NCBI RefSeq assembly: GCF_006345805.1
Contig: NC_043002.1
Coordinates: 85,250,001-85,314,000, forward strand
DNA from: Octopus sinensis
Taxonomy: Eukaryota
DNA: 64,000 bases
Direction: 5' to 3'
The notes under the pieces were generated by a model that was given only the letters and a program-made list of their open reading frames with translations, searched no databases and was not told the origin of the DNA. The position numbers were made by a program, and so were the translations under genes. This document shows positions 1 through 64,000 of this stretch, piece by piece. How positions within the stretch are numbered: the first letter of the stretch is position 1; every line of letters begins with the position of its first letter.

Positions 1-942
1 TATGTTACATAATGCCACTAAACATGGTAAATCGAAGACAAAAACCTTTCGATCCAAAGTCTACAATCGAATTCCTCACACTTACATCTACGTGACTTTG
101 GAAAAGCTAGTGCACAAAACATTTTTACATTCTTTGCGTAGGACGCTTCTTCCTTTTCTCTTTGCTCTTCAAGTGAAGGAAATTTATAGGAAATATTAAT
201 ATCGATTACTTTTTATTCGGCACTTGGCCAATTTCTGTTAGGGCGAATCAGAACTCGATCGAATTTCCTTTAGTATATAATAAAACAATACTGATATTTA
301 TTTTATCGACTCCGGCCGAGCATTGAACTCAAAACATCGAAGATCGACTAATTCATTTAGTATGTCATTGTACCATTTTCTTTTCTGCCAATGAACCATA
401 ACCTAGAAAAACATTGATTTCTTACATCGGCTTCGTGCCGATGTTTGAAATCGGTAGAAATATGATAGGAAGAGGTTGTAGTCGATTCAATCAACCTCAA
501 AATTAAACTGGTACTTTATTTTATTGCTCTCCACTCGAAAAGATGAAAGCGAAATCGACTTCAGCGGGATTCCAACTTAGGATATAAGAAAACTGAATAA
601 ATACCACAAGATATGTTCCTTTCCGATTCTTAACCGATTCTAACAAGCTACTATGTATAAAATATTGATTTATTACATAGGTGCCAAGCCTCGAATTTTT
701 TGGCTGATGGTGGTGGTGGTGGAGGGTGAAGCGAACATAGTTGAGTATATGGAAGCTCCCAAAATACATGGGTGTGGGTGTGATATACGTACACACATAC
801 TCAGCTACACTCTCGCACACCTAATATATACACAGATAAAGTTTTAGTTGTTCAAAATTATGTTTCCATATTTTACTGTGCGTCTATATATTGGTTTCAA
901 GTTGGTTTCAGTTTTTGGTACATGGCCAACAATTATAGGAAG

Positions 943-1105
943 ATGGGCTAGTCGATTACATCGAACCCAGTGATCAACTTTATCAACTCCGAAAAAACGA
1001 AGAGCAAAGCTGACCTCGAAAAGATGAAAAGGAAAGTCGATCCCGAAAAGGTGAAAAGCAAACACGACCTCGAAAAGTTGAAAACGGCAGAATTTCAGCT
1101 CAGAT
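943..1105 (-). mobile_element. Degenerate SINE family A copy with a ~27-bp internal segment repeated about 4 times
   Basis: Units like CCCGAAAAGGTGAAAAGCAAACACGACCT at ~985-1085 match CCCCGAAAGGATGAAAGGCAAAGTCGACCT of intact copies such as 57735-57765. Confidence 0.6.
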
Positions 1106-1196
1106 CGTAAAGTTGGATGAAGCGCCGTCCAAAGAGAAAGAAGGAAAACTAAGGAAAAATCGCTAACAAGCCATCTGCAGTTACATTTCTGAAGTG

Positions 1197-1198
<2 letters not shown>

Positions 1199-1246
<48 letters not shown>

Positions 1247-1455
1247 TATACACACACAGAGTGAGACATACACACACACACACACAATATTATATATATA
1301 TAATATATATATATATATAATATATATATATATATTATATATATATATATTATATATATATATATAATATGTATGTATGTATATATATATATATAATATA
1401 TATATAATATATATATATATATAATATATATATATATATAGTATATATATATATA

Positions 1456-1493
<38 letters not shown>

Positions 1494-1520
1494 CATGTAT
1501 GTATGTATTTATGTATGCAT

Positions 1521-1585
<65 letters not shown>

Positions 1586-1600
1586 ATATGTATATATTCA
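1199..1600. repeat. Compound (TA)n/(CA)n microsatellite
   Basis: Directly visible. Confidence 0.95.
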
Positions 1601-1676
1601 TGTATACATGTAAACAGAAAGCAAGGACGGAAAATTTTCAGACGATGAATATTCAAGTACAAATATTCACATATTC

Positions 1677-1880
1677 CTTTCCGCTATAAGCATAAGGCCT
1701 GAAATTGGTGGGTAGGGGAAGGGGTATGTCGATTACATCGACTTCAGCGTTTCACCGGTACCTAATTTATCGACCCCGAAAGGATGAAAGGCAAACTCGA
1801 CCCGGTGGCATTTGAACTCAGAACATGAACACAGGCGAAATATCGCTAAAGCATTTCGCCCGGTGTGCTAACGATTCTCC
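1677..1880 (-). mobile_element. tRNA-derived SINE family A (MetaSINE-like), monomer
   Basis: Reverse complement of the family head and central box GCCTTTCATCCTTTCGGGGTCGATAAA. Confidence 0.85.
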
Positions 1881-2137
1881 CTTATAGATATTTATATATT
1901 ATCAGAGCAAACTTACACAAAGTCACAGAAAAATTAATGGGCAGACTCACACCCTTCCGCGCACACATGCAGACACGTACACATCCGACGTGCACACAAA
2001 CACACATGCATTCCCCCACACGCACGCATGCACACATACTCGTGTGCACGCACACATAAAACCCATACCCTTGGCTACACTAATGCACCCTCACACACTC
2101 TACCTCATCCTTCTCTCCCTTTGACACACGCACACAC

Positions 2138-2199
<62 letters not shown>

Positions 2200-2207
<8 letters not shown>

Positions 2208-2425
2208 TGACCATCATCACACTTTCCTTTCCCAGAAACCACTTTCTCTCCCTCCTTCCACTTCCGGTCACTTCAGAAATGTAACCGCACGAGGATTGTT
2301 GGCGATTTTTCCTTATTTTTCCTTCTTTCTCGTTGGACTTTTTTCTTTCCGACGACCACCTATGCTCAAAACGTTAACAATTCTCTCCTTTGACAGGATG
2401 CGGTTAAAAGTGATTATCGGAGAGT
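2200..2425 (+). mobile_element. Degenerate Penelope-like 3' terminal remnant
   Basis: Pyrimidine-rich tract, decayed hammerhead-like motif TTTCCGACGA...GCTCAAAACGTT, ends at (TA)n; 2269-2338 has an inverted homologue at 1127-1198 and resembles 41500-41610. Confidence 0.45.
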
Positions 2426-2428
2426 ATG

Positions 2429-2497
<69 letters not shown>

Positions 2498-2504
2498 GTG
2501 TATG

Positions 2505-2675
2505 ACCGTTGAGAAAGACACCAACTGCTCTGCCTGTAGCACCAAGGCCGAACCGGTGGTCAAGATCAAGGAGGTGTTCGAAGATCTTCCCAGGGACACC
2601 GCGAGGAACACATGCGCTAGGTTCTAAGGTCGCCTTGAGACTGTGGTGAAAGCTGAGAGCGACTATTTTTTGTAA
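2505..2675 (+). pseudogene. Tc1/mariner (maT-like) transposase C-terminal remnant
   Basis: Translates as KIKEVFEDLPRDTARNTCARF*GRLETVVKAESDYF, a typical Tc1/maT C-terminus. Confidence 0.65.
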
Positions 2676-2868
2676 ATTGTTATCTCCCAGCCATAATCTA
2701 GTTGATAGTTTTTGATTTTAAAAAAATACTTATTTCGTTTTCTTTTTGCCTTGTATGCAAGCCGACAAATGTAGTCCGAATATTCTATATATGCACGCAC
2801 ACATTCAATCACACAGACACATAACTCATGCACAGATATGTGTATACACCTATGCACACACACACACA

Positions 2869-2914
<46 letters not shown>

Positions 2915-4507
2915 ATTCTGTACAGTAATATCTTTTGCACCAAGTAGTTGTCTATGCGTATATTTATGTGTAATTGTGCATGTGTATGTATATATATGAA
3001 TGTGTGTGTGTGTGTGTGTGTGCTTATGTGTTTGTAAGGATGTATATACGTTAATATAAGTATGTACGTGCGTGTGTCTATGTATGGATACGTGTATGTA
3101 TATATAAATGTTCTTATGTGTGTGAATGTATATACATATGTGAGATTGTCTTTTCATTTGTGCGTATATGTGTGCTTATGAATATGTGTATGTGTGATTA
3201 TGAATATGTGCGTACGCATTTGTGTATTATTATGTGTGTGTTTCTGTGTGTGCGTGTATGTTTGTTGTACGTATGTGTGTATATATGGATGTGTCGGTGC
3301 ATAACTCTTGGGAGTCTAGAGGCAAAGTATTGCAATTATATAAGCTGTCCCCTACAAACCAAACACACACACTCACATACACACACATAGACACACACAA
3401 ATACACACATACATTCGCACATACATACATACACTACACAAGAACCACGAACGAATTGTATAAAACACACGCAGGTACACACGCGCGCGCGCACGCACAC
3501 GTAATCACACATCTGTATGTATGCATCTGTAGCTGGGGAAACGGCTATGTCTTTCAAATATTCGTTGACTAAATACACTAGTTTTGTGGTAATGTTTACA
3601 ATTTCATCGTGAATTCTTGAACATTTTAAGTTTCTATACATCTAGATATTCAAATAATTATTTTTTTAAAACTGACAATATTTATATTGACTTTTCAGAG
3701 TGACAGCATTTTATTTGCTACATGGAGTCATGATTGATTACGCCTTATCATAAAGGCGTTTTTCGGTGTTCTTGGGTTTGAGTGCCACCGAACATATAAA
3801 GCTGCATTCTCATAAAAAAATTTAAAATGACGAAATTATATTATTAAAAATATTGCACCTAGGTGCAGGCCTAGCAAAGACTGTTATAGAAGCCCAGTAG
3901 TTTATCCTGCAGCATGTTCTCCTTTCCATGTCATCGATATTTTGCTCAAGAGAAAGGCAAGAAATGATACTGTATGACACGAGGTTCGTCGCAGAACGTA
4001 AGAAGCTGGAAAATGCAGCACAACGTATTTTGTTCAGTGCACTTAAAATTCTATTCAACCAGTCCACCGTTCTGGACTTGTACTGTATTTTATCAACCCC
4101 ACAATAATGAAAATTAGGGTTAGGGGGGTGAAAGGCCAGAACAAATATGGCGAAGTATTTTGTATGATGCAGGCGCTTTGTGCTACGATTTGAAGAAAGT
4201 TAAAGATTTTCTTTGAAAGTGCAAAATAATTTTATTAAACTTGGAGTGAGACTAATTGCTTTTCCAGCTTGAATTCAAATTTTTTTTGACTAGTTGATTG
4301 TTATCCCTGTTATGAATTCGAAACCTTTCCCTTTGATTCTCGTTTGGTTAGAGTAGACGAAATACCAGTAATATACATAGCCTTCACAGTTAGATAAAAG
4401 TTACGTAGCTAAAATGGTCTCTGCACGAGATGTATGTGAAGAAGTGAATTTAAATGGATTTTTATTTAAATTGCATTTCTTTTATTAGTTGAATAAATAT
4501 GTATGTA

Positions 4508-4563
<56 letters not shown>

Positions 4564-4617
4564 AGATCGTTAGCTCCTACACGCATTTTTTTCTCTCCTT
4601 GTTTTTTTTCTGTGTAC

Positions 4618-4653
4618 CTTTCTGTCGAAGAGCGTAGGCTCGAAACGTAAAAG
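4618..4653 (+). ncRNA. Minimal type I hammerhead-like motif (variant core) in Penelope-like end, copy 1
   Basis: CTTT-CTGTCGA-A-GAGC(GTAG)GCTC-GAAAC-GT-A-AAAG: stem I CTTT/AAAG, stem II GAGC/GCTC, palindromic ACGT stem III; core has U in place of A6. Confidence 0.55.
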
Positions 4654-4767
4654 ACTTTTTCTATTCCTGAGCGCTATACTAATACATTTGTTTGTTTGTA
4701 CTCCACCTGCCTTCGTCTTTTATTTATTTTCGTAAACTTTCCCTTTATACACACACACACACACACA

Positions 4768-4829
<62 letters not shown>

Positions 4830-5035
4830 ACACACACACACATATCTGTATGTGTGCGTGCGTGTGTGTGTGTGCATGCAGGCCTGACTGTGGTAAAATG
4901 TTTGCTTCCTAACCACATGGAACCGGCTTCATTTTACCTGCATGGTATTTTGGGCTAGTGTCTTCTACTATAGCCCTTGGTCAACCAAAGCCTTGTAAAT
5001 GGACCTGGTAGACAGAAACCGAAAGAAGCCTGTCG

Positions 5036-5073
<38 letters not shown>

Positions 5074-5138
5074 ATATATATGATAGATCGTTAGCTCCTA
5101 CACGCATTTTTTTCTCTCCTTGTTTTTTTTCTGTGTAC

Positions 5139-5174
5139 CTTTCTGTCGAAGAGCGTAGGCTCGAAACGTAAAAG
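5139..5174 (+). ncRNA. Minimal hammerhead-like motif, copy 2
   Basis: Identical to 4618-4653. Confidence 0.55.
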
Positions 5175-5281
5175 ACTTTTTCTATTCCTGAGCGCTATAC
5201 TAATACATTGTTTGTTTGTACTCCACCTGCCTTCGTCTTTTATTTATTTTCGTAAACTTTCCCTTTATACACACACACACA

Positions 5282-5352
<71 letters not shown>

Positions 5353-5553
5353 ACACACACATATCTGTATGTGTGCGTGCGTGTGTGTGTGTGCATGCAG
5401 GCCTGACTGTGGTAAAATGTTTGCTTCCTAACCACATGGAACCGGCTTCATTTTACCTGCATGGTATTTTGGGCTAGTGTCTTCTACTATAGCCCTTGGT
5501 CAACCAAAGCCTTGTAAATGGACCTGGTAGACAGAAACCGAAAGAAGCCTGTC

Positions 5554-5590
<37 letters not shown>

Positions 5591-5594
<4 letters not shown>

Positions 5595-6404
5595 TGGCAG
5601 GGAAAAGAGCGATTTTAAAGAGCTCCCAGTACCCATGCATCAACCTGAGCAACAGAAGTGAAATGCTTATCCTTGCCCACATGAAAGGAAGTACATCCTA
5701 TCATACTTGCGTACCCCATCATGACTATAGTCACCAGTGCTCCAATTTCCGCCCTCCAGCAATAATTGGGAGTCGGGCAAAGAGTTTGACCAAAGCATAC
5801 ACTAACGCACCCACAAACAAACACACACACACACCAGCACAGCGGGCATCTATCCAATAGACCTTTTCCTATCACTCCAAATATAAGCTCCCCCGTATAT
5901 TGTACCCCTACACACGCCGCATCATGCAGACATAACTGCTCCTAGAATTTAACCAAAATATAAAAGAAAGAAAACACGCTAACGAACATAGACGTGTATG
6001 CCCACCACCCGAAAATGTTATACATATAGCATCATACTCACATTCCATTTCTACAAGAACACCAGCCTTAAAGACACACGCATTTCTCATAAAACTTTTT
6101 CCAGAAACCTCTCGCCGACTTACAACAAAACTACCCCCAGTGATGATGCTTTTGATACCAAGGGTCATAACTCTTAACTTAATTCCCTGTTCGATTGGTT
6201 TCATCTTCTTCACAACAACCACAAACCAGATGTTCACCTCCAACAATAGAGAGCAGTCGCCATATTTCATTCCAAAACGGCTACCTCTGAAGAGCACAGG
6301 GTTACATAATCGGACTGTTACCTAACACTCCGTTGAACCCCTAGTGCGAAACCGATCGGTAAGATCGGCCGTAATGGATATGTAATACTGTACACTTCGA
6401 TTAG
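5591..6404 (+). mobile_element. 5'-truncated Penelope-like element inserted in the internal (TA)n of a SINE B copy
   Basis: Begins CLAGKRAILKE then, across frameshifts, NRSEMLI-CPHERKYIL, resembling the CL.EK..IL...NKRSEL..CRH C-terminus of PLE GIY-YIG domains; decayed hammerhead at 6330-6370; SINE B resumes at 6405. Confidence 0.6.
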
Positions 6405-6620
6405 TATATGTGTGTGTGTGTATTTGTGTCTGTGTTTGTCCTCCGCCACCGCTTGACAACCGGTGTTGATGTGTTTTCGACCCAGTAACTTAGCAGCTCG
6501 GCAAAAAGACCAATAGGATAAGTATCAGACTTTTAAAAAAGTACCGGCGTTGATTCGTTCAACTGAAATTATTCAAGGCGGTGCTCCAAGTAAACAAGTA
6601 AAAGATAAAAGATAAGATGG
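6405..6620 (+). mobile_element. 3' half of the SINE B copy whose 5' half is at 5396-5555
   Basis: GCTTGACAACCGGTG...CGGCAAAAAGACCAATAGGATAAGTA...GGCGGTGCTCC matches the 3' half of intact copies. Confidence 0.85.
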
Positions 6621-6687
6621 GTGTTTTACTGACTTTTCAACACTTTAAAATACATTTAGTCATGCTTAGAATATTTAATAGACCTAA

Positions 6688-7083
6688 GGCGGCGGGCTGG
6701 CAGAAACGTTATCACGCCGGGCGAAATGCTTAGCGCTATTTCGTCTGCCGCTACGTTCTGTGTTCAAATTCCGCCGAGGTCGACTTTGCCTTTCATCCTT
6801 TCGGGGTCGATTAAATAAGTACCAGTTACGCACTGGGGTCGATATAATCGACTTAATCCGTTTGTCTGTTCTTGTTTGTCCCCTCTGTGTGTAGCCCCTT
6901 GTGGGTAGTAAAGAAATAGGTATTTCGTCTACCGCTACGTTTTGAGTTCAAATTCCGCCGAGGTCGACTTTGCCTTTCATCCTTTCGGGGTCGATAAGTT
7001 AAGTACTAGTTGCGTACTGGGATCGATATAATCGACTGCCCCCTTCCTCAAAATTTCAGGCCTTGTGCCTAAAGTAGAAAAGA
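6688..7083 (+). mobile_element. SINE family A, internal dimer
   Basis: A-box TGGCAGAAACGTT, B-box GTTCAAATTCC, central box present twice; AGAATATTTAATA on both flanks. Confidence 0.9.
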
Positions 7084-9503
7084 ATATTTAATAAGCCTCT
7101 AGGTTCTACAAATAAATATGATGTGGATTAGTGTGTTAACAGCAACTACCACTGTATATTTATGCGGGGACTGATTCCACCGACTCCACAAACTTTGAGA
7201 TACATTATGGTCGTACAATATTACACCTAATTGACAGTGCATGTAGAATCTACAATTTCGTGCTCGACAGAAGGAGACAGTAATATACATGTTAAACACT
7301 AATGCAATGACTATATGAAAAGCAGTGACGACCTTATTCTGTTTTGATTATTTGAAACCATGTATTAGTTAGAGGTTGGCAGCAGGTGCACTGTGGCTCA
7401 CTAAGGCGTTTTCTGTAGTTCACAGATCTCTTCTAAATAATAAATAATTTAATGGTTTTTAGATCATCGCTTGCGTCACCATTTATTTAATTTTGCTTTT
7501 CTTGCATAAGAATTGCCGGTGATTGAAACATGAGATACACGGTAATATGTTAAGTTATGATATAATACACAAGTGGGTCATTACAAAAAGAAGTTTCTTA
7601 TTCTTGTTTTAAGTGCTGTTCAATACTAAATCTGAACAATGCATTCAAAGACGACTATATTTGTCATTGATGTTGCATCTGTGAATTAATTATTCATGCC
7701 AATACAATGATTGAAGTGTTATATTTTCCCATATTTTACACTGTTCTGTTATTTTGTATTTAATGTGATGTCAAATTCAAAATGCCCTTTAATTGATGTC
7801 ATACCATTCGCGGTTTAACTTGACACGGCAGTTGCTAGTCGTAGTTGTTGAGCTTCAATTATGGTGGGAGCCTTGCATTTGTAACAACCTCGAAAGTTTA
7901 TCGAACATTACTGAAATATTTCTTTGTTACAATCTTAGGTTAATAATTCAAGTGATTTTCTTCCTAACCTGAACAAACTAAAATCCTTAATAATCGTGGT
8001 TACAAGGAATATATAGCAAATTAATTTTAGTTTCTGTTGTATATTCCAAGATTCCACGATATTTCTTTAGTATAATTTTGACAAATTTCATCCCAAGATT
8101 CTGTTGTAAAATTTAGATAGAGCTGTGTAAACGTTCCTAAATAAAAGTATCGTAATAAAGTTGGCATTCGTTTTCAACTCCGTTATAGATGCAACCGCGT
8201 TCTGCTGACATATCTTTAATTTAGGTAGAAGACAGCATAATGCAACTGCAGCTATATCTGTTACTTTAGTTTTGAGCGTTGGTTTAATTAATCAAAACTT
8301 TCAACGGTGACTATGACAAGGTGTAATGATGCATGAAGAACAAAATCACATTTATTCTTATAGTTCGTTCATATTGCCAATGGACTTCCGCAGATGTTTT
8401 CTGTAGGGACCGATTTGTATAGAAAAAGAAGCTGCTTAGGACAATGACAACAATATTCCTCTCCATCCACTTAATCATCTTTAACCATGTTTCTAGTTTC
8501 ACAGAGATTATAGAGAAACCATTTCAGCCAACTGTACAGTATAAATCGTTTTAGCATGCAATCCACCTATTCTTCGTTTGCAGTCAGTCATTATTAGTAT
8601 GTGTGCTGCAGCTAACTCGTCTAATATGGTGAAATCACTATAGACTATGTATTCCACCTCCCTTCGAGGTAATTTGCCATTGTACTTGAAGAAGGTACGG
8701 TCTTGAAGAATATGCAGACATTATTCCTTCCAATATTCGTTTAAGCGTATTTTATCGCATTATTTCTTTCATTTTCAAGAACAGCAACGAAATGCTATGT
8801 TTTCAATCTGAAATACAATAAACAGTCACAAAATAGAGTTTACTAGAGTTTTAAATTGTTGAAATAGGAATAATTTCAACAAGCCTGGTAGAATTGATTG
8901 GATGGAATGACCGCTACAAATGAGAGAGAGAGAGAGGAGGGGGAGAGAGAGAAAGAGAGAGAGGGAGCGAGAGAGAGAGAGAGAGAGAGCGCAGGTGTGT
9001 GTGTGTGTGTGTGTTAATTTAAAGAAAAATAAAAGTTAATCTTATTCTTAACAGTCACTTACTGAAATCCAACACGAATTTGATTTTTATGCAAATGGCA
9101 GACTTTCTTGCATAAACAAACTTACGCGCTGTTTTCATACATATCAAACACTGAAATAGATTGAAATGAAGAAAATATAATGCCCCAGGATTAATGGATT
9201 ACGAAAAATGTTTAAAAGTCCGTGCTGATGAGGCCATGATAATATCAAAACAGGTCATGAGTTGTTTCTCTTATTTGCTTCAAAAAATTAAAATAATCTT
9301 ATTTGTTGACTAATATTCCTTTTTTGTCCTCTCCCACATAATCATTTCTGGTTATTCTTCCAATGACCATAAATATGTTAACACTATGTTAGCTGTAAAT
9401 GATCCAGGGTCGCCATCCGCTCGAAAAATAACAACTAAGTTGGTGTCATCATATTCAGCAATATATATGCACCAGGTATTTTTGCTATCTTTCTTTGTAA
9501 ATA

Positions 9504-9666
9504 GGCGCAGGAGTGGCTGTGTGGTAAGTAGCTTGCTTACCAACCACCTGGTTCCGGGTTCAGTCCTACTGCGTGGCATCTTAGGCAAGTGTCTTCTACT
9601 ATAGCCTCGGGCCGACCAAAGCGTTGTGAGTGGATTTAGTAGACGGGAACTGAAAGAAGCCCATTG

Positions 9667-9719
<53 letters not shown>

Positions 9720-9915
9720 TTCTTCTCCCAGCATCGCTTGACAACCGATGCTGGGTGTTTGCATCCCACTAACTTAGTGGTTCGGCAAGAGAGACCGATT
9801 GAATAAATACTAGGCTTACAAAGAATAAGTCCTGGGGTCGATTTGCTCGACTAAAAGAGGCGGTGCTCCAGCATGGCTGCAGTCAAATGACTGAAACAAA
9901 TAAAAGAATAAAAGA
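9504..9915 (+). mobile_element. tRNA-derived SINE family B with internal (TA)n(TG)n
   Basis: GGCGCAGGAGTGGCTGTGTGGTAAG head, B-box-like GGTTCAGTCC, TAAAAGA tail; many homologues in the window. Confidence 0.9.
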
Positions 9916-10511
9916 AACAAATTTTTGAAGAACAACAAAATATTAACACAAGAAGAACCGAGCGCATCAAGTGATACATTTTGAAATCTTTATTGCACAC
10001 AATTCAAAATCTATTGTAGGCGTAGTGACGTCATTCTTCAGTGTGCGTGTGCGGAGCTGGAACCTTCTGGAAAGGCCTAAGGAAGTTCCCTAATGCACAT
10101 GCGCTAAAAACTGGGAAGGTGAATTCTGTGGCGTTCGTTGAAGAGAGAAGACGTGTTTAACGTGTTATCAGCCTATTCTCCCGTCCCAGACGCTTGGGAT
10201 TTGACCGGCTCTGTTGCTGTTGGAGTTGTTGAGAGGTTTATCTTTACAAATGTTTAACTTCAGTCTTGCTGTATCTACACCAAGTGGTTACCAATTTACC
10301 AACGTGCCTTCTTTATGTAAATAACGAAATAAAGTGTCATATTTTTTAAGGTTGCTTTCTTGTTCCTGACATCGGTAGTTTTTGGAAACAAAGGAGGAAA
10401 TTGTGTTGCACCCAAACAGTGCAAAAGACACAACCTGTTCTAGACAATTCCTTTACATAGGTATCAACATTATGATGCTTGATTTTTTCATAGTTTTATG
10501 ATATCTATATA

Positions 10512-10935
10512 CTCTTTACTCTTTACTCTTTTACTCTTTTACTTGTTTCAGTCATTTGACTGCGGCCATGATGGAGCACCACCTTTAATCGAGCAACTCG
10601 ACCCCAGGACTTATTCTTTTGTAAGCCCAGTACTTATTCTATCGGTCCCTTTTGCCGAACCGCTAAGTAACGGGGACATAAACACACCAGCATCGGTTGT
10701 CAAGCAATGCTAGGAGGACAAACACAGACACACAAACATACACGCACACATATATATATATATACATATATACGACGGGCTTCTTTCAGTTTCCATCTAC
10801 CAAATCCACTCACCAGGCTTTGGTCGGCCTGAGGCTATAGCAGAAGACACTTGCCCAAGGTGCCACGCAGAGGGACTGAACCCGGAACCATGTGGTTGGT
10901 AAACAAGCTACTTACCACACAGCCACTCTTGCGCC
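10512..10935 (-). mobile_element. SINE family B
   Basis: Full-length reverse-complement match to 9504-9915. Confidence 0.9.
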
Positions 10936-11039
10936 TATCTATATACGATATAAATTATACATTATTTGCATCAACTGTAACCCCCACTCCATACTACCTA
11001 TTAGGACCACATGCGTCAATTGACGCATTGGTGACTTTT

Positions 11040-11458
11040 GAAAATTGCATCTGCTCTTATTTACACGTGACAACATTTTAGATATTCAGTAATTGCATAG
11101 CCTTTACACCTCGCAAAACAAAACTGCAGTGTTAGTCGCAACAGTTCGACAGAGCAAAAGGGAATTATCCGAAGCAGTAAAACAGGTGAAACCTGTTCAT
11201 GAAACTGTGGTTTTGAAATCCACACAGAAGCCTACTGTAACACAGCGTACTAGTACCAAAAAAAAAAAAAAAATCAAAGCCTGTTGTTGTTTTGAGTGTG
11301 TTACATCAACATCTAAAAGTTCCTTCTGAAAATAACCCCAAGAAGAAGCATGACGCCATACTTTTTTATAACAAAAAATAAAGTAGGCATCGACGTGCTT
11401 GACCAAATGGCAAGACTTTATTCAGTCAAAGCAAACAATAGACGATGGCCAATGCACG
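11040..11458 (+). pseudogene. piggyBac (PGBD4-like) transposase remnant
   Basis: VATVRQSKREL and FYNKNKVGIDVLDQMARLYSVKANNRRWPM match the YN..K.GVD.LDQM...YS....RRWP motif; frameshifted and cut off by the TAA tract. Confidence 0.8.
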
Positions 11459-11464
11459 ATGGCC

Positions 11465-11480
11465 ATAATAATAATAATAA

Positions 11481-11533
<53 letters not shown>

Positions 11534-11647
11534 TAATAATAATAATAATGATAATAATATAATAATAATAATAATAATAATAATGATAATAATAATAATA
11601 ATAATAATGATAATAATAATGATAATAATAATAATATTAATAATAAT
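11465..11647 (+). repeat. (TAA)n microsatellite opening the LINE stack
   Basis: Directly visible. Confidence 0.95.
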
Positions 11648-12002
11648 TGATATTGAAAAAATCTGGCATCTCAAGGCGACTACAGTGCCAGTGATTGTAG
11701 GATCTCTAGGAATGATAAAAAGGTACTGAAACCTATTTGAAAATGATTCCAGGCTTACCATCCCTACAGGAAGTGCAAAAAATCGTGTTAACTGGAACGG
11801 CTCATGTATTGAGAAGAGCATTATCGCTGTGAAAACAACATCCATCCATGAATTTATTTATTTATTAATTTTTAAATACATATTTTATCTGTGAATTTGC
11901 GCGTGTAATCTGGGAATGCATACAATGAGTTTCTCTGCCCTAGGTGTACGGAAAACACTCGGCGAGAAACGAAAGAAAATTTGATGAAAGAAGGAAAAAA
12001 AC
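11648..12002 (+). mobile_element. R4/Dong-like LINE family 1, 3' end
   Basis: DIEKIWHLKATTVPVIVGSLGMI...QEVQKIVLTGTAHVLRRALSL* plus 3' UTR ending in TAA repeats. Confidence 0.85.
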
Positions 12003-12012
12003 ATAATAATAA

Positions 12013-12445
12013 AGACAGAAAAGACAATACTTGTAGACTAATAAGATGTAAGTGTTCCCACTGATAAAAATATACCTGTAAAGGAATTTGACAAATTAAG
12101 TAAATATAAGGACCTGGAAATTGAAATACAAAAGATGTGGCATTTTAACTGTTCCTGTTATTGTGGGTACCCTAAGTATGATAACAGAAACATCTATATA
12201 ATATCCCAGGAGAACCATGTTTCATAGAACTCCAAAAGATTGTGCTGATAGGTACTGCCCACATCCTGAGAAAAACCCTATCAATTTAAATGTATGTGTT
12301 GTATTACATGATGTTTCGTTACTGCCCCTGTCACTTCCCCACCCCAAGCTTTCAGTCATACTGTAACATCTCTTATCCTTCACTTGCCCTAGAACGCGGG
12401 GTGTGTCTCGGAGAGTGATTGTAACAAACATGCAGATCAAAAGAA

Positions 12446-12447
<2 letters not shown>
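12013..12447 (+). mobile_element. R4/Dong-like LINE family 2, 3' end
   Basis: DVSVPTDKNIPVKEFDKLSKYKDLEIEIQKMWH...ELQKIVLIGTAHILRKTLSI* plus a distinct 3' UTR ending in (TAA)n. Confidence 0.85.
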
Positions 12448-12512
<65 letters not shown>

Positions 12513-12551
12513 TTTCAAAAGGATTGACCTAATTCTCCACAAAGGTAAATA

Positions 12552-12863
12552 GAAAAGACGAAGAGCGCGATGCGATTGCAATAGATATTTTATTGGTTGA
12601 ACGATATTTCGACAACAATCTTGTCTTTGTCGAGTTCAAAATAAAGAGGGATAAACATTCAAAATTATAGAAATTAAAATCTAATGACATTCCCTCAACT
12701 TATCGACGTTGGTTGTTCTCGTTCATACTTTAGATCTTAATGTGTATAATTTTGAATTTTTATCACTTTTTTATTTTGAACCCGACAAAGATAAGATTGT
12801 TGTCGAAATATCGTTCATCCAATAAAATATCTGTTGCAATCGCAACGCGCTCTTCGTCTTGTC
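12552..12863. mobile_element. MITE/foldback element with ~118-bp terminal inverted repeats, flanked by TA
   Basis: Arms 12552-12669 and 12745-12863 are near-perfect reverse complements; TA at 12550-12551 and 12864-12865. Confidence 0.85.
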
Positions 12864-12956
<93 letters not shown>

Positions 12957-12958
<2 letters not shown>

Positions 12959-14490
12959 TAATGAAAAGAGGAAAACGAGTTAAGAGTAGCAACATCACAC
13001 TAGATAAAACCAATGAAATAAAAGAATTAGACCAAAGCCAAACTTACAAATACTTAGGATTCCATGAACTAGATAAGACACAACACACACAAATGAAAGA
13101 GAAAATAAAAAAAAGAATATTATAGACGAGTTAGATCAATACTAAAAACAGAGCTCAATGCTAAAAACAAGATAATAGTTATTAACACTTTAGCTGTCCC
13201 AGTTATAAGTTACAGCTACTATATCCTTAACTGGACACGAAATGAACTGACCAAAATAGATAGGAAAACAAGAAAAATAATGACAGGATCTAGGATGCAT
13301 CACCCAAAATCTGACATAGAAAGACTATATATACAACGTATAGAAGGTGGTAGAGACCTTATACAACTGGAAAACTACTATAAAATAACCACCATAGGAC
13401 TGCAAAAATATCTACTTCAGAAGGAAGGAAAACTGATACAAATAGCGGCAAAACACGAGCAAAACAAAAAACTGTTCTCAGTATTTAAGGAAGCTGACAA
13501 ATACAAACAAGAAATCATACCACCTAATAAATATGAAGAAGAAGAAGAAGAAGATGAAGAAACAACAAAAGCTATAAAACAAATGAAATCCAAACTAAAA
13601 ATAGAACAGCAACGAACCATGATAAAACGATGGCAAGAAAAGCCCCTTCATGGTAAATACTGGACTAAACTAAACGCAAAAGAAATAGACAAAGAAAAAT
13701 CCCAGCAATAGTTGAGAAGCTCGGGACTCAAAGCAGAAACAGAAGGATTTTTAATTGCAGCACAAGACCAAAGCCACCCCACCAGAAATTACCAAAAACA
13801 TGTAATGAAAAGAAATATAACAAGTAACTGCAGAATATGTGGAGATGGACAAGAAACAATAAATCATATTATCTCTAGCTGCCCAGTCCTGGCTAAGAAG
13901 GAATATATTCACATACATGACAGAGTTGGAACCTACATACATTGGAAGCTATGCCAACATTATGGAATAACAACAGAAAAAAGATGGTATAGGCACACAC
14001 CAGAAAAGGTCACAGGATAAACGAGAAAGCAACCATACTCTGGGATATGCCGATACACACAGATAGAGAAATTAAGGCCAACAGGCCAGATATAGTTGTC
14101 AGAGATCATGAAGAAAAAAAATGCTTTCTAATTGATGTATAGCGGCAGATGACGTGTCTTTAAAAGAAATGGAGAAACTTTCAAAATACAAAGACCTGGA
14201 AATAGAGGTAACCAGACTGTGGAATCTGAAAACAGAAACAATTCCTATCATAGTGGGTGCATTAGGCATGATAAAAAAATATTCAGACAAATACATAACA
14301 AAAACACCAGGACTTGCAAACACATATAACATACAGAAAATTGCACTACTAGGCACTGCACACATCCTACGCAGAACACTTTCCATACAATAACCATCAG
14401 AGCATCACAACAAATCACAGCACATACCCAAGGCACACAGAGCTGCGCTCGGTAGTGAAGTGAAAGCACGCTATAAAAATAAAACTACTG
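12957..14490 (+). mobile_element. R4/Dong-like LINE family 3, 5'-truncated, ~1.5 kb
   Basis: YKYLG, HHPKSDIERLYIQR.EGGR, HGKYW, LKAETEGFLIAAQDQ, CCHC CRICGDGQETINHIISSC, ILWDMPIHTD..IKANRPDI restriction-like endonuclease, KYKDL; a few stops/frameshifts; (TAA)n on both sides. Confidence 0.92.
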
Positions 14491-14509
14491 AATAATAATA
14501 ATAATAATA

Positions 14510-15446
14510 GACCTGCTACAATATGTCGCGAAAGATATGGGTGTAAAGGCATATGAAATGATTGGCAAGGAAGAGTTTAACCAAAGATTAGGAGAAGAGA
14601 AAAGAAGACCTTCTTCAAATGAGAATGCATGGACAGTTTGAAAAGAATACATAGGACGTTAAGGATAATACAGCATCATGAGCATGTCTTGAGCGAGGTG
14701 ATTTGAAGCGTGCCACCGAAAGCCTGATCATTGCTGCACAATACCAGGCTCTCGCTACCAATTCAGTGAAGTATAACATCTATAAAACTTCCGACACCCA
14801 GAAATGCAAACTCTGTAGAAAGAGTGTGGAAAATGTGACCCACTTGGTAAGAGGATGTGAGATCCTTGCACAAAAAGAATACAAGCATCGCCACGATAAA
14901 ATGTGTGTGTATCTTCATTGTCTCTTATGCCGTAAATAGCAATATGAAGTAACAGAGAACTGGCATAAGCATGTATGAGTAAAGTTATGCAGAAGGATGG
15001 AAAAGTAACGATATTCTGGGACTAGGATTTTCAGACAGATAGTATAATCGAACACAGTCGGCCGATATTGTCATATTGAATATGAGAGACAAATTCTGCC
15101 AGATCATTGATGTAGCCATACCAAATGACAAATGTTGTGAGTAAAGAGGTTGAAAAAATCACCAAGTACTCCGAATTGAAAGTGGAAATGGCAAGACTGT
15201 ATGGAATGCGAGAGGGTAATGTAAAAGTGATACCAGTGGTGATCGAGCGTTGGGCTCAATCCCATTGAAACTTCAAGATTTCTTAAGGCAACTGGAAATC
15301 CAATGCAAGATTGATGTCTAGCAAAAAGCAGCTTTATTGTGCACAGTGCACATCTTAAGGAAAATATTGTCTATCTGAGGTCCTTCTTGTGACTTGACAA
15401 ATGACTAAAGACTCCGGTGTATTTTTACCTACACTGTGTTATGAAG

Positions 15447-15447
<1 letters not shown>
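14510..15447 (+). mobile_element. R4/Dong-like LINE family 4, 5'-truncated
   Basis: HGQF, LKRATESLIIAAQYQALATN, CKLCRKSVENVTHLVRGC, RHD, PDIV...IIDVAIPND; (TAA)n on both sides. Confidence 0.9.
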
Positions 15448-15507
<60 letters not shown>

Positions 15508-15720
15508 CGTGTTAACTGGAACGGCCCATGTACTGAGAAGAGCATTATCGCTGTGAAAACAACATCCATTCATGAATTTATTTGTTTATTAATTTTTTAA
15601 ATACATAGTTTACCTGTGAATTTGCGTGTGTAATCTGGGAATGCATACAATGATCTTCTCTGCCCTAGGTGTACGGAAAACACTGGGCGAGAAACGGAAG
15701 AAAATTTGAAGAAAGAAGAA
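15508..15720 (+). mobile_element. R4/Dong-like LINE family 1, second shorter 3' fragment
   Basis: Closely matches ~11784-12000; (TAA)n on both sides. Confidence 0.9.
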
Positions 15721-15749
15721 AATAATAATAATAATATAATAATAATAAT

Positions 15750-15871
<122 letters not shown>

Positions 15872-15890
15872 TGATGATGATGATGATGAT

Positions 15891-18800
15891 AAATTTAAAA
15901 AATGCCGCACACGCCGCTTCCACTAGCGCAAATGTGCTACAAATGATGCAAGAGAAAGTTGCTTGAAATTTTCAGATGTCAAAAAATAATAGTGGTGATG
16001 ACGATGGTGACGAACGTTACCTTACCTCAGATTATTAGAGACAGGGGTTTCCGAAAAACTCTGGTTGTAACAGCGATAATGAAGTTGGACCTTTAAGGAA
16101 GGCCTCTCGCTCGGCAGTGGATCAGTAAAGATGCAGACTGACCACAGATATCATCCTAATGCAGCATTCGCAGATAATAGAGCAAGGAGGAGGAAGTAGA
16201 CTAGTGAAGAAAACAGGATAGCGATACAGTGCTACTTAGAAAGTGAACCTAAAAGAAGGTGCTATAGAAATCTGACACTTTGAGTAGAGAAGGGTATGCT
16301 TAAAGTGACTGGGCAGATATTACTTGATCAAGCTAATGCTATTAGGAGAAGAAAGTGGATGACAGAATTGGAGGTAGAAGAGATCACAAGAGAACTGGAA
16401 AAGAAAGACCAGGCAGTGGGAAAGACAAACAACAACATAGAAGATACATCTCAAACCAAAGAAGAGCCTAAAGGGAAAAAATAATAATAGCACTACCAAT
16501 AAGGAAGGGACAACTGACACCAACGACTTAAGTGATTTAAGTGAGGAAGATCAGAAGATTTTAGATGAGTTGCAGTGCAGGAAGTAATGAGTAAAAAAGT
16601 ATGAAAAAGACTGTCAGCATTAAAAGACACTAACAGAAGGAAGCTACAAGAAATGACTAGGAAAGCAGATTCTGTTATCAGTACGATAGATACTAAAAAT
16701 ATAGATACTAAATATATAATATATAATATATAATATATAATATATAATATAATATAAATATAGATACTAAATATATAAAAAATATAGATACTAAAAATAT
16801 AGAAGACACTAACTTATTGATCTGTGCAGATGGGGCAGTAGTCACTAGAATATTAGATATCTTACTGGGAAATATTTAAAAAGAGCAACTGTGGAAAAGA
16901 AGACTACAAAATAAAGTGAAGACTTTAAGACAAGATCTGAGTAGAAAGAAGCCTGGAAAACAAACAAGTTAGGAAACACAAGATGCAAATCTTGCCTCTA
17001 GGAAAGATACTTAGTCAAAGAGAAAAGATTTGAGACAATAATAGACGAGTTAAAACAATGTACCATAGCAGTAGCAGGCAAACTGTCCATATATCAGCGA
17101 AGAGTAGATCAGTATCAAGAAAATAGATTATTTGAGACAGATCAGAGGGGATTTTATAACCAAATAAATAGTGGAGAACGAAGTACTGAAGATGAGAAAC
17201 CTAATACAGAGGAAGCTAGAAAGTTCTGGAGTAATATTTGGTATAAACCAGTAAATCAAAATGGAGATGCAGTATGGTTAAAGAAAGTGAGGAAAGAAGT
17301 AGTGAGTGAGAAGCAGCCAGATCTAAGATTAACTAGTGCATTAACGAGTAAGGTGTTAGGAAAAATGCCGAATTGAAAGGACGCAGGACCAGATTTAGTT
17401 CACGGGTACTGGCTAAAGGAATTCAGTATTTTACATAGGAGGCTGAGGGAACAACTTCAGGATTACCTTAATGGAGGAATAATACCAGACTGGATGACTA
17501 GAGGGTGGACAATCCTCACTATGAAGGACAAGAGCAAGGATAATATAGCTAGCAACTGTAGGCCAATTACTTGCTTACCATTAGTGAGGAAGCTGTTAAT
17601 AGGAATGCTTTCAGAAAGCATTTACGAGCACCTTGACAACCAAAAGTTACAAGCAGAGGAACAGAAAAATTGCAGAAAGCTGGCTTGAGGAACACATGAT
17701 CGATTATATATAGACAAAGCAGTTCTAAATGAAGTAAAAGCTAGAAAGAAAAATCTAAAAATAGCATTGATAGATAATAGGAAAGCCATAAGTATATTCA
17801 GTGTAGCAGACAACATAACAGAATTAATTAGCTTTAGCTTGAAGAAATGGAAAGTACATCTATATTCATGTCACACACTATTAGGGAAAGTTAATATCAA
17901 AAGAGGAATTTCCCAGGGGGACTTGTTGTCCTTGTTAATATTTGTCTTATGCTTGATACCCCTGTTTAGTATTAAGGAAGGCAAACGCAGGGTATCAGTT
18001 CAGAAATAGCAATGGAAAAAATTAACCATTTGCTCTACATAGATGATCTGAAGCTGTTTAGTAAGAATGAAAAAGAGATAGATTCCTTAATACAGACTTC
18101 AAGACTTTTCAGTAAAGATACAGGCATGGAATTTGGCATAGATAAGTGTGCAATATTAGTCATGAGAAGGAGACAGGTAGTCAACAGTGAAGGCATCCAA
18201 TAGATAGCCAGACATTAAAATCATTGAAAGAGGAGAGAGCTATAAGTATCTAGGAGTATTAGAATCTGAGGGAGTACTAACTACAGAAATGAAAACGAAA
18301 ATTGAGAAGGAATGCATCAGAAGGGTGAGGAAGCTAATGACGTCAAAGCTAAATGTTTCGAACCTAGTGAATGCTGTAGTTACTGTAGTTACTTAGATAC
18401 TCAGTAGCTTTTGTAGATTGGACAAAAACTGAATTAGCGAAGCTGGAAAGAAGAACTCGGAAGGAATTCAAAATGAATGGAGGACTCCACCCAAGGGCAG
18501 GAGTAGCAAGATTATAGCTACCTAGAAAGGAAGGTAGAATAGGGTTAATATCTGTAGAAGACTGTGTGGAGTTAGCTATAGAGTGAATGTAGACTCCTAT
18601 GTAGGTAATAGTGAAGAACAGAAATGATCTGACTGGCAAGAGAAGGCGCTGCATGGTAGATTCCCGAAGATAATTTCGGCAAATAGTAGTTGTGAGACTT
18701 GGTTATGACTGCATAAAGGAAAGCTGAAGAGGGAGATAGAAAGTTTGTTAGTTGCTGTATAAGATCAGGCATTAAGGACTAATTGAATAAAAGCCAAAAT

Positions 18801-19465
18801 AGAAAAAAACCAAGCAGATTCCCAATGTAGATTACGCAAATCAAAAGAGGAAAGCGTTACTCACATAGTAAGTGAATGTAGTATGCTGGCACAGAAAGAA
18901 TACAAGAAAAGACACAACAATCTAGAGGGAGCAATCCACTGGGAGCTTTATAGAAACCTAGGATTTTAACATACTGATAAATGGTATAAACGTGAACCTT
19001 GTAAAGTACTAGAAAGTAAGAAATACAAGATGTTGTGGGACTTTAACATTCAGACTGACAGAGTAATAGAAGCTGGAAAGCCTGATTTGGTAGTAGATAA
19101 AGAGAATAGAAAGTGCCAGATAATTGGTTTTACAGTCCTAAATGATGAAAAAATTAATATGAGAAGTATAGAAAAAGTAGTAAAGTACAAGGACCTTGCT
19201 ATTGAATTAGAGAGACTATAGAATGTGCGGGTAAAATGTATCCCGATAGTTGTAGGTGCATTGGGAACTATCGTTAAAAATCTGAACAGATGGATAGAGG
19301 AAATAGTCATAAAACCCAGTTTAGTACAGCTGCAGAAAATAATGTTATTCAGGACAGCTAGGATACTTAGTAGGGTTCTTGGCATCAAAAGTTACTTGCT
19401 ATAACCCAGTTAGAGAGTTTTTGGCATCTAAGGCTACTTGTTGTAGCCCGATGTTAGGATTCGTA
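15891..19465 (+). mobile_element. R4/Dong-like LINE family 5, near full length but decayed
   Basis: N-terminal TSEENRIAIQCYLESEP...LLDQANAIRRRKWMTELEVEEI; ENRLFETDQRGFY; AGPDLVHGYWLK; SNCRPITCLPL; RGISQGDLLS; INHLLYIDDLKLF; GMEFGIDKC; YKYLG; decayed CCHC; LWDFNIQTD..IEAGKPDL; many stops and deletions. Confidence 0.92.
16686..16802. repeat. Local ATAGATACTAAA duplications and (TATAA)n expansion interrupting the family 5 LINE
   Basis: ATAGATACTAAA occurs four times around an AT-only tract. Confidence 0.8.
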
Positions 19466-19902
19466 TTATTATTTCTGAATAAAAAGATAGTCAACAAAGA
19501 ACCAGTTTAAACACATCAAATTATTATAATTGTCATATTAATAGTTTAACGAATAAGACATTTCTAACAAGTATATATTTTTGCTGCTAGCAATCAGTAA
19601 ATCAGGAGTATGACATCTCAGTCCAATCTCCGACATCAATCTGTTAATCGAAGTAATTCTACTTGATTCTTTAGATGTTAATCATAATGTGTTCAAAATG
19701 ATAATCTTATTCCCAGGATCTCCATAGCCACTAAGCTGAGGTCAAGCTATTTGATAACAATCTAGATTTTCGGGTCTCGCTCTTTAATATATCTCTGAAT
19801 CACCAGTAGATTGCTTTATAAGGATCTTTAATCATCATCATCGTTGTTGTCATCGTCGTCGTCGTCACGGTCGTCATCATCATCAACGTCTCTCTCTCAC
19901 AA

Positions 19903-19937
<35 letters not shown>

Positions 19938-20085
19938 GACCGATATCATTGGAAAAACCAGCATAAAAACAAAATAACATTGTCGTGAGAAGTGGAGTTT
20001 CCGACTTTTATGGACTGAGAAATTCTTCTGGATTTAGATGACTGTACCCGGAGCGAAAGAAACCCCAGAAAAGTCTTACATCATA

Positions 20086-20498
20086 TTCTGTTACTTCTTT
20101 CAATCATTTGACTGTAGCCATACTGGAGCACCGCCTTAAAGGGCTTTTAGTCGCAGAAATCAACCCCAGGACTTATTCCTTGTAAGCCTAATACTTATTC
20201 TATCGGTCTCTCTGCCGAATGGGTGAGTTATGAGGACGTAAACACACCAACATAGGTTGTCAAGTGATGGTTGGGGGACTAACACAAACACACATAAACA
20301 CACACACACACACACACACACAGACACAGACACACACATATATATGACAGGCTTCTTTCACTTTCCGTCTACCAAATCCACTTACAAAGCTTTGGTTGAC
20401 CCGAGGTTATAGTAGGCACTTACCCAAGGTGTCACGCAAGGAGACTGAACCCGGAACCACGTGATTAGGAAGCAAGATTCCTATCACACAGTCACGCC
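20086..20498 (-). mobile_element. SINE family B, diverged
   Basis: Reverse-complement match to the family. Confidence 0.85.
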
Positions 20499-20697
20499 TA
20501 GAGCAACTGGCAGCAACCGGTAAGGAACGCAAAACGACATGGAAGTGCACATGTAAATAGAAAGTAGTGGGGGACAGAAACTTACTGCGAGTGAGAAAAA
20601 CGAAGAGAGAAAGAAAGAGAGAGAGAGGGGGCGAGAAAAGGAAAAAGAAACAAAAAAGAAAGAAGTTGTGTGGAAGTGAGGTGGAAAGAAAAATTGA

Positions 20698-20808
20698 AGT
20701 GCGGGTAAAATGTATCCCAGTAGGTGGTTAGGAACTATTTCTAAAAATCTGAACAGATGGATAGAGGAAATAGGCGTAAAACCCAGTTTAGTACAGAGCT
20801 ATAGGATA
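20698..20808 (+). mobile_element. Detached fragment of the family 5 LINE 3' coding end
   Basis: Matches ~19224-19365 (GTGCGGGTAAAATGTATCCC...AAAACCCAGTTTAGTACAG) with small deletions. Confidence 0.8.
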
Positions 20809-20947
20809 AAAAAAGGGTTAACTGTATTCAGAAGGTGAAAGAGTAGTGGAACAAAACAAAAAGTTCAAGATCGAAAGAATAAGGTAGTCATGGCAGTGAG
20901 TCGAGTCACCGTGAGCATGACCCAGAATAATATTAGATAAATATATA

Positions 20948-21060
20948 GGCGCAGGAGTGGCTGTGTGGTAAGTAGCTTGGCACCTTCGGCAAGTGTCTTC
21001 TACTATAGCCCGGGCCGACCAATGCCTCGTGTAGACGGAAACTGAAAGAAGCCTGTCGTA

Positions 21061-21127
<67 letters not shown>

Positions 21128-21278
21128 GTGTGTTTGTGTGTCTGTGTTTGTCTCCCTAGCATTGCTTGACAACCGATGCTGGTGTGTTTATGTCCCCGTT
21201 ACTTAGCGGTTCGGCAAAAGAGACCGATAGAATAAGTACTGGGCTTACAAAAGAATAAGTCCCGGGGTCGAGTTTCTC
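20948..21278 (+). mobile_element. SINE family B with internal deletions, 3'-truncated
   Basis: Match to the family. Confidence 0.88.
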
Positions 21279-21805
21279 GTGATGAGACATTCAGTAAACA
21301 AAAATGATAAAAACAAACAGCAACTTTTATTTGGATACCCTAAGACATTCACGAGATTTTAGCGTGGAAAAAAGAGACCTGAAGTATGGACCATCAAAAC
21401 CTAAATGCTAAATCACAACACACCTGTTCACACATCACGCCATATTTGTAACATTCTGGAAAAACACGAGACATTTCTTATATTCCAGCCTTTATGCTCC
21501 AGATTTCCTCCCTGCGGACTACATATATATTTTTTTCAAATTGAAATCAAACCGGAAGGGTTGCTAGATTCAGAAGATTGAAGAAATCGTAGCACATTAG
21601 CTGAAAGAACTTTGCACAACCCCGTGAAAACGCACTCTAAGACATATTCTGCAACTGGAAGAAATGCTAGTAGCGATCGTGATGGTGGTGATGAAGGTGG
21701 TTGTGAACTATTCTTAAAGAAAAATGTCTGATGAAATTGTAAGTAAAACAATAAATTTGTTTTTTAATAGTTTTTTTTTTCTGACAGACCTCGTCTGTGT
21801 ATGTA

Positions 21806-22015
21806 CGAAGGGATGTTGAAAAGTTCCTGGCTTTAAAGGTGTCGCGAAAGGCCTGGTTGGAGGCCCAACCTTTCGAGTTCGTTTGCAGGATTTAGAAAAA
21901 CTGAAGTACCGCTGCATTAAGGGTGCCAGTCTAAGAAGGGAATATGTTGAATAAAATTAACTGATCCTCCTGTATTTTCTTTTACCTAAAACTGGAACTT
22001 TCCAGCATCCCTTCG
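21806..22015 (+). mobile_element. Mariner-derived MITE
   Basis: TIRs CGAAGGGATG(T/C)TG(A/G)AAAGTTCC, TA on both sides, retains transposase C-terminus LEKLKYRCIKGASLRREYVE*. Confidence 0.88.
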
Positions 22016-22059
22016 TATGTATGTATGTATGTATGTATGTATGTATGTATGTATGTATG

Positions 22060-22091
<32 letters not shown>

Positions 22092-22137
22092 TGTATGTAT
22101 GTATGTATGTATGTATGTATGAATGTATGTACTTATG

Positions 22138-22172
<35 letters not shown>

Positions 22173-22200
22173 GTGTATGTATGTATGTATGTATGTATGT
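22016..22200. repeat. (TATG)n/(TG)n microsatellite
   Basis: Directly visible. Confidence 0.95.
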
Positions 22201-23559
22201 CATTATTCAGTTTTATTTCGAGGTTTCTTGCCAATAGAGAAAGAGCGGGTTTCTAACCTAGATCCAAGGCTCCTTCACTGGAAATTCAACATCAACTTCA
22301 GGGTATTTTTGTATGTGTGTATGTATACGTGCAGATTGCATATTTAGACATGCTCATATCTATGTATGCATGTACGCATGTATGTATATACGTGTGTTTA
22401 GGGTCAGGTCACTCCTAATGCTTTAGTACTGCTACTAGTAACATGTAACCCAATACAACCCGTCAGCGAGTAAACTAACAACTCAACTAATCCTTCTTGG
22501 TGAAGGAGGGTGGTTTTCGATAGACACCCATCAAGATGAAAAATAAAACCTGTCAAAGGACGGATGAATTCGGTAGAATCAACGACCATCCAAAAGCTGG
22601 GAGTGAGAGGTCCCTAGTTTTTTTGTTTCGACGTTTCTCTAGAGGAAGGAAATTCTGAAATAATACTCGCGTCAATGTGAAGCCGGAGGTTTTGTTTTTG
22701 CTTGTTTCTGGGTTACTTGCCCTTGTAGCTGAGAGGTTTAGCGGTGTAGATCAAGTCCATGGGGACTTAACACCCACAATTTTATCATTTTATCTAAGCA
22801 AAAACGAATACAGTTGTGCTCTTAGAAGCTGTAGGGTTACCCGAGCATAAAAGTTGGGCATTATTTCTAATTCAATGGTACAACAGTGTAACAGTTTGCT
22901 TTGACATATACTTACATTGTGATTTCTGCAATGTGTCGCATAAATTGTCAAGTAAATGAGAGGCATCTTTGCCTACACTGATTCAGTTGCAAAGTATTGA
23001 GTAAAGTTATTTGATTGCAGACCCCTTTCAGTCTTTTTATTATCACCGGTCATACATAGTCCACAAATGCTAACATTGATTTCAAGGCCTTGCCTGATGA
23101 GTGACTGGTTATTCAAAGACATTTATAGATTTCAAATTTATTCTGTCCAGTTACGTATCAGTATAGTGGTCATCTGCAAACTCCAGAGGTGACACTTTAA
23201 TTTCTCCTTAGTCCTCACGTCACACAGTTGTTAATGTTTATTTCAGTTGGGTCACGCCCTTCTAATTGCTATAGATTCGTAATGCATCTTACGGCTGTGC
23301 CTGTCACCTGGATGGTGAGGAATCCTACATTGGGAGTGGTAACGACTAGGGTAGGGTAACTGCTTATTGTGATCATTCGTCTTTTGGTTTCCTGTAGCTT
23401 TGCTCTCTTTTACAAACCCAGTGAACATATATTTCCTATTTCAAAGAAATTCAAACAATAGATATAAAACCCAAACTAAAAAGATTCTCAACAATTCAAC
23501 TTCTCTGGTTGACATTAAGATGCTCACCCCCAATAGGGGCCTTAACTCTCACATTTTAG

Positions 23560-23827
23560 AGCTCCATGACCTTCATTTTTCAGGAGCAAAATCTTTTTAA
23601 CAGGTTCAATAAGACTGGAATTTTGGAATATGCGCATAAAAATCAGTAGTATGGGATACATGTGGCACGATTACAATTTTTTAGGGTGTGTAAAGAGGGA
23701 AATAACCCTAATCTGCAATTTTGATGAAATTCGAAACATAGATATTCCAGTTCATTACAGAAGATATAACAGAAAAGTCTGATTCTTCAATTGAATGTAA
23801 CCGGGCAACGCCGGGTATCTCGGCTAG
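23560..23827 (+). mobile_element. Non-autonomous Helitron 3' terminus (5' end not located)
   Basis: GC-rich hairpin ACCGGGC-AAC-GCCGGGT (23800-23816) followed 7 nt later by CTAG then T (23824-23828). Confidence 0.7.
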
Positions 23828-24496
23828 TACTATATAAAGCTTATTCCAGTGACTTACAGGGAAATAATTCTGAAACGTTGGCCACTTAGATGTTTTTATA
23901 AAGTGTAAAGTGAATTGCAAAGCCACTATCTGTCACATACATAATTAGATTATTCAAATTGCACATCAATTACCGAGTGAGAATACTTAAGCGTAATATA
24001 ATATAATGGTTATTATACAGAAACCAAGACTCAGATGGTGTAAAGGCTTGTGTTATAAAATATTCACAGAAAAACCATTCTGCAAGTTCGTCTCAATTCC
24101 ACGATCCTGAATACGAAACGATATCGACATTTCAATGTTTCTATACATATATATATATATAATCCTTTCATATGTACACATACATACATATACATGCATA
24201 CTTGCATACACACATGCATACATACATACGTACATACATAATACATGCATACATACAGACACGCACACGCACGCACTCACATACAGATACACACACGCAC
24301 ACATTACATATACATATACACGATGAAAGAATTCTTGTGGGGAACATTGAGAATTGAATCATATAAAACTATAAATAGTAGCATGTAAATATCATGCATT
24401 CGACTTTTTATCCAACAGGCTTTTAACTCACTATTTACACACCTTTCTTTACAGCTTTATATGTATTTATATGTATACAGATATATATATATATAG

Positions 24497-24575
<79 letters not shown>

Positions 24576-24671
24576 CATTATATAAAAGGGCTTAGTATCC
24601 TTTGCATACTGAACACTTGGTGAAATTGATTAATTAATTAATTTTACCCTCAATTGTTGAAATTATATATA

Positions 24672-24703
<32 letters not shown>

Positions 24704-24788
24704 GTCTCTCTCTCCCTCCCCTTCTCTCTCTCTCCCTCCCTCCCTTCTATCTCCCTCTCATATATATATATATATATATATATACATA

Positions 24789-25023
24789 CAGGGTTACCCA
24801 AAAGTCAACTGACACTAAATCAAAACCATTTAATTCCAAGATTTATTTATGTTTAACAACTGAATGAATTTAATAAAAGCACCTAAATATCAAAACATTG
24901 TTAAAATTGTTCAAACTGAAGTCCTTCTTGAGCGACACCGTTTTTCCAAATGAATAAATAAAATAGAATATTAAGTATTTATGGAATTTTGATTTAGTGT
25001 CGGGCGACGTTTGGCCAACCCTG
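24789..25023. mobile_element. Tc1-like MITE inserted in (TA)n
   Basis: Imperfect ~37-bp TIRs CAGGGTT...GACACTAAATCAAAA, TA on both sides. Confidence 0.85.
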
Positions 25024-25036
25024 TATATATATACAT

Positions 25037-25092
<56 letters not shown>

Positions 25093-25093
25093 C

Positions 25094-25363
<270 letters not shown>

Positions 25364-25554
25364 TGTGTGTGTGTGTGTAATCCCAGTTATCAATTGTGAA
25401 ACACCAGTGTCGGTTAAACATGAAGATTGCAGAAACTATGAAAATACTTGTATTATCATAATACATAATATTGTAAAATTGTGGAACATAAAAAATAAAC
25501 GTGTAACTTTCACTATGCTGGAACCTCTCTGACTAATATATCTTCCTGTACATT

Positions 25555-25755
25555 AAAGCGGCGTGCTGTCAGAATCGTTAGCTCACTGTTAGCGGCATTA
25601 CGTCAATCTTGATGTTTTCAGTTCAAATTCTGCTGAAGTCTACTTTGCCTTTTATCCTTTTCGTGTCGATAAAATAAATACCAGTTGAGCACTGGGGTTA
25701 ACGTAATCGACTTGCTTCTTCATCAAAATAGCAGGCCTTGTGTTAAAATTTGAAA
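25555..25755 (+). mobile_element. SINE family A, diverged monomer
   Basis: Head, B-box GTTCAAATTC and central box present. Confidence 0.8.
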
Positions 25756-27366
25756 CCAATATACGTACCTGTACACAATCATGAAAACTCTGATTTGTAT
25801 GTATGCATGTATGCGTCAGCGTTTGTAAAGCATTCTCTTGCTGTCTTTATTTACAGCATGAAATCATATGGTATTAATAAGGTAGCACCTGATGTTGATG
25901 TTTTAAAGTTACGGTTCTTAATCAAGGTTTTAACGTGCCTTTGGAAGCATTTGAATTTAAACGAGGCTGATAACGTCAAATGAACTTTAGAGGAACACTG
26001 GTTGTTTGAAGGGGATCGATATTTTTCTTAGAAATAAAATGTTTAAACCATGTGAATACCAAAATTTTGATCCTGTTTTCATAATATGAATTGGACATTG
26101 CGGAAAGAAAATTACTGCTGTCTGGCCAAAATCCAATATATATATTGTGATTGCTTTCTTTTAGTAATTTATTTTAAAATCTAACATGTGGTCATTATAT
26201 TTATGAAGAGACAAAACTTGCTGGAATATTATAAGAAAGTATAGCACTGCGCAAAATTAGCTTCGGCTTACTTAAAATAACCGTTTCATTTTAGTAAAAC
26301 AAGGGGAAGGGACCGTTTGTAAAATGCCATTCAGTGAAAAGGGGAACTGAGCTACAAATGCAAATGAAAGACTGCTGTAGAGTTAATTGGAGCACCATTC
26401 CATGTGTGACATCTGTTACCTAGAAATATTACAAAAATATGGACAAGGATAAATTTAACCAAGAACTCTTTGTAAAAGGAAATCAAATTATTAAATAGAC
26501 AGGAAAATTGTGTGATGTTATCAATGAATTGTCTTGTAAATAGAATTAACGATAGCTTTTATAAAGACGCTCCTGTGGGAAAACTATCTTATAATTGAAT
26601 AAAAGAGGAAGATGATTACATTTGCTTGTCAAGAATATTAAAAATATATATTTACTTCTTAGAGACAACCAGCCAACTTACCGCAGAAAAGATCTTTTTT
26701 TTTATTTACTAGGTCTGGGAGAAGGAGCGTACATTCCTTTAGGGTCAATACTATAAGTAGCAGTCCTGTCCTCTGATGGATTCAGTCCACCATAGCAGAG
26801 ACGCATCTACGTGGTCGTTCGAGTTATAAGAAATATAAGCCAAATCCCTCGAAACTACACAATAACATGTCAAAACAGGAAGGACACATTGGACAATGAT
26901 ATAGAAAACGAGCGGATTGGTCAAGGCTGGAATGTCTTTGATTGTAGCTCTACTCAATCAAGAATGATCTAAGGCTAAACATCGACGCCAAACCTACTAA
27001 CTTCTGGTTTTAATTTTGTGCCTGTCATAGAAATTATTAATTTGTGGTCCTTATGTAGCCCAAGGTTAGCTCTAATCTAACAGTTCTACGGCATACATGT
27101 AATCGATCGAATTAGTAGTGCTGCGCTGCTTTATTTCGTCTATTTCTGTCTACGCAGACACAGCTGTGTGGCTGAGTACGCTTCGCAGCGTAGTGGATTC
27201 GGGTACAACTTCACCGCATGCCACAGTGCAACACTTTGAATAAGTGCATTCAAGCGTAGCTTCTGGTTGTCCAACTTATTGTAAATAACAGTTGGTGGAT
27301 GAAAACCGTGTGCAAGCCTATCTGAGGAACTGTTCATGTTTTTGGCTGGTAGACATAATCTGTCCT

Positions 27367-27691
27367 TCTAAAGACTCCGCCGGTTACGACGACGAGGGTC
27401 CCAGCTGATACGATCAACGGAACAGCTTGCTCGTGAAATTAACGTGCAAATGGCTGAGCATTCCACAGACACGTGTACCCTTAACGTAGTTCTCGGGGAT
27501 AATCAGCGTGACACAGAGAGTGACAAGGCTGACCCTTTGAAATACAAGTACAACTCATTTTTGCCAGCTGAGTGGACTGGAGCAACGTGAAATAAAGTGT
27601 CTTGCTCAAGGACACAACGCGTCGCCGGGAATCGAACTCACAACCTTACGATCATGAGCCGAATGCCCTAACCACTAAGCCACGCGCCCTC
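27367..27691 (-). mobile_element. tRNA-derived CORE-like SINE (family C, tail 1) with 14-bp TSD
   Basis: A/B boxes, central TCCTTGAGCAAGACACTTTATTTCACGTTGCTCCAGTCCACTCAGCTGGCAAAAATGAG; TSD ACATAATCTGTCCT at 27353-27366 and 27692-27705. Confidence 0.9.
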
Positions 27692-28775
27692 ACATAATCT
27701 GTCCTAGTTCAACTCTATTACATATCTCTTGTTTTCTTTTATGGAATTCATTTGAGACAAACAAGCATGCCTGCCACCAAGTTTCTGATTAAAAGATAAC
27801 TGCCCTCTTCCTCCCACCAACCAGGTTAGAGATTCTTTCTTCTAGCTTAACCATAAAAATATTTTGAGTTCAAACCTTGAAGCGATCCGTTTTTACTTTT
27901 CCTCTTTCGGGATTGAATAAAATGTTACCAAATTTGTCCTGCAGATAATATATACGACTAAAGCTCTCCCTTTCTAATAAATCTACAACTGTAGACAATT
28001 TATGTTTTTTTTTATTGTTAGTGTATTTCACTACTTGGAATCGTAAAAGAATTTCGTTTTGATCTTTTCTTTTCTGGTTGCTAGCTCAATAAATTTTGTA
28101 AACGTTTTTGGAACCAACTATGATGTATTGTTATAGTCTTCAAGCTCTGAGAAGGAAATTCAATTAATCCGCCTTCTGTATTCCCGGATCATAAAGCAAC
28201 TCTTAAATTGTGGTGATATACAGTTATATAGTACTTAATATACCAAATGTGAAACTCGGAAACTACCGGTCTACAACATTATCATATCAACTGTTAGTAG
28301 CCATGAAGGTTGCCGCAAAAGAAGTATGGTAATCGATTATTCTCATACTATCAATCGATTTACTCTTCTTGGTTCCATTCTATTGGTTCTGGTCGACGAT
28401 AAAGTGGACAAAATACCAAAGTATTCGTTCTTTTGTTATTCTGGATGTTTAATCTGTAAAGTATTAAATATTATTGTGTGAAGAAGCCAGTGCGAACAAT
28501 ACGTTTGCATCAGATAAGCGACAGTGTTGTTTTGTGAGCGTCCCGTGTGATATTGCTAATGCTTATTCGAAGAGTGAAAGGAGAGAAAATGAAAGAGGTT
28601 TTCGAACATGGGAACTACGTCACCATTGAATATGGTTAACGTACAAGAAAGCATGCAAACCAACAGCTTTTATTTAGATTTGTCACCACCTGTATGTTTA
28701 CATTTAACATGGACTGATCAATATTTTACAATACAGAACTATTCCTACTAGAATAATATCATGCCAAATAAAAAA

Positions 28776-29180
28776 GGCGGCGAGCTGGCAGACACGTTAG
28801 CGCGCCGGGCGAAATGCTTACCGGTATTTCGTCTGCCGTTACGTTGTGAGTTCAAATTCCGCCGAGGTCGACTTTGCCTTTCATCCTTTCGGGGTCGATA
28901 AATTAAGTACCAGTTATGCACTGGGGTCGATGTAATCGACTAAATACCTATGTCTGTCCTTGTTTGTCCTCTCTGTGTTTAGCCCCTTGTGGGTAATAAA
29001 GAAATAGGTATTTCGTCTGCCGTTACGCTCTGAGTTCAAATTCCACCGAGTTCGACTTTGCCTTTCATCCTTTCGGGGTCGATAAATAAAGTACCTGTTT
29101 CGCACTGGGGTCAATGTAATCGACTTAATCCCTTTGTCTGTCCCTCCATGTTTACCCCCTTGTGGGCAATAAAGAAATAT
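28776..29180 (+). mobile_element. SINE family A, internal dimer
   Basis: Two B-box/central-box units; ATATCATGCC on both flanks. Confidence 0.9.
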
Positions 29181-29591
29181 ATATCATGCCTGATAAATTC
29201 TATCAGACTTGATTCAGAAAAAATTCCATCCGCGTAAAATTACAGAGCAATGTAATTTAACGTTGCAAGAAAATTCTTGACTTGTGTTCATATTTAAAAA
29301 TGAGAAATATTAAAAATCTTGAGGTAAAACATAGACTATTACATAACTGTTTCGGTTCTAATTCCTGTCAAATGTTCCAAGATGGTTTTTAAAACATTAG
29401 AATTTAATTTCAAAATCCATTGCACAAGCCTTCGTCATAAAAATTCTTTTACAATTCTGATATTAATTGATATTATCGTTAGCACTTTACCAAATTAAAA
29501 TGTTAACTTAATTACATCTTGCTCTCAACGGCTATTAATAACTGAAGAGTATTGTACATGGCCCTTCAAACACGTGATACTCACAGATATG

Positions 29592-29712
29592 CATCCATCC
29601 ATCCATCCATCCATCCATTCATCCATCCATCCATTCATTCATCCATCCATTCATCAATCCATCCATCCATCCATCCATCCATCCATACATGCATACAAAC
29701 ATACATACATAC

Positions 29713-29743
<31 letters not shown>

Positions 29744-29835
29744 CTTACATACATACATACATACTTACATACATACATATATACATACAAACATACATAC
29801 AAACATACATACATACATACTTACATACATATATA
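29592..29835. repeat. Compound (TCCA)n then (TACA)n microsatellite
   Basis: Directly visible. Confidence 0.95.
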
Positions 29836-30377
29836 ATTACAAACATGTTGACACACGCGCAGACATACATACACGTCTATGCGCATATACGTATGTGTGT
29901 ATACATATATATACAAGCATATATGTATATACGTGTGTGTGTGTGTATGTGTGTGTGTAATGAAATGAATACTATATCAATGCAAATATTAAATGAATTG
30001 TGCCGGTTTGTCTAATAAAGTGTAGATAATAGTGAATAATTAGTAGTTTTTAACTAATACAATTAATTATTCATCATTGCGTCATTAAAGTTCAACTAAA
30101 GTCATCTACCATTAATAGTTCATTTTATCTTTTAGTTAAATTGATGCTACGTTACAGAAGTAAGTGTTCAGTATCTTTGATAAGAAGCAAAGCTAGGTTC
30201 TCCAATCAGTCCTTACACATCTCACTTTAGGAGAATGAAACCGGATTTTACTGGTTACATTAAAAAGGAGGAACTATGTCCACGATCTTTAATTGGACAT
30301 CTGACAGTAGTGAGATATACTTGTTTAATATTCCTCCTGAAGAGTTACAAATTAATAGCTGCACGTAAATGAGTAAT

Positions 30378-30655
30378 TTAGGAAGGGAAGGAATTCCAGA
30401 TGATTGACGTTCTGGGAAGAATGTGACTGTGCGAAGTACTTAAAGTTGACATTGCGGTGGTAGAGATGGACGCAATATGGATGACGATAGATGAGACGCG
30501 TGAGTTAGCTGTGCTTGGGTGGAAGTGGTACAACATAAGCCGAGTGCGAGAAGCAGTGGTTCTCTGTAGTAGCAGTAGAGAAATCAGAGTGAAAAGAGAA
30601 GCCATGTATGAGTCTAAGGTTGAAGCTCGTAAGCGAGTTACTGGCAATCGATTGG
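30378..30655 (-). pseudogene. CR1/L2/Jockey-group LINE ORF2 C-terminal remnant
   Basis: Ends ...SHILPRTSIIWNSFPS, matching the F.PRT..LWNSLP terminal motif. Confidence 0.6.
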
Positions 30656-31611
30656 GTGGTCATTTTCAATGGGGTCTAGGTTGTCTGCACAGATACCAGC
30701 ACTGCATCGTTTCGAATGTTTATTTTTCATATTTGACATACAAGTGTGTGAAAATAAATAAATAAATAGACAAAATAATTAAACAAATAACTATAAGTCT
30801 TTGTACTTTACAAAAAGGGTAGATATCAATACTTATTTGGAAATCTTACGCCGTATATACTTAGAACAGCCTTAAATAATTAAACTAAACTTGGTCTTCA
30901 CAACCTACTGTACGTATACTGTCGAGGACACCAGAAGAATCGATAGCTCACGTCCTTTCTTGATGATAAATTCATTTTAATCAAGATTTTAAAAAATGTT
31001 TGAATGGATTAATATACCAAAATCAAAGAGAATTTAATCAACATATTGAGTTTTCTTGCAACAACTTCGATTGTACTAAAACATTGAATTCTAGTAATAC
31101 TAATTAACAAAGTCGGTTTCTCTTTCAGTTTCCCACCTTGTTCTGATAACAGAAATGTTTCTGCTTTTTAATCTACATTCACTTGGTAGTCACAGATATA
31201 GCTGTGTGGTTAAAGCGTTCGCTTCGCGCCCATTTGGTTTCTGGTTCGATTCTATTGAATGACGCGTTGGGAAAATGTCTTCAACAAAAGTCGCGGATAG
31301 ATGAGTAACTTGTGAGTGAAATTTGATAAATGGAAATTGTGTGGAAGCCTCACGCAAACATCAATTCTGTTATCAGGGAATAGTCTTAATCCATCACTCA
31401 GTTTAATACTACCACCGGACTCTTGGGTGACTTCAGAAGAATCCACTCTGACTGCAAGTATTCAGGCCAAGTCTCCCTATCAAAGGATAAGCTTCTCCCT
31501 TTCAGCTACCAGCCTTGGAGGAGTTGAAAGGAGTTACCGTTGTTGCACTTTTGTTCTGAACAAACCATTGAAATAACCAGAGGGTTTTACGGGACCCCCA
31601 CCACTACATTC

Positions 31612-32310
31612 ACGAGGAGGGGGGCCCAAAAGAAACTGGAATTTTGCAATATTATTTTATTCACTTAGTTTTACACGTTTTCCCTTTTGTCGCCTTCAAG
31701 GTGTTCTCCATTTGAAACAATGCATCGATCCAGGCGCATTTTCCACTATTTGAAGCAGTGCTGAAACTGTTGCGGTGTGATGCCTTTTAACGCCTCTGTT
31801 GTTTTTTTTCCTTCTACACCTCTTCCACATCTGCAAATTCCAGAACACCGGCTTTCGTCACCAGTGATGACCTTCGATAACGGTCCAGATCAACATCCAA
31901 CTGTTCTTTCAGTTTACGATACGCATTCAATCGTGACTGCTTTTGATCTCTCTTGAGCAGGCGAGGCACAAATTTTGTTGTAAGTCTTTTTATTCGCAAT
32001 TCCTCACTCGAAATTCGTTGGAAGGAGCTCCAGGACACACCAATCACATCAACAAGTTCGTCAATTGTACGGCGAGGGTCCTCCAAGATCAGTTCCTGAA
32101 TTTTCATGTTTTCATTCGTTCGGAAGGTCGATGGCCGTCCTGAACGAGGTTGGTCTTCAGGCGAGAAGTGACAATTCCTAAAGCGTAGAAATAACTCATA
32201 TACTTGTGTTTCGCTCATGACAGCGTCGTTGTAAGTTGTTTGAAGCATGACAACTGTTTCGGCCGCCGTTTACTCCAACGGAAAACAGAATTTCACGAAA
32301 GTACGCTGTT
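31612..32310 (-). mobile_element. Internally deleted mariner element
   Basis: ORF 31814-32248: YNDAVMSETQVYE.F.RF...EDQPRSGRPST...KFVPRLL, mariner HTH region; TIR-like CGAGGAGGGGGGCCCAAAAGAAAC at the left end. Confidence 0.85.
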
Positions 32311-32364
32311 ACTTTGTTTCATCTATATACATATAGATGTATATAGGTACATCTATATACAATA

Positions 32365-32777
32365 GGCGCAGGAGTGGCTGTGTGGTAAGTAGCTTGTTTA
32401 CCAACCACATGGTTCCAGGTTCAGTCCCTCTGCGTGGCACCTTGGGCAAGTGTCTTCTACTATAGCCCCGGGCCAACCAAAGCCTTGTGAGTGGATTTGG
32501 TAGACGGAAACTGAAAGAAGCCCGTCGTATATATGTATTTATATATATGCGTGTGTGTGTTTGTGTGTCTGTGTTTGTCCCCCTAGCATTGCTTGACAAT
32601 CGATGCTGGTGTATTTATGTTCCCGTTACTTAGCGGTTCGGCAAAAGAGACCGATAGAATAAATACTGGGCTTACAAAAGAATAAGTCCCGGTGTCGAGT
32701 TGCTCGATTAAATGTGGTGCTCCAGCATGGCCGCAGTCAAATGACTGAAACAAGTAAAAGAAAGAAAGAAAAGAAAG
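32365..32777 (+). mobile_element. SINE family B, full length
   Basis: Match to the family. Confidence 0.92.
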
Positions 32778-32883
32778 ATATGGATTAAAACAGTTTGATT
32801 GAAATTCCTTGGTACTCCAAGTTTCAAAGCGTGATGCTTATCCTCAGTCATTGCGTGATCTTCTTTCGTTTGTCCACTGACTC

Positions 32884-32921
<38 letters not shown>

Positions 32922-33014
32922 AGAATTCACAAAAAAACAAAAGACGAAGACAGGTGGTGTAGACAACAAGCAGATGTATAGATGTATTAGTTTAACGCTC
33001 AGGAAGTGAAAAAG

Positions 33015-33051
33015 TTTTTAATGTTTCGAGCCTACGCTCTTCCACAGAAAG
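33015..33051 (-). ncRNA. Minimal hammerhead-like motif (variant core), third family copy
   Basis: Minus strand CTTT-CTGTGGA-A-GAGC(GTAG)GCTC-GAAACATT. Confidence 0.45.
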
Positions 33052-33659
33052 GAACACTGAAAGAAATAAGGAGAGAAAATAAAGAATGTGTAGTGGCTAG
33101 CAATCTATTATGGCGAATGCCGGACGGAGGGGTCACACAGAAAAGCTAGGAAGAAGGGGAGAAAATAAAGTAGTGATGATCCCAAAACGAGGGTGCGCGA
33201 GCGTGTATATAAGAGAGTATGTATGTGTGTGTGGAAGAGGGCTGGTGACCTTGACGTGTGCGCGTGTGTATGTGTAGGGGTGTGGATGTGGGGCTGGGAA
33301 GTACTCAGTGCTAGTGTACGCGTGGCGGTGTGATGTGATGTGGTGTTGTGTGGTATGGTGTTGTATGGTGTAGTGGTGTGTGGTGTGCTGTGATGGTGTT
33401 GGGAGGTGGGAGAGGCGAGAGAGGGGAAAGCAAGGGTGGGGGTGGGATGGGATGGATAGAGAAGGTGGGGTTGGGTTGTGCAGGGGTGGGGTTACGAGCG
33501 AGAGGTAACGATGAAAGGGAGGGGAAGGGAGAAGGTGGGTAGGAGTGAAGAGAAGAGAGGAGGAGAGTAGGTGTGAAGAGAAGAAGTAGGAGTCGCAGCA
33601 AGAGAGGAGAGGTGAGTGGAAGGAAGTAGGTGTGAGAGGGAGAGAGGAGAGGGGAAAAG

Positions 33660-33720
33660 GTTAGATGAATAGGGGAGGCGGTTAGATGAATAGGGGAGGC
33701 GGTTAGATGAATAGGGGAGG
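33660..33720. repeat. 21-bp tandem repeat x3 spanning the PLE stop codon
   Basis: GTTAGATGAATAGGGGAGG(CG) three times. Confidence 0.9.
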
Positions 33721-34325
33721 AGAGTTGAGCCCATGTGGCGCAAAGGAGCGAAGAGAGAAGATTAATCCCTGCTCGTGTGTGTGCGTGTAAAGGTAAGATC
33801 CAAGATCAAGGTGTATGAAGTTAGTAAGCTTCGGGCAGTCCGTAGACAGTATAAAAAAACAACTTTTCAGAACAATAATGGTTTATTGACATAGTAAGTT
33901 GTAAATTTTCACTTCTAGCTAGCAGTTTACATCTCGTTTGGTTAATTACTACTTCCGAGGTTCTACTAGCTATGAAACATATGCAGCCTGGATTTTATCT
34001 ACTCCATTCTCTAATTTTGGATATATATATACACACATACACCCAAGTAGGATTTAGACGGCTCTTTTTGTATATTTGTACCCGTTCTTTTTAGGAAAAG
34101 AGCAGAATGGAGTGAAAAGGAAAGTAGGATGAATGGTTAGCATTCATTCTGTTTGTATGTCTCTATTTCTACATGTGTCAATATTGTTATTGAGTCCACT
34201 GTATGGCGGTGTTTTAGGGGAAAGATAGATGAAAACAGGGCTGTCACTCGAAAGTCCTTTTCTTTGGCCCAAGAAATTAATAATAAACCACACTTACGAA
34301 AAGGAATAATAATCTTAAAACTTCC

Positions 34326-34356
<31 letters not shown>

Positions 34357-34717
34357 TTATTATTATTATTATTTTTCTTCTTCTTCTTCCCTCCTTCTCT
34401 TCCCCTCCACCTCTTCCTCTTCTTCTTCCTCCTCTCCCCACTCCATCCTCTACCAAAGAAGTTCCAATGGGAATATGAAATATTAATTTGATTGAGAAAA
34501 ATTTGTATTCAGATCACTCTTCTTCACTTCATCTCTCTCCGTCAACACCTTTCTCTCCCTTTCTTTCCCCTTTCTCTCACATATATGTATGCGCACGTGT
34601 AAACGCACAGATACATTATACATATATATGTGTATATATATTATATATATATATATATACACACACACTTGCATGCAGATATATATATATATGTGTGTAT
34701 ATATATATCTGCATGTA

Positions 34718-34831
<114 letters not shown>

Positions 34832-34857
34832 AAAATAAAATAAAAGGGAAACAAAGA

Positions 34858-34903
<46 letters not shown>

Positions 34904-35832
34904 CCATGTCTTGCTGACTTTCTTTCATTTCTACCTTATCTGTATTTTTGTTATTTCTCTGTTACCCTTTTATTTTATTTTATTTTATTTTCCCACCTTT
35001 ACAGCTGAAATTGGGAAATTGTTAGAAGAAAGTACTTGGCCTGACACTATACTTCAAAGCTGTAGGTAGATGAAATAAGAATAAATATGAAAGGACATTT
35101 TTGACAAGCCAAATCTATGTTTTCCTTTTTCTTTTTAGTAATTCATTTCATTTCATTGCCGTATACAAACCAAAGTCTCTTATTGTTGCCATTGGAAACA
35201 TTTGAACGATTTTCCTATCTGTATTTGCTCTCTCGTGGGAAATTTTACAGCGAGACGTCAACTTATTGACAACCACACGACTAATTTATTTGATATCTCA
35301 TAAAACAAGAGTTAAAAAGCAGCCCGTTAAACGGAATAGAAGATGATAAAAAGAAATTGTTATCAACCATGCATATATTACCATGCCAATCACGAATAAA
35401 ATATCCACGAGTGACGACAATTTAACAGCAGTGTGCAGTCTCTTTCTCGATTTTAAACTCGTGTTTCTAGAAATCCAGTTTATATCCCCAACAAAGCTCA
35501 ATAAATCCACTGGAGTCTTTTTAGTGAACACCAATTCATTATCTAAACAAAAGCTATTAACAGCTTTTCACAGAATTCGTTTCCTATGACGCAAGTAATT
35601 ACAGCTATAGTTTAGACTTGAGTAGAGAAAGCCCATTAGATAAACTACCGACTTTGCTGGAGCTGCTTTAGTCGTCAACCAACATTGAATACGAAGTACA
35701 GCCAACAGTCACTCACGACTGAGTATGACTTATTCATGATAATTGTTGTCGGTTCTTATGTAATCAAGAGCAGACAAAGACACCTTCTCATACTTCCTCC
35801 TCTTTTGACCCAACAAGAACATCCTTGATGTG

Positions 35833-36181
35833 GAGGCACATGGCTAGTGGAGGCACATGGCCAGTGGAGGCTCATGACCTAGTGGTTAGAGCAGCGGACT
35901 CACGTTCGAGGGATCGCGGGTTCGAATCTCAGACCGGACAATGTGTGTGTTTATGAGCGAAACACCTAAGCTCCACGCAGCTCCGACGGAAGGTAATAGC
36001 GAAACTTCAGCTGATCCTTTCGCCACAACTTTCTCTCACTCTTTCCTCCTGCATCTTCCAGCTCACCTGCGACGGACTGGCGTCCCGTCCAGGTGGGGAA
36101 CCTATACGCCAAAAAACCGGGAAACCGACCCTTATGAGTCAGGCATGGCTCGAGAAGGAACAAAAAAACAAAACAAAAAAA
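35833..36181 (+). mobile_element. tRNA-derived SINE (family D) with triplicated 5' end and 15-bp TSD
   Basis: TGGAGGCACATGGC.AG x3, B-box GGTTCGAATCTC, A-rich tail; TSD AACATCCTTGATGTG at 35818-35832 and 36182-36196. Confidence 0.9.
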
Positions 36182-36703
36182 AACATCCTTGATGTGATAG
36201 CTACCCATGGATATATCCTTGATGTGACAAGCTACCCATGGATACATCGAAAACTTCGTATTCGTGTTTCATAATCCAAAAGAATTTATCATGAAATAAT
36301 TACTTCCTTGAGTTTATTATTATATTGATATCAGTGTTGATCATAGGGTTATTTATTTTACCGAATCCTATAGAAAACATCGTGAAGGGTAAGGACAGAA
36401 TTTTACTACATCGAATTGGATATATTAACAATTGTGAATGTCTTCCATGCAATTAAACCCATTAGTAGTAATGTTACTGCAATGCCATTCCAGTAACATT
36501 TCCCGTGTAATGAATCTAATAAAGCATTTGCTAACTATACCAAATTACTCCTTTATTGAAGTGATTGGCTTAATATTTAAGGTTTAATATTAAGCTATCT
36601 TACAAGGCTAACAATCTCTTCAATATTTAAATATTTATGAACTGAATCTCCAGAATCTTCGGGACAATTGTGCATATAGCACGTACACACGCACACACAC
36701 ACA

Positions 36704-36735
<32 letters not shown>

Positions 36736-37010
36736 TACACACACACACATACATACATACACACACACACGCACACACACATTTACAACTGGAGTCTATT
36801 AACCAGTTGAGTCAGTTTAAAACTGAGCGTTTCATATTTTGTAGCAACTCAGAACTTCAGTATGAAGAAGGTATGTATGGAAGCTGGAATCAGAAAACTT
36901 TTGACTATGTATATGATCATCGTCGGAGTTAAAGTGGATAAAGTGGATCCTGTTGTAAAAAATAGAACTGACGAGAGAACGAACATTTTTTTAGAATTAA
37001 TATTTATTGG

Positions 37011-37031
37011 ATACATACATACATACATACA

Positions 37032-37062
<31 letters not shown>

Positions 37063-37069
37063 GTGTATG

Positions 37070-37109
<40 letters not shown>

Positions 37110-37246
37110 CATACATACATATGTGTATGTATGTATATATATATATATATATATATAAATACATACATACATACTACATACATACATACATACGTACGTA
37201 CATACATACGTACATACATACATACATACATACATACATACATACA

Positions 37247-37294
<48 letters not shown>

Positions 37295-37297
37295 CAT

Positions 37298-37367
<70 letters not shown>

Positions 37368-37380
37368 TCTCTCTCTCTCT
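37011..37380. repeat. Compound (TACA)n/(TA)n/(CA)n/(CT)n microsatellite
   Basis: Directly visible. Confidence 0.95.
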
Positions 37381-38489
37381 TACTCCCAGCCCCTGCCCCT
37401 CTCTTAAGCTTTCTCTCCGGAAGAATTTGGCTATATTTAGACCTGGAGAGGGATGGCCTTCGTTGGGTTTAAAATGTACAAGACACGATTCACCACTAGT
37501 ATCCATTAGCAATAAGATAAATAAATAAACTTTTCTCTGTGCACGCCTGAAGTCAGTGACCAAAGATATTGCTAAGGTCAACTGTTATTCATAATATATG
37601 TATATATATATATATATAAAAAAAATCAATGAAATCGATTTCAAGGCACATTGAACTTTAGCAAATCTCTCAAAAGATTAAGAAAAGATGTTGAAACAGT
37701 CGACACAAGACTACTGATCGGCTATTTAACTAACGAAGCGAAGTGTTGGCAAATTTACTCGTGTTTAAGATCAGTGTGTTGTCTATTAAAATTAAAGAAC
37801 GTTTTACTTGTTATTCCAGTCGTGGAGAAACTTCCAAAATTGTCTGCGATGAATTAATTCTGAAAAACTAATCACCCCAGCGTAATTACATTTATCTGAA
37901 CAAATGTAATTAGCGTTTGATCCTGAGAAGCTTATACTATTATAGACTGATCGATGCACATCGCCCTTTTGACGACGACGTCTCATCGATATTTTCAAAC
38001 GTTGTTGGAAATCTAACGTTGTATTGAGTTACGTTAAATCTGAAGTGGTATTGAAAACAGAGATCGTGCCGGTTGAGAAAGAGAATAACTTATTTGTTCA
38101 TTTATTTGTAAACTGTTATTGACTTTTGTCTAATGAACTTACCAAACAATTGTTTCAGACTGCGCCAATTACGTCTATTTTTATTATCTGTTCATCATAA
38201 TTTTTATAGTTGTTCTTTTAAGTAATACTGAAACAAAGGACCAAAGAATGAGTCTCTAAGTGGTCGGTCGATGAGCAAGAAATAGCAGCTGAATCTTCCC
38301 CCAAATTGTACTCTACTGCCTTAAAAAACGAAAAAAAAATAATAATAACACATTGGATAATGAAGAACTTTCCAATATTTCTGAAGAAAATAAAGTGGGG
38401 ATGGTTGCAACTGGACTGCCGCAACCATATAACAATCAAAGCAGATAATAACAGTGCATTTTTCTATTACAAATCGTATCATTGACTAA

Positions 38490-39097
38490 TCACCACGAAT
38501 CTGTGTTACGAGTGGTTCAGATGTTTCCAAGATGGCCGAAAAAATGTCGAAGTTGACAAACGTTCTGGGAGACCTGGAACCATTAAAATTGAGAAAAACA
38601 TCACAAATGTGCGTGCAGCTGTGAGGGGAAAATCGTCGAATCACCATCCGTGAGTTATCAGAGAATGTGCAGATTAGTTACGGTTCAGTTCAGTCTATCA
38701 TCACTGAATATTTTGGTGTGAGACGCGTGCCTGCCAAGTTTGTGTCCAAACTGCTTTTAGCTGACCAAAAAGACACTCGGGTTTCAGTTGCACAAGATCT
38801 CCTTGATTGTGTCGAGAACGATGAAAACTTTTTAAAACTTTGCGTAGGCCTCTGAGCAGGTATCGCCAAGCTTTTGGCAAAACTTGATGCAAATTCTCTG
38901 CTCGACTTTCTCTATCATGATCAACGCTACAAACGTTCCTTCCAAGCACTGCTGTAAACAGCGGAAGAGAGCTAGAACGTTAAGACTTAGTGCACATGCT
39001 CAGAAAAGCTCAAGGTTATTCTGTGCCAAGCAGCTTTAATTTGCATACTTTAGTTTCATTACTATGCAAACAGTCCGGATACTTATTGAACAGACTA
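38490..39097. mobile_element. Rearranged mariner remnant, two halves on opposite strands
   Basis: Plus 38500-38830: CYEWFRCFQDGRKNVEVDKRSGRPGT...RRVPAKFVSKLL; minus 39097-38830: TIR-like end, UTR and MIEKVEQRICIKFCQKLGDTCSEAYAK. Confidence 0.8.
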
Positions 39098-39114
39098 CGT
39101 ACATATGTGTGTAT

Positions 39115-39446
39115 AAAGACCCCCTTCGGTCATGAGTGACCATGGGTTTGCACCTAGAGAGTTACCCTCTGAGGCACAAGTCTGGGCAAGGTTGTTTTAT
39201 GGAAGACCAGTAGTCGCCCATGCATACCGGCCTCCCCTCTCCACGCCACCAGTGTTATCCAAGGAAAGACAAAGGTCGATACAGCTTGGCACCTGTGACG
39301 TCGCAACTCATTTCTACAGCTGAGTGAACTGGAGCAACGTGAAATAAAGTGTCTTGCTCGAGAACACAACACGCAGCCCGGTCCGGATTCGAGCTCACAA
39401 CCTCACGATCGTAAGCTCGACGCTCTAACCACTGAGCCATGCGCCA
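39115..39446 (-). mobile_element. CORE-like SINE (family C, tail 2)
   Basis: Same head and central box as 27367-27691, unrelated 3' tail. Confidence 0.88.
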
Positions 39447-39449
39447 TGT

Positions 39450-39491
<42 letters not shown>

Positions 39492-39533
39492 ATATATTAT
39501 ATATATATATATATATATTTATATTATATAATC

Positions 39534-39586
<53 letters not shown>

Positions 39587-39637
39587 ATAATATATATATA
39601 TATATATATTATATATATAATATATATAATATATATA

Positions 39638-39676
<39 letters not shown>

Positions 39677-39695
39677 ATATTATATATATAATATA
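39447..39695. repeat. Long imperfect (TA)n
   Basis: Directly visible. Confidence 0.95.
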
Positions 39696-40124
39696 TTTCT
39701 TTCAGTTTCCGTCTACCAAATCCACTCACATTTGTTGAGAAGTTCCGTAGGATAAGAGCTTATCATTTTTTCTTTTACATTATTTGAAAATTTATATTGA
39801 TGATATTTTTGGTCAGTCAATAAAATTTGTAGATAGATTAAATTAAATCAGTTTTGATATTCTTAAATACTTTCGTTCATACCGTATTATGAATATACAA
39901 TTTTGAAAAACAAAATCACCGAAACATTATAATTATAATAGAATTAAATATTAAATGACTTGGCACAATAGTTTTTCAAAACGTTGTGTTCCAGCATAAC
40001 TGCACCCGCATGGTTGAAACAAACAAAAGATTAAATGAGTAATATATAAACTGAGGAGACATTTCCTACGTTTGGAATTTTACTCGGGTGTTGGTCATTT
40101 ATGTCTGATTACATCATGCAATAG

Positions 40125-40384
40125 TGGAGGCGCGTGGCTTTGTGGTTAGGGTGTCAGCACCATGATCGTAAGATTATGGTTTCGATTCCTTGACCGGGCG
40201 ACGAATTTTGTTCTTGAGCAAAACACTTCATTTCACGTTGCTCCAGTCCACTCAGTTGGCAAAAATGAGTAATGCTGCGTTGGACTGGCGTCCCGTCCAG
40301 CTGGGGAACATATACGCCATAGAAATCGGGAAACCGGGCCCATGAGCCTGGCTAGAATTTAAAAGGGCGCATTTATTTGTTTTA
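40125..40384 (+). mobile_element. CORE-like SINE (family C, tail 3) with 15-bp TSD
   Basis: TSD TACATCATGCAATAG at 40110-40124 and 40385-40399; tail shared with the family D element at 35833. Confidence 0.9.
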
Positions 40385-40548
40385 TACATCATGCAATAGC
40401 TGCTCCAGCGCTTCTAATTACACTTTGGAACATATTGTTTAAGCAATCATCATATGAAAACGTTAAAAATTTTAAAACATTTTCTTCATAAATTCAATGT
40501 AAAATCTTGATATTGTTTAAAATTAATTTTTAATCCAAAATATCTGGT

Positions 40549-40978
40549 GGATCTTTTCGGTTTGAACGGCAGTTTTTTCTAGCGGTGTCATATGAAATTG
40601 TCAACAATAATTATGACCCTAGTATCGATCTATTGCATTTCAATCTGTTTTAGGGTTAGGGTTACGGTTACGGTTAGGGGTGGGGGGAAGGGTATCTTTT
40701 TTTCTTCACAAATGTAAATAAACCCAATCTGTTTCTTAAACGAGGGACATATTCATACGGCACAGAATGTTTTTTTACCTCAATAGACGTCAGTGATTGG
40801 TTGAAAATCCAGAAATTGAAGAAAAATAACAACAAATATCTTACAAACTGTAGAATTTTCTCAATAAAGCCAAGAGAAAAAGATGTTTCATAAACACATT
40901 CTACCAGTATACGAAGTTTTAAATTTTTTAGTTACCTAGAAATTATGTTAAAAACTGCCGTTCAAACCGAAAAGATCT
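40549..40978 (+). mobile_element. TTAGGG-containing MITE, copy 1, 8-bp TSD
   Basis: 28-bp TIR GGATCTTTTCGGTTTGAACGGCAGTTTT; TSD TATCTGGT at 40541-40548 and 40979-40986. Confidence 0.93.
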
Positions 40979-41499
40979 TATCTGGTTACTTATGAATAAT
41001 TTATATATTGTACATGCATTCGCATATGATGCAAAATTATTGAGTGCAAGGTTGAAAAACTAGTTGGCAAGCACTGTGTAATAGCAGTGGTAAGTTTCAC
41101 CTGTAGTAGTGTAACGAATATGTATTAATAGATTTATACTAGGGTCCATACTCTACCTTTAACATAAAACACACTTTTAATTTTTTCCAATGCATCCTTA
41201 TTAATTTAAGTCGTGAGTATGTGTGCATTGAGGAATATTTGACCGCTATTTCAAGAATGTAAGGCGACTACGTAGATGCTTTCTGGTACAACAAAATAAA
41301 CTAGTAGTAAGTTATCAACGTTTAATTAGTTACTCGTTAAAGTCTGAACAAACTGTTTCTTTTAATAAATCTCAACTGCCTCAATACTATTCCTGTTCAT
41401 ACAATGAGCAAGTGGTCAAAGTACGCTGACAGAATTAATAGCTGGAATGGAGAAAGGTAATACAGAAAAAGAAAAGGGAGAAGGGGAGATAAAGAGTTA

Positions 41500-41710
41500 A
41501 GCGAATTGACCGCGTGTGTACCGTTGGCGATTTTTTCCCCAGTCTTCCCTTCTCTGAATCTTTCCTTTTCCTATGTTTTTGACGAAGAGCTCCGCTCGAA
41601 ACGTTAAACCCTCCTTCTTTCTTTCCTTCTTGAGCGTCCAATAATACTATATTTGTTTCACGTCCTCGCGTTGCTGTATTTTCTCTCTTTGTGTTTTCAA
41701 GTTTGGATTA

Positions 41711-41716
<6 letters not shown>
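41500..41716 (+). mobile_element. Penelope-like 3' end, second family, with hammerhead-like motif at 41575-41609
   Basis: GTTT-TTGACGA-A-GAGC(TCC)GCTC-GAAAC-GT-T-AAAC; downstream TGAGCG..AATA.TA segment resembles 4668-4690; ends at (TA)n. Confidence 0.65.
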
Positions 41717-41801
<85 letters not shown>

Positions 41802-41899
41802 TAAGGTCTATGTTATTCTGCATTTGCGTGTTCAAATCAAGGTGGAATCGAAATGTTTATCACAATGAAACAATGTCATAAGGGTCTATAAATTTGTTG

Positions 41900-42320
41900 G
41901 GATCTTTTCGGTTTGAACGGCAGTTTTTTCTAGCGGTGTCATATGAAATTGTCACCCATAATTATGACCCCAGAATCGATCTATTGCATTTCAATCTGTT
42001 TTAGGGTTAGGGTTAGGGGTGGGGGAAGGGTATCTTTTTTTCTTCACAAATGTAAATAAACCCAATCTGTTTCTTAAACGAGGGACATATTAATACGGCA
42101 CAGAATGTTTTTTTTACCTCAATAGACGTCAGTGATTGGTTGAAATTGCAGAAATTGAAGAAAAAACAAACAACAAATATTTTACAAACTGTAGAATTTT
42201 CTCAATAAAGACAAGAGAAAAAGATGTTTTATAAACACATTCTACCAGTATACGAAGTTTAAAATGTTTTTAGTTACCTAAAAATTATGTTAAAATCTGC
42301 CGTTCAAACCGAAAAGATCC
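41900..42320 (+). mobile_element. TTAGGG-containing MITE, copy 2
   Basis: Same TIRs and body; TSD degenerate. Confidence 0.93.
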
Positions 42321-42854
42321 AATTTATGCATGAAAAGATATGTCAGATAGTTAAATTAAAGTGAAATAACCTTAGCAAATAGCTGTGGATGTTACACTTA
42401 AATCTTTTGCCAGTGCCAGGCTACAAGCTGTGTCAATTGCTAAGGCATAGGCTTTCATTTTATTTTCATATATATATATATATATATTGTTACTAAGTTT
42501 AAATTCTCGTCGATATTATGAGAACAGACGAATACATAGATCGGCAGAAGGGAAAGTGGATATTCAAATACGCTGACTTACACTGTGAGTTTTCCACGGG
42601 TCCCGCTAGTTTATATTATATGAACACATGTTCTTGTTTTGTAGAGGATATGTAGAGTCAATTGAATCAACTACCGTACCGTACTGGTATTTTTATTTAT
42701 CACTCGCAACCACTCCACCGGAAAAATAGGAAGTAAACTGAAGTTAGTGGTTTTGATCCTAGAACAATCAGCTCCGTCTGTCTCATTTATGTTCCGCGGT
42801 TGAACTAATATACATATACATACACACAAACACAGACACACACAGACACACACA

Positions 42855-42950
<96 letters not shown>

Positions 42951-43100
42951 ACATTTAAAGAATAGATGTTATCTATTAGTTAAAAAGCAATGAACTTATT
43001 TCCTTGGCAGTGATTAATGAGGTACTTCGCTGAAGGCATCAAAGTTCCAAGCAGCGATATTGTACATACATACATACGTACGTATACATATGTATGTATG

Positions 43101-43152
<52 letters not shown>

Positions 43153-44158
43153 CAATGTTAAATATATCTGTTAATCCATGTTATAAGTATAAACTCGTAT
43201 GGTAATTCTTAAAACGGATTTGTCTATTAAATCATCCATTACAAATAGATCATTTTATTCTGTCTGAATAAACATTAAATATACATCTTTGCAAATGAGA
43301 CCATTAGATGTAGCAGAAATAGCCTAAGTTTACAGGATGTTACAGTCACGTAGCGCAATCTGTCTACATCGGAAACCCGCAGTTAATCAATAGCGTTCCT
43401 AAATTATATTTCTATAGCACAAACTGGGAATTGTAAAGTAATGTCTTCGACATATTTGGCATAATTTGCTGTGTACTATTAAAGCAAAGAGAGTGCACCA
43501 CTGGAAGAATTATCATTTCAGTAGAATTGGAAGAATCAGTTTCGCATACCACTACATTAAAAAACTGCAGCACATAACCGGCAATATCTTAAACTATAAA
43601 CATAAAGTGACACAGCTTGCTCTCGATATATCACAATACGAATTGAAACTAGTGTACCATCATGCAAGACTCCGTTTTGCTCTTTTACACTTGTTGCAGG
43701 CATTTCATACAGCTATGCTGGTGCAAACAACCAAATTACTGCAAAATTTATAGTTAAGTCGACGCTAATTTATTTTATGGCGAGAATTAAGGCATTTTGA
43801 TTATTCAAAATTACGTTTGAAGTCAAGAGAAAAAAAAGTTAACCGAATGATTAATTGTTAAGAAACAAAAAAAAGAGACAGGAGTGACAATCCTAAAATT
43901 TAAATTAAATTGTATTAATAAAAAATAGAATGTAGTGGAAAGCGGATGTGGTATTTGACAGCACAGTGTTGAGTACATATTTCAGTCTAATTAGATTTCA
44001 TTAACTAAATATAATTTTTATTAGTACTTCCACACAAGGCCGACTCCATGAAGTGCGGTGCTGAATTAGAAAACTGTTAGTGGAGCCCTCTATTCTACAA
44101 AAGCTGAAGATTGATGTTTTATGCTTCGTTTAGTACGTCCGTCTCAAGCGTCGAGGGC

Positions 44159-44503
44159 TTGAGACTCCACCGTTAGTCACAATGGTATATTAAAAATTGA
44201 AAACTCATGTGAAAGTTTTAATGCTTTATTACAAGTCAAGATAATTACTGACATATTGTTTGTGAATCGATCTTCTAAAAACAGTCTTTTCTGGTCTTTT
44301 TATCATTTAAATCATTTTAAAAAACTTTGATTTTGAAATGATTTTGAAAGAATTCTCAGATAAAAAGATCAGAAAAGACTGTTTTTAGAAAACCTATTAA
44401 CAAACAATATGTCAGTAATTATCTTGACTTGTAATAAAACATTAAAACTTTCATATGAGCTTTCAGTTTTTAATATAACATTGTGACTAACAGTGGAGCC
44501 TCA
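44159..44503. repeat. Foldback with ~145-bp imperfect arms
   Basis: 44159-44304 is the reverse complement of ~44359-44503 with scattered mismatches. Confidence 0.9.
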
Positions 44504-45110
44504 AAGAAAGGTCTTGAATTATCCTTCAACAGTCTGGCTTCTACTCCAGAGATATGACCAGCATGTTACAACCGTTGTCATAGCCTTGGCTATACTCTTT
44601 ACCAACTGTTTCTGATGTCCCTCTAAATGTTAAATTTCTCTCAGCAAGAAACTGCATTATTGTCACTAGCCATTTGAAAACTTGCTGCCAGTGCTTTGCA
44701 TGTTCATTGACGATTATTTCATGTTCTTTGTCAATGGTCTATCCACTACAAAGTCTTTGATGCAACTCTGAGAATCTCCATGTGGTTTACAAGTGGATCT
44801 TAGAACTTCCATGCTCACATAAACTTGAATTGAAGACTAGAATAGTCGTTGAATCCATTTGATGACAATGCAATGGTTGTGTTGTTGCTAAAAGCTTACA
44901 GCAAAACCAATAAATTCTATCGGCAGGAAGAGAGTATATAATCCAAGGTCTTTCGACGCATTTACCTTTTGGAAGTTTCCTCTTACAGTGAAATTTAGAA
45001 AAACACAATCTCCTTTCATTTCGTGGAAAGTTGTTCACCGGAATATTAGGAGAAACTTTCATTGTTAAATATCACTTAAATTTTGGATTATATCTGACTC
45101 GTGGATGAAG
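44504..45110 (-). pseudogene. hAT-family (ZMYM1-like, TTF zinc finger/DUF4371) transposase remnant
   Basis: FPRNERRLCFSKFHCKRKLPKGKCVERPWIIYS...IYWFCCKL and downstream HWQQVFKWLVTIMQFLAERNLTFRG. Confidence 0.8.
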
Positions 45111-47513
45111 CATGGCTGTGTGATGTTTGGTCGTGGTCTTCATCAGTGATACCTAGACTTACCGTTTTGGTATGGTCTTTTGGTACGTTAACATTGTCTT
45201 AACTTGATTCACAGCGGCATCATCGTTTTCTAAGTTGATACCAATTTCATCATTGTATTCATCAACTATAATTGGATTAATGGTTATGTTATCATTTTCT
45301 GAATACGTTGTCGCTTCATAGTTGGAGTGACAAGAAATTTCGTTACAGCACCTCTTCAGTGTTTCTTCTCAGCTGCCTTAGCCTTGACAAGTGCTCATTT
45401 CCGATTGTCACTCAAATCTTTTTGTGTATTGTTTCTATCGCTCCTTGTACTTGCCAAGATGTAAGGGCTTTTTCTGTTATATTTGTTTAGAAAAGGTAAA
45501 CGGCAACAATAAACTAAAATTACAAAACAAAATCATTTACAATAAAGACATCCTGGCTCTGGAAAAATAAATATGTGCGTATATGCATCCTATAATTAAA
45601 GCAAAATAGTTTTTTTTTTTTTATTTTTTACGGCCTGGGAGTAAGTAAAACACAGTTGCAAAAAAAAACAAGTTCTAGTAAATGTAAATACTCTCAATGA
45701 TAATGAAGTAAAAATTAGTTAATTTAATATGTGGATCTTGGATCTACTTATAACCCCCGCTTCTCTGTTATATGCAAATTTAAAACTCCAAGTTTTCAGT
45801 TTGATAAGCAAGGTAAATGGCGACGATAATTTGATATTAGAAAACAAATAAACAAACGACCAGCAAAAGACATTGAAACACACGTACACACACACAATAC
45901 ACACACGTACCCCCCCCCACACACACAAGTACAGATTAAATAGTTTCATTGTATTCGCAGTATTAAGACATTTTGTACAAACTGGACATTAAAAAATGTT
46001 ATTTGTGATACTAAAAACAAAAACGGAAATTTTAATTTTTTCTTACATTTATTATTTAATTAGTTACACCTTATTTTCTTAGAAAACGCTTTTACTAGCA
46101 TAATTTTTTTTATTAGTACCAAAAGAGAGTTTTTCAAAAATCATCGGACACAAAGCAAGCTGGGCGACCCTGATTATTTTTCACGCTATTACATCGAGTA
46201 TTTCACGTTATTACGACAAGTATCTTTATAAAAATTAATTTATATACATATTAATTAGCAAAATTATTAATAGATATATACGAAAAAAAACAATAAATAT
46301 ATACTTTTAAATAAAATAACTTGAGAGATACACTATTGGCAAATGCCTTGTGGTAATCGATGGCGTAACTTGCCCTTCGGTGTTTGTTGAGATAACTGAG
46401 CTAAGCTGATTATGGTGCCTTGCCTGTCAGACGTTGCCGGGCATTAATTTTGCTGAAAATAAATATTGAAGTCAAATAAGATGTTTTTCCAAAGTCATGG
46501 CGTAAATCCGCTGGTCATACGAAAAATTAGAAGAATTGTGTGGATATTTTTGCTTGACGCAGTCAAAAGGCGTAATTCCCCATAGCGTCCTCAGTTTGAA
46601 CGTGTGTTCGGGGCCCTTACTTGGCACGGGGCTTAATTTGAACAAATCTAATTGGCTTAAAACCGGCCCTCTTTGGCACTCTCTTTGTTTATGCATTAAC
46701 TCTCAGGCATTGTTTTCACTTCGTTTATAACCTCATCTTCTTTAACTTTCATTTGATGACGTTAACTTTCATTTGATGACAATTATTATGCGCAAATCCT
46801 GTTTTCTGATTGAATAAGAGCGATCAAACTTTAAAATCTAGCATCTTTCTAATTTTTTTCTAAAACAAATGAATTATAAACACAGATTGTGCGTGAAAAA
46901 GTAAATAAAGTACCAAATTTGAAAATTATCTCTTAATTTTAAATTTTGAAAATTTGTGATAGCATCAGAAAAGATCCCTCTCTCTCTCTTTCACATTTCG
47001 CTTTTCTCATGTAAACGACACCCAGTTTCCAGTTTACCAGTCTCTCTCATGCTCTGTATATAAGTGTGTGTGTGTGTGTATGTGTGCGTGTGTGCGTGTG
47101 TAAGGAATTTCATTATTGCAACAGTGATTTAAAAAAAGGTATATAAATAATTTATTTTAATAGCATACTTTTATGTTAGTAAATGTTTTCTCCCTCTCTG
47201 TCCCTCTCTCTCCATCCCTCTCCCTCTCCCCCCTCCCCCTCTCGTTCTCTCACATACTCACACGCAGACTCGCTCGATGACGGGGTGAGGGGATACGAAA
47301 TTTAAATTACAAATTTTTTTGTCGCTGTTGCTTACGTTACAGAAAATGTGTTTATGGGGAGAAAAATATTGAAAAACATCCAGTACACGGTAGAGGGAGA
47401 AAAAAACAAGTAAGGTGGTCATGGGTTGTTCTGGAAACAACAGCTAAATCTCCCTTAAATTACACACCTGTTCACCTGAAAATTATTTTAAAATTATTAA
47501 CAGATTATTAATA

Positions 47514-47903
47514 GGCGCAGGAGTGGCTGTGTGGTAAGTAGCTTGCTAACCAACCACATGGTTCCGGGTTCAGTCCCACTGCGTGGCATCTTGGGCAAGT
47601 GTCTTCTGCTATAGCCCCGGGCCGACCAATGCCTTGTGAGTGGATTTGGTAGACGGAAACTGAAAGAAGCATGTCGTATATATGTATATATATATATATG
47701 TATGTGTGTGTTTGTGTGTCTGTGTTTTTCCCCCTCGCATTGTTTGACAACCGATGGTAGTGTGTTTATGTCCCCGTCACCTAGCAGTTCGGCGAAAGAG
47801 ACCGATAGAATAAGTACTGGGCTTACAAAGAATAAGTCCCGGGGTCGATTTGCTCGACTAAAGGTGGTGCTCCAGCATGGCCGCAGTCAAATGACTGAAA
47901 CAA
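47514..47903 (+). mobile_element. SINE family B, full length
   Basis: Match to the family. Confidence 0.92.
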
Positions 47904-48744
47904 TAACTGAGTGGGAACAAATTGCAGATACGGACTGTCAGTATTTTAAAACTATGATTAAAAAATAAATAGATAAAATGGAAAAAGCCGAAACTTTAGG
48001 ATTTATAAAAAATTTTAAAAGATTTCAATATTGTTTTAAAATTATGTTTCATTTTCTGTTTGAAAAAAGAAAGGAAGTGAGAGTTGTGTTGGTGATCAGT
48101 GTTTCCAAAATTTTTTTCCTTTTTTTAAACTTTCAAGGCTTCCCTCATCGTTTTTAAGTGCGTATTGCTTCCCCACCAAAAGGCCAAAATCAGTACTGAG
48201 TTAGGGAGAGCGATTTGAAAACAATTCATAAATTTGCAAAAGATCTTTTGATACCGAAAAGGCACCTCCCGTTGCTTATAACTGGGTAGTGCAAATAAGA
48301 AAATAAAAAAATGTAGAGTTTATCAGGCTTTTAGATTGCTATATATATATATATATATATATCCGTTTAGTTTAGTTTGGGCAAAAACCTCGTCATGCGC
48401 GCTTAAAAGTTCCTAAGCTTCTTGTTGGTTATCACCTGTTAATTCTATCTCCCTAAGTATCAAATGGTATTGGTATTTATGCGGAACTCCTTTAATATTA
48501 AGGAGGAATTACAACCGTGTTTCGTGGTCTGCTACCACAATAGCTCCTTTATAGGATCCAGTTAGCTCAAGAGATCATCAGGAGGAACCACGCCCGGTTT
48601 CGGCCCCTACTCCTCTACCGAGGTGTCTTCAGCTCTGGTGTTGGGTGCATGTCTTCTTTCTTCTGTTCCCTGGCCTCTTCGATGTATCGTCAGCGAGTGT
48701 CAGCCGGTGACTGACTGTCTTGTCAAATTTCTCCTTTTAAATAC

Positions 48745-49084
48745 CTGCCTTTAGTCGAGCAAATCGATCCCAGGACTTATTCTTTGGAGACTTAGTACTT
48801 ATTCTATCGGTCTCTTTTGCCGAACCGTTAAGTTACGAGGACGTAATCACACAACCATCGGTTGACAAGCAATGATGGGGGGACAAACACAGACACACAA
48901 ACATAAATATATACATATATACGACGCGCTTCTTTCAGTTTCCGTCTGCCAAATCTACTCACATGGCTTTAGTCGGCCTGAGGCTATAGTAGAAGACACT
49001 TGCCCAAGGTGTAACGGAGTGGGACTGAACCCGGAACCATGTGGTTGGTAAACAAGCTACTTACCACACAGCCACTCCTGCGTC
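48745..49084 (-). mobile_element. SINE family B, 3'-truncated
   Basis: Reverse-complement match. Confidence 0.9.
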
Positions 49085-49638
49085 TATAAAATAGAAAAAA
49101 TGCTGAACAGCCTTAATTGATTTTCAAACCTTATTGGGTTCTCATCAAAGGTGTGAACATCATTATTCTATTTTACTTCAGAGATTTTTAACAAAAAACT
49201 TACAAATAAGTATTACTCATTAACATCCAGTCTAGTAATTATCCTTCAGAATTTAAATACAGATATAGTTAAATCAGGTATATTCCCCTTTAATTTCATT
49301 GTCGATTATGAACGATAATACTTTTCTTTTACTCACATTCTTTCCCTTTGTGCTCATCCATTTTATGTGCCTAGTTCGAAAGATTGTCAAAATATTATTT
49401 TAAAGTACAGTTTTTCCATTGTATTCTGCCTGAATCTTAATTTTACGTACAGAATATAAATCGAGGTGTATACGACGTTGTTATCTTTCATAAATATTTC
49501 TAGTTCAAGTTTGTGTTAAGGTCATCGAAGATTATCATCAGAGGAACAGCAACAGCTATTCTCATATCAAATATTGCCTTTGCAAACTAAAACAAACCCC
49601 AGGAAATACACACACACAAACACATACGCACACGCACG

Positions 49639-49672
<34 letters not shown>

Positions 49673-50035
49673 CACACACATGCACTCACAGACACGCAAC
49701 AAAAGCAACAACAACAATAACAACAACAACAACAACAACAGCAGCAAATTATCAATGAAGCTATTGATTGTATGCAAACGTTATCATCGCAGTTATAAAA
49801 GAGCTGGCAGCTATTGTTAATCGAAGTTCTCTCCGATTAAAGAGTTTATCAATGTACAGGTAAAAACGAAATATGCCATCTAAACAGTAAAGCTCACGAA
49901 ACCATTCATTGAACTATTCACAAAAGAACTGACAACCCATCGAATTCCATCAGTTCAATAAACAGTTTGACACGAATGAAATACATTTCTGTTTCTATGG
50001 CGACAAAGTATTACCAAGAATAGTCTTTGTTACTG

Positions 50036-50089
<54 letters not shown>

Positions 50090-50091
<2 letters not shown>

Positions 50092-50619
50092 GTGAGAGAG
50101 CAGTGCATGCCATCAAAGTGACACTGGGGTAAAATATACGAAGCCCAGTATACCCATCATGGCTACCCTCACAACATGCCTCACAACCATATGTGCGCGA
50201 CATGGTGATCTCATATCTAGATAAACAGCACATGACCTTGCAGGTGGGGCCCAGTTAGAATTTCTTCTGCTTGTGTAGCCTAACCAGCTCAAAAGGTCCC
50301 TGAATAAGGATTGTTTAAGGATGTTGAACGAAACACCCATGTTTCCAAAGGTGAATTATCCAAACCGCTAACAATTCATTTCAACACACGGCTATGATGC
50401 TCCCCCACTACTTCTGCTCGTGATCAGAGATGCACATATCGTCAGCCACTAAGGTACATGGTCAACTGGTTAAGGTCAAACAACTGACAAGCAAATCTGT
50501 GGTATTGAGCAGAATATCTGCTGTAGCCCATCTTTTATACCATGACAAATCATTGTACATGATAACACTTTCAATAAGTTAAGATCAAAAGCCATGAGAG
50601 CCACTGCCTGGTACTGCAT
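50090..50619 (-). mobile_element. TAA-associated non-coding element F, copy 1
   Basis: ~530-bp unit between plus-strand (TTA)n tracts, homologous to three other copies; strand inferred from the truncation pattern. Confidence 0.85.
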
Positions 50620-50667
50620 ATTATTATTATTATTATCATTATTATTATTGTTATTATAATTATTATT

Positions 50668-51215
50668 GAGTGAGCGAGCAGAGCATGCCATCAAAGTGAC
50701 ACTGGGGTAAAATATACGAAGCCCAGTATACCCATCATGACTACCCGTCTGATAAGGGTACACCAGGCACATGCATCACAACCATATGTGCGCTACATGG
50801 TGATCTCATATCAAGATAAACAGCACATGACCTTGCAGGTGGAGCCCAGTTAGAATTTTCTTCAGATCGAGTAACCCATCCCGCTCAAAAGGTCCCTGAA
50901 TAAGGGTTGTTTAAGGACGTTGAACAAAACACCCATGTTTCCAGAGGTGAATTATTCAAACTCCAAAGAATCCTTCTCAACACATGGCTATGATGCTCCC
51001 CAACTACTTCTGCTCGTGATCAGAGATGCACATATCGTCAGCCACTAAGGGACATGCTCAACTGGTTAAGGTCAAACAACTGACAAGCAAATCTGTGGTA
51101 TTGAGCAGAATATCTGCTGTAGCCCATCTTTTATACCATGACAAATCATTGTACATGATAACACTTTCAATAAGTTAAGATCAAAAGCCATGAGAGCCAC
51201 TGCCTGGTACTGCAT
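50668..51215 (-). mobile_element. Element F, copy 2
   Basis: As copy 1. Confidence 0.85.
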
Positions 51216-51231
51216 ATTATAATTATTATTA

Positions 51232-51306
<75 letters not shown>

Positions 51307-51326
51307 TAATTATCATTATTATTACT

Positions 51327-51772
51327 GAGTGAGAGAGCAGTGCATGCCGTCAAAGTGACACTGGAGTAAAATATACGAAGCCCAGTACTCATCTGATAAA
51401 GGTATATCAGGCACATGCCTCACAACCATATGTGCGCGATATGGTGATCTTATATTAAGATAAACAGCGCATGACCTTGCAGGTAGGGCTCAGTTAGAAT
51501 TTTCTTCAGGTCGAGTAGCCTATCCCACTTAAATGATCCCTGAATAAGGGTTGTTTAAGGATGTTGAACGAAACACCCATGTTCCCAAAGGTAAATTATC
51601 CAAACCCCAAAGAATTCCTTTCAATATATGGCTATGATGCTCCCCCACTACTTCTGCTCATGATCAGATATACGCATATCGTCAGCCACTAAGGGACATG
51701 CTCAACTGGTTAAGATCAAACTTCTGACGAGCAAATCTGTGGTATTGAACAGAATATTTGTTGTAGCCCATC

Positions 51773-51773
<1 letters not shown>
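51327..51773 (-). mobile_element. Element F, copy 3, truncated at the right end
   Basis: Stops at GCCCATCT and runs directly into (TTA)n. Confidence 0.85.
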
Positions 51774-51815
<42 letters not shown>

Positions 51816-52059
51816 TGTGTCTTGAGAAAGAGGATGTGTGCTCGTGACTCGCAAAATTTCTTTAAATATTTTTTTTATTATTCGTTATAGCCCTCTAAGG
51901 GTGAATTTTGAAATTTCAAATTTAGTATCTTCAAACAAAAATATCAAAATGGCTTCCCATATCGAGGGAAGCGATGGCTGTTGGAATAGCTACTATGGCA
52001 TTGTTTTCCAACCACTTGTCGACGTGGTCGAAAAACGAAGCAGTAGTAGCAGTAACAAT

Positions 52060-52094
<35 letters not shown>

Positions 52095-52107
52095 AACAAC
52101 TACTACT

Positions 52108-52164
<57 letters not shown>

Positions 52165-53190
52165 CTGCTACTGCTGCTGCTGCTACAGAAGAAGCAGCAG
52201 CGACGAGCAAAATACATTTAAAACTGACGCAAGCCTGACCCCCGCCATCACCACTACCACTACCGCTACCGCCGTCACCACTACCACAACCATTAATAAA
52301 ACGACAACAGCTACTCTTTTTTCTAAGCAGAATGGGAAACGGTTTAACACATGCTTGTTGGAAAATGCAATAAGTCAAATTGACACAAAAAATGTTGTGC
52401 GACGCTAAGCTGTATTTAACAAAGAATAGTAGAACAGTTTTCCCCAATATACCGGATGGAGTGAAAGAAACCACTAAAAAAACTCACTAATATATAAATG
52501 TATATCATTAAAGACGAGGGAACTAGAGCGAGCGATGCAGGCTCAGATCAAAAAATGCCGGAGACTAGCCCAGAGTTTAAAGAAAGTATGTCACCCGTGG
52601 GAGACGCTTTGGCACGGTTAAGTAAGATTCTCAACTGAAGAATTAGCCAAAGAAAATACCACAACAACCCTCAAAAGTGAGGACTTGTGGCTAATCCCGA
52701 CATACCTCGGTCGAAGTGTTGTCAAATAAAGGTAGCGGATGTGCCCCCAGAAGTGTACATCTCTTCGCTGGTGACAGCCGTATAATATGGCATAGAGGAC
52801 AAAATAAAAATTCTGCAAGTCCACAAAATAGGAAAGGGAAACTGGTCAGACACAGGCATGGGAATGTAGTTACACGCCGATCTAAAGGCTGTCGAAGCTA
52901 TCCCTGACCTAAACAATTTACCTAATGGGACAAAGTTTGGAAGACAGAAAACCGAGATGCCACAACTGTGACGAAACAAACCATTTAAAGGCTTGCTGCC
53001 CCATGCAAAGAAAAACCCTGCTGTTGCACCTCTAACAACAACAACAACACAACAACAACAACAGTGCCAAGAGCAGTAGCATCCAAAACTAAAAGAACAA
53101 CAGCATCGACAGAAAGAGCAGCAGGAGAAATATATTCAACATCAACAAGTACCGGTACCACACCTGAGAAAAAACTATAACAAACAACTA
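51816..53190 (+). pseudogene. L1/Tx1-type LINE 5' region and ORF1 (gag-like) remnant
   Basis: Decayed frame VRFSTEELAKE...LIPTYLGRSVV.IKVADVPPEV...IPDL..LPNG then zinc knuckle EDRKPRCHNCDETNHLKACC (C-X2-C-X4-H-X4-C, ~52940-53000); interrupted by trinucleotide repeats at 52041-52190. Confidence 0.7.
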
Positions 53191-53192
53191 CA

Positions 53193-53740
53193 TCATCCTG
53201 ATGGTAACCGCAATCCTCTGCAGGATGCTTTCTTCCCTCTTTTCATATTAAGCACTGAACATCTGGTGATCCCAAATTCCATACCGATGTCCCTACCACA
53301 CTTGTGGACTGTTTTGAGCAAGGAATCTATCTGTTTTTCAAGTTTCCCAAACAATTTCAGGTCATCCATAAACAGAAGATGGTTCAATGATGGGCCTTTT
53401 TTCCCACATCGGTAACCCACCTTAACTTTCCTAGGTGTCATTGTTATGGGTATTAGTGCAATTTTAAATAGTAACGGAGAAAACGAGTCACCTTGGAAGA
53501 TTCCCCTTTTAATATTAACTTCTCCAAGGAATACATTACTTGAGTACAATTTGGTTTTCCACTCTTTCATGCTATGCATCAGAAAATTTGTGATGTTGTT
53601 AGCAGCACCACACATCTGCAGGCATTCAACGATCCAAGAATGAGGCATCATATACCTTCTTAAAGTCAATCTAAGCTATAGACATGTTTGTGTGATGTTT
53701 TTTTACAATGCCTCAAAACTGTTCTGTCGGTGTCCCTTTC
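53193..53740 (-). pseudogene. R4/Dong-like reverse transcriptase fragment
   Basis: MPHSWIVECL...IKRGIFQGDSFSPLLF...LNHLLFMDDLKLFGK...GMEFGITRC, homologous to 17850-18200. Confidence 0.9.
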
Positions 53741-53771
<31 letters not shown>

Positions 53772-53810
53772 TAATAATAATAATATAATAATAATAATAT
53801 AATAATAATA

Positions 53811-53855
<45 letters not shown>

Positions 53856-54370
53856 GAGTGAGAGAGCAGCACATGCCATCAAAGTAACTCTGTATACCCA
53901 TCATGATTACTCGTCTGATAAGGGCATACCAGGCACATGCATCACAACCATGTGTGCAAAATGGTGGTCTCATATCAAGATAAACAACACACGACCTTGC
54001 AGGTGGGGCTCAGTTAGAATTTTCTTCAGGTTGAGTAACATATCCTGCTCAAAGGGCCTCTGAAGAAGGATAATGAACGAAACACCTATGTTCCCAGAGG
54101 GGAATTATTCAAACCCTAAAGAATTCCTCTCGATACATGATGCTCCCCCACCCACTACTCCTGCCTGTGATCAGACATGCACATATTGTCAGCCACTAAG
54201 AGACATACTCAATTGGTTAAGGTCAAACAACTGACAAAATAAATCTGTGTTATTGAACAGAATATTTGCTGTAGCCCATCTTTTTATACAAAGACAAAAC
54301 ATGTACATAAAAACACTTTCAATCAGTTAAGATCAGAAACTATGAGAGATAGTGCTTGGTATAGCATCAG
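53856..54370 (-). mobile_element. Element F, copy 4 (more diverged)
   Basis: Same left terminus GAGTGAGAGAGCAG next to (TTA)n. Confidence 0.85.
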
Positions 54371-54373
54371 TTT

Positions 54374-54404
<31 letters not shown>

Positions 54405-54405
54405 G

Positions 54406-54610
54406 AGGCGGCGAACTGGCAGAATCGTTAGCACGCCGGGTGAAATGCTTAGCAGTATTTAGTCTGCCTTTACGTTCAAATTTCACCAAGTTCGACTTTG
54501 CTTGTCATCTTTTCAGGGTTGATAAATTAAGTACCAGTTGCGTACTGGGGTGTATCTAATCGACTGACCATTTCCCCCAAAATTTCAGGCCTTCTGCCTA
54601 TAGTAGTAAT
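54406..54610 (+). mobile_element. SINE family A monomer
   Basis: Match to the family. Confidence 0.85.
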
Positions 54611-55123
54611 GATTGTTTTTATTATTTCTAGGTTTTTCTTTTAAAGACGGACATTTTCGCATTTTTATTTTATTATATCTTATTTTAATATATTCGTGTT
54701 TAAGAATGGAATATTAAACGATGGAAACTATAGAATGAGAGATGCCATCTTTGATTGAAAATTTTGACAACAAAATTATACAGATATTTGATATAATAGC
54801 TTCCAGAAGTTAAACAAAGTAATAGGGCCTGCAATGGAAGGGTGAAGTGAGAGAGTAATGTAGGATATTGTGAAATAAATGCTTGTGAACAGTCTCCAGA
54901 TGGCAGTGCAAGAACTACATAGTAATATTCTGACGACTTCATTTTGATTGTTGACTGATTTTTGAACGGTGTATTATCAGAATTGTTAGAACTTCGGACA
55001 ATATGTTCAGTAGTGCTTAGTTGTTGTCCTTTACAATTTGAGTACAAATCTTGACAAAGCTATTAGAGTTTTGCTTTTATCTTCCAGGTGTCGATAAAAT
55101 GACACACTAGAACTGGGACTGAT

Positions 55124-55272
55124 CCGTATAAAGCATCTTTGAATCCTATAAAGCATTTTTGAGTCCTATAAAGCATATGTTCCTAAAAAGAATCAATTTT
55201 CTATTAAGCATCTTAGATTCCTATAAAGTACCCTAGATACTTATAAAACATCATAAATTTCTATAAAGCATT
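55124..55272. repeat. Degenerate minisatellite, ~17-22-bp unit with core CCTATAAAGCAT, about 8 copies
   Basis: Directly visible. Confidence 0.85.
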
Positions 55273-55566
55273 AAAGATGTGAATAGAATGACATTAATGT
55301 TTCCTTAGATGTACATGAGGTTTCAAATTTTGAAGGAAGAAAACAGGCAATTATGTAACCCTCAGTATAGTATTTGAATGGTAATTTCATCGTCTCTGGA
55401 AATATTAAAGATAAATTTGATAAATTTGTCCTCAGCGGGTTTTGAACTCAAAATGTTTTAACGATTCTGCCCCATGTATAGGGAAAAGCATGAACATCGT
55501 AATTTTATTCTTCTTCCTCTAAAAAACATTAAGTTTCCTGTCTAACTTGAGAGAACAAGAAATTTA

Positions 55567-55968
55567 GGATCTTTTCGGTTTGAACGGCAGTTTTTTCTAG
55601 CGGTGTCATATGAAATTGTCACCCATAATTATGACCCAAGAATCGATCTATGGCATTTCAATCTGTTTTAGGGTTAGGGTTAGGGGTGGGGGAAGGGTAT
55701 CTTTTTTTTTTCACAAATGTAAATAAACCCAATCTGTTTCTTAAACGAGGGACATATTCATACGGCACAGAATGCTTTTTAACTCAATAGACGTCAGTGA
55801 TTGGTTGGAATTGCAGAAATTAAAGAAAAAAGCAACAATAAATATCTTATAAACTATAGAATTTTCTCAATAAAGCCAAGAGAAAAATTCTACCAGTATA
55901 CGAAGTTAAAAAATTTTTTAGTTACCTAAAAATTATGTTAAAAACTGCCGTTCAAACCGAGAAGATCC
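55567..55968 (+). mobile_element. TTAGGG-containing MITE, copy 3, 8-bp TSD
   Basis: TSD GAAATTTA at 55559-55566 and 55969-55976. Confidence 0.93.
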
Positions 55969-56824
55969 GAAATTTATTCATTGACAGGCAATATACGTCT
56001 GGAAAAAGTAAGTTTAAAAGTAACGGAGTGCTAATAATTATCCTAGCTTATCCTAGCTGAACATGTTCGATTTGAACTCGCTATGCGCAGACAATATTGA
56101 CTTAGTACACTTGCAAGCAATTTTCATTCAACAAGTTCTATATTAAAAATAGCATTGTTAATTATTAACATTTGGTTATTAGTCACTGTGCGTGGAAAAT
56201 GTTCAAAGTTCCTATTCGAAATTGGTGAAATCAATTTGCTTCCATTAAGTTCAGATTTACATACTTGTTACGCCATTCAGGTTTCAATTATTAGAAATTC
56301 TGTCATGCAGTTACTTCATCACACACACACACACACAACACACACACACACATTTCTATGCAAATAATACAAGGCTTCACGCTGTCTTAACCTTCCATGC
56401 ACGTGTCATTCACATGCAACACGGACACTTCAAAACCAGACTTGTACTGCTTAAATAAGACAGTCATCAACAAGAGCATGACAATTAGTCTCCTATCAAC
56501 AGTACAAACACACAACCACTTTTCCCTCCTCCAGAATCCGATCCGAACTAAATATCCCATCACCGCCACCGCCATCAATCATTACCACTGGAAAAAAAAC
56601 AACATTTCTTCTTAAATTTGCAGCTTTCTGAAATTTCTTCCATGCTTCCCTTAATTAGTTAATCTTGCTTTCGTGTAGCCCCAGGTCAACTCTGATCCAG
56701 CAGTCACCCGAATGAAGAGGCGAGATCCACTGATTCATTTTGCCAGTTATTCTGTGTCTGCTCCTCAGTGAGGTGCCGAGAAGTGTCTAAGCCTGTTTGC
56801 GAGATCTAAAGCAATTAACGAAAG

Positions 56825-57250
56825 GGATCTTTTCGGTTTGAACGGCAGTTTTTAACATAATTTCTATGTAACTAAAAAATTTTAAACTTCGTATACTGGT
56901 AGAATGTGTTTATAAAACATCTTTTTCCCTTGGCTTTATTGAGAAAATTCTATAGTTTGTAAGATATTTGTTGTTTTTTTTCTTCTATTTCTGCAATTTC
57001 AACCAATCACTGACGTCTGTTGAGGTAAAAAAAAACATTCTGTGCCGTATGAATATGTCCCTCGTTTAAGAAACAGATTGGGTTTATTTACATTTGTGAA
57101 GAAAAAAGATACCCTTCCCCCCACCCCTAACGCTAACCCTAACCCTAAAACAGATTGAAATGCAATAGATCGATACTAGGGTCATAATTATGGGTGACAA
57201 TTTCATATGACACCGCTAGAAAAAAACTGCCGTTCAAACCGAAAAGATCC
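56825..57250 (-). mobile_element. TTAGGG-containing MITE, copy 4
   Basis: Perfect TIRs, reversed body with CCCTAA repeats; no matching TSD. Confidence 0.93.
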
Positions 57251-57442
57251 GACACAGGGCCTGAAATTTTAGAGGGGACTAGTCGATGTAAGCGTCCCCA
57301 GTGTTTCGCTGGTACTCAATTTATCAACGCCGAAAGGATGAAAGTAGACATCGGCGGAATTTGAACTCAGAACGTGAAGGCGGACAAAATGTCGGTAAGC
57401 ATTTTACTCGATGTGCTAACGATTCTGCCAGCTCGCTGCCTT
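57251..57442 (-). mobile_element. SINE family A monomer
   Basis: Reverse-complement match. Confidence 0.85.
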
Positions 57443-57459
57443 AATTATTACAACATAAT

Positions 57460-58042
57460 CCTTTCTACTATAGGCACAAGGCCCGAAATTTTGAGGGAGG
57501 GGTAATCGATCACTTCGACCCCAGTACTTTACTGGTACTTAATTCATCGACATCGAAAGGATGAAAGGCAAAGTCGACCTCAGCGGAATTTGAACTCAGA
57601 ATGTAACGGCAGACGAAACACCTATTTCTTTACTACCCACAAGGGGCTAAACACAGAGAGGACAAACAAGGACAGACAAACAGGTTAAATCGATTACATC
57701 GACCCCAGTGCGTAACTGGTACTTATTTAATCGACCCCGAAAGGATGAAAGGCAAAGTCGACCTCGGCGGAATTTGAACTCAGAACGTAACGGCAGACAA
57801 AATACCTATTTCTTTACTACCCACAAGGGGCTAAACACAGAGGGTACAAACAAGGACAGACAAACGGATTAAGTCGATTACATCGACCCCAGTGCGTAAC
57901 TGGTACTTATTTAATCGATCCCGAAAGGATGAAAACCAAAGTCAACCTCGGCGGAATTTGAACTCAGAACGTAACGGCAGACAAAATACCGCAAAGCACT
58001 TCGCCCGGCGTGCTAACGTTTCTACCAGCTCGCCGCCTTTAC
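57460..58042 (-). mobile_element. SINE family A, internal trimer with 15-bp TSD
   Basis: Three B-box/central-box units; TSD TTATTACAACATAAT at 57445-57459 and 58043-58057. Confidence 0.92.
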
Positions 58043-58430
58043 TTATTACAACATAATGACATGAAAATGTTATTCTCCATTTATCTGTTTGCCTACCTTG
58101 TCTGTCTGTGTGTCTGTCTGTCTCTGTCTCTCTCTCTGTCTCTCTCTCTCTCTAGGTAGGTTAGTAAGTACGTATGTACGTAAGTATGCATGTATGTATG
58201 CACCTCCCCTCCCACATATGCATTTCTAAACACGTTCGTTAAAATCATTCATTTAACTTGTATTTATTTTTTTAAAGAGAAATGTTTATAGGAAAATAGA
58301 AAGAAAACGGTGAATCTCCGTTCTTCAAATTTCTCGAACGAAAATTACAAATATTCATTCTTTTTTCGCTAAATTCTAATTAGTTTCTTTACAATAAGAA
58401 ATACCATCTACTTTCTCTCCCCCTCCCCCC

Positions 58431-58460
<30 letters not shown>

Positions 58461-58461
<1 letters not shown>

Positions 58462-58711
58462 AAATTAGAAAAAAACCCACCCTTTATCAATTCAAAATGA
58501 ACAATTAAATTACACCATCTAGAAAATTACATATAGTAGAAATATCATTAAAATAACAATAAAATTTCAAAGATTAAGTAAATTGCAAAAAAAAAACTAA
58601 TAATAATAATAAAATATATTTTAATGTTAATATTTCTATATGTAATTTTCTAGATGGTGTAATTTAATTGTTCATTTTGAATTGATAAAAGGTGGGTTTT
58701 TTCTAATTTTT
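58461..58711. repeat. Foldback with ~90-bp arms embedded in (TA)n
   Basis: 58461-~58555 is the near-perfect reverse complement of ~58617-58710. Confidence 0.9.
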
Positions 58712-58808
58712 TATATATATATTATATTGTGTGAAATTTGATTTAGTATTTCTAAATTGAATTTTTTTTCCTTGTAAGTTTTGGATTTTATTCCCTCAAA
58801 TATTATAT

Positions 58809-58869
<61 letters not shown>

Positions 58870-59464
58870 TGCATCAGCATGGCCGCAGCTCTGAGCTGAA
58901 ACAAGAAAAAACGAAAACAAAAAAACAAACGAATATATATATCCCTGTTTTTACCTCAATTTCTCTCTCAACACAGTAGTAACCTAAGCATCCCACAAGC
59001 ATTCAGTCATTTCAGAGAAATTGTTGAACGATTATTTTCTTACGGCCATGTTAAAATTCATTTTATTATTGAACAATTTTGCATATAAAATAAACCTTTA
59101 ATTTCACAAAGACAAGCAGCGACGCAGCGGCAGAGCATGCGGAGGTCTGAGCTACATCAGGGACAAAGACAGTCTCTTCGACAAGCTGATTCTAAGAGAC
59201 ATCATGAACTTCGTCAAAGAATAGAAACCCTAGCAAAAAATTATCATCGACGTAGAATTCCGTTTGTGAAACAGCATCAGCATGAACTGTTGTTCAAAAC
59301 GAATTATATCGGCAAAATAAGCAGAGATATATGGCTAGACGTCATGATGCTGATGATCTTCGACAAAGTAATGCTGATATTTACCAGCATAGGGTCATAG
59401 AAGTTTAGTGTTATCATTGCAACGCTTACATTTTCTGGTAAGCCAATTATGGACACAGTAAACA

Positions 59465-59716
59465 GTAAAGTTACCTTCTCGAATCATGCCGACTCATAAG
59501 AAACGGTTTCCCGGTCTCATGGCGTACATAACCTCCATCTGGACTGAATGCCGGTCCGTTGCAGGAATACTCATTCTTGCCAACTGAGTGGACTGGACAA
59601 CGTGAAATGAAGGGTTTTGCTCAAGAACACAACGCGTTGCCCGATTCAGGGCTAGAAACCATAATTTTACGATCATCAGTCCAACACCCCTAACTACGGG
59701 GCCACGCTCTTACACA
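59465..59716 (-). mobile_element. CORE-like SINE (family C, tail 3), diverged
   Basis: Central box and tail match 40125-40384; ACAGTAAAC on both flanks. Confidence 0.82.
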
Positions 59717-59725
59717 ACAGTAAAC

Positions 59726-60026
59726 CAGTGGTTCTTAACCATCTTTTATCAATGGACCCCTTTGGTTATTATTTTATTCTGGTGGATTCCGATAGTCATT
59801 CTATGTTTAAAAAATAGCTTTATAGATACCTCTTTCAAAATTTGTATTGTTTATGACACATTCACTTATGACACCAGAGAAAGAAACGTTGCTGTTTCTT
59901 GCGATGAATACATCTAAAGCGAATTTTTTCAGGGACCCTTAATATATTACTGAGTGTCCTCGATTTACTATTTTGCTTGCGTTGGCCCCAACAAAATCTT
60001 ATGTCGACCCCGACTAAGAACCACTG
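59726..60026. mobile_element. hAT (Charlie-like) MITE with 8-bp TSD
   Basis: TIR CAGTGGTTCTTA; TSD CAGTAAAC at 59718-59725 and 60027-60034. Confidence 0.9.
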
Positions 60027-60334
60027 CAGTAAACAATCTTTAATTCCTTCTTGATAATGCACCTATATTTCAATGAATTAAAACTACTTATTCTAATATA
60101 AAACAAGTCATACACTAGTGTATATATATATATATCCCAACGATGATCATATTCGTGTCCCCCCCCCCACCTCCAAAAAAATCATTTAAAAAAAAATTGC
60201 CGAAAACAATCGCAGTAATGAAAACATAGGAATCCAAAATTTCGGGATTGCCGGTCCGGATTCGGCCCAGTATGTTTTTAATTTACTCACAGAGATAGCC
60301 TTTAGATTATAAAAATTGTTACCGTACAAATTTG

Positions 60335-60711
60335 AGATCTTTTCGGTTTGACCGGCAGTTTTTTCTAGCGGTGTCATATGAAATTGTCACCCATAATTAT
60401 GACCCTAGTATCGATCTATTGCAGTTCAATCTGTTTTAGGGTTAGGGTTAGGGGTGGGGGGAAGGGTATCTTTTTTTCTTCACAAATGTAAACAAACCCA
60501 ATCTGTTTCTTAAACGAGGGACATATTCATACGGCACAGAATGGTTTTTACCTCAATAGACGTCAGTGATTGGTTGAAATTGCAGAAATTGAAAAAAACA
60601 ATAAATATCTTACAAACTATAGAATTTTTTTCGATATCAGTATACGAAGTTTAACATTTTTAAGTTACCTAGAAATTATGTTAAAAACTGCCGTTCAAAC
60701 CGAAAAGATCC
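60335..60711 (+). mobile_element. TTAGGG-containing MITE, copy 5, 8-bp TSD
   Basis: TSD CAAATTTG at 60327-60334 and 60712-60719. Confidence 0.93.
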
Positions 60712-60936
60712 CAAATTTGTCGCAAAAAGTCACGTAAAAATATTGCCGATAACAACCACAGTAAGGAAAATTTGAGAATCCAAAATTTCAGGTTTGTGGG
60801 TCAGGATTCGAACCGAAATGTTTTTTTAATTTACTCACAGAGTCAGCCTGATTCCAAAATGGTATAATATGTTGGGCTATGGCCTCGAGAAGTAAGGGTG
60901 AAAAAGTGTGACACACTGACATTCACATTTATTATA

Positions 60937-61810
60937 CAGGGTGTTCCAGAAGTCTTGGGCACATTTCAAGTCCTCATATCTGCTGGACTATGATTGGTAG
61001 TAAGATGAAACTGGTACCATTTTAAAGCTAAATTCATAAAGTTTTTTGTAATGCTAACGATTTTTTTCATATTTTTTCAGATCCAGTAAAGGCGGTTCAC
61101 TCAATCAGAAAAGGCGTTGCGTCCTTAAATTTGCAAAAACTGAATCATGGACATATGTTCAACGTGCATTTCGCACAAAATTCTGAAAGGAAGCACCAAA
61201 AAGGAAGTCCATATTGAGATGCATGGTAAATTCATGAAAGATAGGCGTTTGTGCCCAGCTAAAAGAACGGGACACCCCTCAACTTCAGATGATACGGTTG
61301 AGCGAGTTCGAACTGCCTTCGAGCGGAAGCCCCGTAAATCGATCAGAAGAGCAAGTAGAGACTTCATTTTCCAACAGGATGGGGCGTCACCGCACTGGAG
61401 ACTCAGGGTTAGACACAACACTGCCAGACAGATGGATTGGACGGTCTGGGCGAGATGATCGCGTTCTTGTCCTGGCCTCCCAGGTCTCCAGATCTCACAC
61501 CCTGCGATTTCTTTTTGTGGGCGTTTGTGAAAGGACTGGTCTATGTGCCTCCTCTTCCCAAAGAGTGGATGAAATGAAGGCCCGAATAACGAAAACTGTT
61601 GCAACCATCGACAACGCAATGCTGGAATACGTTTGGTAAGAATTGGACTATCGGCTTTGACCAACGGTGCTCACATTGAACATCTTTGAATATTCCATAA
61701 AAAAAACTTAAAGTTGCAGGCTTTCAGAATATATCAGATGCGTTTTTTGTCCTTAATAGTTTTCGAGATATTCAATGTCAAAATGTGCTCAAGACTTCTG
61801 GAACACCCTG
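60937..61810 (+). mobile_element. Internally deleted Tc1/mariner (maT-like) element
   Basis: 30-bp TIRs CAGGGTGTTCCAGAAGTCTTG(G/A)GCACATTT, TA TSD, motifs FQQDGASPHW and WPPRSPDLTPCDFFLWAFVK. Confidence 0.93.
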
Positions 61811-61834
61811 TATTATATTTTTTATACAATATTG

Positions 61835-62040
61835 AGGGAGCGAGCTGGCAGAATCGTAAGCACGCCGGGCCAAATGTTTAACAGTAATTCATCCGCCATT
61901 AAGTTTTGAGTTCGAGGTCGACTTTGACTTTCATCCTTCTGGGGTCGATAAAATAAATACCAGTTGCGTACTGGGGTCGATGTAATCGATTTAATCTCTC
62001 CCCACAAAATTTGAGGCCTTGTGCTTTCAGTATAAAGGAT
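61835..62040 (+). mobile_element. SINE family A monomer
   Basis: Match to the family. Confidence 0.85.
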
Positions 62041-62137
62041 TTATTAAAGTTGCAAAAGTGTAACACACTGACATTCGCATTTATTATATTAGAATGTTTA
62101 ATTTTGGGTAAACTTTATTTCTATTAAAGTGCATTTT

Positions 62138-62218
62138 GTATGTATGTATGTATGTATGTATGTATGTATGTATGTATGTATGTATGTATGTATATATATA
62201 TATATGTATGTATGTATG

Positions 62219-62250
<32 letters not shown>

Positions 62251-62256
62251 TGTATG

Positions 62257-62287
<31 letters not shown>

Positions 62288-62416
62288 CTGTATGTATGTA
62301 TGTATGTATGTGTATGTATGTATGTAGTATGTATGTATATATATGTATGTATGTAGTATGTATGTATGTATGTATGTATGTATGTGTATGTATGTATGTA
62401 TGTATGTATATGTATG

Positions 62417-62448
<32 letters not shown>

Positions 62449-62494
62449 TGTATGTTGTATGTATGTGTATGTATGTATGTATGTATTGTATGTG

Positions 62495-62525
<31 letters not shown>

Positions 62526-62687
62526 TGTATGTATGTATGTATGTATGTATGTCTGTATGTATGTATGTATGTATGTATGTAGTATGTATATGTATGTATG
62601 TATGTATGTATGTATATATGTATGTATGTATGTATGTATGTAGTAGTATGTATGTATGTATGTTGTATGTATGTATGTATATGTATG

Positions 62688-62723
<36 letters not shown>

Positions 62724-62880
62724 TGTATGTATGTATGTATGTTGTATGTATGTATGTATGTATGTATGTAGGTATGTATAGTATGTATGTATGTAGGTAT
62801 GTATGTATGTATGTATAGTATGTATGTATGTATGTATGTATGTATGTATGTATGTATGTTTGTATGTATGTATGTATGTA
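62138..62880. repeat. ~740-bp (TATG)n microsatellite
   Basis: Directly visible. Confidence 0.97.
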
Positions 62881-63033
62881 TTAAAGAAAGCAAAAGATAA
62901 AACAAAAATGATTGTGTTCAGTGTGTTGGTTCAGTATATTGGCAACAGGAATTTCTGTGAAAGGGACATGGTCAAACAGTTGTGCATCACCTCCCTCTTT
63001 CTCTCACATACCCACTCTCTCACTCTATTATTA

Positions 63034-63088
<55 letters not shown>

Positions 63089-63110
63089 TCTCACTGCTAC
63101 CATCAACGTA

Positions 63111-63395
63111 GGCGTGACAGTGGTAAGTAGCTTGCTTCCCAACCATATGGTTTCCGGTTCAGTTTCCTTGGACGAATGTATTCTGCAATAGCCTTGGGCC
63201 GACCATAGCCTTATGAGTAGATTTGGGAGACGGAAACTGAAAGAAACCCGCCGTATGTAACATAGCAGTTCGGCAAAAAAAAAACGATAGAAGAAGTGCT
63301 AGACTTGAAAAAAATAAATGCTGGGGTTGATTCATTCGACTAAATGTTCTTCGAGTCAGTGCCCCATCATGGCTGCAGAATAATGTCTGAAACAA
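63111..63395 (+). mobile_element. SINE family B, diverged, lacking the internal microsatellite segment
   Basis: Head and 3' half match the family. Confidence 0.8.
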
Positions 63396-63510
63396 GGAGA
63401 TGTATGTATGTATGTATGTATGTATGTATGTGTATGTATGTATGTATGTATGTATGTATGTAGGTAGGTAGGTAGATAGATAGGTAGATAGGTACGTACG
63501 TATGTTTGTA

Positions 63511-63661
63511 TGGAGCGGCTGTGTGGTAAGTAGCTTGGTTACGAACCACATGGTTCCGGGTTCAGTCCCACTGCGTGGCACCTTGGGCAAGTGTCTTCTA
63601 TAACCTCGGGCCGACCAAAGCCTTGGTAGACGGAAACTGAAAGAAGCCCGTCGTATATATG

Positions 63662-63716
<55 letters not shown>

Positions 63717-63945
63717 TGTGTGTGTGTGTGTGTGTGTGTGTTTGTGTGTGTATGTCCCCTTAACATCCCTTGACAACCGATGCTGGTGTGTTTACGTCCC
63801 CGTAACTTAGCGGTTCGGCAAAAGAGATCGATAGAATAAGTACTAGGCTTACAAAGAATAAGTCCTGGGGTCGAGTTGCTCGACCAAAGGTGGTGCTCTA
63901 GCATGGCCACAGTCAAATGACTGAAACAAGTAAAAGAGTAAAGAG
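63511..63945 (+). mobile_element. SINE family B
   Basis: Match to the family. Confidence 0.92.
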
Positions 63946-63966
63946 TATATCTATGTGTGTGTGTGT

Positions 63967-64000
<34 letters not shown>

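What the first reader, a model, noticed from the sequence alone, without database searches (positions are those of the whole stretch)
50037..54370. ~530-bp non-coding element always inserted in (TAA)n: candidate non-autonomous partner of the R4/Dong LINEs
Seen: four copies, three in tandem separated only by trinucleotide tracts. On the minus strand all end ...CTGCTC(T/G)CTCACT(C/T) followed by (AAT)n, the same polarity as the LINE stack, while the other end varies (copy 3 lacks ~85 bp and joins TAA directly). I see no long ORF, TIR or tRNA A/B boxes. The 3' end can fold (ACTGGG/CCCAGT, GTGTCA/TGGCAT) but does not reproduce the LINE 3x1 motif exactly. Known: a fixed 3' end with variable 5' truncation is the TPRT signature, and R2 has non-autonomous SIDEs. 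Inference: a microsatellite-targeted, non-tRNA retroposon that borrows the Dong machinery.
Basis: partly seen in the sequence, partly recalled or inferred. Interest (0 to 1): 0.72.

Follow-up and report, generated by a model that had tools for sequence, protein, structure and literature searches.

The report
MITE-bearing hitchhiker of TAA-seeking retrotransposons
This is a very abundant 554-base non-coding repeat that sits in TAA simple repeats in the same direction as the Dong jumping genes and likely borrows their copying enzyme, although it shows no detectable sequence shared with them or with tRNA, and its middle third matches a piece of an older cut-and-paste DNA transposon.

Summary
The element is real. 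The four window copies belong to a 554-nt non-coding family with 12,724 exact genome hits to a 3' motif (control 0). A 600-kb spaced sample suggests roughly 40,000 copies. The 3' end is fixed, and so is the full-length 5' end: 17 of 30 3'-anchored copies were full length, 12 were 5'-truncated, none ran into a LINE ORF. Of 130 complete-3' copies, 127 are followed by an AAT tract and 105 preceded by one (background about 1%), in Dong polarity. Short 5' duplications occur in 17 of 136 copies and 0 of 67 control repeats. I found no tRNA, 5S, tRNA-Sec, Rfam or HDV head, and no homology to 89 Dong 3' ends or five Dong 5' regions. New here: positions 101-270 are 96% identical to the inside of an older 489-bp MITE. 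Best reading: a chimeric, headless SINE-like RNA copied in trans by R4/Dong enzymes. The partner family and the promoter are not identified. The scan noted this element before on other DNA of this genome (e1-10333100). New variant of a known kind; interest 0.5.

The parts
50091..50619 (-). Copy c1 (consensus 7-553, 17-nt internal deletion, 91% identity)
50668..51215 (-). Copy c2 (consensus 7-554, 96% identity)
51327..51778 (-). Copy c3, 5'-truncated at about consensus 88-95
53856..54370 (-). Copy c4, oldest (consensus 4-554, 81% identity with gaps); 5' flank is a CAA tract
51122..51215 (-). Head module in c2 (consensus 7-100): unknown origin, predicted closed hairpin, candidate promoter or 5'-processing signal
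   Evidence: (fold z -2.5, best of 7 segments); origin tests negative
50952..51121 (-). MITE-shared block in c2 (consensus 101-270; 164/170 identical to MITE consensus 207-376)
50721..50768 (-). Predicted 3' hairpin in c2 (consensus 454-501) with a Dong-like 3x1 internal loop; not significant on its own
50036..50090 (.). (AAT)n tract 3' of c1 (reads ATT on + strand)
50619..50667 (.). (AAT)n tract between c2 and c1
51215..51324 (.). (AAT)n/(ACT)n tract between c3 and c2
51773..51815 (.). (AAT)n tract 5' of c3
53741..53855 (.). Trinucleotide tract 3' of c4; it changes orientation at about 53811
53193..53675 (-). Decayed Dong-type reverse-transcriptase fragment beside c4
   Evidence: RVT_1 E 7e-10; 41% to the Dong ORF of L115
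11658..19389 (+). Stack of R4/Dong LINE pieces of several families in (AAT)n tracts: the candidate enzyme donors

Best explanation
A 554-nt non-coding, chimeric retroposon with fixed ends that is likely copied into TAA microsatellites by target-primed reverse transcription using the protein of a co-resident R4/Dong LINE. Shown: copy number, both ends, 5' truncation, TAA flanks in Dong polarity, short duplications at the 5' junction, and a 170-nt block shared with an older MITE. Inferred steps: (1) an RNA starts 2-4 nt before the fixed 5' end, most likely from a promoter inside the 100-nt head (about 0.5; self-cleavage from read-through RNA about 0.3; atypical Pol III about 0.2); (2) the RNA runs into downstream AAU repeats; (3) Dong protein binds its 3' region, probably by shape (the 454-501 hairpin) plus AAU pairing with the nicked target and not by shared sequence; (4) reverse transcription often stalls in the structured head, giving truncations mostly at 50-110, and stutters at the 5' end, giving duplications; (5) the founder was assembled by template jumps or from a transcribed locus that held a MITE piece.
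For: Counts. Truncation polarity: of 30 3'-anchored copies 17 full, 1 internally deleted, 12 5'-truncated; of 30 5'-anchored loci 27 reach 552-554. Flanks: AAT downstream 127 of 130, upstream 105 of 130, background 1.1-1.3% and 0.9%; control repeats 0-1 of 95 and 1 of 113 hits. Same strand and same AAT register as Dong 3' ends (10 of 12 Dong C-termini in the spaced sample followed by the tract). 5' duplications 17 of 136 against 0 of 67 (Fisher p 0.0009); Dong family C has 2-5 tandem 5' units in 10 of 26 evaluable loci and a repeated junction in L118. Ages overlap: element median about 2.7% from consensus (32 copies), Dong families 1-9%. One element-head/Dong-body fusion without TAA in L134. 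Dong targets (TAA)n in insects, molluscs and cnidarians (PMC7998251, passages); R2 RT jumps templates in vivo (PMC3414825 section 8).
Against: No sequence link to any Dong end sampled: best hits to 89 3' ends had E >= 0.3; no hit to the family C 5' end or four other 5' regions. R2-type proteins are described as stringent for their own 3' UTR (PMC3414825 abstract). The 3x1 motif is not significant (61 of 200 shuffles) and my descriptor found a motif in only 7 of 12 Dong families. The three frequent variants in the hairpin keep pairing but none is compensatory (about 0.2 by chance, my arithmetic). No promoter or ribozyme was identified, and three T4 runs lie on the sense strand. By the same duplication metric Dong C scored only 3 of 65, and its tandem 5' units may be part of the master. 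The L134 fusion may be a deletion. Most copies came from motif- or best-hit searches and lean young. Only about a dozen Dong families were sampled; an annotation of a related genome lists 51 (PMC13282606 supplement row).
Confidence: 0.7

Rival explanations
1. It is a bipartite derivative (SIDE) of a Dong family that I did not sample or that is extinct: head and/or tail are that LINE's UTRs, with the MITE block inserted between. Mobilised by Dong, but ordinary in origin.
For: R2 forms SIDEs (PMC3414825 abstract). Dong UTRs here differ greatly between families. Only five 5' regions and about a dozen 3' families were compared. An 11-nt match to the family H 3' UTR exists (E 3.6).
Against: No recurrent loose end marking a family that shares only the head or only the tail among the best-supported rows (lower rows not shown), while the same table exposed the MITE. 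The 3' part (271-554) is longer than any Dong 3' UTR seen (about 60-220 nt).
Confidence: 0.14
2. Another LINE clade (Tx1, CR1, RTE or another RLE clade) supplies the enzyme; the AAT tract is a tail or a shared landing pad.
For: Earlier scan notes report a Tx1-like and a CR1-like family associated with the same repeat (e1-9939279; not tested here). No sequence ties the element to Dong.
Against: Upstream tracts (105 of 130) need a targeting nuclease, not only a tail.
Confidence: 0.1
3. It spreads as DNA: recombination or conversion between TAA tracts, or a microsatellite-targeting DNA transposon related to the MITE.
For: c1 and c2 share seven non-consensus bases over 1-170, so local DNA-level exchange occurs. 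The middle block is MITE-derived.
Against: Strict 3' end with one-sided truncation. The MITE's inverted repeats are not in the element. One polarity relative to the tract.
Confidence: 0.04
4. It is only the 3' UTR of a LINE, seen as truncated copies.
For: 5'-truncated copies exist (12 of 30).
Against: Fixed 5' end in 5,604 exact hits; 30 of 30 5'-anchored loci preceded by TAA-type tracts or element duplications, none by an ORF.
Confidence: 0.02

Closest known systems
R2 SIDEs and R2/R1 hybrid SIDEs of Drosophila (PMC3414825; abstract and section 8 read)
   Same: Non-autonomous, non-Pol III-head RNAs mobilised by a site-specific LINE; variable 5' junctions; template jumps.
   Different: SIDEs are made of the LINE's 5' ribozyme and 3' end and are rare rDNA insertions. 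This element shows no LINE homology or HDV fold and has tens of thousands of dispersed copies in a microsatellite.
EhSINE1 of Entamoeba histolytica (PMC2996970, passages read)
   Same: 500-600 bp, non-coding, no identified small-RNA precursor, partner of a LINE that I recall as R4-group/RLE (recalled; the passages read did not state the clade).
   Different: EhSINE1 shares about 70 bp of 3' end with EhLINE1, has A/B-like boxes and TSDs, and is not targeted to a repeat.
LP-SINEs of gastropods and bivalves (PMC4758252, section 10 and passages read)
   Same: Molluscan SINE-like elements without a small-RNA head, possibly Pol II-transcribed, modular.
   Different: Their head is a 70-bp Nimb/RTE 5' UTR piece and they have TSDs; I could not compare that sequence. 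No microsatellite targeting reported there.
Dong elements of the R4 clade (PMC7998251, PMC3774820, passages read)
   Same: (TAA)n target, polarity, 5' truncation.
   Different: Autonomous, single ORF; Bombyx Dong has a tested 5' HDV-like ribozyme, not found here.
Non-autonomous TIR transposon (MITE) of this genome, described here
   Same: 170-nt internal block, 96% consensus identity.
   Different: 489 bp, about 120-bp imperfect inverted repeats, TTA/TAA target duplication, about 11% diverged, not TAA-tract targeted.

Membership tests
Canonical SINE (SINE1/2/3/U) | Head derived from tRNA, 5S, 7SL or snRNA | tested here: not met
   No Rfam hit near threshold at E <= 10; ARAGORN 0; own 5S: 373-1790 of 2000 shuffles as good; own tRNA-Sec: 211 and 422 of 2000
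Canonical SINE (SINE1/2/3/U) | Internal Pol III A and B boxes | tested here: not met
   One A-like stretch at 23, only a loose B-like match at 116, T4 runs at 76, 332, 510 (box patterns recalled)
Canonical SINE (SINE1/2/3/U) | Short, non-coding, high copy, fixed 3' end with 5' truncation | tested here: met
Canonical SINE (SINE1/2/3/U) | 3' tail shared with a partner LINE | tested here: not met
   89 Dong 3' ends, best E 0.3; non-Dong LINE tails not compared directly; no tail-sharing loose end among rows shown
Canonical SINE (SINE1/2/3/U) | Transcription by Pol III as a discrete RNA | not testable with these tools
   Only contigs were available
SIDE / bipartite non-autonomous LINE | 5' and 3' ends homologous to one autonomous LINE | tested here: not met
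   limited to five 5' regions and about a dozen 3' families
SIDE / bipartite non-autonomous LINE | 5' HDV-like ribozyme (R2/R4 type) | tested here: inconclusive
   Own loose descriptor: 0 hits in element, 0 in five Dong C 5' ends, 22 of 100 shuffles hit; no positive control. Rfam negative
Dong-dependent retroposon (works like) | Insertion in (TAA)n in Dong polarity and register | tested here: met
Dong-dependent retroposon (works like) | Dong-type 3' stem / 3x1 loop / stem | tested here: inconclusive
   Present at 463-492, 62 nt from the end; 61 of 200 shuffles; no compensatory change
Dong-dependent retroposon (works like) | Mobilisation in trans by Dong protein | not testable with these tools
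   Needs an assay
LP-SINE | About 70-bp Nimb/RTE-like 5' domain | not tested
   The sequence is in a figure not held
MITE | Terminal inverted repeats and TSD | tested here: not met
   Only the internal block is shared; the inverted repeats are absent
Retrozyme | Hammerhead ribozyme, tandem units | tested here: not met
   Core-like words at 181 and 357 without a fitting stem by eye; no Rfam hit

The most novel reading that the evidence does not exclude
A SINE-like RNA with no small-RNA head and no LINE-derived sequence, partly built from a DNA transposon, reached tens of thousands of copies by mimicking the 3' RNA shape that R4/Dong proteins recognise, showing that a site-specific RLE retrotransposon protein can be hijacked in trans by shape plus target-repeat pairing alone.
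Probability: 0.35. Interest if true: 0.72.

Novelty: new variant of a known kind. Interest (0 to 1): 0.5.

Why it matters
R2/R4-type proteins are regarded as stringent for their own 3' RNA. A natural, high-copy cargo of unrelated sequence would define the minimal RNA needed for trans insertion into a microsatellite, which bears on how SINEs are born and on using such enzymes for site-directed insertion. The MITE block gives a traceable source for a SINE 'body', a part usually of unknown origin (PMC5786205, parts 1-3 of 5 read). About 0.6% of the spaced sample is this element, and it can be misannotated as a DNA transposon through that block.

Tried and rejected
5S origin: looked suggestive by eye, not above shuffles. 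tRNA-Sec origin: not above shuffles. HDV and hammerhead: no fit; the descriptor had no positive control. Dimer model (a 266-nt monomer ending in AAT): 1 genome hit only. Insertion of the block into a pre-existing MITE: 0 empty MITEs. A distinct old subfamily for c4: best hits were the same family at 81-85%. Expression: no RNA holder listed on record; runs X1 and X8 are guessed RNA and contigs only, so they say nothing on strand, start or level. Presence in runs labelled with five organism codes (four laid) shows spread among related labels only. Control repeat S1 dropped out of the duplication test (1 copy passed the 85% filter). Sequence look-up in earlier findings gave nothing. Literature searches gave no description of this element or of a Dong-mobilised SINE in animals; Repbase, Dfam and the repeat library deposited with PMC13282606 (893 recently active 'unclassified SINE' families) could not be searched and may hold it.
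Full report
Setting. The window lies at G000:C6:85,250,001-85,314,000 in a 2.72-Gb genome.

Observation. Four copies lie on the minus strand at 50091-50619, 50668-51215, 51327-51778 and 53856-54370, the first three separated only by trinucleotide tracts. A 30-nt 3' motif has 12,724 exact genome matches and a 26-nt 5' motif 5,604; reversed controls give 0. In 60 evenly spaced 10-kb stretches I found 9 copies in 5 stretches, after setting aside one hit that is the MITE. That scales to about 40,000 copies (Poisson range about 19,000-77,000, wider because copies cluster; my arithmetic) and about 0.6% of the sample. A consensus of 33 full-length copies is 554 nt, 45% GC, with no stop-free frame over 59 codons.

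Ends. Of the first 30 matches to the 3' motif on C1, 17 were full length, one kept its head with an internal deletion, and 12 were 5'-truncated: nine at 52-109 and three at 346-402. Of 30 loci anchored on the 5' motif (two are one copy), 27 reached 552-554. None joined a LINE ORF. The commonest six bases before the start were ATAAAT (33 copies; next AATAAT, 7). This is out of phase with the tract and recurs before duplicated 5' pieces, so the RNA probably begins 2-4 nt earlier.

Target. Over 235 sequences (926 kb), 127 of 130 copies with a complete 3' end and both flanks in view were followed by an AAT tract and 105 were preceded by one; background was 1.1-1.3%. Most of these came from motif or best-hit searches. 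In the spaced sample, by eye, 7 of 9 had the 3' tract and 5 of 8 evaluable had the 5' tract, background 0.9%. Two other dispersed repeats of the window, which look like tRNA-headed SINEs by eye, had AAT flanks in 1 and 0 of 95 hits and in 1 and 1 of 113 hits. Dong 3' ends are followed by the same tract on the same strand (10 of 12 C-termini). The LINE itself carries an RT domain. I assign it to R4/Dong from its single long ORF, its TAA target and a C-terminal region of restriction-like type (recalled), with PMC7998251 (passages) for the target.

Junction signature. Short duplications of the first copied bases lie upstream of 17 of 136 element copies and 0 of 67 control copies (p 0.0009). Dong family C gave 3 of 65 on the same metric, but its full-length 5' end is a 20-nt unit present 2-5 times in 10 of the 26 loci where it could be scored, out of 30. 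In L134 two 5' fragments of the element join directly to an internal point of a truncated Dong copy: a template jump or a deletion. The element's divergence from consensus (median about 2.7%, range 0.9-17%, 32 copies, biased young) overlaps that of eight Dong families (medians 1-9%).

Search for the partner's sequence. The consensus had no significant match to 89 Dong 3' ends from about a dozen families (best E 0.3), to 20 LINE loci including a putative full-length family C copy (hits there were separate element copies or one fused head), or to four further 5' regions. Laying public contigs on the 3' half showed no recurrent tail-sharing family among the rows displayed (523 lower rows not shown). 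A hairpin at 454-501 holds a 3x1 loop like those in Dong UTRs, but 61 of 200 shuffles do too, and the descriptor caught only 7 of 12 Dong families. Three frequent variants in its stem keep pairing without compensation. The structure link is therefore a hypothesis.

Head. Rfam gave nothing near threshold and ARAGORN nothing. Alignments to the genome's own 5S and tRNA-Sec were not above shuffles. There is one A-like stretch, no convincing B box, and three T4 runs. A loose HDV descriptor found nothing in the element or in five Dong C 5' ends (no positive control), whereas Bombyx Dong self-cleaves at its 5' junction (PMC3774820, passages). Positions 1-100 fold as a closed unit (z -2.5, best of seven segments); the whole RNA has z -2.85. 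Linked frequent variants suggest several source copies, which favours a portable promoter; this is inference.

New finding: a MITE-derived body. Loose ends in contigs of four runs recurred at element positions 104 and 270. A 23-nt motif from them has 378 exact genome matches. All 30 loci fetched share element positions about 101-270. They form a 489-bp element with about 120-bp imperfect inverted repeats; a TTA or TAA duplication is present in 12 of the 17 loci where both termini were found; 25 of the 30 copies were aligned (five partial or interrupted ones left out) and average 11% from their consensus. The shared block is 164/170 identical between the two consensuses. The direction is probably MITE to retroposon: the MITE is older on average, no empty MITE was found, no monomer ending at the block exists (1 hit), and the two most diverged full copies carry the MITE base at 213 (2 of 13 copies under 90% against 0 of 89 over 94%). 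At the other five diagnostic sites old copies mostly carry the element base, so this last point is weak. The MITE's superfamily was not determined.

Mechanism. Shown: dispersal, ends, truncation polarity, target, junction duplications, composite body. Inferred: RNA intermediate; Dong protein as enzyme (0.7 for the whole reading; 0.14 more for a Dong-derived SIDE); recognition by shape and AAU pairing; promoter in the head; assembly by template jumps, which R2 performs in vivo (PMC3414825 section 8).

Comparison. It works like R2 SIDEs, EhSINE1 and LP-SINEs in being a non-Pol III-head passenger, but it fails membership of canonical SINEs and, on the LINEs sampled, of SIDEs. Kojima lists only RTE, Ingi, Vingi and R2 as sources of bipartite non-autonomous LINEs (PMC5786205, parts 1-3 of 5). 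Octopus papers report Dong-R4 and many unclassified SINEs without describing this pairing (PMC13282606 parts 1-2 of 3 and a supplement search; PMC9115989 and PMC8967140, passages). Nine searches found no description; repeat databases were out of reach, so a bare consensus may already be deposited.

Verdict. A real, abundant, TAA-targeted non-autonomous retroposon; new variant of a known kind; interest 0.5, higher if shape-only hijacking of Dong is shown.

Noticed in passing
window 50091-51215: c1 and c2 differ at 1 site over consensus 1-170 and share seven non-consensus bases there and the same 6-nt 5' loss, but differ at 49 positions over 171-554: local conversion or unequal exchange between tandem copies.
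   Followed up: partly
L205-L234 (e.g. L213): 489-bp MITE with CACTG termini, about 120-bp imperfect inverted repeats and TTA/TAA duplication; superfamily and autonomous partner unknown.
   Followed up: partly
L145-L174: Full-length Dong family C starts with 1-5 tandem copies of a 20-nt unit; no HDV fold found by my descriptor, unlike Bombyx Dong.
   Followed up: partly
window 11658-19389 and loci: At least a dozen Dong families with unrelated 3' UTR sequences; several share a stem / 3x1 loop / stem with a G-U pair after the loop.
   Followed up: partly
window 15890-19389: Near full-length decayed Dong copy (family G) with the N-terminal region present.
   Followed up: partly
window 53741-53855: The trinucleotide tract flips orientation at about 53811, so the Dong RT fragment at 53193-53740 is preceded by the tract in the unusual direction; possibly an inversion.
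   Followed up: no
L134 (oriented as) 2473-2555: Two 5' fragments of the element (31 and 50 nt) fused to an internal point of a Dong copy without TAA between.
   Followed up: partly
window 57504-57990 and 4515-5591: A 184-bp unit repeated 2.6 times in tandem, and a 520-bp tandem duplication at 98% identity.
   Followed up: no
window 40549-40977, 41900-42319, 55567-55967, 56826-57250, 60336-60710: Five copies of another 430-bp dispersed repeat, used only as a control; not TAA-flanked.
   Followed up: no
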